A DNA stretch of 64,000 bases from an uncultured Methylomirabilota bacterium (lineage in GTDB: Bacteria > Methylomirabilota > Methylomirabilia > Methylomirabilales > 2-02-FULL-66-22). The stretch lies in assembly GCA_963705305.1 (NCBI GenBank), contig OY970067.1, forward strand, positions 2,432,001 to 2,496,000, read 5' to 3'. The notes under the pieces were generated by a model. That model was not told the DNA's origin, ran no database searches, and saw nothing but the letters and a program-made list of their open reading frames with translations. This document shows positions 1-64,000 of this stretch, piece after piece (within the stretch, counting starts at the first letter, position 1; the number at the start of each line of letters is the position of its first letter). The translations under genes and the position numbers were made by a program.

Positions 1-490
1 TTCCGCATCTTCCCTTCCCCTTCGACCTCGCGCTCCTTCGACGAACCTGATCGCAGCCAGCCGGTTTGATGGGAGATGCCGAGCCGCTTTTTTGCACATC
101 CCTCGAGCTGACTCCGGCGGCAGAGCCCGAGCGGGTCTGTGTAACCGGTATCCAGGGTGGCGGCACGGCAAAAATCCCCGCCACACGACGATAGGTCTAC
201 GTCTGGTAGTAATATATGACACTGAGCGTCCTGCGGACAGGGTGTGCTGCAAGCCCGCGCCCCTGCCGGGCAACTTGGCAGTGAACCGCGCGCGAAAAAG
301 GGGGAAATGCGTCTTTGCGCGTTGTTCGGGTGCCCCCCATCCAGATCGCTGGTCTCTGCATCCAGGGTCAGATGGCCTTCAATTCGCTGCCCAAGGGGTG
401 GATTCCCCGGAGCCGCGCCCGCGCCGGCTGGCCCGGAGCGCATTGGCGGCGTATAATGCCGCGATCATCGTCGAACCGAGAGGAGATCGG

Positions 491-1669
491 ATGCAATACC
501 GTCCGTTTGGCACGACCGGCTTCCAGGTATCCGTCCTGGGGTTCGGTGCAATGCGGCTGCCGCTCCGGGGTCCGGGGGCCGGCGACATCGACCTGCCCCA
601 GGCCGTGCGCATGCTCCGCACCGCGATCGACGCGGGGGTCAATTACGTCGACACAGCCTTCGGCTATCACGACGGCCGGAGCGAAGCGGTGGTGGGACAG
701 GCGCTTCGGGACGGCTACCGCCGCCGGACCAAGTTGGCGACCAAGCTTCCCTCCTGGCGGGTCAAGTCCGCCGCCGACTTCGATACGTTCCTGGGCCAGC
801 AGCTCGACCGCCTGCAGACGGAGGACATCGACTTCTACCTGCTGCACAATCTCAATGCGGCCGACTGGCCCCGGGTGAAGAACCTCGGCATCCTGGAGCG
901 CGCCGGGCGGGCTCTTCGCGACGGACGGATCGGCGCCCTGGGCTTTTCCTTCCACGATCAGCTCCCGCTGTTCAAGGCGATCGTGGACGCTTACCGCTGG
1001 GATCTGTGTCAGATCCAGTACAACTTCATGGACATCGCGTACCAGGCCGGCCGGGAAGGGCTAGAGTACGCGGCCGGCCGGGGCATCCCCGTGGTTGTGA
1101 TGGAGCCCATCCGCGGCGGCCAGCTCGCCCAAGAGCCGCCGCCGGCCGTGGCGGAGGTCTGGGCCCGCTCCGCCATTCGCACCACGCCCGCGGACCGGGC
1201 GCTGCAATGGCTGTGGGATCAGCCCACGGTCACCACGGTCCTCTCCGGGATGAGCAGCCTGGAGCAGGTGGAGCAGAACCTGGCCAGCGCCGCGCGCAGC
1301 CGGCCCGGCAGCCTGCCGGAGACCGAGCGCGTCCTCTACCTCTATGCCAAGGCCGCGTACGAGGGCCTCAAGCCCATCCCCTGCACGCAGTGCAAGTACT
1401 GCCTGCCCTGCCCAAACGGCGTGGACGTGCCGCGCAACTTCGAGCTGTACAACGACACCGTCATCTACGGCCATGCCGACAAGACCCGGCGCACCTACCG
1501 CATGTTCTTCCCCGCCGAGCACCACGCGGACAAGTGCGAGCGCTGCGGTGAGTGCGAGCCAAAGTGCCCGCAGCACATCCCCATCATGGAATGGCTCCCC
1601 AAGGTCGAGGCGCGCCTGGGCGACCACGGCCGGATCGGGGGGTCCCGCGCCTCAGCCGCGAAGCGGTGA
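491..1669 (+). CDS. Aldo/keto reductase with C-terminal 4Fe-4S ferredoxin-like domain
   Basis: ATG 491 after AGGAGA; MQYRPFG..LGFGAMRLP, DTAFGY, LATK and FYLLH AKR motifs; C-terminal CTQCKYCLPCP and CERCGECEPKCP. Confidence 0.9.
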   Translation: MQYRPFGTTGFQVSVLGFGAMRLPLRGPGAGDIDLPQAVRMLRTAIDAGVNYVDTAFGYHDGRSEAVVGQALRDGYRRRTKLATKLPSWRVKSAADFDTFLGQQLDRLQTEDIDFYLLHNLNAADWPRVKNLGILERAGRALRDGRIGALGFSFHDQLPLFKAIVDAYRWDLCQIQYNFMDIAYQAGREGLEYAAGRGIPVVVMEPIRGGQLAQEPPPAVAEVWARSAIRTTPADRALQWLWDQPTVTTVLSGMSSLEQVEQNLASAARSRPGSLPETERVLYLYAKAAYEGLKPIPCTQCKYCLPCPNGVDVPRNFELYNDTVIYGHADKTRRTYRMFFPAEHHADKCERCGECEPKCPQHIPIMEWLPKVEARLGDHGRIGGSRASAAKR

Positions 1670-2025
1670 GGGGGGCCCGACCGTCGAGGGGACGTTGCTT
1701 CTTTGTTCTCCTTGCTCCAGACAGACTGAAGAGGTGCCGGCGTAATCCGCAAACACCCGCCCCGCCCACCGGCTCCGCCGACCCCGCCGGCCCCGTGTCC
1801 CTTGGACAGACAACCGCGCGGCAGGACGTTGCCTATTCAGTAAGGCGGTGAGACACTGCTGAGGGCCGGGGCTGGAAGCGAGGCGATGGCATCTGAGCAC
1901 CGACGGCGGAGAAGCCGTACGACGCCTTGCGGGAGACGATCGATACATCCGAGTTCCTTACCGCGCCCAATGGTCGAGTCCGGGACCCGGAGAGAGGTCC
2001 GGGCGACAGCGAAAGGAGGCTCTCG

Positions 2026-2253
2026 ATGCTCGTGATCAGCGCGAAGGGGATCATCTATGATGTTCCGGAAAAAGTGCTCGAGAAGCATACGTTTCCCCGC
2101 TGGATCGACAAGAAGGACGAGATCCTGAAGATGTTCACCTCCCTGTCCAAGGTCATCAAGGAGTCGAAGACGGGGCTGAAGGGAGATGTCGAGGGGCAGG
2201 GGTGCTGCAACCGCTACGCGAACTGGTGCCCGCCGGGAGGAGCGGACATCTGA
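2026..2253 (+). CDS. Putative RiPP precursor peptide (75 aa)
   Basis: AAGGAGG RBS before ATG 2026; GC3-rich codons; charged leader ending ..GDVEGQ followed by Cys/aromatic core GCCNRYANWCPPGGADI; directly upstream of two radical SAM genes. Confidence 0.75.
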   Translation: MLVISAKGIIYDVPEKVLEKHTFPRWIDKKDEILKMFTSLSKVIKESKTGLKGDVEGQGCCNRYANWCPPGGADI

Positions 2254-2404
2254 GCGATCCGGCCAGCCGGGGCTTCACGATGACACGACGGATGCCGCCA
2301 GCGGATCATTCGGAGGCTGAAGGGTGCCGCCGGCCCATGCGAGGCCCTGTCTGGAAGCGGGAAACCGTTGGCGGGCAGCGGTCCGCTCCTGAAAGGCCCA
2401 GGCC

Positions 2405-3595
2405 ATGAAGAGGGCCCCCGCTCCACAAAAGGGCGTCCTGCGAGACCTTGCCGGTGTCACCGCGTGTCCGCTGACGGCATGCAACCTGAGGTGCTCGTAC
2501 TGCTACCAGGATGCCGAGCAGTTCTCCGGTTCTCCGCAGTACCTGCCGGGCGTGCATGATCCGGTCCGGCTCGCCGCAGGCCTGGCGCGCCTGCTGTCAC
2601 TGTCCCGGAGGCCGAACCATTCCATCGTCCTCTCGGGGGGTGAGCCGCTCCTCCTGCCGGAATCGTGGTACCGCGCCTTCTTTTCGGCCATGGATGGCGG
2701 GATGCCCGCCTCGAAACAGATCCGCTATTCCCTGCAGACCAACATGCTTCGCTGGGACGATGGGGTCATGTCGCTCCTGGCGGAGCGCCGGGCGCACTTC
2801 TCGGTCCATTACGACGGCCCCGGGGGGGACGCTTCGCTCCGCGCCGAGGAGCGACGGGCAAACATCGAGCGGCTGCACGCCAAGGGGTGCTCGATCACCG
2901 CGATCGTGGTGGGAACCCCTCCGGCCCTGGCGGAGCTCTCCGCCACCCTCGAGCTGCTCCGACGCTGCGGGGTCAAGCATTACCACCTGAACTGCGTCTC
3001 CGGGGAAGGGCGGGGGGCCGGATCGCCGCAGCCCGATCCGGCGCGGAGGGCGGAGGCCGAGTTCGAGAGCGCGTTCTTCGCCTCCCAGAGCGACTTCGCG
3101 ACCTGGGACCCCGTCATCATGAACAAATTCGCGAGCCATGCCAGGTGGGCGGCCGGGGGGAGGAAGCAGCCGCCCACGCCGGTCCCCCAGCGGTGCGGCG
3201 CCGGCACCAAAACGGTCGTCATCTCGTCGGACGGGACGATCTTTCCGTGCGGGTTCTTTCCGCGGGCCGCGGGCCCGATGGGGCACATCGCCGGCCTCCC
3301 GGCGCTCGGCGCCGAGGCGGCCCGGTCCATCTCCCGCTGCGGGAAGGCGAGTCCGTTCTTCGAAGAGCGGTGTCCGGAATGTCCGGCCCTTCCGATCTGC
3401 GGGGACTACTGCGCCCTCACGCCGACCGGGGACGGCGGCTTCATGGGCTCGTTCTGCGAATCGCAGCGCCGTCTGATGGCCCTGATGGAGGAGAGTCGGC
3501 GGCTGGCGACTCTGATTGCCAGGCGGTTTCTGGCGTACCGGACCGCCCGCCCGGGCGAGCGGCCGACGACCTGCGGGGTCACGTACGGCGAGTAG
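2405..3595 (+). CDS. Radical SAM protein with SPASM domain
   Basis: CNLRCSYC (CxxxCxxC), SGGEPLL, QTN; C-terminal CGAG..DGTIFPC and CPECPALPICGDYC..C (Cx2Cx5Cx3C). Confidence 0.9.
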   Translation: MKRAPAPQKGVLRDLAGVTACPLTACNLRCSYCYQDAEQFSGSPQYLPGVHDPVRLAAGLARLLSLSRRPNHSIVLSGGEPLLLPESWYRAFFSAMDGGMPASKQIRYSLQTNMLRWDDGVMSLLAERRAHFSVHYDGPGGDASLRAEERRANIERLHAKGCSITAIVVGTPPALAELSATLELLRRCGVKHYHLNCVSGEGRGAGSPQPDPARRAEAEFESAFFASQSDFATWDPVIMNKFASHARWAAGGRKQPPTPVPQRCGAGTKTVVISSDGTIFPCGFFPRAAGPMGHIAGLPALGAEAARSISRCGKASPFFEERCPECPALPICGDYCALTPTGDGGFMGSFCESQRRLMALMEESRRLATLIARRFLAYRTARPGERPTTCGVTYGE

Positions 3596-4348
3596 CGGAA
3601 TGGCCCATCGGCGGGCACCCGTCCACCGAGCGGGTCCCGCCGCAACCGGGGGATTGCCCGCCGGCAGGGAGCGCACAGACGAGCCGGGAGGGACGGGTGG
3701 GCGCGTCGCGCCGGGGGTCCGGCACTGTTCTGTATGTCAACTCGGCGCTGCGGGAGAGCGACTGGTTTATCGTTCCGACATCGATCACCACGCTCATGCA
3801 GACGCTGCCGCCGCGCTGGCATCGGCAGGGCGTTTTCGCGTGGGAGCTGACCGATGCCCTGATCCGCTCCGCCTCGGCGATCATCCTCGATTGCCACTGG
3901 TTCACTTCCCTGCCGGAGACCATCGGCCTCGTGCGGTGGGTGCGCGACCTCTGCCCGCAGACGCCGGTCATCCTGGGCGGCTACACGGCCCAGCTCTTCC
4001 ACCGGGAGCTTCTGCCTCTCGTCGGCGCGGCCTATGTCATTCGGGGAGACAACGAGCAGGCCTTCCCGCGCCTGGTGGATGCCCTCTGCCGGGGGGATGT
4101 CGACGAGGCCCGCCGCCTGCCGAACGTTGCCGGCGCGGATTTCGCCAATCCCATCACCTACCGATTCGGGCCGGAGGATTATGCGGGGATTTTATTCGGG
4201 ATCGACTGGTTTCCGTCGTACGCGCGCCGCATCGCCATGATCAACAAGGGGAACTGCCTCGGCATGGACCACGAGTTCTACCGCTATCCGCTCCTGGTCA
4301 TGTCCAAGGGCTGTTCCCAGGATTGCCCGTTCTGCCTGGGGAGCACTA

Positions 4349-5516
4349 GTCTAGTGTGTCATAAATACGGTGACTTATAGTACGTACTCTGGTATGCTCC
4401 TCGGTGAGGAGGAGCAAGCCATGCGTGTGGCGGTGCCGATTGTGCTGAGCCCGCAGGAACGCACCATCTTGGAACGCTGGGCACGGGGGCGGCGCACCCC
4501 CGCGCGCCTCGTGCGCCGGGCGCAGATCGTCCTGCGCGCGGCGGCGGGGCAGCGGAACGACGAGGTCGCCCGGGCCCTGGACACGGATCGCGAGTGTGTG
4601 GGTCGGTGGCGGACTCGCTTCGCCCAGCAGCGGCTGGCCGGGATCGAGCGGGATGCCCCGCGCCCCGGCCGGACGCCCGCCATCGCCCCGGCGGTCCTGC
4701 AGCGCATCGTCACCCTGACGACAACCAGCGCGCCGCCCGCCGCCACCCACTGGAGCACGCGGACCCTGGCGGCCGCGGTCGGCGTGAGCCCGAAGACCGT
4801 GCACCGGGTCTGGCAGGCCCACGGCCTGAAGCCGCATCGGGTCCGCCCGTTCAAGGTGAGCCGCGACCGGCGGTTCCTCGAGAAGCTGACCGATGTGGTG
4901 GGGCTGTACCTGAATCCCCCTGAGCACGCGTTGGTGCTGTGCGCCGACGAGAAGAGCCAGATCCAAGCGCTCGACCGCACCCAACCCGGCCTCCCGCTGA
5001 AGAAGGGCCGGTGCGGCACCCTGACCCACGACTACAAGCGGAACGGCACGACCACGCTCTTCGCCGCCCTGGGGCTCGTGACGGGCCAGCTCATCGGCAC
5101 GTGCCTGCCCAAGCATCGGCACCAGGAGTGGCTCCGGTTCCTCCGGCTGATCGACGCGCAGACCCCGCCCGACCTGGACCTCCACCTGATCGTGGACAAC
5201 TACGCCACCCATAAACACCCTGCGGTCCAGCGCTGGCTCGCCCGCCACCCACGCTTCCACATGCACTTCATTCCGACCAGCAGCTCGTGGTTGAATCTCA
5301 TCGAGCGGTGGTTCCGGGAGCTCACGACCAAGCGGCTCCGCCGGGGCGTCTTCAAGAGCGTCGCCGACCTCATCGCCGCCATTGAGGCCTTCATCGCACA
5401 CCACAACCGCCACCCCCGGTCGTTCACCTGGACGGCCAAGGTGGAGGACATCCTGGCGAAAGTCGAGCGGGCTCGAGCAGTGCTGCATAAGATGGCATCT
5501 GTGTGACACGGTAGAC
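4349..5516 (+). mobile_element. IS630-family insertion sequence
   Basis: Terminal inverted repeats GTCTAGTGTGTCA / TGACACGGTAGAC; TA duplicated at 4347-4348 and 5517-5518 within CTAG; encloses a transposase. Confidence 0.93.
4421..5506 (+). CDS. IS630-family DDE transposase
   Basis: GAGGAGGAG RBS; N-terminal HTH region, [29 protein letters not shown]. Confidence 0.95.
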
Positions 5517-6250
5517 TAGGTGCTACAAACGCCTCTTCGACCGCGCCCAGGTTCCCATCCCCTTTCCCCATCTGGAGAAGATCCTCCGCAGGCTGGAAGG
5601 GGACCCCGCGACACCCGCCGCGCATCTCTACTTCAACTGGCCCGTTTCCGAATACCGCTCCTTCTTCGCCCGGCACCGCTTCAGCCTCGACCTCCTGAGC
5701 CAGATCGATGTCCTCCCCGACCTGGAGGACCTGCGGGTCCTGGCAGGCGCGTTTCGCAGCAGCCTCTTTTACGTCGGCCTCGGCCATGCCGTCTACAGCG
5801 ATCGCGCGGACCCGGAGATCGACGTTCGGCGTTATCTCGACGCGTTCGGCCGGCTGAAGTTCTTCGTCTCCCGGGCGCAGTACGACGCGTTGCGGGGCCG
5901 CTACGGCGACCGGCTGCTCTCGACGACCGACACCTGGCGGATCCCCGAGCTCTTCGACGGGTTCGAGAGCTGCCTGAAGAGGGCCGTCGCCTCGGCCAGA
6001 CGGCTCCTCCTGGAGGACCCGCGGGCCTGGGCCTTTCGCCTGATCCTTCGCGACCACCCCGCCTACCGCCGGCGCCTGTTCCGGGCCCTGGGCCTCCGGG
6101 CTCGAGAACGTCCGCGGCAGGGCCATGCACTACAGCCAGGAAGAGTACATCCTGCACCGGAACGCCTGCTAGCGTCGGCGGCGCTGAAGAGGGCGTGGCC
6201 GCCGCCTCGATCCGGGCCATTCGCGCTTCCGATCCATTGCGCCTATTCGC

Positions 6251-6279
6251 TTGACACGCCTCCCGCTCTGAGACATTCT
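6251..6279 (+). promoter_or_regulatory. Putative sigma70 promoter for the ABC operon
   Basis: TTGACA-17 bp-CATTCT upstream of the solute-binding protein gene. Confidence 0.4.
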
Positions 6280-6536
6280 GTGTCGGCCCGCGGGGGTTGC
6301 GTGCGGCTGTGGCCCGCCATGAACGGGTGTCTGCCCGACCCGCCGCCGGGGGTCTTACGCTTCGCAGCTCCTTGGGCCGCCATTTCCCATCTCCATCTCC
6401 AGGGGCGCCGGTCCGCCAGCGCCGGCGGAAGGCATGGCGCGTGCGGGCGTAAACGTCCCGGAGAGCCGGAGTGCCTATACGGCGTCACTGTCTTGCGCGA
6501 AGGTCCAGATGCGTTGTTCAGAGGAGGATGGTTTCG

Positions 6537-8147
6537 ATGCGACGGATTCTTATGATCGTGGCGGTAGCGCTGTTCATGCTGGGGGCGACGGCGGACGTCG
6601 GCTCGGCGGCCCGCCCGGGGGGGACGTTCAACTTCGTCGTGCCCTACGGCGGGGACGTGTTCACCCTGGATCCGCACCGGACGCCGAACACCAACGACAT
6701 CATCGTGACCATGAACATCAACCGCAGCCTGTACAGCTGGGACGACAACGCCAACCGGCCCAAGCTGGAACTGGGCGAGAAGGCAGAGGTGTCTCCGGAC
6801 GGCCTGGTCTACCGGATCGCGCTCCGGAAGAACGTGAAGTTCCACAACGGCCGCCGGATGACCGCGGACGACATCATCTGGAGTTATGAGCGGATTCTGA
6901 ATCCGAAGATCGCGTCGCCGTCGGCCCGCTTCATCCGGGTGATCAAGGGGGCCCAGGAGTTCGAGGAGGGGAAGGCCACCCATAGCTCCGGCCTCCGGAA
7001 GATCAACGACTTCACACTCGAGATCACCATGGACAAGCCGATCGATCCGGCCTATACGCTGTACGAGGGAGGAACGGCCATCCTGCCGCGCGAAGAGGTG
7101 GAGAAGCGCGGGGACGCCTTCGGGACCGATCCGGTGGGCCTGGGCCCCTTCAAGTTCCTCCGATGGGTGAAGGGCAGCGAGATCGTCCTGGTCAAGAACC
7201 CCGACTATTACGAGAAGGGGAGGCCGTATCTGGACAAGGTGGTGTACAAGGTCATGCCCGAGGGGGCCGCCCGCGACGCCGCCTTCCGCGCCAAGGAGCT
7301 GGACGCGACCGTGGTGGGCGCGGCCCAGTACCCCGCCTACGAGGCGGACCCGGAGATCTCCAAGAACCTGGTGGAGGTGGCCGAGCTGTTCACGCGCCTC
7401 ATCGGCTTCAACCCGAGGTTCGAGCCCTTCGCCAAGAAGGAGGTCCGCCAGGCCATCAACTACGCCATCAACTCCCGCCTGATCATCGATCGCCTACTGA
7501 AGGGCAAGGCCTTCCCGGCGGTGGGCTACCTGCCCACGACCTCGCCGGCGTTCGATCCCAAGGCCAAGGGGTACGAGTATAATGTCGAGAAGGCCAAGGA
7601 GCTGATGAAGAGGGCGGGGTACGAGAATGGCTTCACCTTCGAGTGCATCGGGACCAGCAACGAGTCCTGGGGGATCCCGGTGGTCGAGGCCATCATGCCC
7701 TTCCTGAAGCAGATCAACATCACGGTGAAGCCCCAGCAGCTGGAGGGGGGCACGCTGTCCGACCGGATCCGCAAGATGGAGTACCAGGCCTTCATCTGGT
7801 CGGTATCCAGCGGCGCGGGTGGCGACGCCCTCCAGGCTCTCGCCCGCTGGGGCTCGAAGAATTCGGCCGCGGGCGGGAACTTCGTCGAGTACAGCAACCC
7901 CGAGTTCGACAAGCTGCTGGATCAGGCCGGCAAAGAGCGGGATATCGCCAAACGAAACGAGATCCTGCGCAAGGCCGACGCCGTGTTCCGGGAGGACGCG
8001 CCGGTCTGGTTCTTCAACTACAACAAGGCGGTGATCGCCCACCAGCCGTGGGTCCACGGCATCAAGAAGGCCGCGATCGAGATGATGTTCCAGGACCTGA
8101 CCGATCTCTGGGTGGACGATAGCTCTCCGCGGGCCAACGTCAAGTAG
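6537..8147 (+). CDS. ABC transporter substrate-binding protein, family 5 (peptide/nickel type)
   Basis: GAGGAGG RBS; signal peptide; TLDP, LRKNVKFHNG..TADD, PVGLGPFKF, VRQAINYAIN. Confidence 0.93.
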   Translation: MRRILMIVAVALFMLGATADVGSAARPGGTFNFVVPYGGDVFTLDPHRTPNTNDIIVTMNINRSLYSWDDNANRPKLELGEKAEVSPDGLVYRIALRKNVKFHNGRRMTADDIIWSYERILNPKIASPSARFIRVIKGAQEFEEGKATHSSGLRKINDFTLEITMDKPIDPAYTLYEGGTAILPREEVEKRGDAFGTDPVGLGPFKFLRWVKGSEIVLVKNPDYYEKGRPYLDKVVYKVMPEGAARDAAFRAKELDATVVGAAQYPAYEADPEISKNLVEVAELFTRLIGFNPRFEPFAKKEVRQAINYAINSRLIIDRLLKGKAFPAVGYLPTTSPAFDPKAKGYEYNVEKAKELMKRAGYENGFTFECIGTSNESWGIPVVEAIMPFLKQINITVKPQQLEGGTLSDRIRKMEYQAFIWSVSSGAGGDALQALARWGSKNSAAGGNFVEYSNPEFDKLLDQAGKERDIAKRNEILRKADAVFREDAPVWFFNYNKAVIAHQPWVHGIKKAAIEMMFQDLTDLWVDDSSPRANVK

Positions 8148-8298
8148 GCGCCATCCCCCGGGGAGCGGGGGGCCGCGGAAATCCGAGGGTGTTTGCGGCC
8201 TCGAACCCGGACCCCGTCGCGAGGTTCGGGTTCACGCTGGTGTTTCCGTCAGGGCAGCGGGCGGCCGTTAGGGTCGCCCGCTGCCCATCGGGTTCGCG

Positions 8299-9237
8299 AT
8301 GCTCGCGTACGCACTCAGACGACTGCTGCAATTCGTCCCGACCATCCTGGTCATCTCGCTGATCATGTTCCTGCTGCTCAACGTCTTGCCCGGGAACGCG
8401 GCCCTCGTGGCGGCCGGCCCGCAGGACCGGGGGATGGACGCCCAGTTCGTCGAGCAGATGGTGAAGCAGTGGAACCTGGACAAGCCGCTGCACACCCGTT
8501 ACCTCATCTATCTCAAGAACCTGGCGCGTGGAAACCTGGGGCTGTCCTTCCTTCGCCGCGAGCACGTGACGGACGTGGTGCTGGCGCGGCTGTGGCCGAC
8601 CCTGAAACTGGCGCTGGCGGCCATGCTGATCGCGGTGGGGTGCGGGATTCCGCTGGGCTTCCTCTCCGCCCTGCGTCAGGGGTCCTGGCTGGACGCGGCC
8701 TCCATGGTGGGGGCGGTCTCCGGGGTGTCCATTCCGCAGTTCTGGCTGGGCCTTCTGCTGATGTTCTTCGCCTCGGTGAAGCTGCGCCTGCTGCCCACAT
8801 CGGGCTACGGGCAGGGGGGAGATCTGGCCCACCTGATCCTGCCCGCCGTCACGCTGGGCGTGGGGTACATGGCCCTGCTGGCCCGCACCACCCGGGCGGC
8901 CGTTCTGGAGATCCTGGGGGCCGAGTACGTGCGGACCGCCGAGGCCAAGGGACTGTCGCGCCTGGTGATCCACGGCAAGCATGTCTTCCGGAACGCCCTC
9001 ATCCTCGTCCTCACCACGGCCGGGCTGCAGTTCGGCTCGCTGATCGGGCAGACCGTGATCGTGGAGAAGCTGTTCTCGTGGCCGGGGCTGGGGTCGCTCT
9101 TGGTGGATACCATCTTCCAGCGGGATATCCCGGTGGTCCAGGGCTGCGTGCTGGTGATCATCGTCGTGTTTCTCGTCGTCAACCTGGCCGTGGATCTGCT
9201 GTACGCCCTGATCGACCCCAGGATCGAGTACCGATGA
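8299..9237 (+). CDS. ABC permease (OppB/DppB-like)
   Basis: GNLGLSF, LILPAVTLG, EAA loop EYVRTAEAKGL, HVFRNAL. Confidence 0.93.
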   Translation: MLAYALRRLLQFVPTILVISLIMFLLLNVLPGNAALVAAGPQDRGMDAQFVEQMVKQWNLDKPLHTRYLIYLKNLARGNLGLSFLRREHVTDVVLARLWPTLKLALAAMLIAVGCGIPLGFLSALRQGSWLDAASMVGAVSGVSIPQFWLGLLLMFFASVKLRLLPTSGYGQGGDLAHLILPAVTLGVGYMALLARTTRAAVLEILGAEYVRTAEAKGLSRLVIHGKHVFRNALILVLTTAGLQFGSLIGQTVIVEKLFSWPGLGSLLVDTIFQRDIPVVQGCVLVIIVVFLVVNLAVDLLYALIDPRIEYR

Positions 9238-10076
9238 ACGGGACTGTGCGGGCCCTCGGCCGGCAGAAGAATCTGATGGTCGGGGGCCTCCTCACGCTGA
9301 TCATCGTCCTCATGGCGGTCCTGGCCCCCGTCCTGGCCCCCTACGATCCGGTCAACCACGCCGATCTCCTCCATTCGGAGGAGCCGCCGAGCCTCACCTT
9401 CCTGTTCGGTACGGACACCCAGGGTCGGGACATCCTGTCGCGGGTCATCTACGGGGCCCGGGTCTCGCTGAGCATCGGCCTGATCACGCAGGCGCTGAAC
9501 AGCCTCATCGGGGTCCTGCTCGGCCTCACGGCGGGATTCTTCGGCCGCTGGTGGGATGATCTGGTGATGGGACTCACCAACATCATGCTCTCCATTCCCG
9601 GAATGATCTTCGCCCTAGCGGTTATGGCCGTCCTGGGACCCGGCCTCTTCAATGTCTTCCTGGCTCTCGGCTTCACCAACTGGTCCTACAGCTGTCGGAT
9701 CACGCGCTCGCAGGTCCTGGCGGCCCGCTCGCTCGATTACGTGGTCGCCGCCCGGGCGCTGGGCCAGGGGGGCCCCCGCATCATGCTGAAGCAGATCCTG
9801 CCGAACATCGTCGGGCCGATCCTGGTCATTGCGACGCTGGGGGTGGCCTATACGATCCTCACGGAAGCGTCGCTCTCCTTCCTGGGCCTGGGCGTACAGC
9901 CCCCCACACCGAGCTGGGGCGGCATGCTCTCCACGGCGCGCGAGCAGCTATTCACGGCCCCTTGGATCTCCATCTTTCCGGGGCTGGCTATCTTCGTCAC
10001 GGTCCTAGGGCTGAATCTGCTGGGAGACGGCTTGCGGGACATCCTGGACCCGCACACGGCCCGGCAGCGGAGATGA
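9234..10076 (+). CDS. ABC permease (OppC/DppC-like)
   Basis: ATGA overlap with upstream gene; FGTDTQGRDILSRVIYGAR, LGVQPPTPSWG, NLLGDGLRD. Confidence 0.93.
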   Translation: MNGTVRALGRQKNLMVGGLLTLIIVLMAVLAPVLAPYDPVNHADLLHSEEPPSLTFLFGTDTQGRDILSRVIYGARVSLSIGLITQALNSLIGVLLGLTAGFFGRWWDDLVMGLTNIMLSIPGMIFALAVMAVLGPGLFNVFLALGFTNWSYSCRITRSQVLAARSLDYVVAARALGQGGPRIMLKQILPNIVGPILVIATLGVAYTILTEASLSFLGLGVQPPTPSWGGMLSTAREQLFTAPWISIFPGLAIFVTVLGLNLLGDGLRDILDPHTARQRR

Positions 10077-11663
10077 GCATGGACATTGCGATTCTTTCCG
10101 GTCGGATCTTCACCGGCGATCCGGTGCGACCCTGGGCCGAAGCCGTGTGCCTGAGGGAGGGGCGGATCGCCGCCGTGGGCGGCACCGCGGAGGTGCGGGC
10201 GGCGTGCAGCCGGGGGGCGCGGATCTTCGAGCTGCCCGGGCGGCTGGTGACGCCAGGGATCGTGGACGCGCACCTGCACTTCGTGGGCTTCGGACTGTAC
10301 CTCCGTCGGATCGACCTGCGCGGCCTCCCCTCCATCCAGGCCTGCCGGGAGCGGGTGCGGGAGGCGGTGCGGACCCGGGTACCGGGCGAGTGGATCATCG
10401 GCCGCGGCTGGCACGAGCACGACTGGGCGGAGCGGCGCGAAGCGGGCAGACGGGACCTCGACGACATTGCGCCGGATCACCCGGTGATGCTGATCCGCCA
10501 CTGCGGCCACACCGTGTGGGTCAACTCGGCGGCCCTGGCCAGGGCGGGGATCGCCAAGGGGACACCGGACGCCCCGGGGGCCCGCATCGAGCGGGATCCC
10601 AAGACGGGGGAGCCGACGGGTCTGCTGCGGGAGTACCGGAAGATCATCGAGAAGATGATCCCCCCCCACGCTGGAGGAGCGGAAGGACGCGGCGCTGCGC
10701 GCCCAGGCGGAGGCGCTGCGCTTCGGGGTGACGGGGGTGCACTCCTGCGAGACCCTCCTGGAGTGGGAGGCGCTGGCCGCCCTGGAAACGGAGCAGCGGC
10801 TTGTGCTACGCATCCACCACACCCTGCCGCCCGAGGAGCTGGAGCGGGCAAAGGTGCGGGGGATCGAGCCGGGCCGGGGGAGCGACCGGCTCTGGTTCGG
10901 GCAGGTGAAGCTGTTCGCGGACGGGACGCTGGGATCGGGAACAGCCTTGCTCCACCAGCCCTACGCGGACGATCCCTCCACCCGGGGACTCGAGTGCCTC
11001 TCGGCGGCCGAGCTGCAAGAGCGGACCGAGCTGGCCTACCGCTACGGGGGGGACGTGGCCGTCCACGCCATCGGGGATCAGGCCGTGACCAACGTGCTCA
11101 CCGCCGTCGAGGCGGCGCGCAGCCGCCTCCCGGGGCCCCGCCGCGACCGCGTCGAGCATGTCCAACTCGTCCGTCCGGACGACCTCGCCACCTTCCGGCG
11201 CCTGGGGGTGGTCGCCTCGGTGCAGCCGGTGCACCTGCTCACCGACATGCCGGTGGCGGAGCGGAAGTGGGGGATGGGTCGCTGCCGTTTCGCCTACGCC
11301 TGGAAGTCTATGCTCGATGCGGGGATTCGGGTGCAGTTCGGATCGGACGCCCCGGTCGAGTCGATCAACCCGCTGCTGAGCTTCCGCGCGGCGCTGAGCC
11401 GGCAGAGTCTGGCCGGCGGGCCACCGGGAGGGTGGTTCCCCGCCGAGCGGCTGACCCTGGAGGAGACCCTCCGGGGCTTTACCGCCGAGCCCGCTTGGAC
11501 CTCGCGGAAAGAGCATGAACTGGGCGTGCTCGCCCCCGGACGAAGGGCGGATCTCACCGTGTTCGCGGAGGACCTTTTCGGCAGGCCGCCAGGGGACGTG
11601 GCATCGGTCGAGGTGGAGATGACCGTGGTGGATGGCGAGGTGGCGTACCAGCGGGCGACCTAG
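10073..11663 (+). pseudogene. Amidohydrolase (YtcJ/Amidohydro_3-like), frameshifted at a C8 run (10660-10667)
   Basis: N-half PGIVDAHLH, GHTVWVNSAAL, PTGLLRE; C-half in another frame VKLFADGTLGS, HAIGD, RVEHVQ, FGSDAP; one C fewer restores the frame. Confidence 0.85.
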
Positions 11664-11856
11664 CCCTGGACTGAAGAAACTTTTGAACCGCCATGGCGCC
11701 AAGGCCCTACAATGAACAGGGTTCGGAGGCTTTGAGTCTTGGCTCCGGGCGCCCCTTCAGGGGACTTGAGGCGATTTCAGCCGCTGTGCGTCCCGTCCAT
11801 TCCAGCTATGCGATTCTTGGCGACTCGGCAGTGAGATGTTTTCGGAATGGGGCTGG
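11660..11856. repeat. MITE-like element, copy 1 (197 bp)
   Basis: Starts at CTAG; long imperfect terminal inverted arms; colinear with 39772-39969. Confidence 0.7.
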
Positions 11857-11913
11857 CACGCCCTCGGTCGAGGACGGACAAGGTGTCCCCGGCTGTTCCG
11901 GTCTGAGCAGATT

Positions 11914-12795
11914 TCAGCGCCCCTGGCGGAGCTTCTCGTAGAGGGCCTGGACCTCGCCCAGGTCCCGGCGGAAGGGGCCTTCGGCCTCGAGCTTCAGGCT
12001 GGTGACGGCGGCCGCCCAGACCACCGCGTCGGCGGGCGGGGCCGACAGGCGCCGCGACAGATAGGCCGCCGTGCAGGTATCTCCCCGCCCGCTGCGCCCC
12101 CGGATGGCCTGGGGGGCGAACGGCGCCTCGGCGCATTCCTTGCCGCAGCAGACAAGCACCCCCCCCGCATGGGTGAGCAGAACCTCGCGCGGCCCGGAGG
12201 CCGCCAGGCGCTTGGCGGCCTCGTATCGATCGGACTCGCCGGTAATCATCCCCGCCTCGACGGCATCCGTCTTGAGCACGGTGACATGCCGCAGGATCTC
12301 CTCCTTGCCCGGCCAGGCATCGGCAATCAGGAGGCCGTCCTGCACGACGCGGAGGAACCCCTGGACGTCGAGGGCCAGGAATTCCCCGTTGGCGGCCAGC
12401 GCCCGCACCACCTCGGCCGGGACCTCGCCCCGCACGGAGGCGCCGATAACAAATGCCCTGGCCTCCAGCCCCGCAATCTCCTCGAGGGTGAAGGATCCCG
12501 CCGAGCTGGTCAGCTCGATCGTCCGCTCATCCAGGTTGGCCGTCGGGTAGGTCAGCCGCAGGCAGGTGGAGGCGGGGGTAGCCGTGGCGTAGGGGGTCAC
12601 GCCCAGGCGCTCCAGCTCGCGCACGACATGCCAATCCTCGCGGGCGAGCCGGGTGACAACCGCGGTGCGCAACCCCATGCGCGCCGCCACGTGGGCCCCG
12701 TAGTTGAAGGCGCCCCCGTCCACAACACGGGTGACCTGCGGATATACGATGGTATCCTTGGTGTAATGGCCGACGAAGATGATGTCGAACGTCAT
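11914..12795 (-). CDS. PfkB/ribokinase-family carbohydrate kinase
   Basis: VGHYTKD, DGGAFNY, LDVQGFLR, C-terminal GRSGRGDT. Confidence 0.85.
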   Translation of the reverse strand: MTFDIIFVGHYTKDTIVYPQVTRVVDGGAFNYGAHVAARMGLRTAVVTRLAREDWHVVRELERLGVTPYATATPASTCLRLTYPTANLDERTIELTSSAGSFTLEEIAGLEARAFVIGASVRGEVPAEVVRALAANGEFLALDVQGFLRVVQDGLLIADAWPGKEEILRHVTVLKTDAVEAGMITGESDRYEAAKRLAASGPREVLLTHAGGVLVCCGKECAEAPFAPQAIRGRSGRGDTCTAAYLSRRLSAPPADAVVWAAAVTSLKLEAEGPFRRDLGEVQALYEKLRQGR

Positions 12796-13169
12796 GTCCC
12801 CTCCCACCGAATCACCCACCGTCGCGACCGGCCGCACGCTCTCCCGAGTGCGGTGCGATGCCAGTCGAAATGGAGCTCCGTAAGTCTAGCACAGCATTGG
12901 ATGGTCCGCATCCGATGCCGGAGGCGAGCCCCCGGCCTCCAGTCCGTTGCCCCGCCCCGCTGACCTGCCGGCTGTTGACACCTCCCCGCAAACCTTGATA
13001 GCGTCCTCGCCGGCCGGGATTCGAGTCCGGCATCCAGGGATGCTGGCGGTAGAATAAGAGACGTAGAAAGGAGCATCGGTCCCAAACGCGGGCCGCGAAG
13101 ATCTCCGTCCCCGGGTCCACGTCCAACCGACGGACTGCCGAGGAGGGCCGGCAGAAAGGAGATGCACGC

Positions 13170-14192
13170 ATGTCGCCAGTGGGGGTTGCGGTTGCAGGCG
13201 GCGGGATGATCGCCGGGGTGCATGTGGCGGCCCTGCGGGAGGTCGCCGACGCCCGGGTGGTCGGGGCCTGGAGCCGGTCGGCCGAGCGCGCCAGACGCTT
13301 CGCCGAACAGCACGGAGTCCACGCCTACGGAAGCTTCGAGGAGCTGCTGGCGGATCCCGCGGTGGAGGCGGTGAGCATCTGCCTCCCGGCGAGCTGGCAC
13401 GCCGAATACGGGATCCGGGCCGCCGCGGCGGGCAAGCACGTCATCGTCGAGAAGCCGATCGATATCACGGAGGAGAAGGCCGAGAGGCTGATCGAGGCCT
13501 GCCGGCAGCACCGGCGGACGCTGGCTGTCATCTTCCAGAACCGGTACACGCCGGCGGCCCGCCGGCTGCGGCAGGCGCTGGACCAGGGGCTGCTCGGCCG
13601 GCCGATCCTGGGGGATGCCTACATCAAGTGGTTCCGCTCCACGGAGTACTACCGGAGCAGCCCGTGGCGAGGCACCAAGGCCGGGGACGGCGGCGGCGCC
13701 CTCATCACGCAAGCCATCCACACCATCGATCTGCTCCAGTGGTTCATGGGTGGGGCCAGGCGCGTCTGCGGGATGGTCCGGACTTCCACGCATGCCATCG
13801 AGTCCGAGGATCTGGGGGTGGCCGTGGTGGAGTTCGCGGAAGGGGCCATGGGAGTGATCGAGGGTGCGACGGCCGTCCAGCCGGGCTTCAAGGAGCGGAT
13901 CGAGATCCACGGCCAGCGGGGATCGGTGATCCTGGAGGGGGGCAACATCCGGGAGTGGAAGGTGGAGGGCTGCACCGAGGCGGACTACGTGGATGCCCGG
14001 ACGGTGACTTACGGGTCCACCAACTCGCCCGCCATCTCGCACGTCAATCACACGGCCCAGTTCGAGGAGATCATCGGCGCCATTCAGGCCGGCCGCGATC
14101 CCCTGGTGAGCGGCGAGGAGGGCCTCAAGGCCCTTCGGATCGTCCTCGGCATCTACGAATCGTCGGCCGCGCGCAGGTGGGTCGACCTGTAG
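13170..14192 (+). CDS. Gfo/Idh/MocA-family oxidoreductase
   Basis: GGGMIA Rossmann start, GKHVIVEKP, GGGALITQAIHTIDLL. Confidence 0.92.
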   Translation: MSPVGVAVAGGGMIAGVHVAALREVADARVVGAWSRSAERARRFAEQHGVHAYGSFEELLADPAVEAVSICLPASWHAEYGIRAAAAGKHVIVEKPIDITEEKAERLIEACRQHRRTLAVIFQNRYTPAARRLRQALDQGLLGRPILGDAYIKWFRSTEYYRSSPWRGTKAGDGGGALITQAIHTIDLLQWFMGGARRVCGMVRTSTHAIESEDLGVAVVEFAEGAMGVIEGATAVQPGFKERIEIHGQRGSVILEGGNIREWKVEGCTEADYVDARTVTYGSTNSPAISHVNHTAQFEEIIGAIQAGRDPLVSGEEGLKALRIVLGIYESSAARRWVDL

Positions 14193-14240
14193 GGCGCGCG
14201 ACGCGAACAGGCGGCGCGAGGCGCCTGGAGGGGGTACACC

Positions 14241-14750
14241 ATGAGCCTGAGCTTGTTCTTCTTGCGGCACGGCCAGGCCGCCAGCCGGAGCGACTGGACG
14301 GGGGACGACGCCGCGCGGCCGCTCACCGCCGAGGGGAAGGAGCGCATGCAGCGGGAGGCGGATGCGATCGCGGCGCTGAAGCTTCCCCTGGATCTGATCA
14401 TCAGCAGTCCGCTGGTGCGCGCCATGCAGACGGCGGAGATCGTCGCCGGGGCGCAGGCCGGCGCGCCCCGCGTGATCGCGGATGGACGGGTGGGGCCAGG
14501 CTTCGGCGCGGACCACCTGGCCGCCATTCTGGCGGAGCATCGGAGGGCGGGGGCGGTGATGCTGGTGGGCCACGAGCCGGATTTCAGCTGGACGATCGGC
14601 CGCCTGATAGGCGGCGGTCGGCTGGTCATGAAAAAGGGCGGATTGGCCTGCGTCGAGCTGGAGGATCCGGCTTCCCTGCGGGGGGCGCTGGCGTGGCTCG
14701 TGCCGCCGGCGATCCTGGAACGGGGTCAGCGCGGGAGGAGGAAGGCATAA
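14241..14750 (+). CDS. sixA: Phosphohistidine phosphatase SixA
   Basis: LRHGQA, RPLT..G, SSPLVRAMQTA, LVGHEP. Confidence 0.88.
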   Translation: MSLSLFFLRHGQAASRSDWTGDDAARPLTAEGKERMQREADAIAALKLPLDLIISSPLVRAMQTAEIVAGAQAGAPRVIADGRVGPGFGADHLAAILAEHRRAGAVMLVGHEPDFSWTIGRLIGGGRLVMKKGGLACVELEDPASLRGALAWLVPPAILERGQRGRRKA

Positions 14751-15622
14751 CCCAGGAGGCGGTACACCAGCTTGGCGGCCAGGAAATCGGGCGCGACGAT
14801 GCCCGGCAGGGGCGCCAACTCGACGACGTCGAAGCCCACGATGCGCTTCGCCCTGGCCACCTCGCGAAGCACCGCCAGCAGGCGGTACCAGTCCAGACCC
14901 CCAGGCTCGGGGGTGCCGGTGGCGGGCATGATCCCCGGGTCCAGCACGTCCAGGTCCACCGTGATGTACACCTCGTCCGGCAGCGCTGCCAGCACCCGAC
15001 CAATCCACTGGTCCAATGGATCGGCCGCCGCCTCGGGTGCGAAGACGGTGCAGATGCCCCGCCGGCGGATGAGCGCCTGCTCCTCCGCGGTGAGCGAGCG
15101 GATGCCGATCTGAGCCAGCGGTGCGCCGTCATCGACGATCCGATGCATGACGCAGGCGTGGTTGTGAGGGGAGCCCTCGAAGGTATCCCGCAGGTCGGCA
15201 TGGGCGTCCAGCTGCAGCACGCCGAGCCCGGGGTGGCGGGTGCGCGCCGCCCGCACCAGCGGAGCGGCCACCGAATGCTCGCCGCCGAGCCCGACCAGGA
15301 AGCGACCCGCCGCGACCACCTCGCGCGCGATGCGCTCGACCCGCGCCAGGGTGGCGGCGGGCCCTGCCGTGTCGGGCGCGATCGGGGCGAGGGTCGTGAT
15401 CCCGACCTCCTCCCACGTGTCCGCGCCCAGCTCTTCGTCGTATGTCTCGAGGTGGGTGGAGGCCTCCAAGATCGCCAGGGGACCCCGCCGCGCGCCCGGT
15501 TGGTAGGAGGCGGTGAGATCGTAGGGAATGGGGAGGAGGGCGGCCCGGGGCTCCCGCGCGGGCTTCATTCCTTCGGGGATGCCGAGAAACTCCTGGTACG
15601 GCGCGTACCGCTCGTCACTCAC
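14726..15622 (-). CDS. speB: Agmatinase (ureohydrolase)
   Basis: [26 protein letters not shown]. Confidence 0.92.
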
Positions 15623-16727
15623 TGCGAGTCTTCCGCTTCAGCGCCACGTAATCCCCCTGCAGGCGCTTGAGCAACTCTTCCCGCCGGTCGTACAGCCGCT
15701 TGGGCGTCCGGGACGCCCGTCTGGCCAGCGTGTAGGCGGTCAGCAGCGGCAGCGCGATGGTCGAGTCGGCGTACACCACCACGGCGCTGGGCAGCCGCTC
15801 CGGGTCGATCTTTCCCCAGGAGACGGCTTCCGAGGGCGTGGCCCCCGACAAGCCCCCGGTGTCGGGGCGGGCGTCGGTGACCTGGAGGAAGTAGTCGTGG
15901 CCCTTCTCCTCCAGCCCCAGGATCTCTTGAATCTGCGGCTCGGTCTGGAGCAGGAAGTTCTTCGGGCTGCCGCCGCCCAGGATCACCACAGCGCTCTTGC
16001 CGCCGGCCTGCTTGACGTCATAGACGATGGCCGCGGTCTCGTTGACATCCAGGTTCGGATCGATGGTGCCCTGGCAGCCCAGGAGGGACATCGCGGCCAG
16101 GTTCATCCCGATGGAGGAGTCGCCCGGGGAGGAGGTGTATACCGGCACGGCGGCCCGGTGGCAGGCGGCCAGGAGCGAGTGCCCCTGGGTCCCGAGCACC
16201 CGCTCGCGCTCCGCGACATGGCGGCCGAGCCGGTAGTGGAACTCCGCCGAGGACATGGGATGCTGGAACTCCTCGGCCGCGATGACCTTCACGATATAGG
16301 CATCCGTATCCAAGAGGACCTCTTCGGGAAAGAAGATGTCGTAGATGCGGATGATCCGATCCCGCCGCAACTCGACATCGGAGACGAAGGGGGAGCCGTG
16401 GTGCATCGGCATCCCGAGGCCGTAGTGCAAATCGTGATAGAGGTTCGCGCCCGTGGAGACGATCCAGTCCACGAACCCGGCCTCGACCAGGGGAATCAGG
16501 CAGGAGACACCGTACCCTCCCGGCGTGAGGGCCCCCGTCAGCGAGAGGCCGACGGTGACGTCCGGCTCCAGCATTTTCTCTGCGAAGAGCCGCGCCCCCT
16601 CCCGCAGCCGCGCCGCATTGTAGGCGGAAAATGCCTGCTCGACAAGCTCCGCCGCCGTCATGTTCCCGCGGACACGGGGAGGCAGGATTCTTCCACCGTG
16701 CAGGAAGGCGCTGTCGCGCTCGACCAT
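15615..16727 (-). CDS. Deoxyhypusine synthase-like protein (probable homospermidine synthesis)
   Basis: [42 protein letters not shown]. Confidence 0.92.
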
Positions 16728-16737
16728 CGGACCTCCG

Positions 16738-17289
16738 TTAGTCGAAGAGCAAGACCGCCACGGCGATCGCCGTCGTCCACTTGCCGCCGCGGCCCACCAC
16801 GGCGGATTGGGTGACGTTGCGGGTGACCACGATCTTGTTCGAGATCTTCCAGATCTGGCGCTTCTCATCCCAGGACTGATCCTCGTCGAAATCCACGCCG
16901 ATCGTGGACGCCAGCATGGCGGCCGCCAGGTCCTCGGCGTAGTCCCCCGCCTCCTTCCCGGTCTGGCCGAAGGCGTGGTGCTCGGAGAGGTAGCCGAACA
17001 TGCGCCGGTCCCGCGGCACCGCCACCCCGATCGAGGCGGCGATCATGCGGTGGGGCTCGTTGGACTCGGCGCGGCTCATGACCACAAACGTGATCTGGCC
17101 GGGCTCCAGCCGCTCCTCGCCCTTGGCCCGGGTGATGAACCTGCATCCCGGGGGGTAGATGGAGGACACCGAGACCAGGTTGAGGGAGGCGATGCCGGCG
17201 TGGCGGAGCGCCAGCTCGAAGGACTGCAATTTCTCCGCGTGGACACCCACCCCGTTCGTGAGGTAGAGCTTCTTGGGGACGAAAGCCAT
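16738..17289 (-). CDS. pdaD: Pyruvoyl-dependent arginine decarboxylase
   Basis: [22 protein letters not shown] (Ser-Ser self-cleavage site), [15 protein letters not shown]. Confidence 0.92.
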
Positions 17290-17501
17290 GGTCGCCTTCC
17301 CCTCCTCGTCAGATACGGCCCCCGAGCGGTCCGAGGTGTTCCGGCCGTTTCCTGCCCAGGGCTCCGCCCGTGGCAGGGCCCCGGCGTCGGCCGGCAATTC
17401 AACAAAGTACCGTACCCGATGTCATGATGTTAATCAAGCAAGAAGCCGCAGAATTGAGAGAGCGCGGCTCCCGACTCACGAGTCGCGGCCGTCGTCTCGC
17501 G

Positions 17502-19271
17502 CTATTTTTCCGGGCCGGCCCGATGCAGCGCCGATCCGGCTTCCGGGTACTCGAGAGTATTCTCCACCGCGGCAATGTGCTCCGGAGGGAAGTTGGGGAA
17601 AGGCAGCTTCTGCGTCTGCCGCCACGCCTGCACCGTGGCAACCGCCGCCTGGGCCTTGGCGGCATTCAATCCCGAGTCCCTGGCAACGTAGAGCGTGCTG
17701 GAGGGGAAGGCGACGCCCGTTCCGCTGGCCTCGATGATGTCCATGATGCGCAGCAGCAAGTCCTCCTGGATTTCGACGAAGGTCCCATAGTCGGCGGTGA
17801 GGATGTAGGAGAAGATCTCGAGGTCCAGCGAGGAGCCGCCGAATCGCACAAACCGGATGCGGGCCGAGCCGGTCTCGACCTTGGGGTGGGCGTACAGCAG
17901 CTTTCGGATCTCGGCCAGGATGTAGCGAAGCTGGTCGGCGGAGGTCTCGTAGCGCACCCCGATCGTGGGATGAAACCAGATCTTGTCCCGGACGGCGAAA
18001 TTTTCCACGTTCATGGCCGCCAGCTGGCCGTTGGGGATGCTCAACATCGTCCGATCGAGTGTCCGGATGCGGGTGGAGCGCAGACCAACGTCTTCCACCG
18101 TCCCCACGTAGTCTCCGATGCGGCAGAAGTCGCCGACCCGCACGGGCCGATCGGTGATGATCATGATCCCCCCGAACAGGTTCTCCAGCGTCTTCTGGGC
18201 GGCGAAGGCAATGGCCAGGCCGCCGATCCCCAGGCCGGCCAGCGCGGCGGTCAGATCGATATTGGCCAGGTAGAGAAAGGTAAGAGTTGCCAGAATGATC
18301 ATGGCGGCTGCGGCCAGCCGACGGAGCAGATGGGTGAGGGCGATCTGGTCCTTCCGATTGACGCGCTGGAGATGTGCGACCGTCAGCTCGGCGACGACAT
18401 CGACCGTGCGGAGAACCAGCCATGTCACGGCCAGAATGACCAGGGCGCTCGCCACACGTATCCAGAAATAGCGTGCCAGCAAAGGCAGGTCGATCAGCCA
18501 GGTCCCGATCACGATGGCCATCGCCAGGGAAAGCAGGCGGACCGGGAGGATGATCTTCCGGAGCCTGGGGTCGTCGGGCTCACCGGTAAGCCGGTGGATG
18601 ATTCGACGGAGCAGCGAGACGACGACGGACGTGAACACCCGGACGAAGAGGATGACAAACGGGATGGCGAGCACGACCGCGAGCCAGGCCCAGAGCGGGA
18701 AATTGAGGATCCGGATTTCCCGCAAGGGCTTCCACATGAATTTCTGGAACCACGGGGCCTTGATCTCCTCATAGATGGCCGGGACGCCGCGCAGGGTCTC
18801 GGGCGAAACGAGCCAGATGGGCGGTCCCTGACTCTGCGGAACCCGCAAAAGCAGGACGTTCAGTTTCGCCGAGCCGACCGTGGCCACCCCGAGCAACTCC
18901 TGGTCCGGCGGTAACCCGTCCTGCATGTTTCCCTGGGGATTCGCGCTGAGGGTGCTCAGGTCTTCGGTCGGCAGGCCGTTGTCCAGCGTCACCTTGAGCT
19001 GGCGCGCGAGCTCTTCGGCCGCCTTGGGGGAGAGCGAGGTGTCAAGGTACTGGACCGCCCGCGGCCAGTTCTGGTCCTGGGCCGCCCTGATGAAGCCGAG
19101 GACGGTGCCCTGAGGGGTGGTCCGCCCGAGGGGGTCCTGGCCGACGGATGGGGGTGCGGCCTGGGTCCGCCCGGGCCTGCCGGGGGAGAGGAAGGCCGCA
19201 GCCCGGGCGGATGCCGGGAATGCCGGCAGTGAGCAGAGCACGAGCAGGCACAGGACGCTAATCCTTCTCAT
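17502..19271 (-). CDS. mscS: MscS-family mechanosensitive channel with N-terminal periplasmic domain
   Basis: Signal peptide; DPLGRTTPQG; LAGLGIGGLAIAFAAQKTLENLFGG; GTVEDVGLRSTRIRT. Confidence 0.9.
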   Translation of the reverse strand: MRRISVLCLLVLCSLPAFPASARAAAFLSPGRPGRTQAAPPSVGQDPLGRTTPQGTVLGFIRAAQDQNWPRAVQYLDTSLSPKAAEELARQLKVTLDNGLPTEDLSTLSANPQGNMQDGLPPDQELLGVATVGSAKLNVLLLRVPQSQGPPIWLVSPETLRGVPAIYEEIKAPWFQKFMWKPLREIRILNFPLWAWLAVVLAIPFVILFVRVFTSVVVSLLRRIIHRLTGEPDDPRLRKIILPVRLLSLAMAIVIGTWLIDLPLLARYFWIRVASALVILAVTWLVLRTVDVVAELTVAHLQRVNRKDQIALTHLLRRLAAAAMIILATLTFLYLANIDLTAALAGLGIGGLAIAFAAQKTLENLFGGIMIITDRPVRVGDFCRIGDYVGTVEDVGLRSTRIRTLDRTMLSIPNGQLAAMNVENFAVRDKIWFHPTIGVRYETSADQLRYILAEIRKLLYAHPKVETGSARIRFVRFGGSSLDLEIFSYILTADYGTFVEIQEDLLLRIMDIIEASGTGVAFPSSTLYVARDSGLNAAKAQAAVATVQAWRQTQKLPFPNFPPEHIAAVENTLEYPEAGSALHRAGPEK

Positions 19272-19924
19272 AGGTGCCTCCATGGCGTTCCGTTCGACTA
19301 TTGACCTTGGGCCGAAACGGGAAGTTGAGATAAAACCATTCTGCCAGTAGGGATAACCGGAAGCGAGGGACTGTTTCGCGGGGCCGCGTGGCATCGCCGG
19401 AGGGAATTCATGTCCGAGGCGGCCGCCCGTCCCCTTGCCCCCGTCCGGCCTGCCGGGTCCATTGCGGCTCCCAGGATACCACGCTTAGGGCCGGACCGCT
19501 CCCCGGCCCGATGGTAAGCGCGTTCCCACCCAGAACGAATTGGCCATCGCCCGATTCCAGGGGCGCCACGTTGCCGAAATCGCCGCCAAGCTGGTGCGCG
19601 GCTCCCTCTGAGCAGCCCCCTCCACGGAGGGCCCGGAGCCGGCCCACCCACGCAGGGGGGGCGGCTCCATGCGCATGGGCCCCGGGCAGCCCACGCGCTG
19701 GAGATCTCTCGGCCCACGGGTCTGCTGGCTGGCTCCCGCCCGCCCACCTCTTTCCCGTCCCCGTCCGGCGCCTTCGCATCTGCGGCAATCCGTTTCCCCG
19801 GGCCGCGGGATTGTTCTTGATCCGAGACGTTTCCACGGGATGCGCTTGCCTGGCATGGCCGTTGGAGGGATGGTGTGGCTGGCAGCGTTCCGGCGAGTCG
19901 CGCCGCCGCGGAAAGGGGAAGATC

Positions 19925-20692
19925 ATGAGAGGCTATCGTCTGGTGGACCTGAGCCTGCCACTCATGAACGGAGGCGGCTTCGGGATGCCGGCCCAGATGC
20001 GTTTCACGGGCCATGCGGCTCGCGGCAAGGGCCTGGCCGAGCGGCACGGGCTCGATCCGGCCCTCCTGGGCGGCGCGGCCAACGCCATGGAGGAGTTCAC
20101 CTTCCTGAACTGCCACACGGGCACGCACTTCGATGCGCCCTGGCACTACGTCCCGACCACCCGCGGCCGCCCCGCCCTGACCGTCGATCAGATTCCCCTG
20201 GAATGGTGCTCCGGCGACGGGGTATGGCTCGACCTCAGCCACAAGCCGGCCGGCCACGACATCACCGCCGAGGATCTCCAGCGTGCGGTGGGCACGATGG
20301 ACTACCGCATCAAGCCGATGGATATTGTGCTCATCAAGACCGGGGCATCCGCCTTTTACGGCCGGCCGGGCTGCGACAACATGAACGCCGGGGTGACAGG
20401 GGGGGCCACCTTCTGGCTGGCCGATCGTGGGGTCAAGCTGGCAAGCATCGACGCCGGCTGCTGGGACCGCCCCCCGCAGCTCCAGCTGGAGTCGCTGCAG
20501 CGGGGGGAGCGCATAGGGCAGTACATGCAGGGCCATCGAGCCGCCGGGGAGCGCGGCATGTGCATCCTGGAGTGGCTCACCAATCTGGACCTGCTGCCCC
20601 ACAGCGGGTTCACCGTCGTTGCCTTCCCCGTCAAGGTGGAGCGGGGAACGGCGGGGTGGGTGCGCGTGGTGGCCATGGTGCCGGACACGTAG
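19925..20692 (+). CDS. Cyclase-family (kynurenine formamidase-like) metal hydrolase
   Basis: VDLSLP, HTGTHFDAPWH, ILEWLTNL, FPVKV..GTAGWVR. Confidence 0.88.
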   Translation: MRGYRLVDLSLPLMNGGGFGMPAQMRFTGHAARGKGLAERHGLDPALLGGAANAMEEFTFLNCHTGTHFDAPWHYVPTTRGRPALTVDQIPLEWCSGDGVWLDLSHKPAGHDITAEDLQRAVGTMDYRIKPMDIVLIKTGASAFYGRPGCDNMNAGVTGGATFWLADRGVKLASIDAGCWDRPPQLQLESLQRGERIGQYMQGHRAAGERGMCILEWLTNLDLLPHSGFTVVAFPVKVERGTAGWVRVVAMVPDT

Positions 20693-20826
20693 GGCGCACC
20701 CGCCGAGCGCGCGCGCTGCGCGAGGGGCCGCCGGCCCGACTCTCCCGGCGACCGAATATCACCCGAAGAGTTCAGACGGTCGCTTCCGCCCCGGCGGGGC
20801 GACGCGTGCGGCCAGGAGGATCCTGC

Positions 20827-21870
20827 GTGAACGTCCGGGAGCGCATTCTGACGGCCATGAACTGGGGGGAGCCGGATCGGGTCCCACTCACGGTTTACGA
20901 CTGGATGCTGCCCCGCGGCCTGACCGAGCGCGGGCTGCGCGAGGCCGGCGTCGGCCTGATCACCCGCCTTCCGGCGCACCGGGCGACCTACCGGCAGGTC
21001 CAGATCACCACGCGGGAGTACTGGGAGAACGGACAGCCCTTCGTCCGCCGAACCATCCACACCCCGGTGGGCGAGGTGTGGCAGCGGCTGCAGCCCGACC
21101 CGGCTTACGGCACCTCCAACTGGATCCACGCCCATTTCATCAAGGGTCCCGAGGACTACCGGGTGATGGAGTACTACGTGCGGGATGCCGTCTACCACGA
21201 CAATTACGAGCTCATCCGCGAGACGCGGCGGCGGATGGGGGACGACGGGATCGTCTTCGTGCGGGTGGCCAAGGCCCCCATCCAGGAGATGCTCTACCAG
21301 ATGCTGGGGATGGAGCAGTTCGCCGAGGATTACCATACGCGGCGGGACCTGTTCGACTCGCTGCACGCCGCCATGGTGCGGCGGTACGCCGAGCTGTATG
21401 ACCTGGCGGCCGGGGCCCCGGTGGAGATCCTCCAGCTGGGCGACAACATCACGAGCGACGTGGTCGGCAAGGAGCGTTTTCAGGCCTACCTCATGCCGGA
21501 GTACGCGAAGCTGCATCGGCGGCTGGCGGGGACCGGGAAGAAGCTGGCGGTCCACATGGACGGGATGCTGAAATCGCTCACCACGGAGATCGGGACTGCC
21601 GAGTTTGACATCGTGGAGGCGATTACCCCCCCGCCGATGGGTGACGTGTCGGTCCGGGAGGCCCGCCAGGCCTGGCCGGGCAAGGCTCTCTGGATCAATT
21701 TCACCAGCTCGATGCACATCGAGCCCCCGCATGTGATCGAGGCCCACACGCGCCAGCTCCTGGCGGAGGCCGGAAGCAAGCGCGGCTTTGCCATCAGCGT
21801 GACCGAGGACGCCCCGGTGGAGGCGCTGGAGAAGAGCCTAGCCGTTATCGCCCGCGTGCTGCAAGAGTGA
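20827..21870 (+). CDS. Uroporphyrinogen decarboxylase-superfamily protein
   Basis: AGGAGG RBS with GTG start; RERILTAM..EPDRVP, LGDN, VHMDG, EAITPPPMGD. Confidence 0.75.
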   Translation: MNVRERILTAMNWGEPDRVPLTVYDWMLPRGLTERGLREAGVGLITRLPAHRATYRQVQITTREYWENGQPFVRRTIHTPVGEVWQRLQPDPAYGTSNWIHAHFIKGPEDYRVMEYYVRDAVYHDNYELIRETRRRMGDDGIVFVRVAKAPIQEMLYQMLGMEQFAEDYHTRRDLFDSLHAAMVRRYAELYDLAAGAPVEILQLGDNITSDVVGKERFQAYLMPEYAKLHRRLAGTGKKLAVHMDGMLKSLTTEIGTAEFDIVEAITPPPMGDVSVREARQAWPGKALWINFTSSMHIEPPHVIEAHTRQLLAEAGSKRGFAISVTEDAPVEALEKSLAVIARVLQE

Positions 21871-22380
21871 CGGGCCACCCACGGTCTGGTGACGGAGGTT
21901 CGGGCTTTCCGTCGAGAGATTTCCTTGCGTCCGGCATCGGAGAGCTGCGTCGGCGGGGCGACACGATGCGATGAGCGCGCCCCCTACGCTCCACAGGCCG
22001 GCTCTCCTTCACGTCTCGCCCCTCGGAGGCGGCTGCCCAGGGGGGCCGGCCAGATTCGCCGATCGGAACAATTCAGGACAATTCGGGACAATCGGCTTGA
22101 CGGTTGGGGCGGGCCTGTGGCTAAAATGTCCTACAAGCAGGACCCGACCCGAGATCCATCCGGGGGCCAGGCGGTAGTTTCTGCCTGTCCGGTCCGGCGT
22201 ACCGTTCCGTCTGCGGGGATCCGACGGCCCCGACAGGGGCCTTTGGGCCGGCGAGGGCAGGCGACGCTCCCGGTCGTCCCGCGGAGGGGGTCGTAGTCGA
22301 CGAATCACTCCCACCAGAGGTGCCATCTCCCGCTAATCTGCCGGCTGGAGTTTCCCGCCGGCTCCAACGAAAGGGGAGCG

Positions 22381-24915
22381 ATGATGCCACTGACATTGGG
22401 ACCGCGGCGTGGGGTTTCCTTGAATGTCACCGAGACACAGGGGGGCGGGGAGGACCTCCTGCGGCCCGGTGAGCTGGAGAACTTCGAAAAGCTGGATCTC
22501 ATCTACCGTTCCCTCTGCGCCCTCTGCTACAACTTCGTGCCCCTGTCCGGGCATCCCGGCGGCTCGATCTCGGCCGGCCGCATCATGGCGGCGCTCCTGT
22601 TCAACACCATGGACTACGATCTGTCGAGCCCGGACCGGGAGGATGCGGACATCATCTCGTTCGCAGCCGGGCACAAGGCCATGGGGCTGTATTCGCTGTG
22701 GGCGATTCGGGATGAGATTGCCCGGCTGGGGGCGGCGCACCTGCTCCCGCGGGAGGCCAAATTCCGGCTGCGGCTGGAAGATCTGTTGGGGTTCCGGCGG
22801 AATCCCATCACCAAAACGCCGCTGTTCCGAAAGTTCGGGGCCAAGGCGCTGGACGGCCACCCCACCCCGGCGACGCCGTTCATCCGGCTGTCCACCGGGG
22901 CCTCGGGTGTGGGGGTGGCCAGCTCGCTCGGGCTGGCATTCGGCGCCCGGGACTACTTCGGAGAGGCCGCCCCGCGCGTGCACATAGTCGAAGGCGAAGG
23001 GGGGCTGACGCCCGGGCGGGCGGCGGAGGCTCTGGCTGCCGCCGGCACCGCGTCCCTGGGAAATGCCATCATGCACCTGGACTGGAACCAGGCCTCCATC
23101 GACTCCAACCGGGTCTGCCCCGAGGACGGGAAGCCGGGCGACTACGTGCAGTGGACGCCGATGGAGCTGTTTCAGCTGCACGACTGGAACGTGATCTACG
23201 TTCCGGACGGGAAGGACCTTCGCCAGGTCCTGGCCGCCCAGCGGGCCGCCCTGGGAATGCGGAACGGGCAGCCCACCGCCGTCGTCTACCGGACCGTCAA
23301 GGGCTGGCAGTACGGGATGGAGGGCCGAGCCTCGCACGGGGCCGGCCACAAGCTCTGCTCCGACGGGTTCTGCCAGGCACTGGCGGGGCTGACCGGGGAA
23401 GCAGGCATCATGATTCCCACCTGCGAGGCCGGCAAGCAGCGATGCCAGGCGCCCGGTGTGGATACGCCGGCCATCATGGAAGAGTGCCTGTGGGAGTCCC
23501 TCCAGCTCGTCCGCAAGGTCATCGAGGACAGCCGGCCGATGGTGGACGGCCTGGCGGCCCGGCTGGTCGCGGCCCGCGACCGGCTCGACACCCTGCACCG
23601 GCAGCCGCGGCCCGGGGCGCCGCGCGTGGAGGCCGTGTTCGAGCTGGCCTCGCAGGATACGCGGACGCCCGAACCGCTCCAGCTGACTCCCGGGACGGTC
23701 ACGACGCTGCGGGCCGAGCTGGGCCGCGCCCTCCAGCACTACAACAAGGTCTCCGGAGGCGGAGTCCTTGCCGGATCGGCCGATCTCCTCGGCTCGACCA
23801 GCCTGAGCGTGGCGGGGACGGGCTTCCCGGCGGGCTACTGGAACGCGAGCACCAACCCGGAAGCCCGCCTCCTGTCGGTCGGCGGGATCTGCGAGGATGC
23901 CATGGCCGGGATTCTGTCCGGCCTGACCACATTCGGGCACCACGTCGGAGTCGGCTCGTCCTACGGGGCCTTCATCGCGCCGCTGAGCCATATCGCCAGC
24001 CGCCTGCATGCCATCGGGGCGCAGGCGCGGCACGCCCTCACCGGCCAGCCCTACCGGCCCATGATCATCGTCTGCGCGCATGCCGGCCTGAAAACCGGCG
24101 AAGATGGCCCCACCCATGCCGACCCGCAGCCCCTGCAGGTCCTCCAGGAAAACTTCCCGCAGGGAACGCTGATCAGCCTCACCCCCTGGGATCCCCGGGA
24201 GATCTGGCCGCTCCTGGCCGCCGCGCTGAGAAAGCGGCCCGCGGTCATCGTCCCCTTCGTGACGCGCCCCAACGAGACGGTGCTCGACCGGGCCGCGCTA
24301 GGGCTGGCGCCCGTGGAGGACGCCGTCCAGGGTGCGTACCTGCTGCGCAAGCCGCGGGGCGAGGGCCGGGGGACCATCGTCCTCCAGGAGAGCGCCGCGA
24401 CCTATGCCTTCGTGGAAGATGCCCTGCCGCTTATCGAAAAAGATGGGCTGGATCCGTGGGTCTACTACGTGTCCAGCGCGGAATTGTTCGATCTGCTCCC
24501 CGTGGTGCGGCAGCGCCAGATCTTCCCGGCGGAGCGGGCGCTGGAAGCCATGGGTGTCACCGGATTCACCCTGCCGACAATGTTCCGGTGGGTGCTGTCG
24601 GACCTCGGTCGCTCCATGACGCTGCATCCCTTCAGGAAGGGCCATTTCCTCGGCAGCGGGCAGGGGGAGGTGGTCCTGGCCGAGGCGGGTCTCGACGGCC
24701 GGAGCCAGTACCGCGCCGTCAAGAGCTACCTGGATGCCCTGGCGCGGCAGGAACGGGTTGTGAGGCCAAAGGTGGGCAGCGCGGCCAAGGCGGCCGGTAA
24801 GGCTGCACCCAAAGCCCGGGCGAAGGCCAAGGCCAAGGCGAAAGTCGCCTCCAAGGTCAGGACGGCCAAAACGACGCCCAAGCCGAAGGCCAAGGCCCGG
24901 GGGCGCCGGCGGTAG
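22381..24915 (+). CDS. tkt: Transketolase-like ThDP enzyme with basic C-terminal tail
   Basis: SGHPGGS, AAGH, LDGHP, GEGG..DWN, GSADL, GICEDAM, GEDGPTH. Confidence 0.82.
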   Translation: MMPLTLGPRRGVSLNVTETQGGGEDLLRPGELENFEKLDLIYRSLCALCYNFVPLSGHPGGSISAGRIMAALLFNTMDYDLSSPDREDADIISFAAGHKAMGLYSLWAIRDEIARLGAAHLLPREAKFRLRLEDLLGFRRNPITKTPLFRKFGAKALDGHPTPATPFIRLSTGASGVGVASSLGLAFGARDYFGEAAPRVHIVEGEGGLTPGRAAEALAAAGTASLGNAIMHLDWNQASIDSNRVCPEDGKPGDYVQWTPMELFQLHDWNVIYVPDGKDLRQVLAAQRAALGMRNGQPTAVVYRTVKGWQYGMEGRASHGAGHKLCSDGFCQALAGLTGEAGIMIPTCEAGKQRCQAPGVDTPAIMEECLWESLQLVRKVIEDSRPMVDGLAARLVAARDRLDTLHRQPRPGAPRVEAVFELASQDTRTPEPLQLTPGTVTTLRAELGRALQHYNKVSGGGVLAGSADLLGSTSLSVAGTGFPAGYWNASTNPEARLLSVGGICEDAMAGILSGLTTFGHHVGVGSSYGAFIAPLSHIASRLHAIGAQARHALTGQPYRPMIIVCAHAGLKTGEDGPTHADPQPLQVLQENFPQGTLISLTPWDPREIWPLLAAALRKRPAVIVPFVTRPNETVLDRAALGLAPVEDAVQGAYLLRKPRGEGRGTIVLQESAATYAFVEDALPLIEKDGLDPWVYYVSSAELFDLLPVVRQRQIFPAERALEAMGVTGFTLPTMFRWVLSDLGRSMTLHPFRKGHFLGSGQGEVVLAEAGLDGRSQYRAVKSYLDALARQERVVRPKVGSAAKAAGKAAPKARAKAKAKAKVASKVRTAKTTPKPKAKARGRRR

Positions 24916-25124
24916 GAACGGCCCTGGGACCGGCGCAGCGCGCCACACGTCCGCGGGCGGGAGGACTCTCGAGGCCTCCCGCCCGTTTTTTCGATGGCAG
25001 TTTGATCCGAGCCGTCCCAGGGTCCGGCGCTTTTGTGTATTGCGGCCTCTTCCATCTGATCTATAATCAAAAATCTTCGGCGGACAGGCCGGGCGCGCCC
25101 GCCGCAGGGGGCAATGTCGCGACT

Positions 25125-27371
25125 ATGCTCACGGATCCCATTCTCGACGATCTGAATCCGCCCCAGCAGGAGGCGGTGCTGCACGGCGACGGGCCGCTTT
25201 TGATCCTGGCCGGCGCCGGCTCGGGGAAGACCCGCGTCATCACGCGCCGCATCGCCTATCTGATCGCCCGGCGGGGCATCCAGCCCTGGCAGATCTTGGC
25301 CGTGACCTTCACCAACAAGGCGGCGGAGGAGATGCGCAAGCGCGTGGGGCAGCTCTTGGGGGTGCGCGGCCTCAACGTCTCCCTGGGGACGTTTCACTCC
25401 ACCTGCGTCAAGATCCTCCGCAAGTACCACCGCGAGCTGGGGCTCCGCAGCAGCTTCGTGATCTACGACGAGGCGGACCAGCTCGGCCTGGTGAAGGATT
25501 GTTTGAAGGCGCTGGATCTCAGCGAGCGGGTGATGAACCCGCGGGGAGTGGCGGCGCGGATCAGCCGGGCCAAGAACGAGCTGCTCACCCCGGGGGAGTA
25601 TGCCGCGGTGGCGAACGACTTCACGGAGGAGCGGACGGCCAAGCTCTACAGCCTCTACCAGGATCGACTGCGCGCCTGCCAGGCTGTCGATTTCGACGAT
25701 CTGCTGATGCTCACCGTGCTCCTCTTCCGCGACGTACCGCACGCGCTGGAGTACTACCAGAACCTCTGGCGGTACGTGATGGTGGACGAGTACCAGGACA
25801 CCAACCACGCGCAGTACCAGATCGTCAACTTCCTCACGCGGCGGCACGGGAACCTCGCCGTGGTCGGCGACGATGACCAGTCCATCTACCGGTGGCGAGG
25901 GGCCGACCTCAACAACATCCTGGACTTCGAGCGGGACCACCCGGGCTGCGCGGTCATCAAGCTGGAGCAGAACTACCGCTCCACCCAGACGGTTTTGGAC
26001 GCCGCCGGCGGGGTGGTGGCCCACAATGTGGGGCGCAAGGGAAAGACCCTCTGGACCGAGAATGCCGAAGGCGATCCGGTCGTCCTCTACCAGGCGCGGG
26101 ACGAGCAGGCCGAAGCGGACTTCGTGGTTCGCACCATCCGGCAGCTGTCCGCCGAGCATGGCTATTCGCTGAACGACTTTGCCGTGTTCTACCGGACGAA
26201 CGCCCAGTCCCGGGTCCTGGAGGATGCCTTGCGGCGCGACGTGACCCCCTACGCGATCGTCGGCGGGCTCCGATTCTACGAGCGGAAAGAGATCAAGGAC
26301 ATCTTGGCCTACCTGCGCCTGGTGGCCAACCCGGATGACGCCCAGAGCTTCAAGCGCATCGTCAACGTTCCGCCGCGGGGGATCGGCCAGGCCACGCTGG
26401 ATAAGCTGGAGGGGCTGGCGGTCGGCGAGCGGGTCTCCCTGTGGGAGGCCTGCCGGCGGATCGGCGAACGCAAAATCCTGGGCCCCAAAGTCCTCAAGGC
26501 GCTGGGGGAGCTGATTGCGCTGATCGAGCGGCTGCGGGCCCGGATGGAAGTGGTGGCGGTCCCGGAGCTGATCCTGGAGATCCTTGAGGCCACGGGATAC
26601 GTGGCCGACCTGAGAAACGAGGGGACGATCGAGGCCGAGTCCCGCCTCGAGAACCTGGAGGAGTTGGTCTCGGCCGCGCGGGAGTTCATGGAGCGGAGCG
26701 AAGACCAGAGCCTGCAGGCCTTCCTGGACAGCGTGGCGCTGATTGCCGACATCGACCTGCTGGGGGAAGGCACGGGCACGGTCACCCTCATGACGCTGCA
26801 CTCGGCCAAGGGGCTGGAGTTTCCGGTGGTCTTCATGACCGGGATGGAGGAGGGGGTCTTCCCCCACGCCCGCTCACTGATCGAAGAGGACGAGCTGGAG
26901 GAAGAGCGGCGGCTCTGCTACGTCGGGATGACCCGGGCCAAGGAGCGGCTGTTCGTCTCGGCGGCCCTTTCCCGGCGGATGTACAACAGCGACAACTACA
27001 ACCTCCCCTCCCGCTTCCTGGACGAGTTGCCCGCCCGTCTGGTCGAGCAGATGAACGGCCTGGGCCTCCGGGGACAATCGGGCTCCCCCCGCATCGCGGC
27101 CTCCGCCTCGACCCGGGAGCGGCAGGAGGGATGGAGCGGAGAGGCTGCCGGCCGGGGTGCCCCGGGGTGGCCGCACGCCGAGAAGGACGAGGCGGAAGAG
27201 CCCTTCGTGGACCACCTTGCCGTCGGGATGCGGGTGCGCCACCCGGAATGGGGGGTCGGGACGATTCGCGAGCGGATCGGCGAGGGGGCGGACCTGAAGG
27301 TGGTCGTGACGTTTGCGGGGGTCGGGCGGAAGAAGCTGGCGGCGCACCAGGCGCAGCTCGAGCAATTGTAA
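25125..27371 (+). CDS. pcrA: ATP-dependent DNA helicase PcrA/UvrD
   Basis: AGAGSGKT, DEYQDTN, VGDDDQSIY, NYRST, HSAKGLEF, EERRLCYVGMTRA; C-terminal Tudor-like domain. Confidence 0.95.
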   Translation: MLTDPILDDLNPPQQEAVLHGDGPLLILAGAGSGKTRVITRRIAYLIARRGIQPWQILAVTFTNKAAEEMRKRVGQLLGVRGLNVSLGTFHSTCVKILRKYHRELGLRSSFVIYDEADQLGLVKDCLKALDLSERVMNPRGVAARISRAKNELLTPGEYAAVANDFTEERTAKLYSLYQDRLRACQAVDFDDLLMLTVLLFRDVPHALEYYQNLWRYVMVDEYQDTNHAQYQIVNFLTRRHGNLAVVGDDDQSIYRWRGADLNNILDFERDHPGCAVIKLEQNYRSTQTVLDAAGGVVAHNVGRKGKTLWTENAEGDPVVLYQARDEQAEADFVVRTIRQLSAEHGYSLNDFAVFYRTNAQSRVLEDALRRDVTPYAIVGGLRFYERKEIKDILAYLRLVANPDDAQSFKRIVNVPPRGIGQATLDKLEGLAVGERVSLWEACRRIGERKILGPKVLKALGELIALIERLRARMEVVAVPELILEILEATGYVADLRNEGTIEAESRLENLEELVSAAREFMERSEDQSLQAFLDSVALIADIDLLGEGTGTVTLMTLHSAKGLEFPVVFMTGMEEGVFPHARSLIEEDELEEERRLCYVGMTRAKERLFVSAALSRRMYNSDNYNLPSRFLDELPARLVEQMNGLGLRGQSGSPRIAASASTRERQEGWSGEAAGRGAPGWPHAEKDEAEEPFVDHLAVGMRVRHPEWGVGTIRERIGEGADLKVVVTFAGVGRKKLAAHQAQLEQL

Positions 27372-27424
27372 GCGGGGGGTGGCGGACCGCATTCGTCTGG
27401 GCGATCGGAGGTAGGGAGGCTGAA

Positions 27425-27718
27425 GTGGCCAAGATCACGCGGGCGGAAGTCGAGCAGGTGGCGCGGCTGGCGCGCCTGGAGTTGACGGAGGAGGAGAAGG
27501 GACGGATAACGGCGGAGCTGGACGCCATCCTGGGCTACATGGAGACGCTGAATGCCCTGGACACCACCGGCGTGGCGCCGACGACGACCGTGATCCCCAT
27601 GACCAGCGTGATGCGCGAGGACGAGGTGCGGCCGGGACTCAGCCAGGAGCAGGCCCTGGCCAACGCGCCGGACCGGCAGGACATCTTCTTCCGCGTGCCG
27701 CGGATCATCGAGGACTGA
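27425..27718 (+). CDS. gatC: Asp/Glu-tRNA amidotransferase subunit C
   Basis: [32 protein letters not shown]. Confidence 0.95.
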
Positions 27719-27743
27719 GCGGCACAGCAACGGAGACGGCGGC

Positions 27744-29204
27744 GTGGACCTCTATCGGCTGACCATTCACGAGACGCGGGACCTCATCCGGAAGGGCGAG
27801 ATCTCGCCGGCGGAGGTGGTGCGGAGCTACCTGGCGCGGATCGAGGCGCTGGAGGGCCGCATCCAGGCCTATAACACCCTGACCGGCGAGAGCGCGCTGA
27901 AGGCCGCCGAACGGCTCGGCAAGCGGCGGACGGCCGGCGAGCCTCTCCCTTCCCTGGCGGGGATCCCGCTGGCGATCAAGGATGTCATTTGCACCCGGGA
28001 TGTTCCCACCACCTGCTCGTCCAGGATCCTGGCCAATTTCATCCCGCCCTACAGTGCCACGGTGATCAACCGGCTGGACCGGGCGGGTGCGCTCACACTC
28101 GGGAAGACCAACATGGACGAGTTCGCCATGGGGTCCTCCACCGAGAACTCGGCCTTCAAGGCGACGCGCAATCCCTGGAACCTGGACTGCGTGCCCGGCG
28201 GCTCCAGCGGGGGCTCGGCCGCCGCCGTAAGTGCCGACCTGTGCGCGGGGGCGCTGGGAACCGACACAGGCGGCTCCATCCGCCAGCCGGGCGGTTTCTG
28301 CGGGATCGCAGCCCTGAAGCCGACCTACGGACGCGTGTCCCGGTACGGCCTGGTGGCCTACGCCTCCTCCCTCGACCAAATCGGTCCGCTGGGCAAGGAT
28401 GTGCGGGACGTTGCCATCCTGCTCGGCGCCATCGCCGGACACGACCCCCTCGACTCGACCTCTGCCGACGTGCCGGTGCCGGACTACGAAGCGGCGCTGA
28501 CCGGCGACATCCGCGGTCTGCGCATCGGGATTCCCGCCGAGTACTTCATCCCCGGGATGGACCCGCAGGTGGAGGTGGCGGTCTGGGAGGCGATCCAGGT
28601 CCTGGAGGGCCTGGGAGCTGTCCGGGTGCCCGTGACGCTTCCGCATACGCGGTATGCCATCGCCACCTACTACCTGGTGGCCACCGCCGAGGCCAGCTCC
28701 AACCTCGGACGGTATGACGGGGTGAAGTACGGCTACCGGACGCCGCGGTCGGAGCACCTCATCGACATGTACATGAAGACCCGGCGCGAGGGGTTCGGGG
28801 GCGAGGTGAAGCGGCGCATCATGCTGGGGACCTATGCGCTGAGCGCCGGCTATTACGACGCCTACTATCTGAAAGCGCTCAAGGTGCGGACGCTGATCCG
28901 CCTGGACTTTTCCCGCGCCTTCGAGCAGTGTGACGTGATCCTGACCCCCACCTCGCCGACGGCGGCGTTCCGCCTGGGGGAGAAGACCGACGACCCGCTG
29001 CAAATGTACCTGGCGGATGTCTTCACGATCTCGGTGAATCTGGCCGGGGCGCCGGGGATGAGCGTGAACTGCGGCTTCACGCAGGGGGGGCTCCCCATCG
29101 GCCTCCAGCTGATCGGGAAACCGTTCGGCGAGGAGGCGGTCCTGCGGATCGCACACGCCTACGAACAGGCGACGCCGTGGAGGGCACGGCGGCCCGACAT
29201 GTAG
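27744..29204 (+). CDS. gatA: Asp/Glu-tRNA amidotransferase subunit A
   Basis: [43 protein letters not shown]. Confidence 0.97.
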
Positions 29205-29220
29205 GAAAGGGTGGACGGCC

Positions 29221-29595
29221 ATGCGAAGAGCGGATGGGCTCCGGCTGTACCCGGCGGTTCTAGTCTGTCTGATCCTGGCGGTGCTGGCGGGGTCGGCGGG
29301 CCGAGGGGAAGCGGCCACGAAGAAGGGGGGCGACCTGGTTGTTCTGGATCACGAGCGGTGGCTGGACACGCTGAAGGGGACCCTCAAGAACTTCGGCCCG
29401 ACTCCGGCCCGCGACGTCACCGTGGTCGTCAAGTTTTTCGACAAGAAGAAGAACGCGCTCGGCAGCCAGCGAGTGAGCCTGGGCGACCTGGCGTCGGGCG
29501 AGCAGCGCTCGTGGAGTCTGGCCATCGTGGAACGAAACCGACCCGCCACCCGGTACGAGTTCACCGTGTACGCGATCCGGGGGGGCAAGAAGTGA
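29221..29595 (+). CDS. Secreted FxLYD-like beta-sandwich protein
   Basis: Signal peptide; [28 protein letters not shown]. Confidence 0.65.
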
Positions 29596-29626
29596 GGATT
29601 CGGCGCGATCCTGCCGGGGAGTGAGC

Positions 29627-31066
29627 ATGCCGGAATTCGAAGCCGTTATCGGACTGGAAGTCCACGCGGAGCTGCTGACCAGCTCCAAGATGTTCTGCGG
29701 CTGCAGCACCACGTTCGGGGCGCCGCCGAACACGCAGACCTGCCCCGTCTGCCTGGGAATGCCGGGCGTGCTGCCGGTCATCAACCGGCGGGGGGTGGAA
29801 TTCGCGATCCGAACGGCGCTGGCGCTGCACTGCCAGATCGCGCCCATGTCCCGCTTCGCCCGCAAGAACTACTACTACCCGGACCTGCCCAAGGCCTATC
29901 AGATCTCGCAGTACGAGCTGCCCCTGTCGGAGCTGGGCCACATCACCGTTGCGCTGAACGGCGAGACGAAGCGGGTGGGCATCCGCCGCGTGCACCTCGA
30001 AGAGGACACCGGCAAGCTGGTCCATGCCGGCCTCATGGAGGAGGCGGAGAGCAGCCTGGTGGATTTCAACCGCTGCGGCGTCCCCCTCATGGAGATCGTG
30101 AGCGAGCCGGACATCCGCACGCCCGAGGAGGCGGCAGAGTATCTGCGGCAGCTCCGCGCCATCCTGGTCTACCTGGGGGTGTGCGACGGCAACATGGAGG
30201 AGGGGAGCTTTCGCTGCGATGCCAACGTGTCGGTGCGCCCCCGGGGCGCCGCGGAGTTCGGGACGAAGGTCGAGGTCAAGAACATGAACTCCTTCCGGAA
30301 CGTCCAGCGGGCGCTGGAGTACGAGATCCGGCGCCAGGCGAGGGCGCTCGGGGACGGTGAGGCGCTGGTGCAGGAGACGCGGCTCTGGAACGCCGACCAG
30401 GGGATCACCCTCTCGATGCGCAGCAAGGAGTACGCCCACGACTACCGGTACTTCCCCGACCCGGACCTGGTGCCCTTGGTGGTGGAGCCGGTGTGGGTGG
30501 ACGCGATCCGGGCCGCCCTGCCCGAGCTCCCCGAGGCCAAGCGGCAGCGCTTCGTGGCGGAGTACGGCATCCCGGAATACGATGCGGGCGTCCTCACGGG
30601 GAGCCCGGCCCTGGCGGCCTACTACGAGGCCTGCGTGGCGGTCCACCGGGACGCCAAGACCGTCAGCAACTGGGTCATGGTCGAGCTGCTGGGCCGCCTG
30701 AACAAGGACGGCAAGGACATCGCGCAGAGCCCCATCCCGCCCGAGCGGCTGGGGGCCATGCTGGACCTGCTGGCCCGGGGGATGATCAGCGGCAAGATGG
30801 CCAAGGAGTTCTTCGACGAGATGTACGCGGGCGGCGCCGACCCGGCCGAAATCCTGAAGAAGAAGGGGGGCCAGATCACCGACACCGCGCAGCTGGAGGC
30901 GGTCATCGCGGAGATCGTCGCCGGACATCCCGGACCGGTGGCCGAGTACCGCTCGGGCAAAGAAGGCGCCTTCAACTTCTTCGTCGGCCAGGTGATGCGC
31001 GCCACCAAGGGGAAGGCCAACCCGCGGATGGTCAGCGAGTTGCTGAAGAAGCAGCTGCAAGGGTGA
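29627..31066 (+). CDS. gatB: Asp/Glu-tRNA amidotransferase subunit B
   Basis: [44 protein letters not shown]. Confidence 0.97.
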
Positions 31067-31247
31067 GCCTGCCGGCCCGCGCGGGGGGGTGATCCGCGGT
31101 CCGCCCGCGACGGCGCGAGACGCAGTCCTGCCGCTCCTGGTCGGGCATGCCACGCTCCTCAAGCGCGTCGAATACGCACACAACCGAACAGAGTCTATCG
31201 AGCATCCATCGGGCGGTGCGGGGGAGCGGAAAAGGTAGTTATAGTTA

Positions 31248-32390
31248 ATGTTACAACGTCCCGTCGGTCGATTGGCGGAAGTGGCGGGGTTCTTTCTCAG
31301 GCTGGGCCTCATCGCCTTCGGCGGCCCCGCCGCCCATATCGCCCTGATGCACGACGAAACCGTCAAGCGGCGCCGCTGGCTCACCGACCAGGAGTTCCTC
31401 GATCTGGTGGGCGCCACCAATCTCATCCCCGGACCGAATTCCACCGAGATGGCGATCCACATCGGCTTCCGGCGCGCCGGATGGCGGGGGCTGATTCTGG
31501 GCGGCGCCTGCTTCATCCTCCCGGCCGTGCTGATCGTCCTGCTGCTGGCCTGGCTCTACGCGCGGGTCGGCGCGACGCCCCAGGCCGGATGGCTGCTGTA
31601 CGGCGTGAAGCCGGTGGTGATCGCCGTCATTGCGCAAGCCCTTTGGAAGCTGGGGCGCACGGCGGTCAAAGGCGCCCTCACCGGGGGCGCGGCCCTGGCG
31701 GTCCTCGCCCTGTCCTTCCTGGGGGTCAACGCAGTCGCCCTGCTGGTGGCCGGGGGGCTGGCGGTGATGCTGCTGGCGAAGCTCCGGCCCATTCAGCGGC
31801 GGGGGCTGGGGGCCGTGCTGCTTTCGATGGGAGGGGTGGGCGCGCTGTCGCAGGCCGCCGTGGCCTTCAGCCTCCCCGTCCTGTTCCTGACGTTTCTCAA
31901 GATCGGTTCGGTGCTGTACGGAAGCGGCTACGTCCTGCTGGCCTTCCTGCGGGCCGACCTGGTGGTCCGCCTCGGCTGGCTCACCGACCGGCAATTGCTC
32001 GACGCCGTCGCCATCGGGCAGGTGACGCCCGGTCCCGTCTTCACCACGGCCACCTTCATCGGGTACCTTCTGGGCGGTCTCCGCGGCGGGCTCGTGGCCA
32101 CGCTCGGCATTTTCCTGCCCTCTTTCCTGTTCGTCGCCGTCTCCAACCCGCTGATTCCCCGGATTCGCCGCTCGGCGTGGGCGGGGAGCCTCCTGGACGG
32201 CGTGAACGCGGCCTCGCTCGGCCTGATGGCGGCCGTCACGTGGCAGTTGGCCCGGGCGTCGCTCACCGACCCCCTGTCCATCGGGATCGGCCTGTTCTCC
32301 CTGGCGCTGCTGCTTCGGTTCAGGGCGAATTCGACGTGGCTGATCGCGGGCGGGGCCTGTGTCGGGCTGCTCCGGGCGGCCTTCGGCTGA
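31248..32390 (+). CDS. chrA: Chromate efflux transporter
   Basis: AFGGPAAHI, PGPNSTE, QVTPGP; two CHR repeats. Confidence 0.92.
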   Translation: MLQRPVGRLAEVAGFFLRLGLIAFGGPAAHIALMHDETVKRRRWLTDQEFLDLVGATNLIPGPNSTEMAIHIGFRRAGWRGLILGGACFILPAVLIVLLLAWLYARVGATPQAGWLLYGVKPVVIAVIAQALWKLGRTAVKGALTGGAALAVLALSFLGVNAVALLVAGGLAVMLLAKLRPIQRRGLGAVLLSMGGVGALSQAAVAFSLPVLFLTFLKIGSVLYGSGYVLLAFLRADLVVRLGWLTDRQLLDAVAIGQVTPGPVFTTATFIGYLLGGLRGGLVATLGIFLPSFLFVAVSNPLIPRIRRSAWAGSLLDGVNAASLGLMAAVTWQLARASLTDPLSIGIGLFSLALLLRFRANSTWLIAGGACVGLLRAAFG

Positions 32391-32587
32391 CCGCGCCGAC
32401 CGAAATCCAAGGGGACGTTGCATCCGAAATTGCATTGTTCGTCATCCAGAGACACACGGATGATCTGTCCTCCCGTGCCTCCAGGCGAGTCGGCAGATCC
32501 ACCACGACCCGAATTCCCGGGGTGCTGAAGAGAGAAGATTTCGGGAGAAGTCGAGCCACCGGTGGCCGAGGAAAGGGACAGGGGCGC

Positions 32588-33886
32588 TCATACAGCCCGC
32601 GATTGCCGGGGAGACGGCCGGGCAGGCCGAGGGAGGTCGGGCGGCGGATTCGGCCGGCGCGGGGCGACGACCCACAGCAGCGCGGGAGAGATCACGGCCA
32701 TGGCCAGTCCCACCCAGAGGGCGACGGCGTACGTTCCGGTGAGATCGTAAAGCTCTCCGGCGCTCCACGTCCCTGCGGCCAGCCCCAGGCAGAGGACCAG
32801 GTACAGGGTGCCGAAGATGGTGGAGAACCCGGGCCCTCCGAAGAGATCGCTGGCAATCGCCGGCGGCACCGGCGCCATGACCCCGTACCCCAGGCCGATC
32901 AGCATGGCGTACAGATAGAGCCAGGGGAGGGTTTGCCGAGTCCCGGCAATGACCAGCACCCAGATGCTGGCCATCACGCAGCCGAGAGCCAGACCGTAGG
33001 CCAGCTCTCGACCCGCCCGGTCCGAAAGGGCGCCCCAGCCGATCTTGGCCCCGATGCTGACCAACCCCACGGCGCCGCCCACGGTTGCGGCGGTGATGGC
33101 GAGCACGCCGTGATCCACGAGGTAGGCGACCTGGTGGATCATGAGCATCTGCGTGACGAAGTTGCCGGTGAAGTAGACAACGGCGAGCCCCCAGAATCGC
33201 CAGCTCGTCGCGGCGGTGGCGAGGGTCCAGTAGGACGCGGCCTTCGGCATTGCCGGCCCTCCGGCGCCGAGTCCCGCCGCGTCGTCCTCCGTCGGCGGGG
33301 GGTCGCGGACGAAGGCCACGGCGGCCGGCAGGATCCATGCCGACACCAGGAGGCCGAAGACGCGGTAGGCCCAGCGCCAGCCGACGGTGTCGATGAGGAA
33401 CTGCGCCAGGGGGACCAGACCGAAGATCCCGACCCCGATGCCGGCCGAGGCGAGTCCCATCATGGTGCCGACCCGCCGTGGGAACCATCCGCGGACGAGG
33501 ACCACCAGGGGAATCCAGCCCGTGAGGCTGATCCCCGTTGCCGTGATCCCGCTGAAGGCGATGTAGAGCTGCCACCACTGCCGGGTCTCGGCGGTCAGGA
33601 ACAGACCCAGGCCCATCACGCAGCCGCCGACCATGATCAGCCGCCGGGGGCCGAAGCGGCGCAGCAATTCGCCCACGACCGGTCCCAGCAGCCCGTGGAC
33701 CAGCACGAAGACCGCGAAGGCGCCGGCGACCAGGGAGCGGCTCCAGTGAAACTCGCGAAGCAGGGCGACCAGGAAGACCGAGTAGGAATACCACGCCCCA
33801 TAGATGACCACCAGGGTCACGAAGGTGGTGGCGACGATGATCCGACCGCGGCCTGAAACAGGATCCGACTTCGGCTCGGTCAACAC
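32588..33886 (-). CDS. MFS transporter (OFA/MCT-like); start approximate
   Basis: About 12 hydrophobic segments; GELLRRFGPR and GALSDRAGRE loop motifs. Confidence 0.88.
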   Translation of the reverse strand: MLTEPKSDPVSGRGRIIVATTFVTLVVIYGAWYSYSVFLVALLREFHWSRSLVAGAFAVFVLVHGLLGPVVGELLRRFGPRRLIMVGGCVMGLGLFLTAETRQWWQLYIAFSGITATGISLTGWIPLVVLVRGWFPRRVGTMMGLASAGIGVGIFGLVPLAQFLIDTVGWRWAYRVFGLLVSAWILPAAVAFVRDPPPTEDDAAGLGAGGPAMPKAASYWTLATAATSWRFWGLAVVYFTGNFVTQMLMIHQVAYLVDHGVLAITAATVGGAVGLVSIGAKIGWGALSDRAGRELAYGLALGCVMASIWVLVIAGTRQTLPWLYLYAMLIGLGYGVMAPVPPAIASDLFGGPGFSTIFGTLYLVLCLGLAAGTWSAGELYDLTGTYAVALWVGLAMAVISPALLWVVAPRRPNPPPDLPRPARPSPRQSRAV

Positions 33887-34123
33887 GGGGTCCAGGGTCC
33901 TCCGGGGGATTGCAGGAACGAACCGCAAAATGATGACCCAAAGTCGCGGGAAAGTCGAGCGGAGGCTCGGCTTTGGCTGCTCGATGGGACGCGGCCGTCT
34001 CCGCTGCCGCCGCCTCGCCTTGCCGGCCGGACGGGGCGGGACATCGCCCGGCCGGCGAGACGCCGGGGGTGCGCCGGGGCCGCCGGGCCGGCTCGCGACG
34101 TGCGATCCGAAAGGACACCGCCG

Positions 34124-34681
34124 ATGAAAATGGGATCCTGGGCAGACGACATCAAGACCGTCCAGAAGAGCGCCGAGCATGTGACCGACGCATTGGCCGA
34201 GCTCGATGGCTGGCTGACGGGCACAGGCGGGAGCCGCGAGGGACAGCCGGCACCGCTCCCCGAGCGGGTGCAGGCCTTCCTCGAGTTGCTGCGGGCAGAG
34301 ATGTCCCGGATCGGCCAGGCGGGGGTGGGGCTCTTCAAGCGCCTCTCGACGGAACCGGTCGCAAAGCTCCTCGGGGGCTCGCCCCTCACGCGGGAGGAGT
34401 TTCACCTCTTGCAGGCCATGGGAATCCCTCTGGCCGCCGCCAGGTCGCTCGGCCTGGCGCCGCTGGACGACTTCGAGGTGCTCGGCTTGCTTCGGTACGA
34501 GGAGGGCGCGCGCCGCGCCTACATCAATCCCGGGTTGTCCAACGCCAAGACGGCAGCCCGGGGGGAGCTGCGCTACGGCATCGCCCCGGAGGACGTGCGA
34601 CTGGCCGACCTCCGGCCGGAGCAGCGCGCGTTTTTCGAGACGCACTGCCCCGGGCTCCTGGCTCGCTTCCGGCGCGAGTGA
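34124..34681 (+). CDS. Hypothetical protein
   Basis: AAGGA RBS, GC3-rich ORF of 185 aa, no recognised motif. Confidence 0.65.
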   Translation: MKMGSWADDIKTVQKSAEHVTDALAELDGWLTGTGGSREGQPAPLPERVQAFLELLRAEMSRIGQAGVGLFKRLSTEPVAKLLGGSPLTREEFHLLQAMGIPLAAARSLGLAPLDDFEVLGLLRYEEGARRAYINPGLSNAKTAARGELRYGIAPEDVRLADLRPEQRAFFETHCPGLLARFRRE

Positions 34682-34814
34682 GGGTCACACCCGTCCTGAA
34701 GCGGGACCCGACGCCAGGAACGTGCCCGCTCCAGTGCCCGAAATCCCTCGCTTTTTCCCGCTGGGCCGGATTAGAATACAAGATAAACTGCTTCCGCCAT
34801 GCAGGGAGGTATGG

Positions 34815-36767
34815 GTGACCCGAGTGTTTAAGTGGGTCGGCATCTCGATCGGCGGGCTGCTCTTACTGCTGCTCCTGGCTGCCCTCATCCTGCCGTCCGT
34901 GCTGAACGTGGATCGCTACCGAAATCTCTTGGCGAACCGGGCCGGGAAGGCGCTCGGACGAGAGGTGACGCTGGGCGCACTCCGGGTGAGCCTCTGGCAC
35001 GGCCTCGGTGTGGAGGCCAAAGGGATCACGATCGCCCCGGCGACCGGCTTCGGGCCACAGCCCTTCCTGACGGCGGATGCCCTGCGGATCCAGATTCATG
35101 TGCTGCCGCTTTTCCGGGGGCAGGTCCAGGTCAGCAGCGCCGCCCTAGAGCGCCCCCGCATCCATCTCACCCGGACGCCGGACGGCCGCTGGAGCGTGGA
35201 CGATCTCTTCAAGGGCCGGCCGGCCCCTGTGGCCGGCAAGCTTGCCCCCGAGGGACCGCGCCCCAGCCGGCCGGCCATGGTCGCCGGCCTCTTGCTCTCT
35301 CGAGTGACGGTCAGGAACGGAGAGGTCACGCTTCTGGATCAAACCCAAACCGCGGACATCCCGATCACCCTGACCGACGTCGTGCTCCGCATCGAGCAAC
35401 CGGCGCTTGCCGAGCCGCTGAGCGTCTGGCTGCGGGGACAGATCAGCACACCCGGGTCGGGCTCGATCGAGGCCGCGGCGAAAGTCGCCCCCGGCGACGC
35501 GCAAGGTCCTATGGTAGACGGGACAGTGACGTTCCGTGACGTGGAGGCCTCTCCCTGGCAGAAGGCGCTGGTCGGCCCGGTAAGCGGGGTCCGGGTTTCT
35601 GGGCCGCTCTCCGGTGACCTCACCTTACGCGGACCCCTTGCCCGCTCGTCTTTCAGCGGCGGTCTGGATCTGAAATCGGTCGCCATACAGGCGGGCGGCA
35701 CGTTCCGCAAGCCGGCCGGGGAGAATGCCAGCCTGAACATGCAGGGGCGGCGCGAGGACCCTGGGGTCGTGCTGACAAAATTGGCGCTGGTCGTGAAAGG
35801 AATGAAGCTGGAGGGCAGTGCCCGCATTCCCGACCTGCGCGCTCCCCAGGTGAGTTTTACGATGACATCGCCCAAGCTTGACCTGGACCGGCTCCTGGCG
35901 ACGCCGGAGTCCAAGCAGGCCTGGTGGGAGCCGGCCTCCGCCTGGGCCGCCGCGAGTCCGGCGAGCTCCAGGGGCGGCGGAGCGGATTCGGGGCTCTCGG
36001 CCCAAGGGCAGGTCAGCGTCGGCGAGCTCCGGTTCCACGGCCTGAATTGGACGGGGGTACGGGCTGATGTCAAATACCAGAACGGATCAGTCCGTCTGTC
36101 GAGCATGCAGGCCGAGTTCATGAACGGCAGGCTCACTGCCTCGGGCGAGGTGGACCTGCTTCCCAAGAGCCCGCGAGTCACCATGACCTCGCATCTGGAG
36201 CGGGTGGCCACGGAACCGCTGGTGAAGGCGCTGAAGCTCGGCTCCTGGAGCCTGAGAAGCGGGTTGGATGCCGAGGCCGACCTGACGTTTGCCGGTTTCT
36301 CGCGCCGGGACATCCTGGAATCGGCGGTGGGGAAGGGCTCGATCCATCTCACCGAGGGGCGCCTCAGCAATTACCGGCCGCTGGAGCGGCTGTCGGAGGT
36401 GGCGGGACCGATCCTGGCGAGCCAGGGGGTCCATGTCCGGCTCGACGAGTTTCAAAGCGTAGCCGGACACTACACCCTGGACAATGGGGTGCTTCGCACC
36501 CAGGACCTCACCCTCACCAAGCCCGAGGGGACCGTGACGGTCGCGGGATCGCTGAACCTCCTCGACTCCGGCCTGAACTTCGATGTGGTGGCGAAGCTGG
36601 GGCGCACGACCATCGAGGCCAAGGTCACCGGGACAACGAGCAAGCCGATCGTGCTCCCCAAGTTGGGACGGCTCCAGCAAAACATCGACAAAGAGCTGCA
36701 AAAGCTCGTCCCCGGGGATCGCGGCAAGGCGTTGAAAGACCTCTTCCGCGGCCTCTTCGGCAAATAG
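34815..36767 (+). CDS. AsmA-family protein
   Basis: N-terminal TM anchor, LGREVTLG..VSLW, LPLFRGQV, repeated beta-taco-like segments. Confidence 0.85.
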   Translation: MTRVFKWVGISIGGLLLLLLLAALILPSVLNVDRYRNLLANRAGKALGREVTLGALRVSLWHGLGVEAKGITIAPATGFGPQPFLTADALRIQIHVLPLFRGQVQVSSAALERPRIHLTRTPDGRWSVDDLFKGRPAPVAGKLAPEGPRPSRPAMVAGLLLSRVTVRNGEVTLLDQTQTADIPITLTDVVLRIEQPALAEPLSVWLRGQISTPGSGSIEAAAKVAPGDAQGPMVDGTVTFRDVEASPWQKALVGPVSGVRVSGPLSGDLTLRGPLARSSFSGGLDLKSVAIQAGGTFRKPAGENASLNMQGRREDPGVVLTKLALVVKGMKLEGSARIPDLRAPQVSFTMTSPKLDLDRLLATPESKQAWWEPASAWAAASPASSRGGGADSGLSAQGQVSVGELRFHGLNWTGVRADVKYQNGSVRLSSMQAEFMNGRLTASGEVDLLPKSPRVTMTSHLERVATEPLVKALKLGSWSLRSGLDAEADLTFAGFSRRDILESAVGKGSIHLTEGRLSNYRPLERLSEVAGPILASQGVHVRLDEFQSVAGHYTLDNGVLRTQDLTLTKPEGTVTVAGSLNLLDSGLNFDVVAKLGRTTIEAKVTGTTSKPIVLPKLGRLQQNIDKELQKLVPGDRGKALKDLFRGLFGK

Positions 36768-36780
36768 GCCGTTTCCCCCC

Positions 36781-37023
36781 ATGAACCTGGCCCTGCTCAC
36801 CCCGTACGCCCTGGTGGTGTTTCACGAGACCATCCGGGAGGTGGTCCGGCGCGAGATGCCTGGCGCCGACCCGCGCGTCCGGGTGATCGCACAGTCGGTG
36901 GCCTGCACGGGGACGCCCGGGGAGCGGGGCCGCCGAAAGGTGGCGGCGGAGATTTCTCCGGAGAAAGAGATCGAAGGGCATCGCGCCCTCTACCGGTCGC
37001 TCGTCGGGATTCGGGAGGCATAA
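36781..37023 (+). pseudogene. Small ORF, possible glycosyltransferase (GT4) C-terminal remnant
   Basis: GERGRRKVAAEISPEKEIEGHRALYRSL resembles the terminal helices of GT-B enzymes; stop abuts the LysR ATG. Confidence 0.35.
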
Positions 37024-37941
37024 ATGGATCTCAAGAGCCTGGAGGTCTTCTGCAGGATTGTCGAGCTGGGGGGGTTCTCCAGGGCGGCGGAGGCGGTCCA
37101 CCTCACCCAGCCGACGGTGAGCGGGCACATCAAGGGCCTCGAGACGGAGGTGGGGATGAGTCTGCTGGATCGCGTCGGCAGGCGGGTCACCCCGACGCGG
37201 GGTGGGGAGATCCTCTACGGCTATGCCCGGCGGATTCTGGTCCTGCGCGATCAGGCCCAGGAGGCCCTCAGCGCCCACAAAGGGGGGTTGAAGGGTCATC
37301 TCGCCGTCGGGGGGAGCAGCATCCCGGGCACCTATGTCCTGCCTGCCTTGGTGGCGGCCTTCAAGCAGGGCCACCCGGATGTGACTTTGGCTCTTGTCGT
37401 CCGGGACTCCCGCGAGATCGTGCGGGGAGTGATCGAGGGGCACTACGAGCTGGGACTGATCGGGGCGCGATTCGAGGAGGCGCGCGTCCGCCATGATCGC
37501 TTCGGCGAGGACGAGCTGGTGCTGGCCGTGTCGGCCTCTCATCCCTGGGCCGGTCGAAGCAGCGTGCGCCTCGGGGAGCTGGCGGGCCAGTCCTTCGTCA
37601 TGCGCGAGCGCGGGTCGGGGACCCGCAAGGTGATGGAAGCGGAGTTGGCCGCGCGCGGCCTCGACCCGAAGACTCTGCGGGTCACCCTGGAAGTCACGGG
37701 CAGCGAGGCGGTCCGTCAAGCTCTGAAAGCCGGGGCGGGGATCGCGGTAATCTCCCGCCTGGCCATCCAGGATGATCTCCGCTCCGGGAGCCTGGCGGCG
37801 GTGCAGATCCGGGGCCTCAGGCTCGTTCGCCCCTTCTACCTGGTTACCCACAAGAGCCGATCCAGGTCCCCCGCGGGCGACGCGTTTCTCGCCTTCCTGC
37901 GGACCGGGAGCCGGGGGACCTCTCTCCCGGAACCGCAATGA
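37024..37941 (+). CDS. LysR-family regulator (CysL-like)
   Basis: FSRAAEAVHLTQPTVSGHIKGLE, SSIPGTYVLP, RERGSGTR. Confidence 0.93.
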   Translation: MDLKSLEVFCRIVELGGFSRAAEAVHLTQPTVSGHIKGLETEVGMSLLDRVGRRVTPTRGGEILYGYARRILVLRDQAQEALSAHKGGLKGHLAVGGSSIPGTYVLPALVAAFKQGHPDVTLALVVRDSREIVRGVIEGHYELGLIGARFEEARVRHDRFGEDELVLAVSASHPWAGRSSVRLGELAGQSFVMRERGSGTRKVMEAELAARGLDPKTLRVTLEVTGSEAVRQALKAGAGIAVISRLAIQDDLRSGSLAAVQIRGLRLVRPFYLVTHKSRSRSPAGDAFLAFLRTGSRGTSLPEPQ

Positions 37942-37978
37942 CCGGACGCGGGGCCTGGCTGCGGCGTGGGCGGTCAAG

Positions 37979-38353
37979 ATGATCGAAGTGCTGGCAAGCG
38001 GCTGGCTGATCGGGATTGCCATCGCCTTGCCGGTGGGGCCGGTGATCACGGAGGTCATCCGGCGCGGCCTGCGGGCGGGGTTCCTCCAGGCGTGGCTGGT
38101 CGGCATCGGGGCATCCCTCTCCCACGGCATCCTGGCCTATCTCACCCTCCTGGGCGTGGTGGCGCTGCTGGATCGACCGGTGTGGCATGCGGTCCTCGGG
38201 TCGGCAGGCGTCCTGGTTCTGGGTTACCTTGGCGTGGATGCCTTCCGCGCCAGCACGGCGTTGCCCGCAACAGATGGCGAGGCCCCCCCGGCACGTTTCC
38301 GGATACCGCTTGCATGCGGCGCCAGCCTCGGGTATGAATCCAGGTCGGAATAA
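37979..38353 (+). pseudogene. Truncated LysE/RhtB-family translocator
   Basis: IGIAIALPVGPVITEVIRRGL..GF N-terminus; ends at 124 aa before the C-terminal TM half. Confidence 0.65.
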
Positions 38354-38374
38354 CCCTCGAAGAGGAGAAGCTCG

Positions 38375-39771
<1,397 letters not shown>

Positions 39772-39775
<4 letters not shown>

Positions 39776-39969
39776 CCCTGATCCGAAAGAACTGTTGAAC
39801 CGCCATGACGCCAAGGCTTTCCAACTCAGGGATCGCGGCGGCCTTCATTCAAGGAATGGGAACGCCTCATCAGGGGATGTGACGCGGCCCAGTCCTTTTG
39901 GCATTTTGCCCATGCCAGTCGTGCCTTTCTTGGCGCCTTGGCGGTGAGGTATTTTCGGAATGAGGCTAG
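39772..39969. repeat. MITE-like element, copy 2 (198 bp)
   Basis: CTAG at both ends; left CTAGCCCTGATCCGAAAG..ACCGCCATGACGCCAAG versus reverse complement of right end CTAGCCTCATTCCGAAAA..ACCGCCAAGGCGCCAAG. Confidence 0.75.
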
Positions 39970-41273
39970 ATCACGGTGCCGTGGGGAATGACTTGGCCTT
40001 TGGGGATGATGACGATGCCGTCGCGGACGTAGTAGAGGGGGTGGTCGGCCGAGTCGGGCTTGCCGTCGGCGGTGATGACGCAGTGGTCGCCGATGCGAAC
40101 GTTCTTGTCGATGATGGCGTGATCCACCCGGGTGTGCTTGCCGATCCCCATGCGGGGCAGGCCCTCCCGGACGCAGCGGGCGAGAGACTCCTGCGACTCG
40201 AACTCGTCGGCGCCGAGGATCACGCTGCGGGTGATGTGGCTGCCCTCGTCCACCAGGGACCGGACACCCACCACGCTCTGCGCGATCTGGCAATGGTTGA
40301 CGATGCAGCCTTCGGCGATGATGGCGTGGTCGATGGTCGCCCCGTTGATCTTCGAGGCGGGCAGGAAGCGGGGACGGGTGTAGATGGGGGCCCGCATGTC
40401 GAAGAAGTTGAAGCGGGGCAGCTCCGCGACCAGGTCCAGATGGGCCTCGAAGTAGGAGCGGATGCTCCCGATATCCTCCCAGTACCCCCGGAAGACGTAG
40501 GAGAAGACCCGGTGACTCTGGATGGCCTGGGGGATGACGTGGCGCCCGAAATCAGCCAGGCTGTTGTCGAGGAGGTCGAAGAGCGTGTGGCGATTGAAGA
40601 GGTAGATGCCCATGGAGGCCAGGAGCAGCTCCCGATCCTCCGGGAGGTCGAGCTGCCGCCGGGTGGCCGGATCGGGCCGGAGGTCGTCCAGCAGCTCCGC
40701 CGTCCTGGGCTTCTCTACGTAGTTGACGATGCGGCTCTCGGCGTCCACCTGGAGGATGCCAAAGGCGCCGGCCGCCTCACGGGTCACCGGGACGGTGGCC
40801 AGGGTGAAGTCGGCCCCGATCTCCATGTGCTGCTGGAGGATCAGCCGGAAGTCCATCCGATAGAGCTGGTCGCCGCTCAGGATCAGGGCGTAATCGAAGT
40901 CGGCGTTCCGGAGGTGTCCGATGTTCCTCCGCACGGCATCGGCGGTTCCCTGGTACCATGTCGATTCGGTGAGGGTCTGCTCCGCCGCCAGGATCTCCAC
41001 GAACCCGCCGCTGAACTGGTCGAATGTGAAGGAGCCGTACACGTGCCGGTGGAGGGAGGCGGACAGGAACTGGGTGAGCAGATAGATCCGCCGCATCCCG
41101 GAGTTGATGCTGTTGGAGATGGGGATGTCCACCAGGCGATACTTGCCGGCCAGCGGGACGGCCGGCTTGGCGCGCTCCCGGGTGAGAGGGAACAGGCGCT
41201 TGCCCTGGCCGCCCCCCATGATGATGGTGATGACGCGGCTCGGATCCGGCAGGCGCGACGGGCCGGCAGGCAT
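39966..41273 (-). CDS. glgC: Glucose-1-phosphate adenylyltransferase
   Basis: GGGQGKRLFPLT..RAKPAVP, WYQGTADAV, LSGDQLY, ASMGIY, YWEDIG. Confidence 0.96.
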   Translation of the reverse strand: MPAGPSRLPDPSRVITIIMGGGQGKRLFPLTRERAKPAVPLAGKYRLVDIPISNSINSGMRRIYLLTQFLSASLHRHVYGSFTFDQFSGGFVEILAAEQTLTESTWYQGTADAVRRNIGHLRNADFDYALILSGDQLYRMDFRLILQQHMEIGADFTLATVPVTREAAGAFGILQVDAESRIVNYVEKPRTAELLDDLRPDPATRRQLDLPEDRELLLASMGIYLFNRHTLFDLLDNSLADFGRHVIPQAIQSHRVFSYVFRGYWEDIGSIRSYFEAHLDLVAELPRFNFFDMRAPIYTRPRFLPASKINGATIDHAIIAEGCIVNHCQIAQSVVGVRSLVDEGSHITRSVILGADEFESQESLARCVREGLPRMGIGKHTRVDHAIIDKNVRIGDHCVITADGKPDSADHPLYYVRDGIVIIPKGQVIPHGTVI

Positions 41274-41284
41274 GGAGACTCTCC

Positions 41285-42463
41285 TCAGCGCCCGGAGGTT
41301 GCCAAGAAACGAGCCAGCCGGTTCATGGCCTCCTCCAGAATGGCGCGCTCGGACGCGTAACAGATGCGGACCGACCCCTCGCCCCCCTGCCCGAAGGCCA
41401 CGCCGGGGGCGATCCCCAGCCCGGTCTCGTGCAGGAGGCGCCAGCAGAAGGCAAAGGAGTCCTGGAGCCCTTCGATCCGCGGGAAGAGATAGAAGGCCCC
41501 GTCGGGCTCGGGGACGGTGAGGCCCGGCATCCCCCGGAGGGCGTCCAGGCAGAAATCCCGGTTGGCCTTGAGCCGCGCCAGCATCCCGCGCAATTCCTCC
41601 TCGCCGTTGGCCAGGGCGCATTGCGCGGCCCGCTGGATGAAGCTGGTGGCGTGGGAGACGATGAACTCATTGAGCTGCGCCGCGCGCTCGGCCACGTCCC
41701 GGCGAGCCACCAGCCAGCCGATGCGCCAGCCGGTCATGCAGTAGCTCTTGGAGAAAGATTGCGTCACCAGCACCGCGTCACCGCGGCAGGCCTTGCGAAG
41801 GATGGAAGGGGCGGCCGTGCCCAGCTCGCCGGTGCGGTAGTAGAGCCGGTCGTATACCTCGTCGGCCAGCAGCCACAGGTCGTGCCGCCGCGCGAAGTCG
41901 AGGAGGGCTTCCTCCTCCGTCTCCGTGGCGACCCAGCCGAGGGGATTGGAGGGAGAGGTGTACAGCAAGAGGCGCGTGCGCGGCGTGACCGCGCTCTCGA
42001 GGGCCTCGAAGTCCACCGCGTACCGCCCTCCGGCCAGGACCAGGGGAATCTCCACCGGGACCGCATTGTCCATCTGGACGATGGCGGCGCCGTTGGGCCA
42101 GGCGGGGGTGAGGACCAGCGCCTCGTCGCCGGGGTTCAGCACGCAGCGGATGGTCACGTTCAACGCCTGCACGCCGGAGGCGGTGACGACGATCTCGGAC
42201 CCCGGATCAAGTTCCACGCCCTGGGTACGCGTGTAGTAGGCGGCCAGCTCCTGCCGCAGGGACGGCAGGCCCGCGTTCTCCGAATAGTAGGTGTACCCCT
42301 CTTCCAGGGCCTTGATGGCGGCCCGCTTGATATATTCGGGCGTGGGGAGGTTGGATTCGCCGAAGTAGAGCTTCAGCACGCCATCCATCCGCATGGCGGC
42401 TTCCGCCAGCTCGCGGATGCGGGAGTACGGGATCTGGGTTGCCGAGGACGCGACGGTAGGCAT
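41285..42463 (-). CDS. PLP-dependent aminotransferase class I/II
   Basis: SPSNPLG, ADEVY, SFSKSYCMTGWRIG, GAFY. Confidence 0.93.
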   Translation of the reverse strand: MPTVASSATQIPYSRIRELAEAAMRMDGVLKLYFGESNLPTPEYIKRAAIKALEEGYTYYSENAGLPSLRQELAAYYTRTQGVELDPGSEIVVTASGVQALNVTIRCVLNPGDEALVLTPAWPNGAAIVQMDNAVPVEIPLVLAGGRYAVDFEALESAVTPRTRLLLYTSPSNPLGWVATETEEEALLDFARRHDLWLLADEVYDRLYYRTGELGTAAPSILRKACRGDAVLVTQSFSKSYCMTGWRIGWLVARRDVAERAAQLNEFIVSHATSFIQRAAQCALANGEEELRGMLARLKANRDFCLDALRGMPGLTVPEPDGAFYLFPRIEGLQDSFAFCWRLLHETGLGIAPGVAFGQGGEGSVRICYASERAILEEAMNRLARFLATSGR

Positions 42464-42731
42464 GATCGCTTGCAGACCCCCTTGTGTCGGAGACTTCGGG
42501 CACGGGGCGCCACGCCCCGCAGACACGGCCGACTTGCATTGTATCCGATGACCCCTGCCAGGTCACGCAAAGTCGCCAAACACGCCAAGTGGGAACGGAG
42601 AACCGGGGAACCGGAGAGACGCTCGGGCGCGGGGGAGCTGGGGCGCTGGGGAGCAGGGGGGAGGGGGTGACACGGAGAGACGGAGAGACAGACGGGAAGA
42701 TTCGAAAAGAACCCGGCGAGGGATGAAAGGG

Positions 42732-43511
42732 TCAGGTGGGGTCCTTGGAGGCCACGCGCCACCACAGCACCGCGCTCCGGCGCTGCATGGGGGCGACGAG
42801 GCACGAGCCCACGCGCACCAGCCTGTTCTGCAGGAACCCCACCAGGAGGCGGCGCTTCTCCGCATCCTCCAGGTGCAGCCGCTGCATCCAGAACTCCACG
42901 GCCTCTTCCATGTCCTCGAATGGCTGGTCGAAATGGTACGAGATGACCTGGACGTTCGCGTAGATCCCCAGACTGTGCAGCAGGGTGATTGTCCGGAGGT
43001 AATCCTCCCGGGCGGGATAGGGCCGGCCCAGCAGCAGGGGGTGCAGCTCTCCGAAATAGAACTTCTCCGTGCCGGGCCCCACGTTCTGCACCAGGGCCAC
43101 GGCGCGCAGGGCCAGCGGCTCGGCTGCCGTGAGAAACCCGAGCAGATCGTTGAAGACCGGCCGGACGTTGGCCACCAGGATGAGGTCGTGGGGCGGCAGC
43201 TGGGCCTGGCCCCAGGCGGCCGGGAGACAGGTGACGTTGGTCAGGCGGCTGCGCGCCAGGTTGGCGCGCAACTCCTCCAGCATGGGGCCGGAAGGCTCCA
43301 GGGCCGTCACCCGCGGCACAATCCTCGCCAGCGGGATGGTAAGAGCGCCGACGCCGGCGCCCACGTCCAGGACGCTCCGACAGCCGGCCAGAATCGGTTC
43401 CAGGGCCTTCACGGTCTGCGCGGGGAAGTTGCTGATCTGGACCGCCGCGTTGAACTGGCGGGCGCGGCGCGGGGTCCAGAACTCCTCGGCGTGGTCGGAT
43501 GGTGAGCGCAC
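42732..43511 (-). CDS. Class I SAM-dependent methyltransferase
   Basis: VLDVGAGVG motif I, ALEPS. Confidence 0.85.
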   Translation of the reverse strand: MRSPSDHAEEFWTPRRARQFNAAVQISNFPAQTVKALEPILAGCRSVLDVGAGVGALTIPLARIVPRVTALEPSGPMLEELRANLARSRLTNVTCLPAAWGQAQLPPHDLILVANVRPVFNDLLGFLTAAEPLALRAVALVQNVGPGTEKFYFGELHPLLLGRPYPAREDYLRTITLLHSLGIYANVQVISYHFDQPFEDMEEAVEFWMQRLHLEDAEKRRLLVGFLQNRLVRVGSCLVAPMQRRSAVLWWRVASKDPT

Positions 43512-43729
43512 GACTGTCTCCGCGTGGGGTCGCTGGCGTCAGGCGCGATGATACCCGGGGCGGGGCGGCTCCGCCAACGGAAAATGCGCGCCCGTGCATC
43601 AGCCTGGACGTGGACCCGGAATGCGCGGGCGACGGGCTTGTGGCATTGACCGCCAGGCGGCCTCCAGGTTTTTCTCCCACAGGAAAATCCGGACTAATTC
43701 CGAATGGTCGGCCCGTCCCTCCCTCGGTA

Positions 43730-43765
43730 TTGACATTCTGACCAGAAGTGACTAACTTGTAGTCA
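43730..43765 (+). promoter_or_regulatory. vapBC promoter with overlapping palindromic operators
   Basis: TTGACA-17-TAACTT; inverted repeats TTCTG-ac-CAGAA and TGACTA-acttg-TAGTCA. Confidence 0.65.
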
Positions 43766-44025
43766 TGGAGACCGTCCGGATCGCCGAACTGAAGGCCCGG
43801 CTGAGCGAGTATCTCCGCCGCGTGCGGCGGGGTCGGGCCCTCACCGTTACGGATCGGGAGACGCCCATCGCCCAGATCATCCCCTACCAGGCGGGGGCCG
43901 GCTCCCTGACGGTCCGGCGTCCGATGCCGGGCGCGCCGAGGCTCGCGGCCATCCGCATGCCCCCTCCGCTCGCCATCCGAGCCGACGTGGTCCAGTTGCT
44001 GGCCAAAGAGCGCGGTGACCGGTGA
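43765..44025 (+). CDS. Phd/YefM-family antitoxin
   Basis: VRIAELKARLSEYLRRV..G..TVTDRETPIA. Confidence 0.9.
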   Translation: METVRIAELKARLSEYLRRVRRGRALTVTDRETPIAQIIPYQAGAGSLTVRRPMPGAPRLAAIRMPPPLAIRADVVQLLAKERGDR

Positions 44026-44438
44026 TCGCCTACCTTGACTCCTCGGTCGTCCTGCGGGTCGTGCTCGGGCAGCGCGGGGCGCTCCGCGAGTGGAAGGCTG
44101 TCGAGACGGGCGTGGCCAGTGCCCTCGTGGAAGTGGAATGCCTGCGGACGCTCGACCGGCTGCGCCTCCTCGAGGGAATCGCCGAGACTGAGATCGCGCG
44201 GCGGCGCGAGGCGGTCTACCGGATCGTCGAGGCTATCACCCTGGTCGAGCCGACGCAGCCTATTCTCGCCCGCGCCTCGCAGCCCCTTCCCGTCGCCCTC
44301 GGCACCCTGGACGCCATCCACCTGGCGACGGCCCTCCTGTGGCGCGAGCGCTCCGATGCGAACCTGGTCATGGCGACCCACGACGCGGCGCTCGGCCTGG
44401 CGGCCCGAGCGGTCGGCTTCCGGGTGATCGGGCTCTAA
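44022..44438 (+). CDS. vapC: PIN-domain toxin
   Basis: YLDSSV, E, LGTLDAIHLATA, THD; GTGA overlap with the antitoxin. Confidence 0.9.
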   Translation: MIAYLDSSVVLRVVLGQRGALREWKAVETGVASALVEVECLRTLDRLRLLEGIAETEIARRREAVYRIVEAITLVEPTQPILARASQPLPVALGTLDAIHLATALLWRERSDANLVMATHDAALGLAARAVGFRVIGL

Positions 44439-44808
44439 CGCGGCAGTTCCCCCGCTCCCCATTCCAGACATGCGTATCGTCGGGTGAGCCTCAAGCCGGC
44501 TTGCGCCAGCAGCGCTCCAGCATGTCAACCCATTCCGGCGCGGCATCGCGCAGGACGGTTGGCAGCTCGTCGCAGGGCTGGCCTGTAATCGTTGGTGCCC
44601 CCACCTTGCGCAGCGCCTTCCGGAAGGTGCTGATCGCCTCGCCGGCCATCTCGGCGGGAGCATCGGGCGCCCACCCCAGACAGCCATCGTTTGTATCGTG
44701 CCGCAGAAAAAGGCCCGATTTGGGCCGTGCACCATTTCCTGACAAAAGGCCCGCGAGGCCGCCGGGATTGCCGCGGGGTCGGCCGGATCAGGCTGCCGGC
44801 CGGCGGGG

Positions 44809-45489
44809 TCAGCAGGTGCGGATCTTGCGGGCGACCGTCAACCACTCGCGGTGGACGACGGGGCCGCCGTCGGGAACCTCCGCCAGGTCCACCTCTTCCA
44901 AGGTCAAGAGGTCGAAGCGGTCCGGGGGGAGAAGGGACCGAAGGTCCTCGGCGTCGAAAAAATGGACCAACTTTCCCTTGGGATCCACCCGCGTGTTGCG
45001 CTCCGGATAAAGATCCCAGATGGAAAAGCCGGCCTCGCCCGTCGAGTAGTTGGCCATGGCGACGAGTCCCCCGTCGCACGTGAGCTGCCAGAGCCGGTTG
45101 ACCATGGCCTGACGGACGGGGGCGGGCTGGAGGTGAATCAGGTGGATGGCGACGGACGCGTCAAAGGCTCCGGCGGGAAGCTTCACGTCGGTCAGGTCGC
45201 CTTGGAGCAGGATGATGCGCAGCCCCTCGGCGTCGGCCCGCCCCCGGATCCAGCCGAGGGCATTGGCGCTGAGGTCGAGGGCCGTGACGGCAAAGCCCTC
45301 GCGGGCGTACAGCAGGACATCCCGGCCGGAGCCGCAGCCGGCCTCCAGGATCGTCCGGACCTTCTGGCGGCGAAACACCTCGAGCAGCCGGCGGGCGACG
45401 GAGGTGGGCTCGGTCCCGTAGAGAGGCGCCTGGGCGTAGCGTGCCTCCCAGAAGGCCCGGGCCTCTTCAGGTCCGACGATCCGGGTCAC
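44809..45489 (-). CDS. Class I SAM-dependent methyltransferase
   Basis: FWEARY, ILEAGCGSGRD, ALDLS. Confidence 0.85.
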   Translation of the reverse strand: MTRIVGPEEARAFWEARYAQAPLYGTEPTSVARRLLEVFRRQKVRTILEAGCGSGRDVLLYAREGFAVTALDLSANALGWIRGRADAEGLRIILLQGDLTDVKLPAGAFDASVAIHLIHLQPAPVRQAMVNRLWQLTCDGGLVAMANYSTGEAGFSIWDLYPERNTRVDPKGKLVHFFDAEDLRSLLPPDRFDLLTLEEVDLAEVPDGGPVVHREWLTVARKIRTC

Positions 45490-45980
45490 GCCGTTCGAGC
45501 CGCAGCCGCGGCCAGGGCCATCTTGACGGCCTCCCGCGGAGTCGCGACCCGCTGGACAGCGTCTTCCGTCTGGCCCGGACGGCTGACCTGCCAGGTGTCC
45601 AGGCCGATCACGGGGATCCCATCGATCTTGGCAAGGGCGATCTCGGAGAGCGTTCCATACTTGCCGCCCACGGCGATCACCGCATGCGCCGAGCGGACGA
45701 CGATTGCGTTCCGCAGATGGCCCAGCCCCGTGGGAATCGGATAGGTCACCCAGGCATTGGCGTCGGCATGTCGCGCCCCCGGCAGGATGCCCACCGTCAC
45801 CCCGCCGCGGCTCTGCGCGCCACGGCAGGCCGCCGCCATCACGCCCCCCAGGCCCCCGCAGACCAGGACGGCCCCGGCGGCGGCGATCTCTCTCCCGACG
45901 GCCTCCGCCAGGGCGGCGATCTCCGGTGTCGGATCCCCCTCGCCGATGACCGCGATGACGAGCGGACGCGGCTCCGTCAC
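45486..45980 (-). CDS. LOG/lysine-decarboxylase-like Rossmann protein
   Basis: VCGGLGGVMAAACRGA, TGLGHLRN, GGKYGTLSEI. Confidence 0.88.
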   Translation of the reverse strand: MTEPRPLVIAVIGEGDPTPEIAALAEAVGREIAAAGAVLVCGGLGGVMAAACRGAQSRGGVTVGILPGARHADANAWVTYPIPTGLGHLRNAIVVRSAHAVIAVGGKYGTLSEIALAKIDGIPVIGLDTWQVSRPGQTEDAVQRVATPREAVKMALAAAAARTA

Positions 45981-46089
45981 GGGCAGATCCTTTCCGCTGC
46001 GACAAAGATAAACTGCCGGGTCGCCCGGATGAACACCGATCCGGCATTCGGCATCTCGCCGAGGCAGCCTTCCCCGGGGTGGGGTGAAC

Positions 46090-46638
46090 TCACAACGGCC
46101 GGATCTCCACGCGGGCCGGCCCCTTGGTCTTGGCCCCGAAGCCGATGGCGTAGGGGGAGACCAGCGGGATCCGCACGATGACGTCCCCTTCCTTGTGGTA
46201 GGCCACCATGCGCAGGGAGTAGCCGTTGATGCTGCCGGAGATCAGCCCGCCGTTGGCGTAGCGCCAGCGCTGCTTTCGGTGGCTGTCGTTGATGGCGACG
46301 ACAATGGAGGTGCCGTCGTCGCGGAAGTCCTCCTGGTCTACCTTGGAGAGCTTGGTGGTGGCCTTCTTGTCGCCGTACATCGGGTGGGAGTGGTAGTCGC
46401 CGACCAGCTCCCAGCGGGAGGTGGTGCGGACGGCCTCCTCGATCCGCTGGCCCCGGTGCCAGTCCATGCGGACTTCCTGAAACTTGCGCTTGGCGGACTG
46501 GTAGGGCACGACGAAGTCCACCATGATCCGGTCGGTCTCCCGGTGTCCCAGCAGGATGCCGAAGCATTCCCGGCGATACACCTCGATGGTCGAAACCAGG
46601 AGGCCGATGAAGGCGTTTTCGCTGAGATAGACTTCCAT
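46090..46638 (-). CDS. JAB/MPN+ domain metalloprotease-like protein
   Basis: RECFGILLG, VGDYHSHP, LSKVD (JAMM-type E..HxH..SxxD). Confidence 0.8.
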   Translation of the reverse strand: MEVYLSENAFIGLLVSTIEVYRRECFGILLGHRETDRIMVDFVVPYQSAKRKFQEVRMDWHRGQRIEEAVRTTSRWELVGDYHSHPMYGDKKATTKLSKVDQEDFRDDGTSIVVAINDSHRKQRWRYANGGLISGSINGYSLRMVAYHKEGDVIVRIPLVSPYAIGFGAKTKGPARVEIRPL

Positions 46639-46701
46639 GGAATGCCGCTTGCCTCTGTGCCTATGAATTCATCTGTTGAGGAATCCGCTGCCGTTCAGAT
46701 C

Positions 46702-47496
46702 TCATGACGGCTGCCGCTGCTGCAGCAAAGACGCTGCCTGCTCCCGCACCTCGTCGCGGCGAGCGCCGGTGGCCAGCCATTGCAGGTCCTGGCGCATCAG
46801 GTAGGGCAATAAACCCAGGACCACTCGCGTGGGCGTTACCGGGTTATTGGCCAGGGCCAGCTTCACCGGGTATCGCGTGATCCAGCGATCGCACTGGGCC
46901 ACCGCCCCAAGGATTTCGGGCGCCACGCGCCGGGACGCCGCCAGCTTCAGAACCTCTGCCTCGGTAAGGCGGGGGTTCGTGAGGATCGTCCGCACCACGC
47001 GGGCGTCAGAGTCAAACAGAAGCCGCTCGATCAGGGCCGGGATCGGGCGCCGCGCCATGGCGATTCGGTAGCCCACCGGCTCTTTCGGCCGCGGTACCGT
47101 CTCGTCGTCGTTCTCGCCCGTCCGCGCCCGCTCGTCAACGAAGAGGCCCGCGCTTGGATCGGCCTCCCTCTCCAAGACAGCCCGAATGGCCTCGATGGCC
47201 TCCCGGCCCAGCAACCAGGTGAGCCGCCCCAGATCGAGGAGCCCGAGACAGATCCGCTGCGCTTTCAGATCCCCGCTCGTGAGGCGTTCGTGCAGCCACG
47301 CAATGGCCCAGGCGGCCTCCTGCGGCGATCGATCCCTCAGATGCTCGCCGAATCGGTGGAGACGAAGCTCGGGGTCGGCGATCCCGGCCAGGAGCGCCAA
47401 CACGTCCTCCGTCTGCCGCCAGGTCCGGAGACGCCGGCAGGCCTCCAAGTAGGCGCCCAGCGTAATCAGTTGGAGGTACCCAGCGGCGCCGTCCAT
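46702..47496 (-). CDS. Hypothetical helical-repeat (LRV/HEAT-like) protein; start approximate
   Basis: RIAMARR..ERLLFD.DARVVRTILTNPRLTE; YPVKLALANNPVTP. Confidence 0.7.
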   Translation of the reverse strand: MDGAAGYLQLITLGAYLEACRRLRTWRQTEDVLALLAGIADPELRLHRFGEHLRDRSPQEAAWAIAWLHERLTSGDLKAQRICLGLLDLGRLTWLLGREAIEAIRAVLEREADPSAGLFVDERARTGENDDETVPRPKEPVGYRIAMARRPIPALIERLLFDSDARVVRTILTNPRLTEAEVLKLAASRRVAPEILGAVAQCDRWITRYPVKLALANNPVTPTRVVLGLLPYLMRQDLQWLATGARRDEVREQAASLLQQRQPS

Positions 47497-47643
47497 AACG
47501 CGATGTGGAGGTGGGTCGAGGAACCTGCAGTGAGCGAGGATTGGGACCGACGGCATTGCGTCGGGACCGTTTTCAACCCCTCAAAGAGCGGGGCTCACAT
47601 GCGTGTTTGAACTGACCCGTTCGAGGTGCTGGAAACGTGTACC

Positions 47644-47719
<76 letters not shown>

Positions 47720-48196
47720 GTGTGGCCCTCACGCCAGGGCAGCAGTGGTAACAGCGCCCGCGTCGGCCCGTCGTCAGTCCCCTGGCGCAGCCGCCCGATT
47801 CGGCGCCTGCCGTCCCAAGCCTCCAGGGAATCATGCGCTCTTCGCCGCCCAGGATCCTTTCCCCAGGCCCGTACCAGTGACTATAGACAATGGGCCCAGG
47901 GCTGTCCAGGGTTTTCTCCGAAAGAACCCAAGTGTTTCAGCGACAGAATGGCACAGGAATAGAAATTGGATGATGATAAATGTCTTGAAATGTAACATGT
48001 TGATTTCATTGTTTCTTATGCATACGGCGGATGGGTGATCCGGCCAGCGAAATGTCAGTGAGTGCGGACGAAGAAGCTGGTTTCGGCGATCCTGAAGGCG
48101 AGGAGAGAGCGGCCGTCGCGCCCCCGATCCCTGTGGCGCAGGGCCCGGCCTCGAAAGGTGTAAGAGTTTTTTTGGGCTCGGAGGCCTCGCCAGGAA

Positions 48197-48850
48197 CTAC
48201 GGCTCTTCCTCGATTCCCCCCGGATTGATGTCCCGATTGATGGGAATACCCTGCCGGCACATCGGGCACTCCTCGGGGCTGTAAGTGGGGACGTCGCGCG
48301 TCACGATGGTGAAAAGGGGGTACTTGAACTTCACGCCGCTGCTCCGGCGCCAGATCGCTCCCACCCCGATCACCTGCCCGCCCGTGCGCTCCACCAGCCT
48401 GATGAGCTTGCGGACCGTCTCGCCCGTGGTGACGATGTCCTCGACGATGAGAACCCGCCCCCCCTCCGGGAAGAAGGCCCGGTACTCGGGCGGCAGCACC
48501 ACCTCGGTATGCTTGGCCGCAGTGCGTTCCTTGGTGGCGAAGATAAAGCGCGGGCGGGAGGGGTGGGTGCGAGCGACGCAATACCCCAGGAGGCCGGCCC
48601 CGTACCCGGTCGTGAGGACCAGATCCACCTGGTAGCGGCTGAAATGCGTGGCGATGATGTCGCCCAGGCCCTCCGTGAACGTCGGCTCGGTCGTGACCAG
48701 GGCCTTGGCCACGTACTCCGAGGTGTGGCGCCCGGAGCGCAGGACGATATGCTCGTTGGTGTGGTAGGCGCCCGTGCGGAGGAGGATGCCCCGGTGCAGC
48801 CGCTCCAGGATCTCCTCGTCGATGGGGACCGGCTTGTCACGGTTCGGCAT
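48197..48850 (-). CDS. pyrE: Orotate phosphoribosyltransferase-like protein
   Basis: LRSGRHT..YV, VLIVEDIVTTGET PRPP loop, C-terminal CPMC. Confidence 0.75.
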   Translation of the reverse strand: MPNRDKPVPIDEEILERLHRGILLRTGAYHTNEHIVLRSGRHTSEYVAKALVTTEPTFTEGLGDIIATHFSRYQVDLVLTTGYGAGLLGYCVARTHPSRPRFIFATKERTAAKHTEVVLPPEYRAFFPEGGRVLIVEDIVTTGETVRKLIRLVERTGGQVIGVGAIWRRSSGVKFKYPLFTIVTRDVPTYSPEECPMCRQGIPINRDINPGGIEEEP

Positions 48851-50648
48851 GATCCTCCCCTTCCGCCCCCCCGTCCGCGACCAGGGGGACCACGTGGTTT
48901 CGGCGCACATCCCACAGCCCCCGCTCCCGGATGCGGAGGGCCGGAATGGCCGTGAAGGTGACCACCTGGGCGCTGAGAAACGGGCTGCGGCGCACGCAGC
49001 CCAATGCATGCAGCGCCGCCTGGAAGGCGTCGATCTCCGCGGCCAGCGTCGGCAGCGGCCGGTTGGAGGCGACCCCGCCCATGGCCAGGGACACCTCGGC
49101 CCGAATGGCTCCACGCGCCGCGACGGTCATGCCGCCGCCCAGGGCCAGCATCCGCTCCGCCGCGACCAGCATATCCGTGTCGTTTCCGCCGATGAGGACG
49201 AGGTTGCTGGTCTCGAAGCTCTCGCTGGTGGCCAGGGCCCCTTCCCGGAGGCCCCAGCCGGAGACGAATCCGCGGGCAATCTGTCCCCGTCCGTGGCGAT
49301 CCAGGACAACGACCTTCAGGAGGTCGCCGGCCGGGTCGGCGTGGAGCGCCCCGTTCCGGACGGGCAGCTCGCGGATCTCCTCGGTGGTGACGATCTCCGT
49401 GGAAAAGCGGATGACGCGGACGCGGATCCGCTCCCGCCCCGCGGGGGCGGGGATCCGGAGGTCGTCCGGACCCAACGGGCGGGAGAGTCGCGGCGCGGGA
49501 AACAGCTCCAGGGGGAGGCTGACCGGCGGGATAGGGACGGTGATGCACCCGTCCCGGGCCACGACCTGTCCGCGGGCGAGGACGAGGCTGGGGCGAAACT
49601 GGGCCAGGTCGGAGAGCAGCAGGATGTCCGCCTGCCGGCCGGGCGCCAGCCCTCCCAGGCGACCCTCGAGGTGGAAGTGCTCCGCTGGGGTGAGGGTGAT
49701 GGCCTGCAGGGCCTGCATCGCCGTGAGGCCCATGCCGAGCGCCTGCCGCGCGGACTCGTCCAGGCAGCCTCGCTGTAGCAGGTCGTGCGGCCAGACCGAG
49801 TCCGTGGCCAGCACCAGGCGGCGCGGGCTGATCCCGGTCAGGAGGCCGCGCAGGGCGGCGGAGTCCCGGCGGATGGAGCCATCCCGGATCATAGTGGTCA
49901 GGCCGAGACGCAGCCGCTCCCTGACTTCCCCCGGCGTCGTCGACTCGTGGCACGAGCGGACCCCGGCGGCCACCGTGGCCGCCAGCTTTCTCCCCCGTGC
50001 CCCGGCGGAGTGACCTTCCACCCGCTTGCCCAGGGAATCCGCCTTGGCCATCAAGAGCGGCAGCTCGGCCTGGCCCGCCAGGACCGCCGGCCAGTAGGCC
50101 TCGCCCAGGCCGGCCACGGCAGGCTCTTCCAGCAAGCGGGCCATCTCCTCCGTATCGATCATGGGCTGCCCGTCCCCCCGATCGGAGCAGAGGTATGAGA
50201 TCGTGGGGGCCGTGGCCATGACGGTGATGGGCAGGGAGGACAGTCTGTCGACAAAGGCGGCCACCGCCGGATAGCCCCCCACATTGGCCACCGCGTTGGT
50301 CTCCGTGACCGCAGCGGTGAGACCCGTGGGAACGGCAGCGGCCAGGAAGTGGTCGAGGCGGTGGATGCAATCCAGGTGGGTGTGGGCGTCCAGGTATCCC
50401 GGGGCGATGACCTGCCCCTCGGCCTCGATGACCGCGGTGGCCGGACCGATCGTATGGCCCACCTCGCGGCTCACCAGGGCGATGCGGGTCCCGGCCACAG
50501 CCACCCCCCATCCCTCCAGCAGTTCCCCGGTGTACACATTAGCCAGGACGCCCCCGCGGACCACGAGGTCGGCAGGGGCGTCGCCCAGGGCCACGGCGAC
50601 GAGCCGGCGGGGGTCGTCCCGCCGGAGGGGGTGGGGGGACTCAGGCAC
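48837..50648 (-). CDS. ade: Adenine deaminase
   Basis: ADLVVRGG.LANVYTGE, PGYLDAHTH, EGHS, CHE, IRDGS, LATD. Confidence 0.85.
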   Translation of the reverse strand: MPESPHPLRRDDPRRLVAVALGDAPADLVVRGGVLANVYTGELLEGWGVAVAGTRIALVSREVGHTIGPATAVIEAEGQVIAPGYLDAHTHLDCIHRLDHFLAAAVPTGLTAAVTETNAVANVGGYPAVAAFVDRLSSLPITVMATAPTISYLCSDRGDGQPMIDTEEMARLLEEPAVAGLGEAYWPAVLAGQAELPLLMAKADSLGKRVEGHSAGARGRKLAATVAAGVRSCHESTTPGEVRERLRLGLTTMIRDGSIRRDSAALRGLLTGISPRRLVLATDSVWPHDLLQRGCLDESARQALGMGLTAMQALQAITLTPAEHFHLEGRLGGLAPGRQADILLLSDLAQFRPSLVLARGQVVARDGCITVPIPPVSLPLELFPAPRLSRPLGPDDLRIPAPAGRERIRVRVIRFSTEIVTTEEIRELPVRNGALHADPAGDLLKVVVLDRHGRGQIARGFVSGWGLREGALATSESFETSNLVLIGGNDTDMLVAAERMLALGGGMTVAARGAIRAEVSLAMGGVASNRPLPTLAAEIDAFQAALHALGCVRRSPFLSAQVVTFTAIPALRIRERGLWDVRRNHVVPLVADGGAEGEDHAEP

Positions 50649-50672
50649 GGTGTGATACTCCGTTGCGGCGCC

Positions 50673-51410
50673 TCAGGCTGGGGACCGTCGCCGGCGCCGA
50701 TACTCCTCGATCAGACCATGGTCGGCGAAGCTGTAATGATCCAGCCGGCCCACGATCACGTGGTCCAGCAGCGGGATGCGGAGCAGCTCGCCGGCCAGGA
50801 CCAGCTCTTCGGTCAGGGCGCGATCGCCCGCGCTGGGCTGCGAATGGCCGGAGGGGTGGTTGCGGATCAGGATGATGGCGGCGGCGTGGTGCCGGTTGGC
50901 GCGCTGGACGATGTCGCGCGGGTAGATCGGGCTCTCGGTGAGCGAGCCCTCGCTCAGGGTCTCCAGCGCCAGCACCTCGTTGCCTCCGTTGACCAGGAGC
51001 AGCTCGCACCGCTCCTGCTGCAGGCCGCGTAGGCGCGGGGCCGCCAGGCCCACGACGTCCCGCGAGGAGGTGATCCGCGGGCGGGTCGCCCGCTCCACTT
51101 CGGACAGCAGGCGGCGACCCAGCTCCAGCGCCGCCTTGAGCTGCGCCACCTTGGCCGGACCGACGCCGGCGGTCGCCCGCAGCTCGGCCGGCTCCGCCGC
51201 ATCCAAACCGGCCAGGTCCCCCCACTCGCGCAGCAGGACCCGCGCCAAGTCCACGGCGCTCCGTCCCCGCGAGCCGGTGCGGAGAATGATGGCCAGGAGC
51301 TCGGCGGTCGTCAGCCGTCGCGCGCCCTCGGCGGCGAGGCGCTCGCGCGGCCGCTCGCCCTCCGGCCAGTCGCGGATGGCATAACTCTTCGGCGCCGTGC
51401 TCGTGGCCAC
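50673..51410 (-). CDS. radC: RadC-family protein
   Basis: IRDWPEGERPRERL, ELLAIILRTG, GVGPAK, NHPSG, LLDHVIVG. Confidence 0.92.
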   Translation of the reverse strand: MATSTAPKSYAIRDWPEGERPRERLAAEGARRLTTAELLAIILRTGSRGRSAVDLARVLLREWGDLAGLDAAEPAELRATAGVGPAKVAQLKAALELGRRLLSEVERATRPRITSSRDVVGLAAPRLRGLQQERCELLLVNGGNEVLALETLSEGSLTESPIYPRDIVQRANRHHAAAIILIRNHPSGHSQPSAGDRALTEELVLAGELLRIPLLDHVIVGRLDHYSFADHGLIEEYRRRRRSPA

Positions 51411-51572
51411 CCTGCACCCTTCCGACCGGTCAGCCTCCCGGCCGAGCCCATAGGGGCCATCCGCCGGCGCCAGGGAGCACGGCGACCCGGCGGAAATTTC
51501 GCAGAGGATATCAGGATTCGGTCGGGGCTCCAATGGAATTTCGGTCGGCCCGGGGGCAGCCCTGGCTCCGGC

Positions 51573-52811
51573 TCACATGAGGCTGACGACTAGGAGCAGC
51601 AGGCTCAGGGCGATCATCACGGCAGCCGTTCCCCAGGTAACCAAGTTGAAGGGGATGGAGTTCACGTGACGGCCCATGACCTCCCGGTCGTTGATCAGGA
51701 TCAGCATGAATATCAGGACGGGGGCGAGCAGGAGTCCGTTCAACGTCTGGGAGAGGAACATGATCTCGAGCAGCGGCGCCCGGGGGAGGAGGATCAGACC
51801 CGCCCCCAGGACGATCATCCCGATGTAAATGCCGAAGAAAGCGGGGGCCTCTCGCGGCGTCCGGGAGACCCCGGTCTCCCAGCCCAGGCCCTCGCACACG
51901 GCATACGCGGTGGAGAGCGGCAAGACGGCAGCGGAGAACACCGAGGCGTTCAGCAGCCCCACGGCGAAGAGGAGGCTGGCGTACCGCCCGGCCAGAGGCT
52001 GGAGGGCCAGGGCCGCATCGCTGGCGCTCTCGATCGGCACTCGGTGGACGTAGAGCGTGGCAGCACAGGCCACCATGATGAAGAAGGCCACGATGTCGGT
52101 CATGAACCCACCGAGGATGACGTCCCAGCGGGCATACCTGTACTCCTTGATGCGGATCCCTTTGTCGGCCACGGAGGACTGCTGGTAGAACTGCATCCAG
52201 GGGGCGATCGTGGTTCCGATGACGGTCACCAGGGTAACGAGGTAGCTCGTGTCCAGCCGGAAGCTCGGCTGCAGGGTCTGGCGGAAGACCTCGCCCCACG
52301 GGGGCTTGGCCAGCAGGGCTGAGGGGATGTACACAAGGTAGACCACGCTGGCGAAGAGGAAGATTCGCTCCACGAAGCCGTAGTTTCCTTGGACGACCAG
52401 CCAGCCCATGAGGACGGCGACCAGCGGCACCGCGATCAGCTTGGAGACGCCGAAGATTCCCAGGCTGGCCGCGACCCCGGCGAACTCCGAGGCCGTATTG
52501 GCCAGGTTGGCCAGGATGAGGGTTCCCATCACGGCCAGGGTGATCCGGACACCAAAGCGCTCGCGGATCAGCTCGCCGAGGCCTTTGCCGGTGACGACCC
52601 CCATCCGGCTGCACATCTCCTGGATGACAATGAGGCTGACGGTGGTGGGGATGAGGGACCAGAGGAGGCTATAGCCGTACTGCGCTCCGGCCACGGAGTA
52701 GGTGGTGATGCCGCCCGCATCGTTGTCGATGTTGGCCGTGATAATCCCCGGCCCCATCACCGTGAGGAACAGGAACAGGCGGCGTCGGATGCGGCTCCAG
52801 CGCATGGGCAT
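51573..52811 (-). CDS. NRAMP-related divalent cation (probable Mg2+) transporter
   Basis: GPGIITANIDNDAGGITTY, GTTIAPWMQF. Confidence 0.9.
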   Translation of the reverse strand: MPMRWSRIRRRLFLFLTVMGPGIITANIDNDAGGITTYSVAGAQYGYSLLWSLIPTTVSLIVIQEMCSRMGVVTGKGLGELIRERFGVRITLAVMGTLILANLANTASEFAGVAASLGIFGVSKLIAVPLVAVLMGWLVVQGNYGFVERIFLFASVVYLVYIPSALLAKPPWGEVFRQTLQPSFRLDTSYLVTLVTVIGTTIAPWMQFYQQSSVADKGIRIKEYRYARWDVILGGFMTDIVAFFIMVACAATLYVHRVPIESASDAALALQPLAGRYASLLFAVGLLNASVFSAAVLPLSTAYAVCEGLGWETGVSRTPREAPAFFGIYIGMIVLGAGLILLPRAPLLEIMFLSQTLNGLLLAPVLIFMLILINDREVMGRHVNSIPFNLVTWGTAAVMIALSLLLLVVSLM

Positions 52812-52919
52812 GGGTCGGCCAGGACTCCGCGCGGCCGGCGACACACGGCCGGAATGGCTTGCCCCCGAATCGCCGGGGCGGCGGTGCAGCCGCCTGCGGG
52901 ACACGCGGGGCGGCCACCA

Positions 52920-54191
52920 CTAGATGAACCTTTTTACGGCCCGCTTCTTCCATATCATCGGCAGGATGAGGTTCAGGACATCATCCACCGTGATGATGCC
53001 CAGCAGCTCACCCTCGCCGCTCACCACCGGAACAGCCAACAGGTTGTACTTCGTCTGGAGTTCCGCTACCTGGCGGAGTTCTGTCTCGGGCTGCACGCTT
53101 GCCACGTCCGTGTGCATGATCTGTTCCAGACGCTGGCTCGGGTCGGCCAGGATGAGCTCCCGCAGACTCAGAACGCCCAGCAGCCGCTCCCGGTCGTCGG
53201 TTACGTACAGGTAGTAGATGGTCTCGGCGTCCTTGGCCTCGTCCCGGATGCGCTGGATGGCCTCGGCCACGGTGAGGTCCGGCCGGAAGGCCACGTGCTC
53301 CGTTGTCATGAGGCCGCCGCCGGTGTCCTCCTCGTGCTCCAGCAGCTCCTCGACCTCATGCGCCTCCTTCGGCTCCATGGTTTCCAGGAGCTCTTCGGCC
53401 TTGTGCTCGGGCAGGTCGCTCAGGATGTCGGCCGCCTCGTCCGGCTCCATCTCCTCCAGGATGTCCGCCGCGCGCTCCGGCTCCATCATCTGGACGACCG
53501 ACGCCTGGACCTCCGGCTCGGCTTCGGTGATGGTCTCGGCGGCGGTGGACTCGTCCAGGGCGCCCAGCAGGGCGGCCCGCTCGCCGGGATTCAGCTCTTC
53601 CAGAATGTCTGCGATATCGGCCGGGTGCAGCTTGGCCAGCTTCGTGTAGACGGCCTGGCGCTTGGCCCGGGTCAGCTCCGTCTCGACCGGCTCCATCGCC
53701 TCCCAGGGGACCAGCTCGCGAGGGAGTTCCTTGCCCAGCCAGGCTCCCAGCCGCTCGGCCAACCGCTCGGATTTCAGGTGGCGGAGCAACCCCCGCAGGC
53801 CGCCCTCGACGCCGGTGATCCGCAGGCGACCCTCCTGCACCTCGAACTCGACGTCGTTGACCCGGAGCACCTTCTTGCGCGCGGTGTCCACCACTTTCTT
53901 GTCGAGGACGTTCCTGGCCAGCCGCATCTCGTTCGGGCGGAGCGGGAGGGGAGTGAGGCTGGCCAGCGTCCCACGCAGGCGAAGGGGGGCGTCAGGGTCG
54001 GCGGGGAGCTCGGCCACCGCCTCCCATGACAGCAGGATGTCGTCGCGATCGGGCCGGTGCAACAGGAATTTGGTCACCTGGGGATGGGTGCCCAGGGCCA
54101 GGACGACGAGATCTTCCACCTGTCCGGCATCGGCCCCCTGGGAGTCCACCACGGGGCGGTGGCGCAGTTGAGTCAGGGAAAAGGTCGGCAT
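52920..54191 (-). CDS. Soluble MgtE-like protein (PRC barrels + MgtE N-domain + CBS pair)
   Basis: LHPADIADILEEL, MEPDEAADIL, GGLMTTE, LLGIITVDDV; no TM domain. Confidence 0.88.
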   Translation of the reverse strand: MPTFSLTQLRHRPVVDSQGADAGQVEDLVVLALGTHPQVTKFLLHRPDRDDILLSWEAVAELPADPDAPLRLRGTLASLTPLPLRPNEMRLARNVLDKKVVDTARKKVLRVNDVEFEVQEGRLRITGVEGGLRGLLRHLKSERLAERLGAWLGKELPRELVPWEAMEPVETELTRAKRQAVYTKLAKLHPADIADILEELNPGERAALLGALDESTAAETITEAEPEVQASVVQMMEPERAADILEEMEPDEAADILSDLPEHKAEELLETMEPKEAHEVEELLEHEEDTGGGLMTTEHVAFRPDLTVAEAIQRIRDEAKDAETIYYLYVTDDRERLLGVLSLRELILADPSQRLEQIMHTDVASVQPETELRQVAELQTKYNLLAVPVVSGEGELLGIITVDDVLNLILPMIWKKRAVKRFI

Positions 54192-54202
54192 GGCCTGCCA
54201 TC

Positions 54203-54838
54203 CTACTCTGTGGGCTCGACGGGGGTCCGGACCGCGCGGCGGACTTCCTGCATGGACAGGCGCAGGCGGATGTGCCCGCGCGCGGGCTCCAGCCGGTCCA
54301 CGAGATTCCAGCGGATGACGCGGCCGGGCATCCGGCGATTGACCGGGCGCAGCAAGAACAGGAGACCCCAGCGGTGCCCGAGGCGCGTCAGGAAACCGCG
54401 CAGCCCGGTATCCACCCCCCACAAGCGCAACGATCCGTCGGAAAAATCCATGGCAATGTCGTTTACTCGCTGGACCTTGAACCCCAGGCGATCGACCACC
54501 TGTTGGTCCATGATGTGCTTCCGCAGGAGGATCTCGCCGGACTCCATGGGCGATGGGGTCAGTTCGGCCGAGGTGCGCCGCAGGCGGATGGAGCGCATCT
54601 CCAGGGTTTCAACGGCATCCCATGGAAGGACGAGCAGGTCGCCGAACCGGCCCTGACCGGCGGCGTGGCGGCCCCGGCCGCGACGGACGAGCAGATGATG
54701 GACGACCGGGCCCTCAGGGCAGGAGGACGTGGGCCTGGCGGCCAGATCGAGGAGGGCCCCCACGGGACATCCATCCCGGTCCACCACCGGCTTGTGCAGA
54801 AGATCCTTGTAGAAGCTCACATCGCCGCGGCTGGCCAT
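54203..54838 (-). CDS. Tandem PRC-barrel-like protein, paralogous to the N-terminus of the next gene
   Basis: KPVVDRDG..VG..DL; DQQVVD..KVQRVNDI; GVDTGLRGFL. Confidence 0.75.
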   Translation of the reverse strand: MASRGDVSFYKDLLHKPVVDRDGCPVGALLDLAARPTSSCPEGPVVHHLLVRRGRGRHAAGQGRFGDLLVLPWDAVETLEMRSIRLRRTSAELTPSPMESGEILLRKHIMDQQVVDRLGFKVQRVNDIAMDFSDGSLRLWGVDTGLRGFLTRLGHRWGLLFLLRPVNRRMPGRVIRWNLVDRLEPARGHIRLRLSMQEVRRAVRTPVEPTE

Positions 54839-55234
54839 CGGGGTGGCGTTCCCTCAGCCGGAGTCCTGCCCCGCCGGGCAGAACCTTACCCGATCCTGCT
54901 CAGAGGGTATCTCTCGATAACGGCCTTCCTGGATGCGCCGACATCCGGTGGTACTATATGGGCCTTTTGTACTGCGCTGTCCGGTGACTGTCAACCCATT
55001 TTCTGGCTGATTTTCCTGTTTTTTCGCTAGGTTGACGCTTGTCCCGCCGGCTCGGGTTGATCGGGGGGAAAGATTCTCCGTGCCTGTCGGCTGCCGGTGA
55101 TGTCGCCGAGGGGCCGTCGCTTGCCGGGGCAGGAGTCGTTTGATATGCTAGTTTCCCTTATCTCTCCGGAGACCCGGCCGAGAGGGGTGGACTCTTCACG
55201 GGCCGGAGTCGGGGGGTTGTCCCAGGATGGAACG

Positions 55235-55690
55235 GTGAGACCGGAAGCCGATGCGAGCCAGGCCAAGGAGATCCGTGCCTCGGTGGCGGCATGTGTGATG
55301 AGCCCGGAGGGGAGGATCCTGCTGCAGCGTCGGTCAGACAACGGGCGCTGGGGACTCCCGGGCGGATCGGTGGAGATCGGGGAGTCCGTTTCGCAGGCCC
55401 TCCTGCGGGAGGTCCTCGAGGAGACCGGCCTGAGGGTCGAGGCGGTACGCCTGGTGGGTGTCTACTCCGATCCGGCCCTCCAGGTCGTGCGATACCCGGA
55501 CGACAACGTGGTCCACTACGTCAACCTATTCTTCGAGTGCCGGATTTTGGGCGGCAGCCTGGCGACCTGCGAGGAGACGCTCGAGCTCCGGTTCTTCGAT
55601 CCGGCCGATCTCCCGCCCGACGTTCTCCCCATGCATCGGATCCGAATCCAGGATGCTCTGGCACAGCGACCGGCCGCGTTCGTCCGATGA
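55235..55690 (+). CDS. NUDIX hydrolase; start approximate
   Basis: LLQRRSDNGRWGLPGGSVEIGES..ALLREVLEETG Nudix box. Confidence 0.9.
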   Translation: MRPEADASQAKEIRASVAACVMSPEGRILLQRRSDNGRWGLPGGSVEIGESVSQALLREVLEETGLRVEAVRLVGVYSDPALQVVRYPDDNVVHYVNLFFECRILGGSLATCEETLELRFFDPADLPPDVLPMHRIRIQDALAQRPAAFVR

Positions 55691-55718
55691 CCGGCATGGC
55701 GTGGGCGGCATCGTCCCG

Positions 55719-55997
55719 TCACACGAGCATTTGCACGGCCCCGGCCAGGGCGAGGTCCTTGCTGGTGATCCCTCCGGCGTCATGCGTGGAAAGCGTCAGG
55801 GTGACCCGGTTGTAGGTGACAGCAATATCCGGATGGTGGCCGGCCCTCTCGGCCATGGCCGCCACACTGTTCACGAAAAACATCGCCTCCTTGAAGTCCT
55901 TGAAGACGAACTGCTGCTGGATCGCGTTACCCGCCAGCTTCCAGCCCTTGAGGCGGGCCAACCGCCCTTTGATTGCCGCAGCACTCAGCTTCGCCAT
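55719..55997 (-). CDS. phhB: Pterin-4-alpha-carbinolamine dehydratase
   Basis: AERAGHHPDI..YNRV..LSTHDAGGIT..D. Confidence 0.92.
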   Translation of the reverse strand: MAKLSAAAIKGRLARLKGWKLAGNAIQQQFVFKDFKEAMFFVNSVAAMAERAGHHPDIAVTYNRVTLTLSTHDAGGITSKDLALAGAVQMLV

Positions 55998-56191
55998 TGT
56001 TTCCTCCCATTCGATCGATGTTTTCAGGGAGCCTGGTTGAGCGCGGGACTCCTTCATCTATCCTAGCGTGGCAAGGTCGGGGGCGGAAGCCCTGCGCTCG
56101 GGGGGAGATTTCCTCAGAAGGCGGGGGGACTTCTTTCATGTCCTTCCGCGGTTGGCCTGCTCCCGTCGTGGGTTGTGGGCTGGCACGAACT

Positions 56192-56258
56192 TTGTCTGTT
56201 TGACAGACAATTGGCGCTGTGGTAGATAAGTTAGCCTGGTTATCATGATGTATAAACA
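56192..56258 (+). promoter_or_regulatory. Promoter and candidate operators of the ilvD-GntR operon
   Basis: TTGACA(56200)-17-TAGATA with extended TG; perfect IR TTGTCTGT-ttg-ACAGACAA; HutC-type TGTATAAACA at 56249. Confidence 0.6.
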
Positions 56259-56306
56259 GGATTGGCTGCGGGCTCTTTATTCCGTCCGCTTTCTGAAGGT
56301 TCCGAG

Positions 56307-57995
56307 ATGCCGCAAGAACTAAACCGGCGAAGCCGCGACCTGCACGACTCACTGGAGCGGACAGCTCACCGAGCGTTGCTCCACACCATCGGTGTCAGCC
56401 ACGAGGATATGGCGAAGCCCCTGGTGGCCGTCGTGAACTCCTGGACCGACGTGGTCCCGGGGCACCTCCACCTGCGGGCCTTGGGGGAGCTGGTCAAACA
56501 GGGAGTGCGGGAGGCCGGGGGGATGCCCTTGGAGTTCGACACCATCGCCGTCTGCGACGGCATGGCCCAGGGGCACATCGGGATGAGCTATTCGCTGCCC
56601 AGCCGCGAGGCCATCGCCGATACGGTGGAGATCATGCTGGAGGGGCATCGGTTCGATGCGGCGGTGATGGTCTCCAGCTGCGACAAGATCGAGCCGGGGC
56701 ACCTCATGGCGGCCCTCCGGGTGAATATCCCCACGGTCGTGCTGACGGGCGGGCCGATGGAGGCCGGGACGTACAAGGAACACACCGACATCACCCTCTC
56801 CACCATGCGGGAGTTCGCCGGGCAGGTGAAGCTGGGGAAGCTCACGCGGGAGGAATTAACCGAGATCGAGAAGGCGGCGCTGCCCGGACCGGGCTCCTGC
56901 TCCATGATGGGAACGGCCAATACCATGGGATGCCTGATCGAGGCTCTGGGGATGTCGCCCACCGGCTGCGGGACCATGTTGGCCATCGACCCCCTGCGTC
57001 CGGCCCTGGCCCGGGAGGCCGGACACCTGGTGATCGAGTGCCTAAAGAAGGGGCTGACGCCGCGCACCATCGTGACCCGCCAGGCTGTCGAGAATGCCAT
57101 GATGGTGGATATGGCCCTGGGCGGGTCCACCAACAGCGTCCTGCACCTTTTGGCCATCGCGCATGAAGCGGGCATTTCCCTGGAACTGGACGAGTTCGAC
57201 GCCGTGGCGCGCCGCGTGCCGCACCTCTGCAACGTCAAGCCCTCGGGACAGTACGCCGTAGGCCGCCTGGACCAGGCGGGAGGGGTCCCCGCCTTGATGC
57301 ACGAACTGCGGGATCTCCTGCATCTGGACCTTCCCACCGTCACCGGCCAGGTCCTGCGCGAGAATATCGCGGGGGCGGTGGTGCGGGACCGCGAGCTGAT
57401 CCGGCCGCTGTCCGATCCCCTCCACCCCCAAGGCGGGCTGGCGATCCTGCGGGGCAGTCTGGCCCCGGACGGGGCGGTGGTGAAACAGACGGCGGTGCGC
57501 TTCGAGAATATGCTGACCCACCGGGGGCCGGCTCGCGTCTTCGAAAGCATGGAAGAGGCGGTCCGCGCCTTCCTGGGAGACGTGGTGCGGCCGGGCGAGG
57601 TGGTGGTGGTGCGCTACGAGGGACCCAAGGGGGGACCGGGGATGCGCGAGATGCACCAGATCACCGCCATCATGGTGGGCATGGGGCTGGACGAACATTG
57701 CGGCCTGGTGACGGACGGCCGGTTCTCCGGCTCCACCCGGGGGCCCTGCATCGGCCATATCTCACCCGAGGCGGCTGAGGGTGGTCCCCTCGCGCTGGTC
57801 CGCGACGGAGATCTGATCGCGTACGATATCCCCAACCGGCGCCTGGATCTCTTGGTGCCGGCGGATGAATTGACCCGGCGCCGGTCGGTCTGGCAGCCGA
57901 AGAAACGCGAATTGCGAGGCATCCTGGCGCGCTACGCGCGCCTCGCCGAATCGGCCTCGAAGGGCGCCATCTTGCGGGAACCAACAGACGGGTGA
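56307..57995 (+). CDS. ilvD: Dihydroxy-acid dehydratase (IlvD/Edd family)
   Basis: VCDGMAQGH, CDKIEPG, GSCSMMGTANTM, GGSTN, GPKGGPGMREM, TDGRFSG. Confidence 0.9.
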   Translation: MPQELNRRSRDLHDSLERTAHRALLHTIGVSHEDMAKPLVAVVNSWTDVVPGHLHLRALGELVKQGVREAGGMPLEFDTIAVCDGMAQGHIGMSYSLPSREAIADTVEIMLEGHRFDAAVMVSSCDKIEPGHLMAALRVNIPTVVLTGGPMEAGTYKEHTDITLSTMREFAGQVKLGKLTREELTEIEKAALPGPGSCSMMGTANTMGCLIEALGMSPTGCGTMLAIDPLRPALAREAGHLVIECLKKGLTPRTIVTRQAVENAMMVDMALGGSTNSVLHLLAIAHEAGISLELDEFDAVARRVPHLCNVKPSGQYAVGRLDQAGGVPALMHELRDLLHLDLPTVTGQVLRENIAGAVVRDRELIRPLSDPLHPQGGLAILRGSLAPDGAVVKQTAVRFENMLTHRGPARVFESMEEAVRAFLGDVVRPGEVVVVRYEGPKGGPGMREMHQITAIMVGMGLDEHCGLVTDGRFSGSTRGPCIGHISPEAAEGGPLALVRDGDLIAYDIPNRRLDLLVPADELTRRRSVWQPKKRELRGILARYARLAESASKGAILREPTDG

Positions 57996-58001
57996 GGGAC
58001 C

Positions 58002-58823
58002 ATGAGCAAGGCGGAAGAAACAGGCACGCGAGAAGGGCGAAGCGGGCGGCATTCGGCCAGCACGTTTCCCAACCGGTTCATTCCACTCTATTATCAGCTT
58101 GAGAACATCCTGCGATCCAAGATCGAGGGTGGGGAGATCCTGCCGCACCACAAGCTGCCGACGGAGCAGGAGCTCTCCCGGGAATACAAGATCAGCCGAG
58201 CCACCGTGCGCCAGGCGCTGGCGGCTCTGGTCTCGGAAGGCCTGCTGTACCGGAAGCAGGGGAAGGGCACCTTCGTCACCGAGAAGGCCACCCAAACGAA
58301 GTCGGTCAAGCTGACGGGGTTCACCGAGGACCTGTTCTCGGAGGGACACCAGGCCGAGGTGAAGATCATGGAGATCCGGCCCGCCCCGGCGCCGGAACGG
58401 GTGGCCGCGGCCCTCCGGGTGCCGACAGGCGAGGAGGTCATCCGCTTCAAGCGGGTGCGCTCCGTGGACGGGGCCCCCTTCTCCTATGTGATCAACTACC
58501 TGCTGCCGGAGGTCGGGTCGAAGATCTCCGAGCGGGACCTCCAGCAGCACACCATGCTGCACCTCCTCGAGGAGAGGTTGGGCATTTCGCTGGGGACGAT
58601 CCGCCACTCCGTGGAGGCGATCAAGGCTGACGTCGAGGTGGCGTCACTCCTCGGGGTGAGCGTGTTCGATCCGGTGCTGTACATGGAGACCGCCGTGTAC
58701 GCCGCCGAGGGACAGCCGGTGGAAACGGTAGATACCTACTTCCGCTCCGACCGGTACCGGTACACGGTGGAATTGATCCGCAGCCAGCAGCTCCGCAAGG
58801 ATCGAGGCAAGCGGACGCGGTGA
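58002..58823 (+). CDS. GntR-family regulator, HutC subfamily (UTRA domain)
   Basis: PLYYQL, LPTEQEL..ISRATVRQAL, QGKGTFV; C-terminal UTRA ending FRSDRY. Confidence 0.92.
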   Translation: MSKAEETGTREGRSGRHSASTFPNRFIPLYYQLENILRSKIEGGEILPHHKLPTEQELSREYKISRATVRQALAALVSEGLLYRKQGKGTFVTEKATQTKSVKLTGFTEDLFSEGHQAEVKIMEIRPAPAPERVAAALRVPTGEEVIRFKRVRSVDGAPFSYVINYLLPEVGSKISERDLQQHTMLHLLEERLGISLGTIRHSVEAIKADVEVASLLGVSVFDPVLYMETAVYAAEGQPVETVDTYFRSDRYRYTVELIRSQQLRKDRGKRTR

Positions 58824-58937
58824 GGCCGAGGCAGGCGTCGGCCGTCACTCGGGAACGGATGGCCACGGAACATTCAATGGCCGCCCCATGCGGGCGGCCA
58901 TATATTTTCGCTGCTGATCGCTGATCTCTTATGGCTC

Positions 58938-59882
58938 TCAGAGGTACTGCCCGTAGCGGATCTTCTCGATGATCTCCTTGGTTTTTCGATAGTCCTCGAT
59001 CGCCCGCTGCATCTCCTGGGTCGTCACCGCCCCCGGCGCGCTTCCTGCGCCTTCCTGGTGGACTTTGCTCTCCAGGGCTTTCTGGACGATGGCGGCGATA
59101 TCGGCGCTGCTCATCTTGACCATCCATGCCAGGATGGCGTCACTGTCCAGGTCGGCGAAGAGCTTCCGGCCGGCAATGGCCTCCGCACGGGCGACATGGA
59201 TTCGAAGAATCTCCACCTTTTCGTCGCTTTCAGGGAGGGGAACCTCGATCATGCGGTCGATGCGCCCGGGGCGAATCAGGGTGGGATCCACGACGTTCGG
59301 GGCGGTTCGTGGAGGCGACCGCCAACACGTCGCCCGGTTGGCCGAGGTCGTCGAGATGCTCGCCCACGCTGTTCACAAGCCGGCGGCTGGCGATCCGGAG
59401 CTCCTCCGGGGCGGCGCGCTCGAAGACCAAATCGTCGATCTCGTCCAGGAACAGGATGCAGCGTCCGCACTCCTTGACCTGGGCAAACACCTCTTGGAGG
59501 ACATCCACCGAGTCCGCGTACCATTTCGTCACGACGTTCGTCACGCGCACATGGAGAAAGGCCGCGTCGGCCTCGCCTGCCAGCGCCTTGGCCAGCAGGG
59601 TCTTGCCGGTCCCCGGGGGGCCGTAGAGCACACACCTCTGGGCGGCTGGGTTCCCCATTTCCTGTGCAGATCCGGATTCTTCAGGGCGGAGACTAGGCCG
59701 CCGACTTCCTGCTTGGCCCGGCTCAACCCCCCGATATCCTTGAAGGAGACATCCGGCGGTATGGCGAACTCGATCTTTCCTTTCATGTCGCCAAAGCGTT
59801 TGGCCAGGCTGGTCAGGAAATCCTCAAGCTTTCGCTGGAGCATCTCACGCGTGTGACCGGTCAGCATCTTCTTTTCGGCCAT
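58938..59882 (-). pseudogene. Proteasome-ATPase-like AAA+ protein with C-terminal GQYL; two frameshifts
   Basis: VSFKDIGGL, LYGPPGTGKT, LFLDEID, STNRP, DPTLIRPGRID, ends ..IRYGQYL; frame changes near 59631 and 59296. Confidence 0.82.
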
Positions 59883-59944
59883 CGGGAATGCTCTCCTTGT
59901 GCCGCGGCCGGGACCTGCAGCCGCAGGCGACGGCATGTCCGTCC

Positions 59945-60544
59945 TCAGTCTTCCACCGAGCCGGCGGCCTGAAAGAACGAATCCTGCATCTTCTGCATCA
60001 GGGTGGGGATATCGGTAGTCAGGATGACCAAGTCATGTTTGCGGCCGTGCAGGTCGACGACCTGGTTGGCCAGTCGAGCTTCCTGCTCAAAGCCCAGCTT
60101 CCTGAAGATTGTGATGGCGGCCGCTTGGTCCGCTGCCATTTCGGCCACCATCTTGTCCAGCCCGCCCTGGAGCGCCAAGTAGAAGATCTCTCGGGCCAGG
60201 GCGGTGGCCAGGCCACGGCGACGGTAGCGCGCGTCGGTGACCACACGGATCTGGGCGATGTGACGCATCCACCCGTCAGTCTGTCGGTGCAGCGTCGCGT
60301 CCCCGGCGATCCGTCCCTCGTGTTCAGCCAGGATGGGCAGCACTCGGGCGTAGTTGAGATTGCGGCTCCAAGCCTCCACGGTCTCGGACCGGGTGACGTC
60401 GTCTTTGAGAAACTGCCGGTCCTCCGGCGGAAGCCGGCGGAAGAAATCCAGGAGCGCCGGTCCGTCCTCGGACACCATCGGCCGCAGGGTGACCACGGTC
60501 CCGTCGCGGAGCGTGATGTGCTTGGGGTATTCCCGGAGCAGCAT
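59945..60544 (-). CDS. GNAT-family acetyltransferase
   Basis: LRDGTVVTLRPM, YRRRGLAT, FRKLGF. Confidence 0.88.
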   Translation of the reverse strand: MLLREYPKHITLRDGTVVTLRPMVSEDGPALLDFFRRLPPEDRQFLKDDVTRSETVEAWSRNLNYARVLPILAEHEGRIAGDATLHRQTDGWMRHIAQIRVVTDARYRRRGLATALAREIFYLALQGGLDKMVAEMAADQAAAITIFRKLGFEQEARLANQVVDLHGRKHDLVILTTDIPTLMQKMQDSFFQAAGSVED

Positions 60545-60780
60545 GGCGGCCCTCCCGTAAATCGGTTGCAGGCAGGGTCCCACTTCGCTGACAACGCTAT
60601 CAGAGGCCGGAGTGGCAGGCAAGAGGGCAAAGCGGCGGCCTCTTGGATGTCAGGAAGTACAGGCGAGGGGGGAGAGGGGGCGCACCGCTACGCTCGGGCG
60701 AATGGGAGCGGGGGTGCAGGGGCGCAGAGGCGCAGCCTCCGGCCCGGAGGGAGGCGAAGAGGTGCAGGGCCGGGGAGCCG

Positions 60781-60840
60781 TCAGGCGGCGAGGAGCGTCG
60801 CGAGCATCCGGGCGTTCGTGACGGCCTGGCCCCGGGCATG
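60781..60840 (-). repeat. Diverged duplicate of the last 20 codons of the DUF72 gene
   Basis: 51/60 nt identical to 60876-60935; encodes HARGQAVTNARMLATLLAA*. Confidence 0.85.
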
Positions 60841-60875
60841 CCACCCGAGGGCAGGCCCCGCAAGTGGAGAAGCGA

Positions 60876-61646
60876 TCAGCCAGCCAGGAGCGCGGCGAGC
60901 ATCCGGGCATTGGTCACGGCCTGGCCTCGGGCATGATTGTTAAAAAACGTATAGCATTTCTGCACGGCCTCGGCCAGCGAGCGGATCTTGGGGATCCACT
61001 CCCGCAGCTCGGCCTCGTCATAAAGGTAATCGTATCGCTCCCAGGCCTGGGCATGGGTCCACCACTTCTGGTGATTTCGACCGTGAAACCGAACGTAGCC
61101 CGGCGGGGCGGTGGCTCGGACAACGGGGGGCGGCAGGTTCGGAAGGCGCGGCTCGTCCACGCAGCAATAGCCGACCCCCAGGCCGGCCAGCAGGCGGAAG
61201 GTATCCTCCGTCGTCCAGCTCCGATGCCGGAACTCCACCACGACGGGATCAGGGCGGAGGTCTTCGGCGATGCGCCGGAGATAGGCGGTGTTCTGGGGCG
61301 TGGCCTTGAAGGAGAAAGGAAACTGGACGAGAACGCAGGCGAGAACTCCGGCCTCCCGCAGGGGGGCCAGAGCCGCCTGGAAATGCGGGAGCGCCTGCGC
61401 GTACCTCTCCCGGGCGTGGGTCATCTCCTGATGGCACTTGACCGAGAACTCGACACGCCCCCCTGCGCGCTTGGCCATGGCCGCCATGGTGCGGGGTGGC
61501 GGGATATGATAGTAGGTGGAGTTGATCTCGACGGTAGGAAAATGCTTGGCATAAAAGTCGAGCATATCCTGCTGGCCGAGTCCGTCAGGGTAAAAGGGAC
61601 CGCGCCATTCGGGGTAGCTGAAGCCGCTGGTGCCAATCTTGATCAT
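60876..61646 (-). CDS. DUF72-family protein
   Basis: IGTSGFSY..W.G.FYP, VEINSTYY, VEFRHRSW, YVRFHGRN, FFNNH. Confidence 0.92.
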   Translation of the reverse strand: MIKIGTSGFSYPEWRGPFYPDGLGQQDMLDFYAKHFPTVEINSTYYHIPPPRTMAAMAKRAGGRVEFSVKCHQEMTHARERYAQALPHFQAALAPLREAGVLACVLVQFPFSFKATPQNTAYLRRIAEDLRPDPVVVEFRHRSWTTEDTFRLLAGLGVGYCCVDEPRLPNLPPPVVRATAPPGYVRFHGRNHQKWWTHAQAWERYDYLYDEAELREWIPKIRSLAEAVQKCYTFFNNHARGQAVTNARMLAALLAG

Positions 61647-61683
61647 GGCCGACCCAAGCTCGGAGGCGCAGAAGCCCATCGCA

Positions 61684-62022
61684 TCAGGCCAGCTTGACAC
61701 CATTGGGGACCGGCCGCTCGGGGATGGCCAGGACGACCGCTCCATCCGGCGTGCAGAAACCGGTGAGGAGAAACTCAGACCTGACAGGGCCGATCTGTTT
61801 GGGAGGGAAGTTGACGACACCGATGACCTGGCGGCCCACCAGGTCTTCTTTCCGGTAGAGATCAGTGATCCGGGCGCTGCACCGCTTGAGGCCGATCTCC
61901 GGTCCGAAGTCGGCCGTGATCTTGTAAGCGGGCTTGCGAGCCTCGGGGAAATCCTCCACCGTCACGATGGTCCCCGTCCGCAACTCGACCTGTTCAAATT
62001 GCTCCCACGTGATCGGAATCAT
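61684..62022 (-). CDS. csaA: CsaA tRNA-binding/chaperone protein
   Basis: [28 protein letters not shown]. Confidence 0.9.
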
Positions 62023-62089
62023 TCGGGTGCACTCCTCGCATGCATGATGGAAATGGTAGGGTGAACGTTCTGCCGGCAGCGCCCCCTCG

Positions 62090-62503
62090 TTACGCCGATC
62101 TACGAAAGCCCTCGTAGCCGCTCTCGAATGCCGCCTTTCCCTCCCGCAGGAAATCCTCATACGACCAATCCGCGTCGCATAGCTCTCCCTCAAAGCCGGG
62201 GGAAAGTATATAGGTCCACGCCGCGACAGCGGCTCCCCCCTCGGGGATCACAGAGACTTCCGTTCTAATGTACATCTTTCCCTCGAAGCGATCGAGCCGG
62301 TCCAGCCCCTGCGCCGAGATGTCGAAGTAAAGCAGCCCCCGCACGGCGCTGCCCGCCTTGGCTCGAATGCCTGGATAGGGCCGGTCCCGCAAAATCTTTC
62401 GCTCGTAGTCGTAGAGCACCGCCGGAGCATGGCGGGGCAGCTCGCCCGCAACTTTCCGCATGATCTCGGGATCGATCAAGGTCCCGTAGGCGAACAGGTT
62501 CAT
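62090..62503 (-). CDS. Gamma-glutamylcyclotransferase (AIG2-like)
   Basis: LFAYGTL, YPG, LDRFEG..Y.R. Confidence 0.85.
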
Positions 62504-62572
62504 CTCGAGCCTCCGCATGTCTCCGCCCGTAGCCGCGTCCCGCCTCCCGGGTCGCAGCGGGCGGGCAGCGTC

Positions 62573-62944
62573 TCAAAACTGGCCGGTCGAGAGCAGGACG
62601 AGCGTGCAGGCCTCGACGACCTCGATCTGCTGCTTCGAGAGGGCAGGGTAGACCCCGGAATTCTCGGCACCCGGATTGAAGATGACCCGCCGCGGCCAGA
62701 TCGTGAGGATATCCCGGATGACCGGGGCCTGCTTTGCCGGTGAGAGATAGACAGCGACGGTATCCACGAGATCCGGGATGGCCGTCAGAGACACATATCC
62801 TTTCAGGCCCAGGATCTCCTTGCCGGACCTGGACACGGGGATCGGGGAGAACCCGGCGGCCAGCAGCCGCTGCAGTGCCCGGTGCGAGTACCGGTGGACC
62901 TTGTCGCTCGCGCCGACGACGGCCACGTTTCTTGCAGGATCCAT
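62573..62944 (-). CDS. CoA-binding domain protein
   Basis: VAVVGASDK..RYS, VDTV.VYL, RVIFNPGAEN, ACTLVLL. Confidence 0.88.
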   Translation of the reverse strand: MDPARNVAVVGASDKVHRYSHRALQRLLAAGFSPIPVSRSGKEILGLKGYVSLTAIPDLVDTVAVYLSPAKQAPVIRDILTIWPRRVIFNPGAENSGVYPALSKQQIEVVEACTLVLLSTGQF

Positions 62945-63189
62945 TGCGGGCAAACCCTCCTGCAGGGCCGCACCACGCGGCCGCGATTCTCCCGCAGCAT
63001 GCCGCCGAATCAGGGAGCGGCCATGAGTATACGTCCTCAGGCGGGCGGACTCAATCGCCACGGCTTTCCCCGGGGCGACGTTGCCCAAAGAAGCAAATGG
63101 GCTTGGGGGCGGAGGCGGGAGCGCGCGGGGCCGGCGGACGGAATAATGTCAATAAAGTCGCAACGTCCCCTATGCTTGCACTGCCCGTT

Positions 63190-63693
63190 CTACGCGCCGT
63201 GTGGCGAAGACGGCCGCCGCGGGAGCCAGCGGTTGACGCGGCGCGCGTAGCTCTCGTAGGCGGGGCCGAATTGGCGGCGCAGCCGGGGCTCCTCGTACAG
63301 TGTCACGAACAGGTGCACGAGACTCCAGGCGGCGGCGGCGAGGAGCAGGATGGCGGGAGACCGCAGCCACAGACCGCCGCCGGCCAGGAGGGTGAGGCCG
63401 CCGACGTACATGGGATTGCGCGTCCAGCGGTAGGGCCCTTCCGTGACGAACGCGCGGGGGGGATCGAAGGGCGCGGGCGTTCCATGACCGCGCGCCACGA
63501 AGAGGCAGCCGCACCAGAGCGCCAGCGCGCCGCCCGCCAATGCCACGACGGCGCCGACGGGTTGGAGCCAAGCGGGCAGCGGCCCCCCCAACCGCGGGTC
63601 CCAGCCGCGCACCGCGAGGGCGAGCCAGCCCCACAGGAGCGCAAAGCAGCCCATGTACAAGGCAGCCCGGAGGGCCAAGCGCAGCCCGGTCAT
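63190..63693 (-). CDS. Isoprenylcysteine carboxyl methyltransferase/PEMT-family membrane protein
   Basis: GTPAPFDPP..V.EGPYR..RNPMY, EEP.L..FG..Y..Y...V.RW. Confidence 0.88.
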   Translation of the reverse strand: MTGLRLALRAALYMGCFALLWGWLALAVRGWDPRLGGPLPAWLQPVGAVVALAGGALALWCGCLFVARGHGTPAPFDPPRAFVTEGPYRWTRNPMYVGGLTLLAGGGLWLRSPAILLLAAAAWSLVHLFVTLYEEPRLRRQFGPAYESYARRVNRWLPRRPSSPHGA

Positions 63694-64000
63694 CTTTCAT
63701 CCTGCCAGGGCAACTCCTGGTCGAGGAGCTCGGTGCGCTTGAGGACTGAGTCACCCATGAAGTTGAAGTGCGCAAGTGTCGTGCCCGGGAACGCGAACGA
63801 GGACTTCAGCTCTGCTCCGCGCCCGAACGTGCAGTTGTCAGCGATCCAGTTGCCGCCGCGAAGATAGGCGCCCGCCGCGACGAAGCAGCTGGCGCCAAGG
63901 ATGAGCGCCCCCTTGATGACCGCCCCGGGTTCCACGACGGCCGTGCGATGGATCGCGATTTCATCCGAGATGCCAAACTCCGCCGTGGGCGCGGATGCGA
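63690..64000 (-). CDS. Left-handed beta-helix (hexapeptide repeat) transferase; 5' partial and apparently C-terminally truncated
   Basis: IHRTAVVEPGAVIKG..GAYLRGG..AELKSS..LAHFNFMGDSVL, then an unrelated-looking tail. Confidence 0.65.
   Translation of the reverse strand, partial: ASAPTAEFGISDEIAIHRTAVVEPGAVIKGALILGASCFVAAGAYLRGGNWIADNCTFGRGAELKSSFAFPGTTLAHFNFMGDSVLKRTELLDQELPWQDER

Follow-up and report, generated by a model that had tools for sequence, protein, structure and literature searches.

The precursor gene and its relatives

Inspection of the window (the whole 64,000-nucleotide stretch of DNA that was analysed) revealed that the three genes reported in an earlier note are all present on the + strand, at the positions given below: a short ORF, a radical SAM/SPASM gene and a B12-type radical SAM gene, the last of which is interrupted.

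2011–2019, + strand: RBS GAAAGGAGG, read directly, 6 nt 5′ of the precursor ATG
2026–2253, + strand: precursor ORF, 75 aa, C-terminal end ...GLKGDVEGQGCCNRYANWCPPGGADI
2026–2202, + strand: leader part of the precursor, residues 1–59, MLVISAKGIIYDVPEK...RWIDKK...LSKVIKESK...GDVEGQG
2203–2253, + strand: core part of the precursor, residues 60–75, CCNRYANWCPPGGADI, and TGA stop
2405–3595, + strand: radical SAM/SPASM enzyme, putative peptide maturase, 396 aa, without an N-terminal RRE
3697–6172, + strand: B12-type radical SAM gene, whole broken span, with IS insertion and frameshift
3697–4348, + strand: 5′ fragment of the B12-type gene, Rossmann-like domain and CSQDCPFC
4349–5518, + strand: IS630-family element, 1.17 kb, transposase ORF 4370/4421–5506
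5519–6172, + strand: 3′ fragment of the B12-type gene, covering the barrel and the helices at the C terminus

The RBS that the note had ascribed to the 75-aa ORF was readily located, and the block GAAAGGAGgCTCtCGATG was kept in all five aligned loci; the DNA farther upstream diverged. Precursor homologs (n = 10) were 72–87 aa in length and 70–92% identical. Substitutions in the precursor gene were commonest at codon position 3 in each of 10 pairwise comparisons between five loci, an example being counts of 6, 8 and 19 at codon positions 1, 2 and 3, respectively. Judged from its sequence, the 75-aa precursor ORF is more than a chance ORF. In G018, L017 and L019, the peptide gene is preceded by a TTGACA-type block that was absent from the corresponding DNA of the window when aligned with these related loci, and precursor expression in this genome is consequently uncertain. 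The locus yielded no match to curated start or terminator signals.

The precursor core comprises 16 aa after GQG, and the 17-aa core proposed previously is obtained if the last Gly is counted. The 59-aa leader was conserved among 13 type-1 relatives. Type-1 peptides combine this common leader with a [D/E]VEGQG junction and the core CC-x2-[Y/F/H]-x-N-[W/Y]-C-P, the full core pattern being present in 10/13 of the database type-1 relatives. P0009 and P0010 retained its N-terminal half alone (CC-x2-Y-x-[D/N]). P0183 carries the type-1 leader but a different core, in which Arg replaces the aromatic residue and Cys and Asn are the sole elements retained. The CC pair was invariant in 12 of the 13 type-1 cores, and an aromatic-x-[N/D] triplet, in which Y, F and H interchange, was found in 12/13 type-1 peptides; the conserved core Asn is Asp in one relative.

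Elsewhere in the same genome, a second (type 2) peptide family was identified that has a homologous leader and a GDVEGQ junction. Its leader shares 32–38% identity with that of type 1 over 39–59 aa (tblastn; E values of 1e-4 to 1e-6 in small searches). Type 2 peptides are accompanied by two other radical SAM/SPASM enzymes and, in this genome, adjoin an ABC exporter and an S8 protease. A constant leader, a family-specific core, the core swap in P0183 and a sister family served by other maturases form a pattern that argues for a RiPP-like system.

The SPASM enzyme and the disrupted B12-type enzyme

The 396-aa enzyme matched the Pfam Radical_SAM profile PF04055 (2.7e-13) and TIGR04085 (SPASM; 35.6 bits, cut-off 27). 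Its CxxxCxxC motif is formed by C26, C30 and C33, the first in agreement with the earlier assignment to residue 26, and a 7-Cys SPASM pattern is present. Conserved Cys residues include C264, C282, C312, C323, C326, C332, C336, C351 and C390. The best NCBIfam equivalogs were PapB (57.7 bits), AmcB (49.6 bits), YhhB (46.2 bits) and anSME (46.1 bits), all so far under their cut-offs that homology cannot choose between a thioether, a cyclophane or another reaction. An AF2 model (pLDDT 82) resembled anSME, ChlB and CteB. The relatives of the SPASM enzyme comprised 13 proteins at 65–80% identity and one at 42%; beyond these, identity dropped to 34%, in a match covering 36% of the length. By this measure the enzyme is an isolated clade.

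The start of the B12-type gene is probably the GTG at 3697, as suggested by the short N termini of orthologs. The gene is intact in the genus-mate G018, and the 5′ fragment shares 81% identity with residues 2–232 of that ortholog, ending four codons (L-G-S-T) past CSQDCPFC. At this point lies the IS630 element, bounded by a TA duplication (4347–4348 and 5517–5518) and by 15-nt terminal inverted repeats matching at 13/15 positions. Its transposase scored 271.7 bits against NF033545 (IS630 transposase; cut-off 100). Nine full-length copies, that of the window counted, are present in the genome at 100% identity, consistent with an element that is active now or was so recently. The reading frame is unchanged across the IS. 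The gene resumes at 5519, and the 3′ fragment, read in frame 1, shares 74% identity with residues 231–433 of the G018 ortholog. The final 19 residues align with this ortholog only in frame 2. DNA alignment with the intact gene shows one extra base at 6120–6124, which places the last ∼16 codons before the ancestral stop (TAG, 6170–6172) in the +1 frame. This frameshift sits in a GGGCC run of an assembly consisting of a single contig and may be an assembly error. The earlier note had spoken of a “reconstructed B12 enzyme” and left both the IS and the frameshift unnamed. The two-enzyme maturation cassette that it proposed is not a working one here, as the second gene is split by IS630 and frameshifted.

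The predicted domain order of the B12-type enzyme, a Rossmann-like domain followed by a CxxxCxxC barrel, is that of class B radical SAM enzymes (TsrM, MgmA, PoyB/C-type TIGR03975 C-methyltransferases and ApyD), and its gene, like those of class B enzymes acting on peptides, adjoins a RiPP precursor. The model of the intact ortholog (pLDDT 90.5) matched the folds of TsrM, TokK, MgmA and CysS best (E values of 4.5e-10 to 5e-7) and also that of OxsB, the fold similarity being TM ∼0.5. AprD4, which is not known to use cobalamin, was also among the fold matches. At ∼434 aa, the enzyme lies at the short end of class B, in which solved fold matches span 417–729 aa and NCBIfam models 382–645 positions. 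Unlike established class B members, it scored below the cut-off for PF02310 (27.5–28.5 bits against 32.1), PF04055 was not detected in it by Pfam profile search, and its best curated match, TIGR04190 (function unknown), reached 52 bits where the cut-off is 500; the 5′ fragment in the window matched the same model at 7e-12, likewise far under the cut-off. Neither CobS nor CbiC was detected in this genome, whose completeness is 98.9%. Given that a sub-threshold B12-binding match and a fold at TM ∼0.5 are its basis, the cobalamin-dependent methylation suggested in the earlier note was overstated, and we infer cobalamin binding and methylation as putative properties. Cluster representatives related to the B12-type enzyme were found at 58 and 46% identity, and the 148 further representatives listed reached 34% at best (a few shorter partial matches reached 36–40%); by these values this enzyme, too, is an isolated clade.

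Co-occurrence and neighborhood of the three genes

Type-1 peptides were confined to G000, G014 and G018, i.e. 3/21 genomes of the genus and 0/230 other genomes of the phylum. The peptide profile matched 4 of the 251 phylum genomes, the fourth (G008) carrying type 2 only. The SPASM enzyme was found in exactly the same three of the 21 genus genomes, and its gene followed that of the peptide in all six loci (the window, L013 and L016–L019), in keeping with the small ORF being a precursor tied to this enzyme, as had been proposed. The B12-type gene came next in every locus of sufficient length (4/4; the window, L013, L016 and L019). The outer flanks differed, with an aldo/keto reductase with an Fe-S domain upstream in the window, SRAP in G018 and L017, and an SDR upstream in L018. 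Because these outer neighbors vary, the peptide, SPASM and B12-type genes appear to form a unit. In none of the six loci was a peptidase or exporter/transporter conserved alongside the three genes, and an RRE was likewise not conserved with them. None of these was found locally in the window, as the earlier note had observed, and no sulfatase or other protein target adjoined the trio. The small ORF was nowhere missing beside the SPASM gene in these loci.

No curated NCBIfam equivalog matched any of the three genes and no matching system was found in the literature searched, which bears out the earlier view that the family is not a recognized one. The trio is a rare, undescribed set and would represent one more uncharacterized radical SAM-RiPP family among very many. 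It occurs in a few mutually related bacteria from soil and sediment, members of one genus, and the source records of the relatives were named Methylomirabilis or Methylomirabilales.

Proposed maturation and alternative explanations

The locus is best explained by reading the three genes jointly as a leader-guided RiPP cassette that encodes a precursor, its SPASM maturase and a tailoring enzyme of class B type, of which the last has been inactivated in this genome (probability of roughly 0.7). Within this cassette reading, a thioether crosslink has close to even odds, a cyclophane is doubtful and other chemistry is unlikely.

We infer the chemistry of core modification throughout, as follows. 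The 59-aa leader, ending in [D/E]VEGQG, would dock the peptide on the SPASM enzyme, whose 5′-deoxyadenosyl radical would take a hydrogen from the core, most likely at the β-carbon of the conserved Asn (or Asp). The peptide radical would be captured within the peptide, with a cysteine sulfur as the first choice, and the invariant CC and the third Cys could then give ranthipeptide- or sactipeptide-like thioether rings; capture by the neighboring aromatic ring of [Y/F/H]-x-N, yielding a triceptide-like cyclophane, would be nearly as likely. The B12-type enzyme would act next on the crosslinked core, with cobalamin-dependent C-methylation as its most likely reaction, and leader removal and export, if any, would be performed in trans. 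As the B12-type gene is split and frameshifted, at most the SPASM step is still possible in this genome.

A tentative alternative for this genome is that the locus is a decaying, functionless remnant in which the peptide and SPASM genes are intact only through the recency of the damage. The two lesions in the B12-type gene, the nine identical copies of an apparently mobile IS, the missing promoter-like block of three relatives and the lack of curated start or terminator signals at the locus are consistent with decay. Conversely, neither the peptide nor the SPASM ORF is interrupted, the RBS is intact, the lesion in the GGGCC run may stem from assembly, and a SPASM-only product may still form. 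Decay would concern this copy and not the family.

With regard to the SPASM step of the cassette, a thioether is slightly favored over a cyclophane. The arrangement of a Cys-containing core behind a leader, beside a radical SAM/SPASM maturase, is that of ranthipeptides and sactipeptides such as PapB-freyrasin and CteB-thermocellin, and CteB matched the SPASM enzyme in both fold and sequence. The presence of CC in nearly all type-1 cores, the retention of Cys and Asn in P0183 and the ranking of PapB as top NCBIfam match (1.1e-15, yet 57.7 bits with the cut-off at 340) argue for this chemistry. The PapB model seemingly has no room for an N-terminal RRE (query 24–138 corresponds to profile positions 11–121 of 330). 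The present system differs from these in having a leader family unrelated to any curated one and a B12-type partner, and in lacking a protease and exporter. PapB uses repeated Cys...Asp/Glu pairs, as described in the excerpted text of PMC9413430, whereas the cores here lack such repeats and the acceptor candidate is Asn. A weak argument against a thioether is that the C-terminal half contains 8–9 conserved Cys, which could supply every ligand of the two auxiliary clusters; a substrate thiolate would then find no obviously free iron site.

That the SPASM enzyme of the same cassette is instead a triceptide-like cyclophane synthase is, as stated, doubtful. The [Y/F/H] ring, and perhaps that of W/Y too, would be joined to the β-carbon of the Asn/Asp two positions on, and the cysteines would form disulfides, bind metal or be acted on by the second enzyme. 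The aromatic-x-[N/D] triplet fits the triceptide definition aromatic1-X2-X3, His motifs included, as given in the excerpted text of PMC11499958. The enzyme, RRE-less and ∼400 aa, resembles ChlB, AmcB, YhhB, XyeB and HtkB/HaaB (∼370–400 aa). ChlB was the second-best solved relative (profile score of 63.7 bits against 64.3 for anSME; fold E value of 7e-12), and AmcB, YhhB and FxsB were within the top six NCBIfam matches. These points count against a thioether. On the other hand, every triceptide family score was low, at 24–50 bits against cut-offs of 310–450 (AmcB, 49.6 against 425; YhhB, 46.2 against 445; FxsB, 39.8 against 370; GrrM, 27.8 against 310; XyeB, 24 against 450). The motif occurs singly instead of in repeats, neither the invariant CC nor the third Cys is a triceptide feature or is explained by this reading, and in P0183 Arg has replaced the aromatic residue, with Cys and Asn retained.

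It is improbable that the SPASM enzyme is anSME-like, converting the Cys of W-C-P-P/N to formylglycine or a thioaldehyde that could condense within the peptide, or that it performs another non-crosslinking reaction such as epimerization. The sulfatase motif is C-x-P-x-R, and the auxiliary clusters of anSME are fully ligated. The core C-P-P is similar to the start of this motif (its first three positions), and the 8–9 conserved Cys are compatible with such ligation. In sequence and fold, anSME (PDB 4k37) was the best solved match (profile, 8.6e-17; fold E value of 1.5e-12, TM 0.62–0.68), having the same domain layout, a full SPASM domain and no RRE, but it is a generic top match for many SPASM enzymes. 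TIGR03942 gave 46.1 bits (cut-off 349), the motif Arg is absent from the core, which contains no C/S-x-P/A-x-R, and the partner is a 75-aa peptide, with no sulfatase nearby.

Least probable is that the peptide is the precursor not of an exported natural product but of an intracellular cofactor or redox-active small molecule, as with PQQ and mycofactocin, which would account for the missing protease and exporter in the six loci and would suit a short, C-terminal core and the oxidoreductases upstream in two loci (the window and L018), but these neighbors are not conserved, a distribution over 3/21 genus genomes is patchy for a core cofactor, the cores vary, one being entirely different, and the sister peptide family in this genome has an exporter (ABC type) and a protease (S8) as neighbors.

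Precursor peptide and cassette organization

The coordinates and gene order that the earlier note gave for the cassette proved right, but the cobalamin-dependent radical SAM gene that it placed last is a pseudogene in two pieces in the window, interrupted by an IS630-family element and affected by an apparent frameshift. The features are as follows.

2011-2019 (+): ribosome-binding site, GAAAGGAGG, 6 nt before the ATG at 2026
2026-2253 (+): precursor ORF of 75 codons, encoding MLVISAKGIIYDVPEK...GLKGDVEGQGCCNRYANWCPPGGADI
2405-3595 (+): radical SAM/SPASM ORF of 396 aa, 151 nt after the precursor (Pfam Radical_SAM, 2.7e-13)
3697-4348 (+): 5' part of the B12-type radical SAM gene, with GTG at 3697 as probable start, a Rossmann-like domain and CSQDCPFC
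4349-5518 (+): IS630-family element of 1170 bp, left end TAGTCTAGTGTGTCA..., right end ...TGACACGGTAGACTA
5519-6172 (+): 3' part of the B12-type gene, in the same frame as the 5' part, ancestral TAG at 6170-6172

Database searches with the precursor returned 10 homologs of 72-87 aa at 70-92% identity, eight of them exactly 75 aa long and one from a metagenome-assembled genome that its source labels Candidatus Methylomirabilis. A profile search added three more distant peptides of this type (type 1) and gave 19 matches altogether among 5.8 billion protein clusters; the precursor is therefore rare. Comparison of five type-1 loci placed most substitutions at codon position 3 in all 10 pairs, and the ribosome-binding block was conserved across these loci, as the DNA farther upstream was not. 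The leader, comprising residues 1-59, shows strong conservation and ends in the junction [D/E]V[E/K]GQ[G/S/N]. Behind it, 10 of the 13 database type-1 relatives carry the core CC-x2-[Y/F/H]-x-N-[W/Y]-C-P, two have the variants CCTFYEDCAE and CCGIYPNYAE, and in P0183 the core, AADCRANCDC..., is unrelated. Retention of the leader while cores change is typical RiPP behavior.

No Pfam or NCBIfam family claimed the peptide. A protein atlas search with the precursor was discarded, its best feature score (0.87, SnoaL-like clusters) lying below the lead level of 0.9. A search for exact GDVEGQGC matches, with each species represented by one genome, gave 83 stretches, and inspection of 80 by eye revealed no credible precursor; the 20 with at most 40 codons before a stop looked like chance or out-of-frame matches, being rich in Arg, Gly and Ala and devoid of a Lys-rich leader.

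The peptide profile matched 4 of 251 genomes of the phylum, all from the window's genus (three of the 20 other members), and none of 230 from other families. Type-1 peptides occur in the window's own genome (G000) and in two genus-mates, G014 and G018, and the SPASM enzyme was found in exactly these three of the 21 genus genomes. The SPASM gene directly follows the peptide in all six loci available (the window, L013 of G018, L016 of G014 and the metagenome loci L017-L019), and the B12-type gene comes next in the four that are long enough. Peptide and SPASM enzyme thus show the general hallmark of a RiPP cassette, a leader/core precursor that adjoins and is co-distributed with its enzyme. These observations uphold the earlier proposal that the small ORF belongs with the enzymes; enzyme homologs that lacked the ORF or sat beside sulfatases, the pattern named as evidence against it, were not encountered across the loci and genomes examined. 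The G014 cassette is a variant with three radical SAM enzymes: an additional gene of 342 aa (CLNACRHC) lies at 942-1970 (-) of L016, between the SPASM and B12-type genes, and gave only weak NCBIfam matches (E 1e-5 or weaker).

The outer flanks vary: G018 has SRAP and ankyrin proteins, L017 has SRAP and L018 an SDR. A peptide and enzymes with changing outer neighbors have the look of a self-contained cassette. Directly upstream in the window, at ~490-1669 (+), is an aldo/keto reductase (Pfam Aldo_ket_red 2.9e-32) that carries a fused 4Fe-4S dicluster domain (Fer4_9 6e-8) at its C terminus. Directly downstream of the broken gene, a peptide/nickel-type ABC importer occupies 6471-10076 (+), recognized by eye as a family-5 substrate-binding protein (6471-8147) and two permeases. 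Neither is kept beside the cassette in other genomes.

A promoter-like block, TTGACA...GATATT, lies ∼130-150 nt ahead of the peptide start codon in each of L013, L017 and L019. The upstream DNA of the window (1826-2010) is unrelated to these loci beyond ∼25 nt before the ATG, so the native promoter of this copy may have been lost. A promoter and terminator scan gave nothing convincing, and the intergenic stretch at 2254-2404 (151 nt) held no structure beyond that of shuffled controls (z = -0.01).

The SPASM enzyme and the expected modification of the core

The SPASM domain model TIGR04085 matched the 2405-3595 product at 35.6 bits, above its cut-off of 27. Inspection for the motif CX9-15GX4C...CX2CX5CX3C...C revealed the full cysteine pattern (C264-X12-G-X4-C282; C323-X2-C326-X5-C332-X3-C336; C351), all of it conserved. 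The radical SAM motif CxxxCxxC begins at residue 26, leaving no room for an N-terminal RRE, and no RRE-type Pfam or NCBIfam match was obtained in any of the three cassette genes, which bears out the absence noted earlier. An RRE is not obligatory: ChlB and anSME-type enzymes work without one.

A word-indexed search in which 8000 candidates were scored yielded 13 close relatives at 65-80% identity and one at 42%; the next match among these candidates had 34% identity and spanned 36% of the length. Among solved structures, the AF2 model of the enzyme (pLDDT 82) best matched anSME, then ChlB, CteB, TigE, SkfB and SuiB, and a sequence-profile search against the PDB returned its matches in the same order. 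A complex prediction with the precursor, run without controls, scored 0.02 and carries no weight for or against an interaction.

Beyond the observed gene content, co-distribution and domain architectures, a pathway can be proposed in which the leader would dock on the RRE-less SPASM enzyme, as suggested by the solved structure of the cyclophane synthase ChlB with the leader of its substrate (the PDB entry title names the ChlA leader as bound). The enzyme would then abstract a hydrogen within the core, followed by intramolecular capture, and the B12-type enzyme would most likely methylate the core, a step that would be dead in G000.

Two capture products, a thioether and a triceptide-like cyclophane, fit about equally well, and the thioether is slightly favored. 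Curated equivalog families claimed neither the SPASM nor the B12-type enzyme, and since the former scored 24-58 bits against equivalog models with cut-offs of 310-450, homology leaves the two products undecided. In favor of a thioether, 12 of 13 cores share the CC pair unchanged, even the divergent core of P0183 retains Cys and Asn, and the top NCBIfam match is the PapB family (NF047865, 57.7 bits against a cut-off of 340). PapB-family enzymes are defined by a thioether that joins Cys sulfur to a core Asp or Glu at a non-alpha carbon; the core here has three Cys and, at the conserved position, Asn rather than Asp or Glu, with Glu-Asp found there in one of 13 relatives.

The case for a cyclophane is nearly as good. 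Twelve of 13 type-1 cores contain the triplet [Y/F/H]-x-[N/D], with W/Y-C-P next in 10, and this triplet fits the aromatic1-X2-X3 motif that defines triceptides and 3-CyFE substrates in PMC11499958. The enzyme is RRE-less and closely related to ChlB, AmcB and YhhB. All 3-CyFE models scored far below their cut-offs, namely AmcB (NF041718, 49.6 against 425 bits), YhhB (NF041707, 46.2 against 445), FxsB (TIGR04269, 39.8 against 370), GrrM (TIGR04261, 27.8 against 310) and XyeB (TIGR04496, 24.0 against 450). A lesser possibility is anSME-like oxidation of Cys in the conserved C-P-P segment, which would suit the best fold match, but TIGR03942 reached only 46.1 bits against 349, the peptide reads C-P-P-G-G rather than the sulfatase C/S-x-P/A-x-R, and no sulfatase gene lies within 1-12000.

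The B12-type enzyme and its disrupted gene

The left end of the IS element enters the reading frame four codons (L-G-S-T) past CSQDCPFC. Assignment of 4349-5518 to the IS630 family follows from a transposase match (NF033545, 271.7 bits; cut-off 100), TA at both ends, consistent with target duplication, and imperfect 15-nt terminal inverted repeats matching at 13 of 15 positions. Nine full-length copies, including that in the window, are present in the 5.65-Mb genome and are 100% identical, indicating that the insertion is recent; diverged relatives are found at 66-84%. For genome annotation, the practical consequence is that the third gene counts as an IS630-split pseudogene. No paralog of it was found in G000.

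From 5519, the 3' part corresponds to residues 231-433 of the intact ortholog in G018 (about 434 aa), with 74% identity. Its last 19 residues align only in the next frame, owing to one extra base at 6120-6124 relative to that ortholog. This base sits in a GGGCC run, the assembly is a single contig, and the frameshift may be an assembly error. Contigs from public reads were short and of low depth: two of them, X1 and X3, match portions of 2000-2397 with 100% identity, the remainder are IS copies that have other flanking DNA, and no contig spans either IS junction or the frameshift site. Coverage in the sole RNA run was limited to a diverged IS relative.

Among 1.84 billion cluster representatives, the intact ortholog had two close clusters, at 58 and 46% identity. 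The best of the remaining matches was 34% among the 148 further representatives listed, with a few shorter, partial-length ones at 36-40%. In total 705 matches were obtained at E ≤1e-3, the distant ones mostly over the first ∼300 residues. CxxxCxxC is invariant. Scores with the B12-binding model PF02310, at 27.5-28.5 bits, stayed short of the 32.1-bit cut-off, and the protein and its top relatives matched only generic class-B models, far under their cut-offs. The best of these was the Ta0216-type B12/radical SAM model TIGR04190 (cut-off 500), with which the window fragment scored 44.7 bits and the G018 ortholog 52.2.

The AF2 model of the intact ortholog (pLDDT 90.5) resembles TsrM, TokK, MgmA, CysS and OxsB (E 4.5e-10 to 9e-6, TM about 0.5), and also AprD4 and MiaB/RimO, whose two-domain organization is similar. 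These predicted-fold matches support a class-B architecture, from which cobalamin binding and methyl transfer are presumed. A MiaB-like auxiliary Fe-S cluster in the N-terminal domain was considered and rejected, as its cysteines are not conserved.

Neither CobS (PF02654) nor CbiC (PF02570) was found in G000 (98.9% complete), and CobS was also absent from searches of the genus-mates G008, G014, G018, G019 and G020. G000 encodes eight other proteins with B12-binding domains above the Pfam cut-off, which makes cobalamin salvage plausible, and the genus probably depends on it. Loss of the B12-type gene does not track loss of cobalamin synthesis, given that CobS was unfound in all six genus genomes, including G018 with its intact gene.

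Assignment of the cassette and the type-2 system

The cassette is best filed as a new, rare radical-SAM-modified RiPP; whether it represents a new class depends on its chemistry. The earlier note had recognized no family for it, and that view was sustained. Literature searches, subscription journals lying mostly outside them, found neither DVEGQG nor NWCPPGG and no such cluster linked to Methylomirabilota or Rokubacteria; the sole match to VEGQGC, a Fasciola cathepsin paper, is unrelated. Uncharacterized radical SAM RiPP families number in the thousands. Published abstracts put triceptide pathways at about 3900 and RiPP radical SAM proteins at nearly 15,000.

If the cassette works as proposed, it would enlarge RiPP biosynthesis by a new precursor family and by two radical SAM clades that branch deeply; the lineage they come from is uncultured and little studied. 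An RRE-less SPASM enzyme, an unusually small B12-domain-type enzyme and a 16-residue core of Cys and aromatic residues make a compact and thus tractable system, suited to the study of RRE-free leader recognition, of Asn as a thioether or cyclophane acceptor and of the role of a minimal class-B enzyme.

A sister system (type 2) lies 1.74 Mb away on the same contig (G000:C1 ∼4.169-4.177 Mb). Its features, in coordinates of the locus L006 (G000:C1:4166000-4180000), are as follows.

3310-5856 (-): ABC exporter of 848 aa, near the type-2 peptide, with a GAF protein also near
5853-7205 (-): TIGR04463/Clo7bot-like radical SAM/SPASM protein with N-terminal extension (3.2e-54, full length, under cut-off)
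7657-7863 (-): type-2 peptide of 68 aa, ...KKKKGDVEGQGCGFAAIGGVRG, with GDVEGQ junction
8052-9152 (-), part of an ORF: PapB/QhpD-like radical SAM/SPASM protein (3.3e-46)
10280-11041 (+): QhpE-like S8 protease, near the type-2 peptide

The type-2 leader is homologous to that of type 1 (32-38% identity). The arrangement of a peptide between two radical SAM genes recurs in G018 (L014) and G008 (L015), and the exporter and S8 protease were seen only beside the G000 copy. The conserved element of type-2 peptides is AAIGGVRG. The G008 peptide (L015 7843-8052, +) and cluster P0185 read ...GDVEGQEGVRTPAAIGGVRG and contain no cysteine, so that Cys is not a universal target in the sister family.

The two systems can be read jointly, with the [D/E]VEGQ leader as an address tag for at least two unrelated maturase sets: an RRE-less SPASM enzyme and a minimal B12-type radical SAM enzyme acting on the CC...N-W-C-P core, and an RRE-bearing TIGR04463-like and a PapB/QhpD-like enzyme acting on the ...AAIGGVRG core. 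A peptidase or exporter shared by the two systems and acting in trans would read the [D/E]VEGQ junction, and the type-1 product would carry a modification pattern new to RiPPs, such as thioethers from Cys to Asn, or Cys oxidation of the anSME type, together with cobalamin-dependent methylation, amounting to a new RiPP class. Taken as a whole, this joint reading is improbable, with roughly one chance in five. One leader family served by different maturases in G000 nonetheless constitutes a natural experiment in leader/enzyme modularity. One of the identical IS630 copies is located at G000:C1:4161065-4162234, ∼8 kb from the sister peptide cluster.
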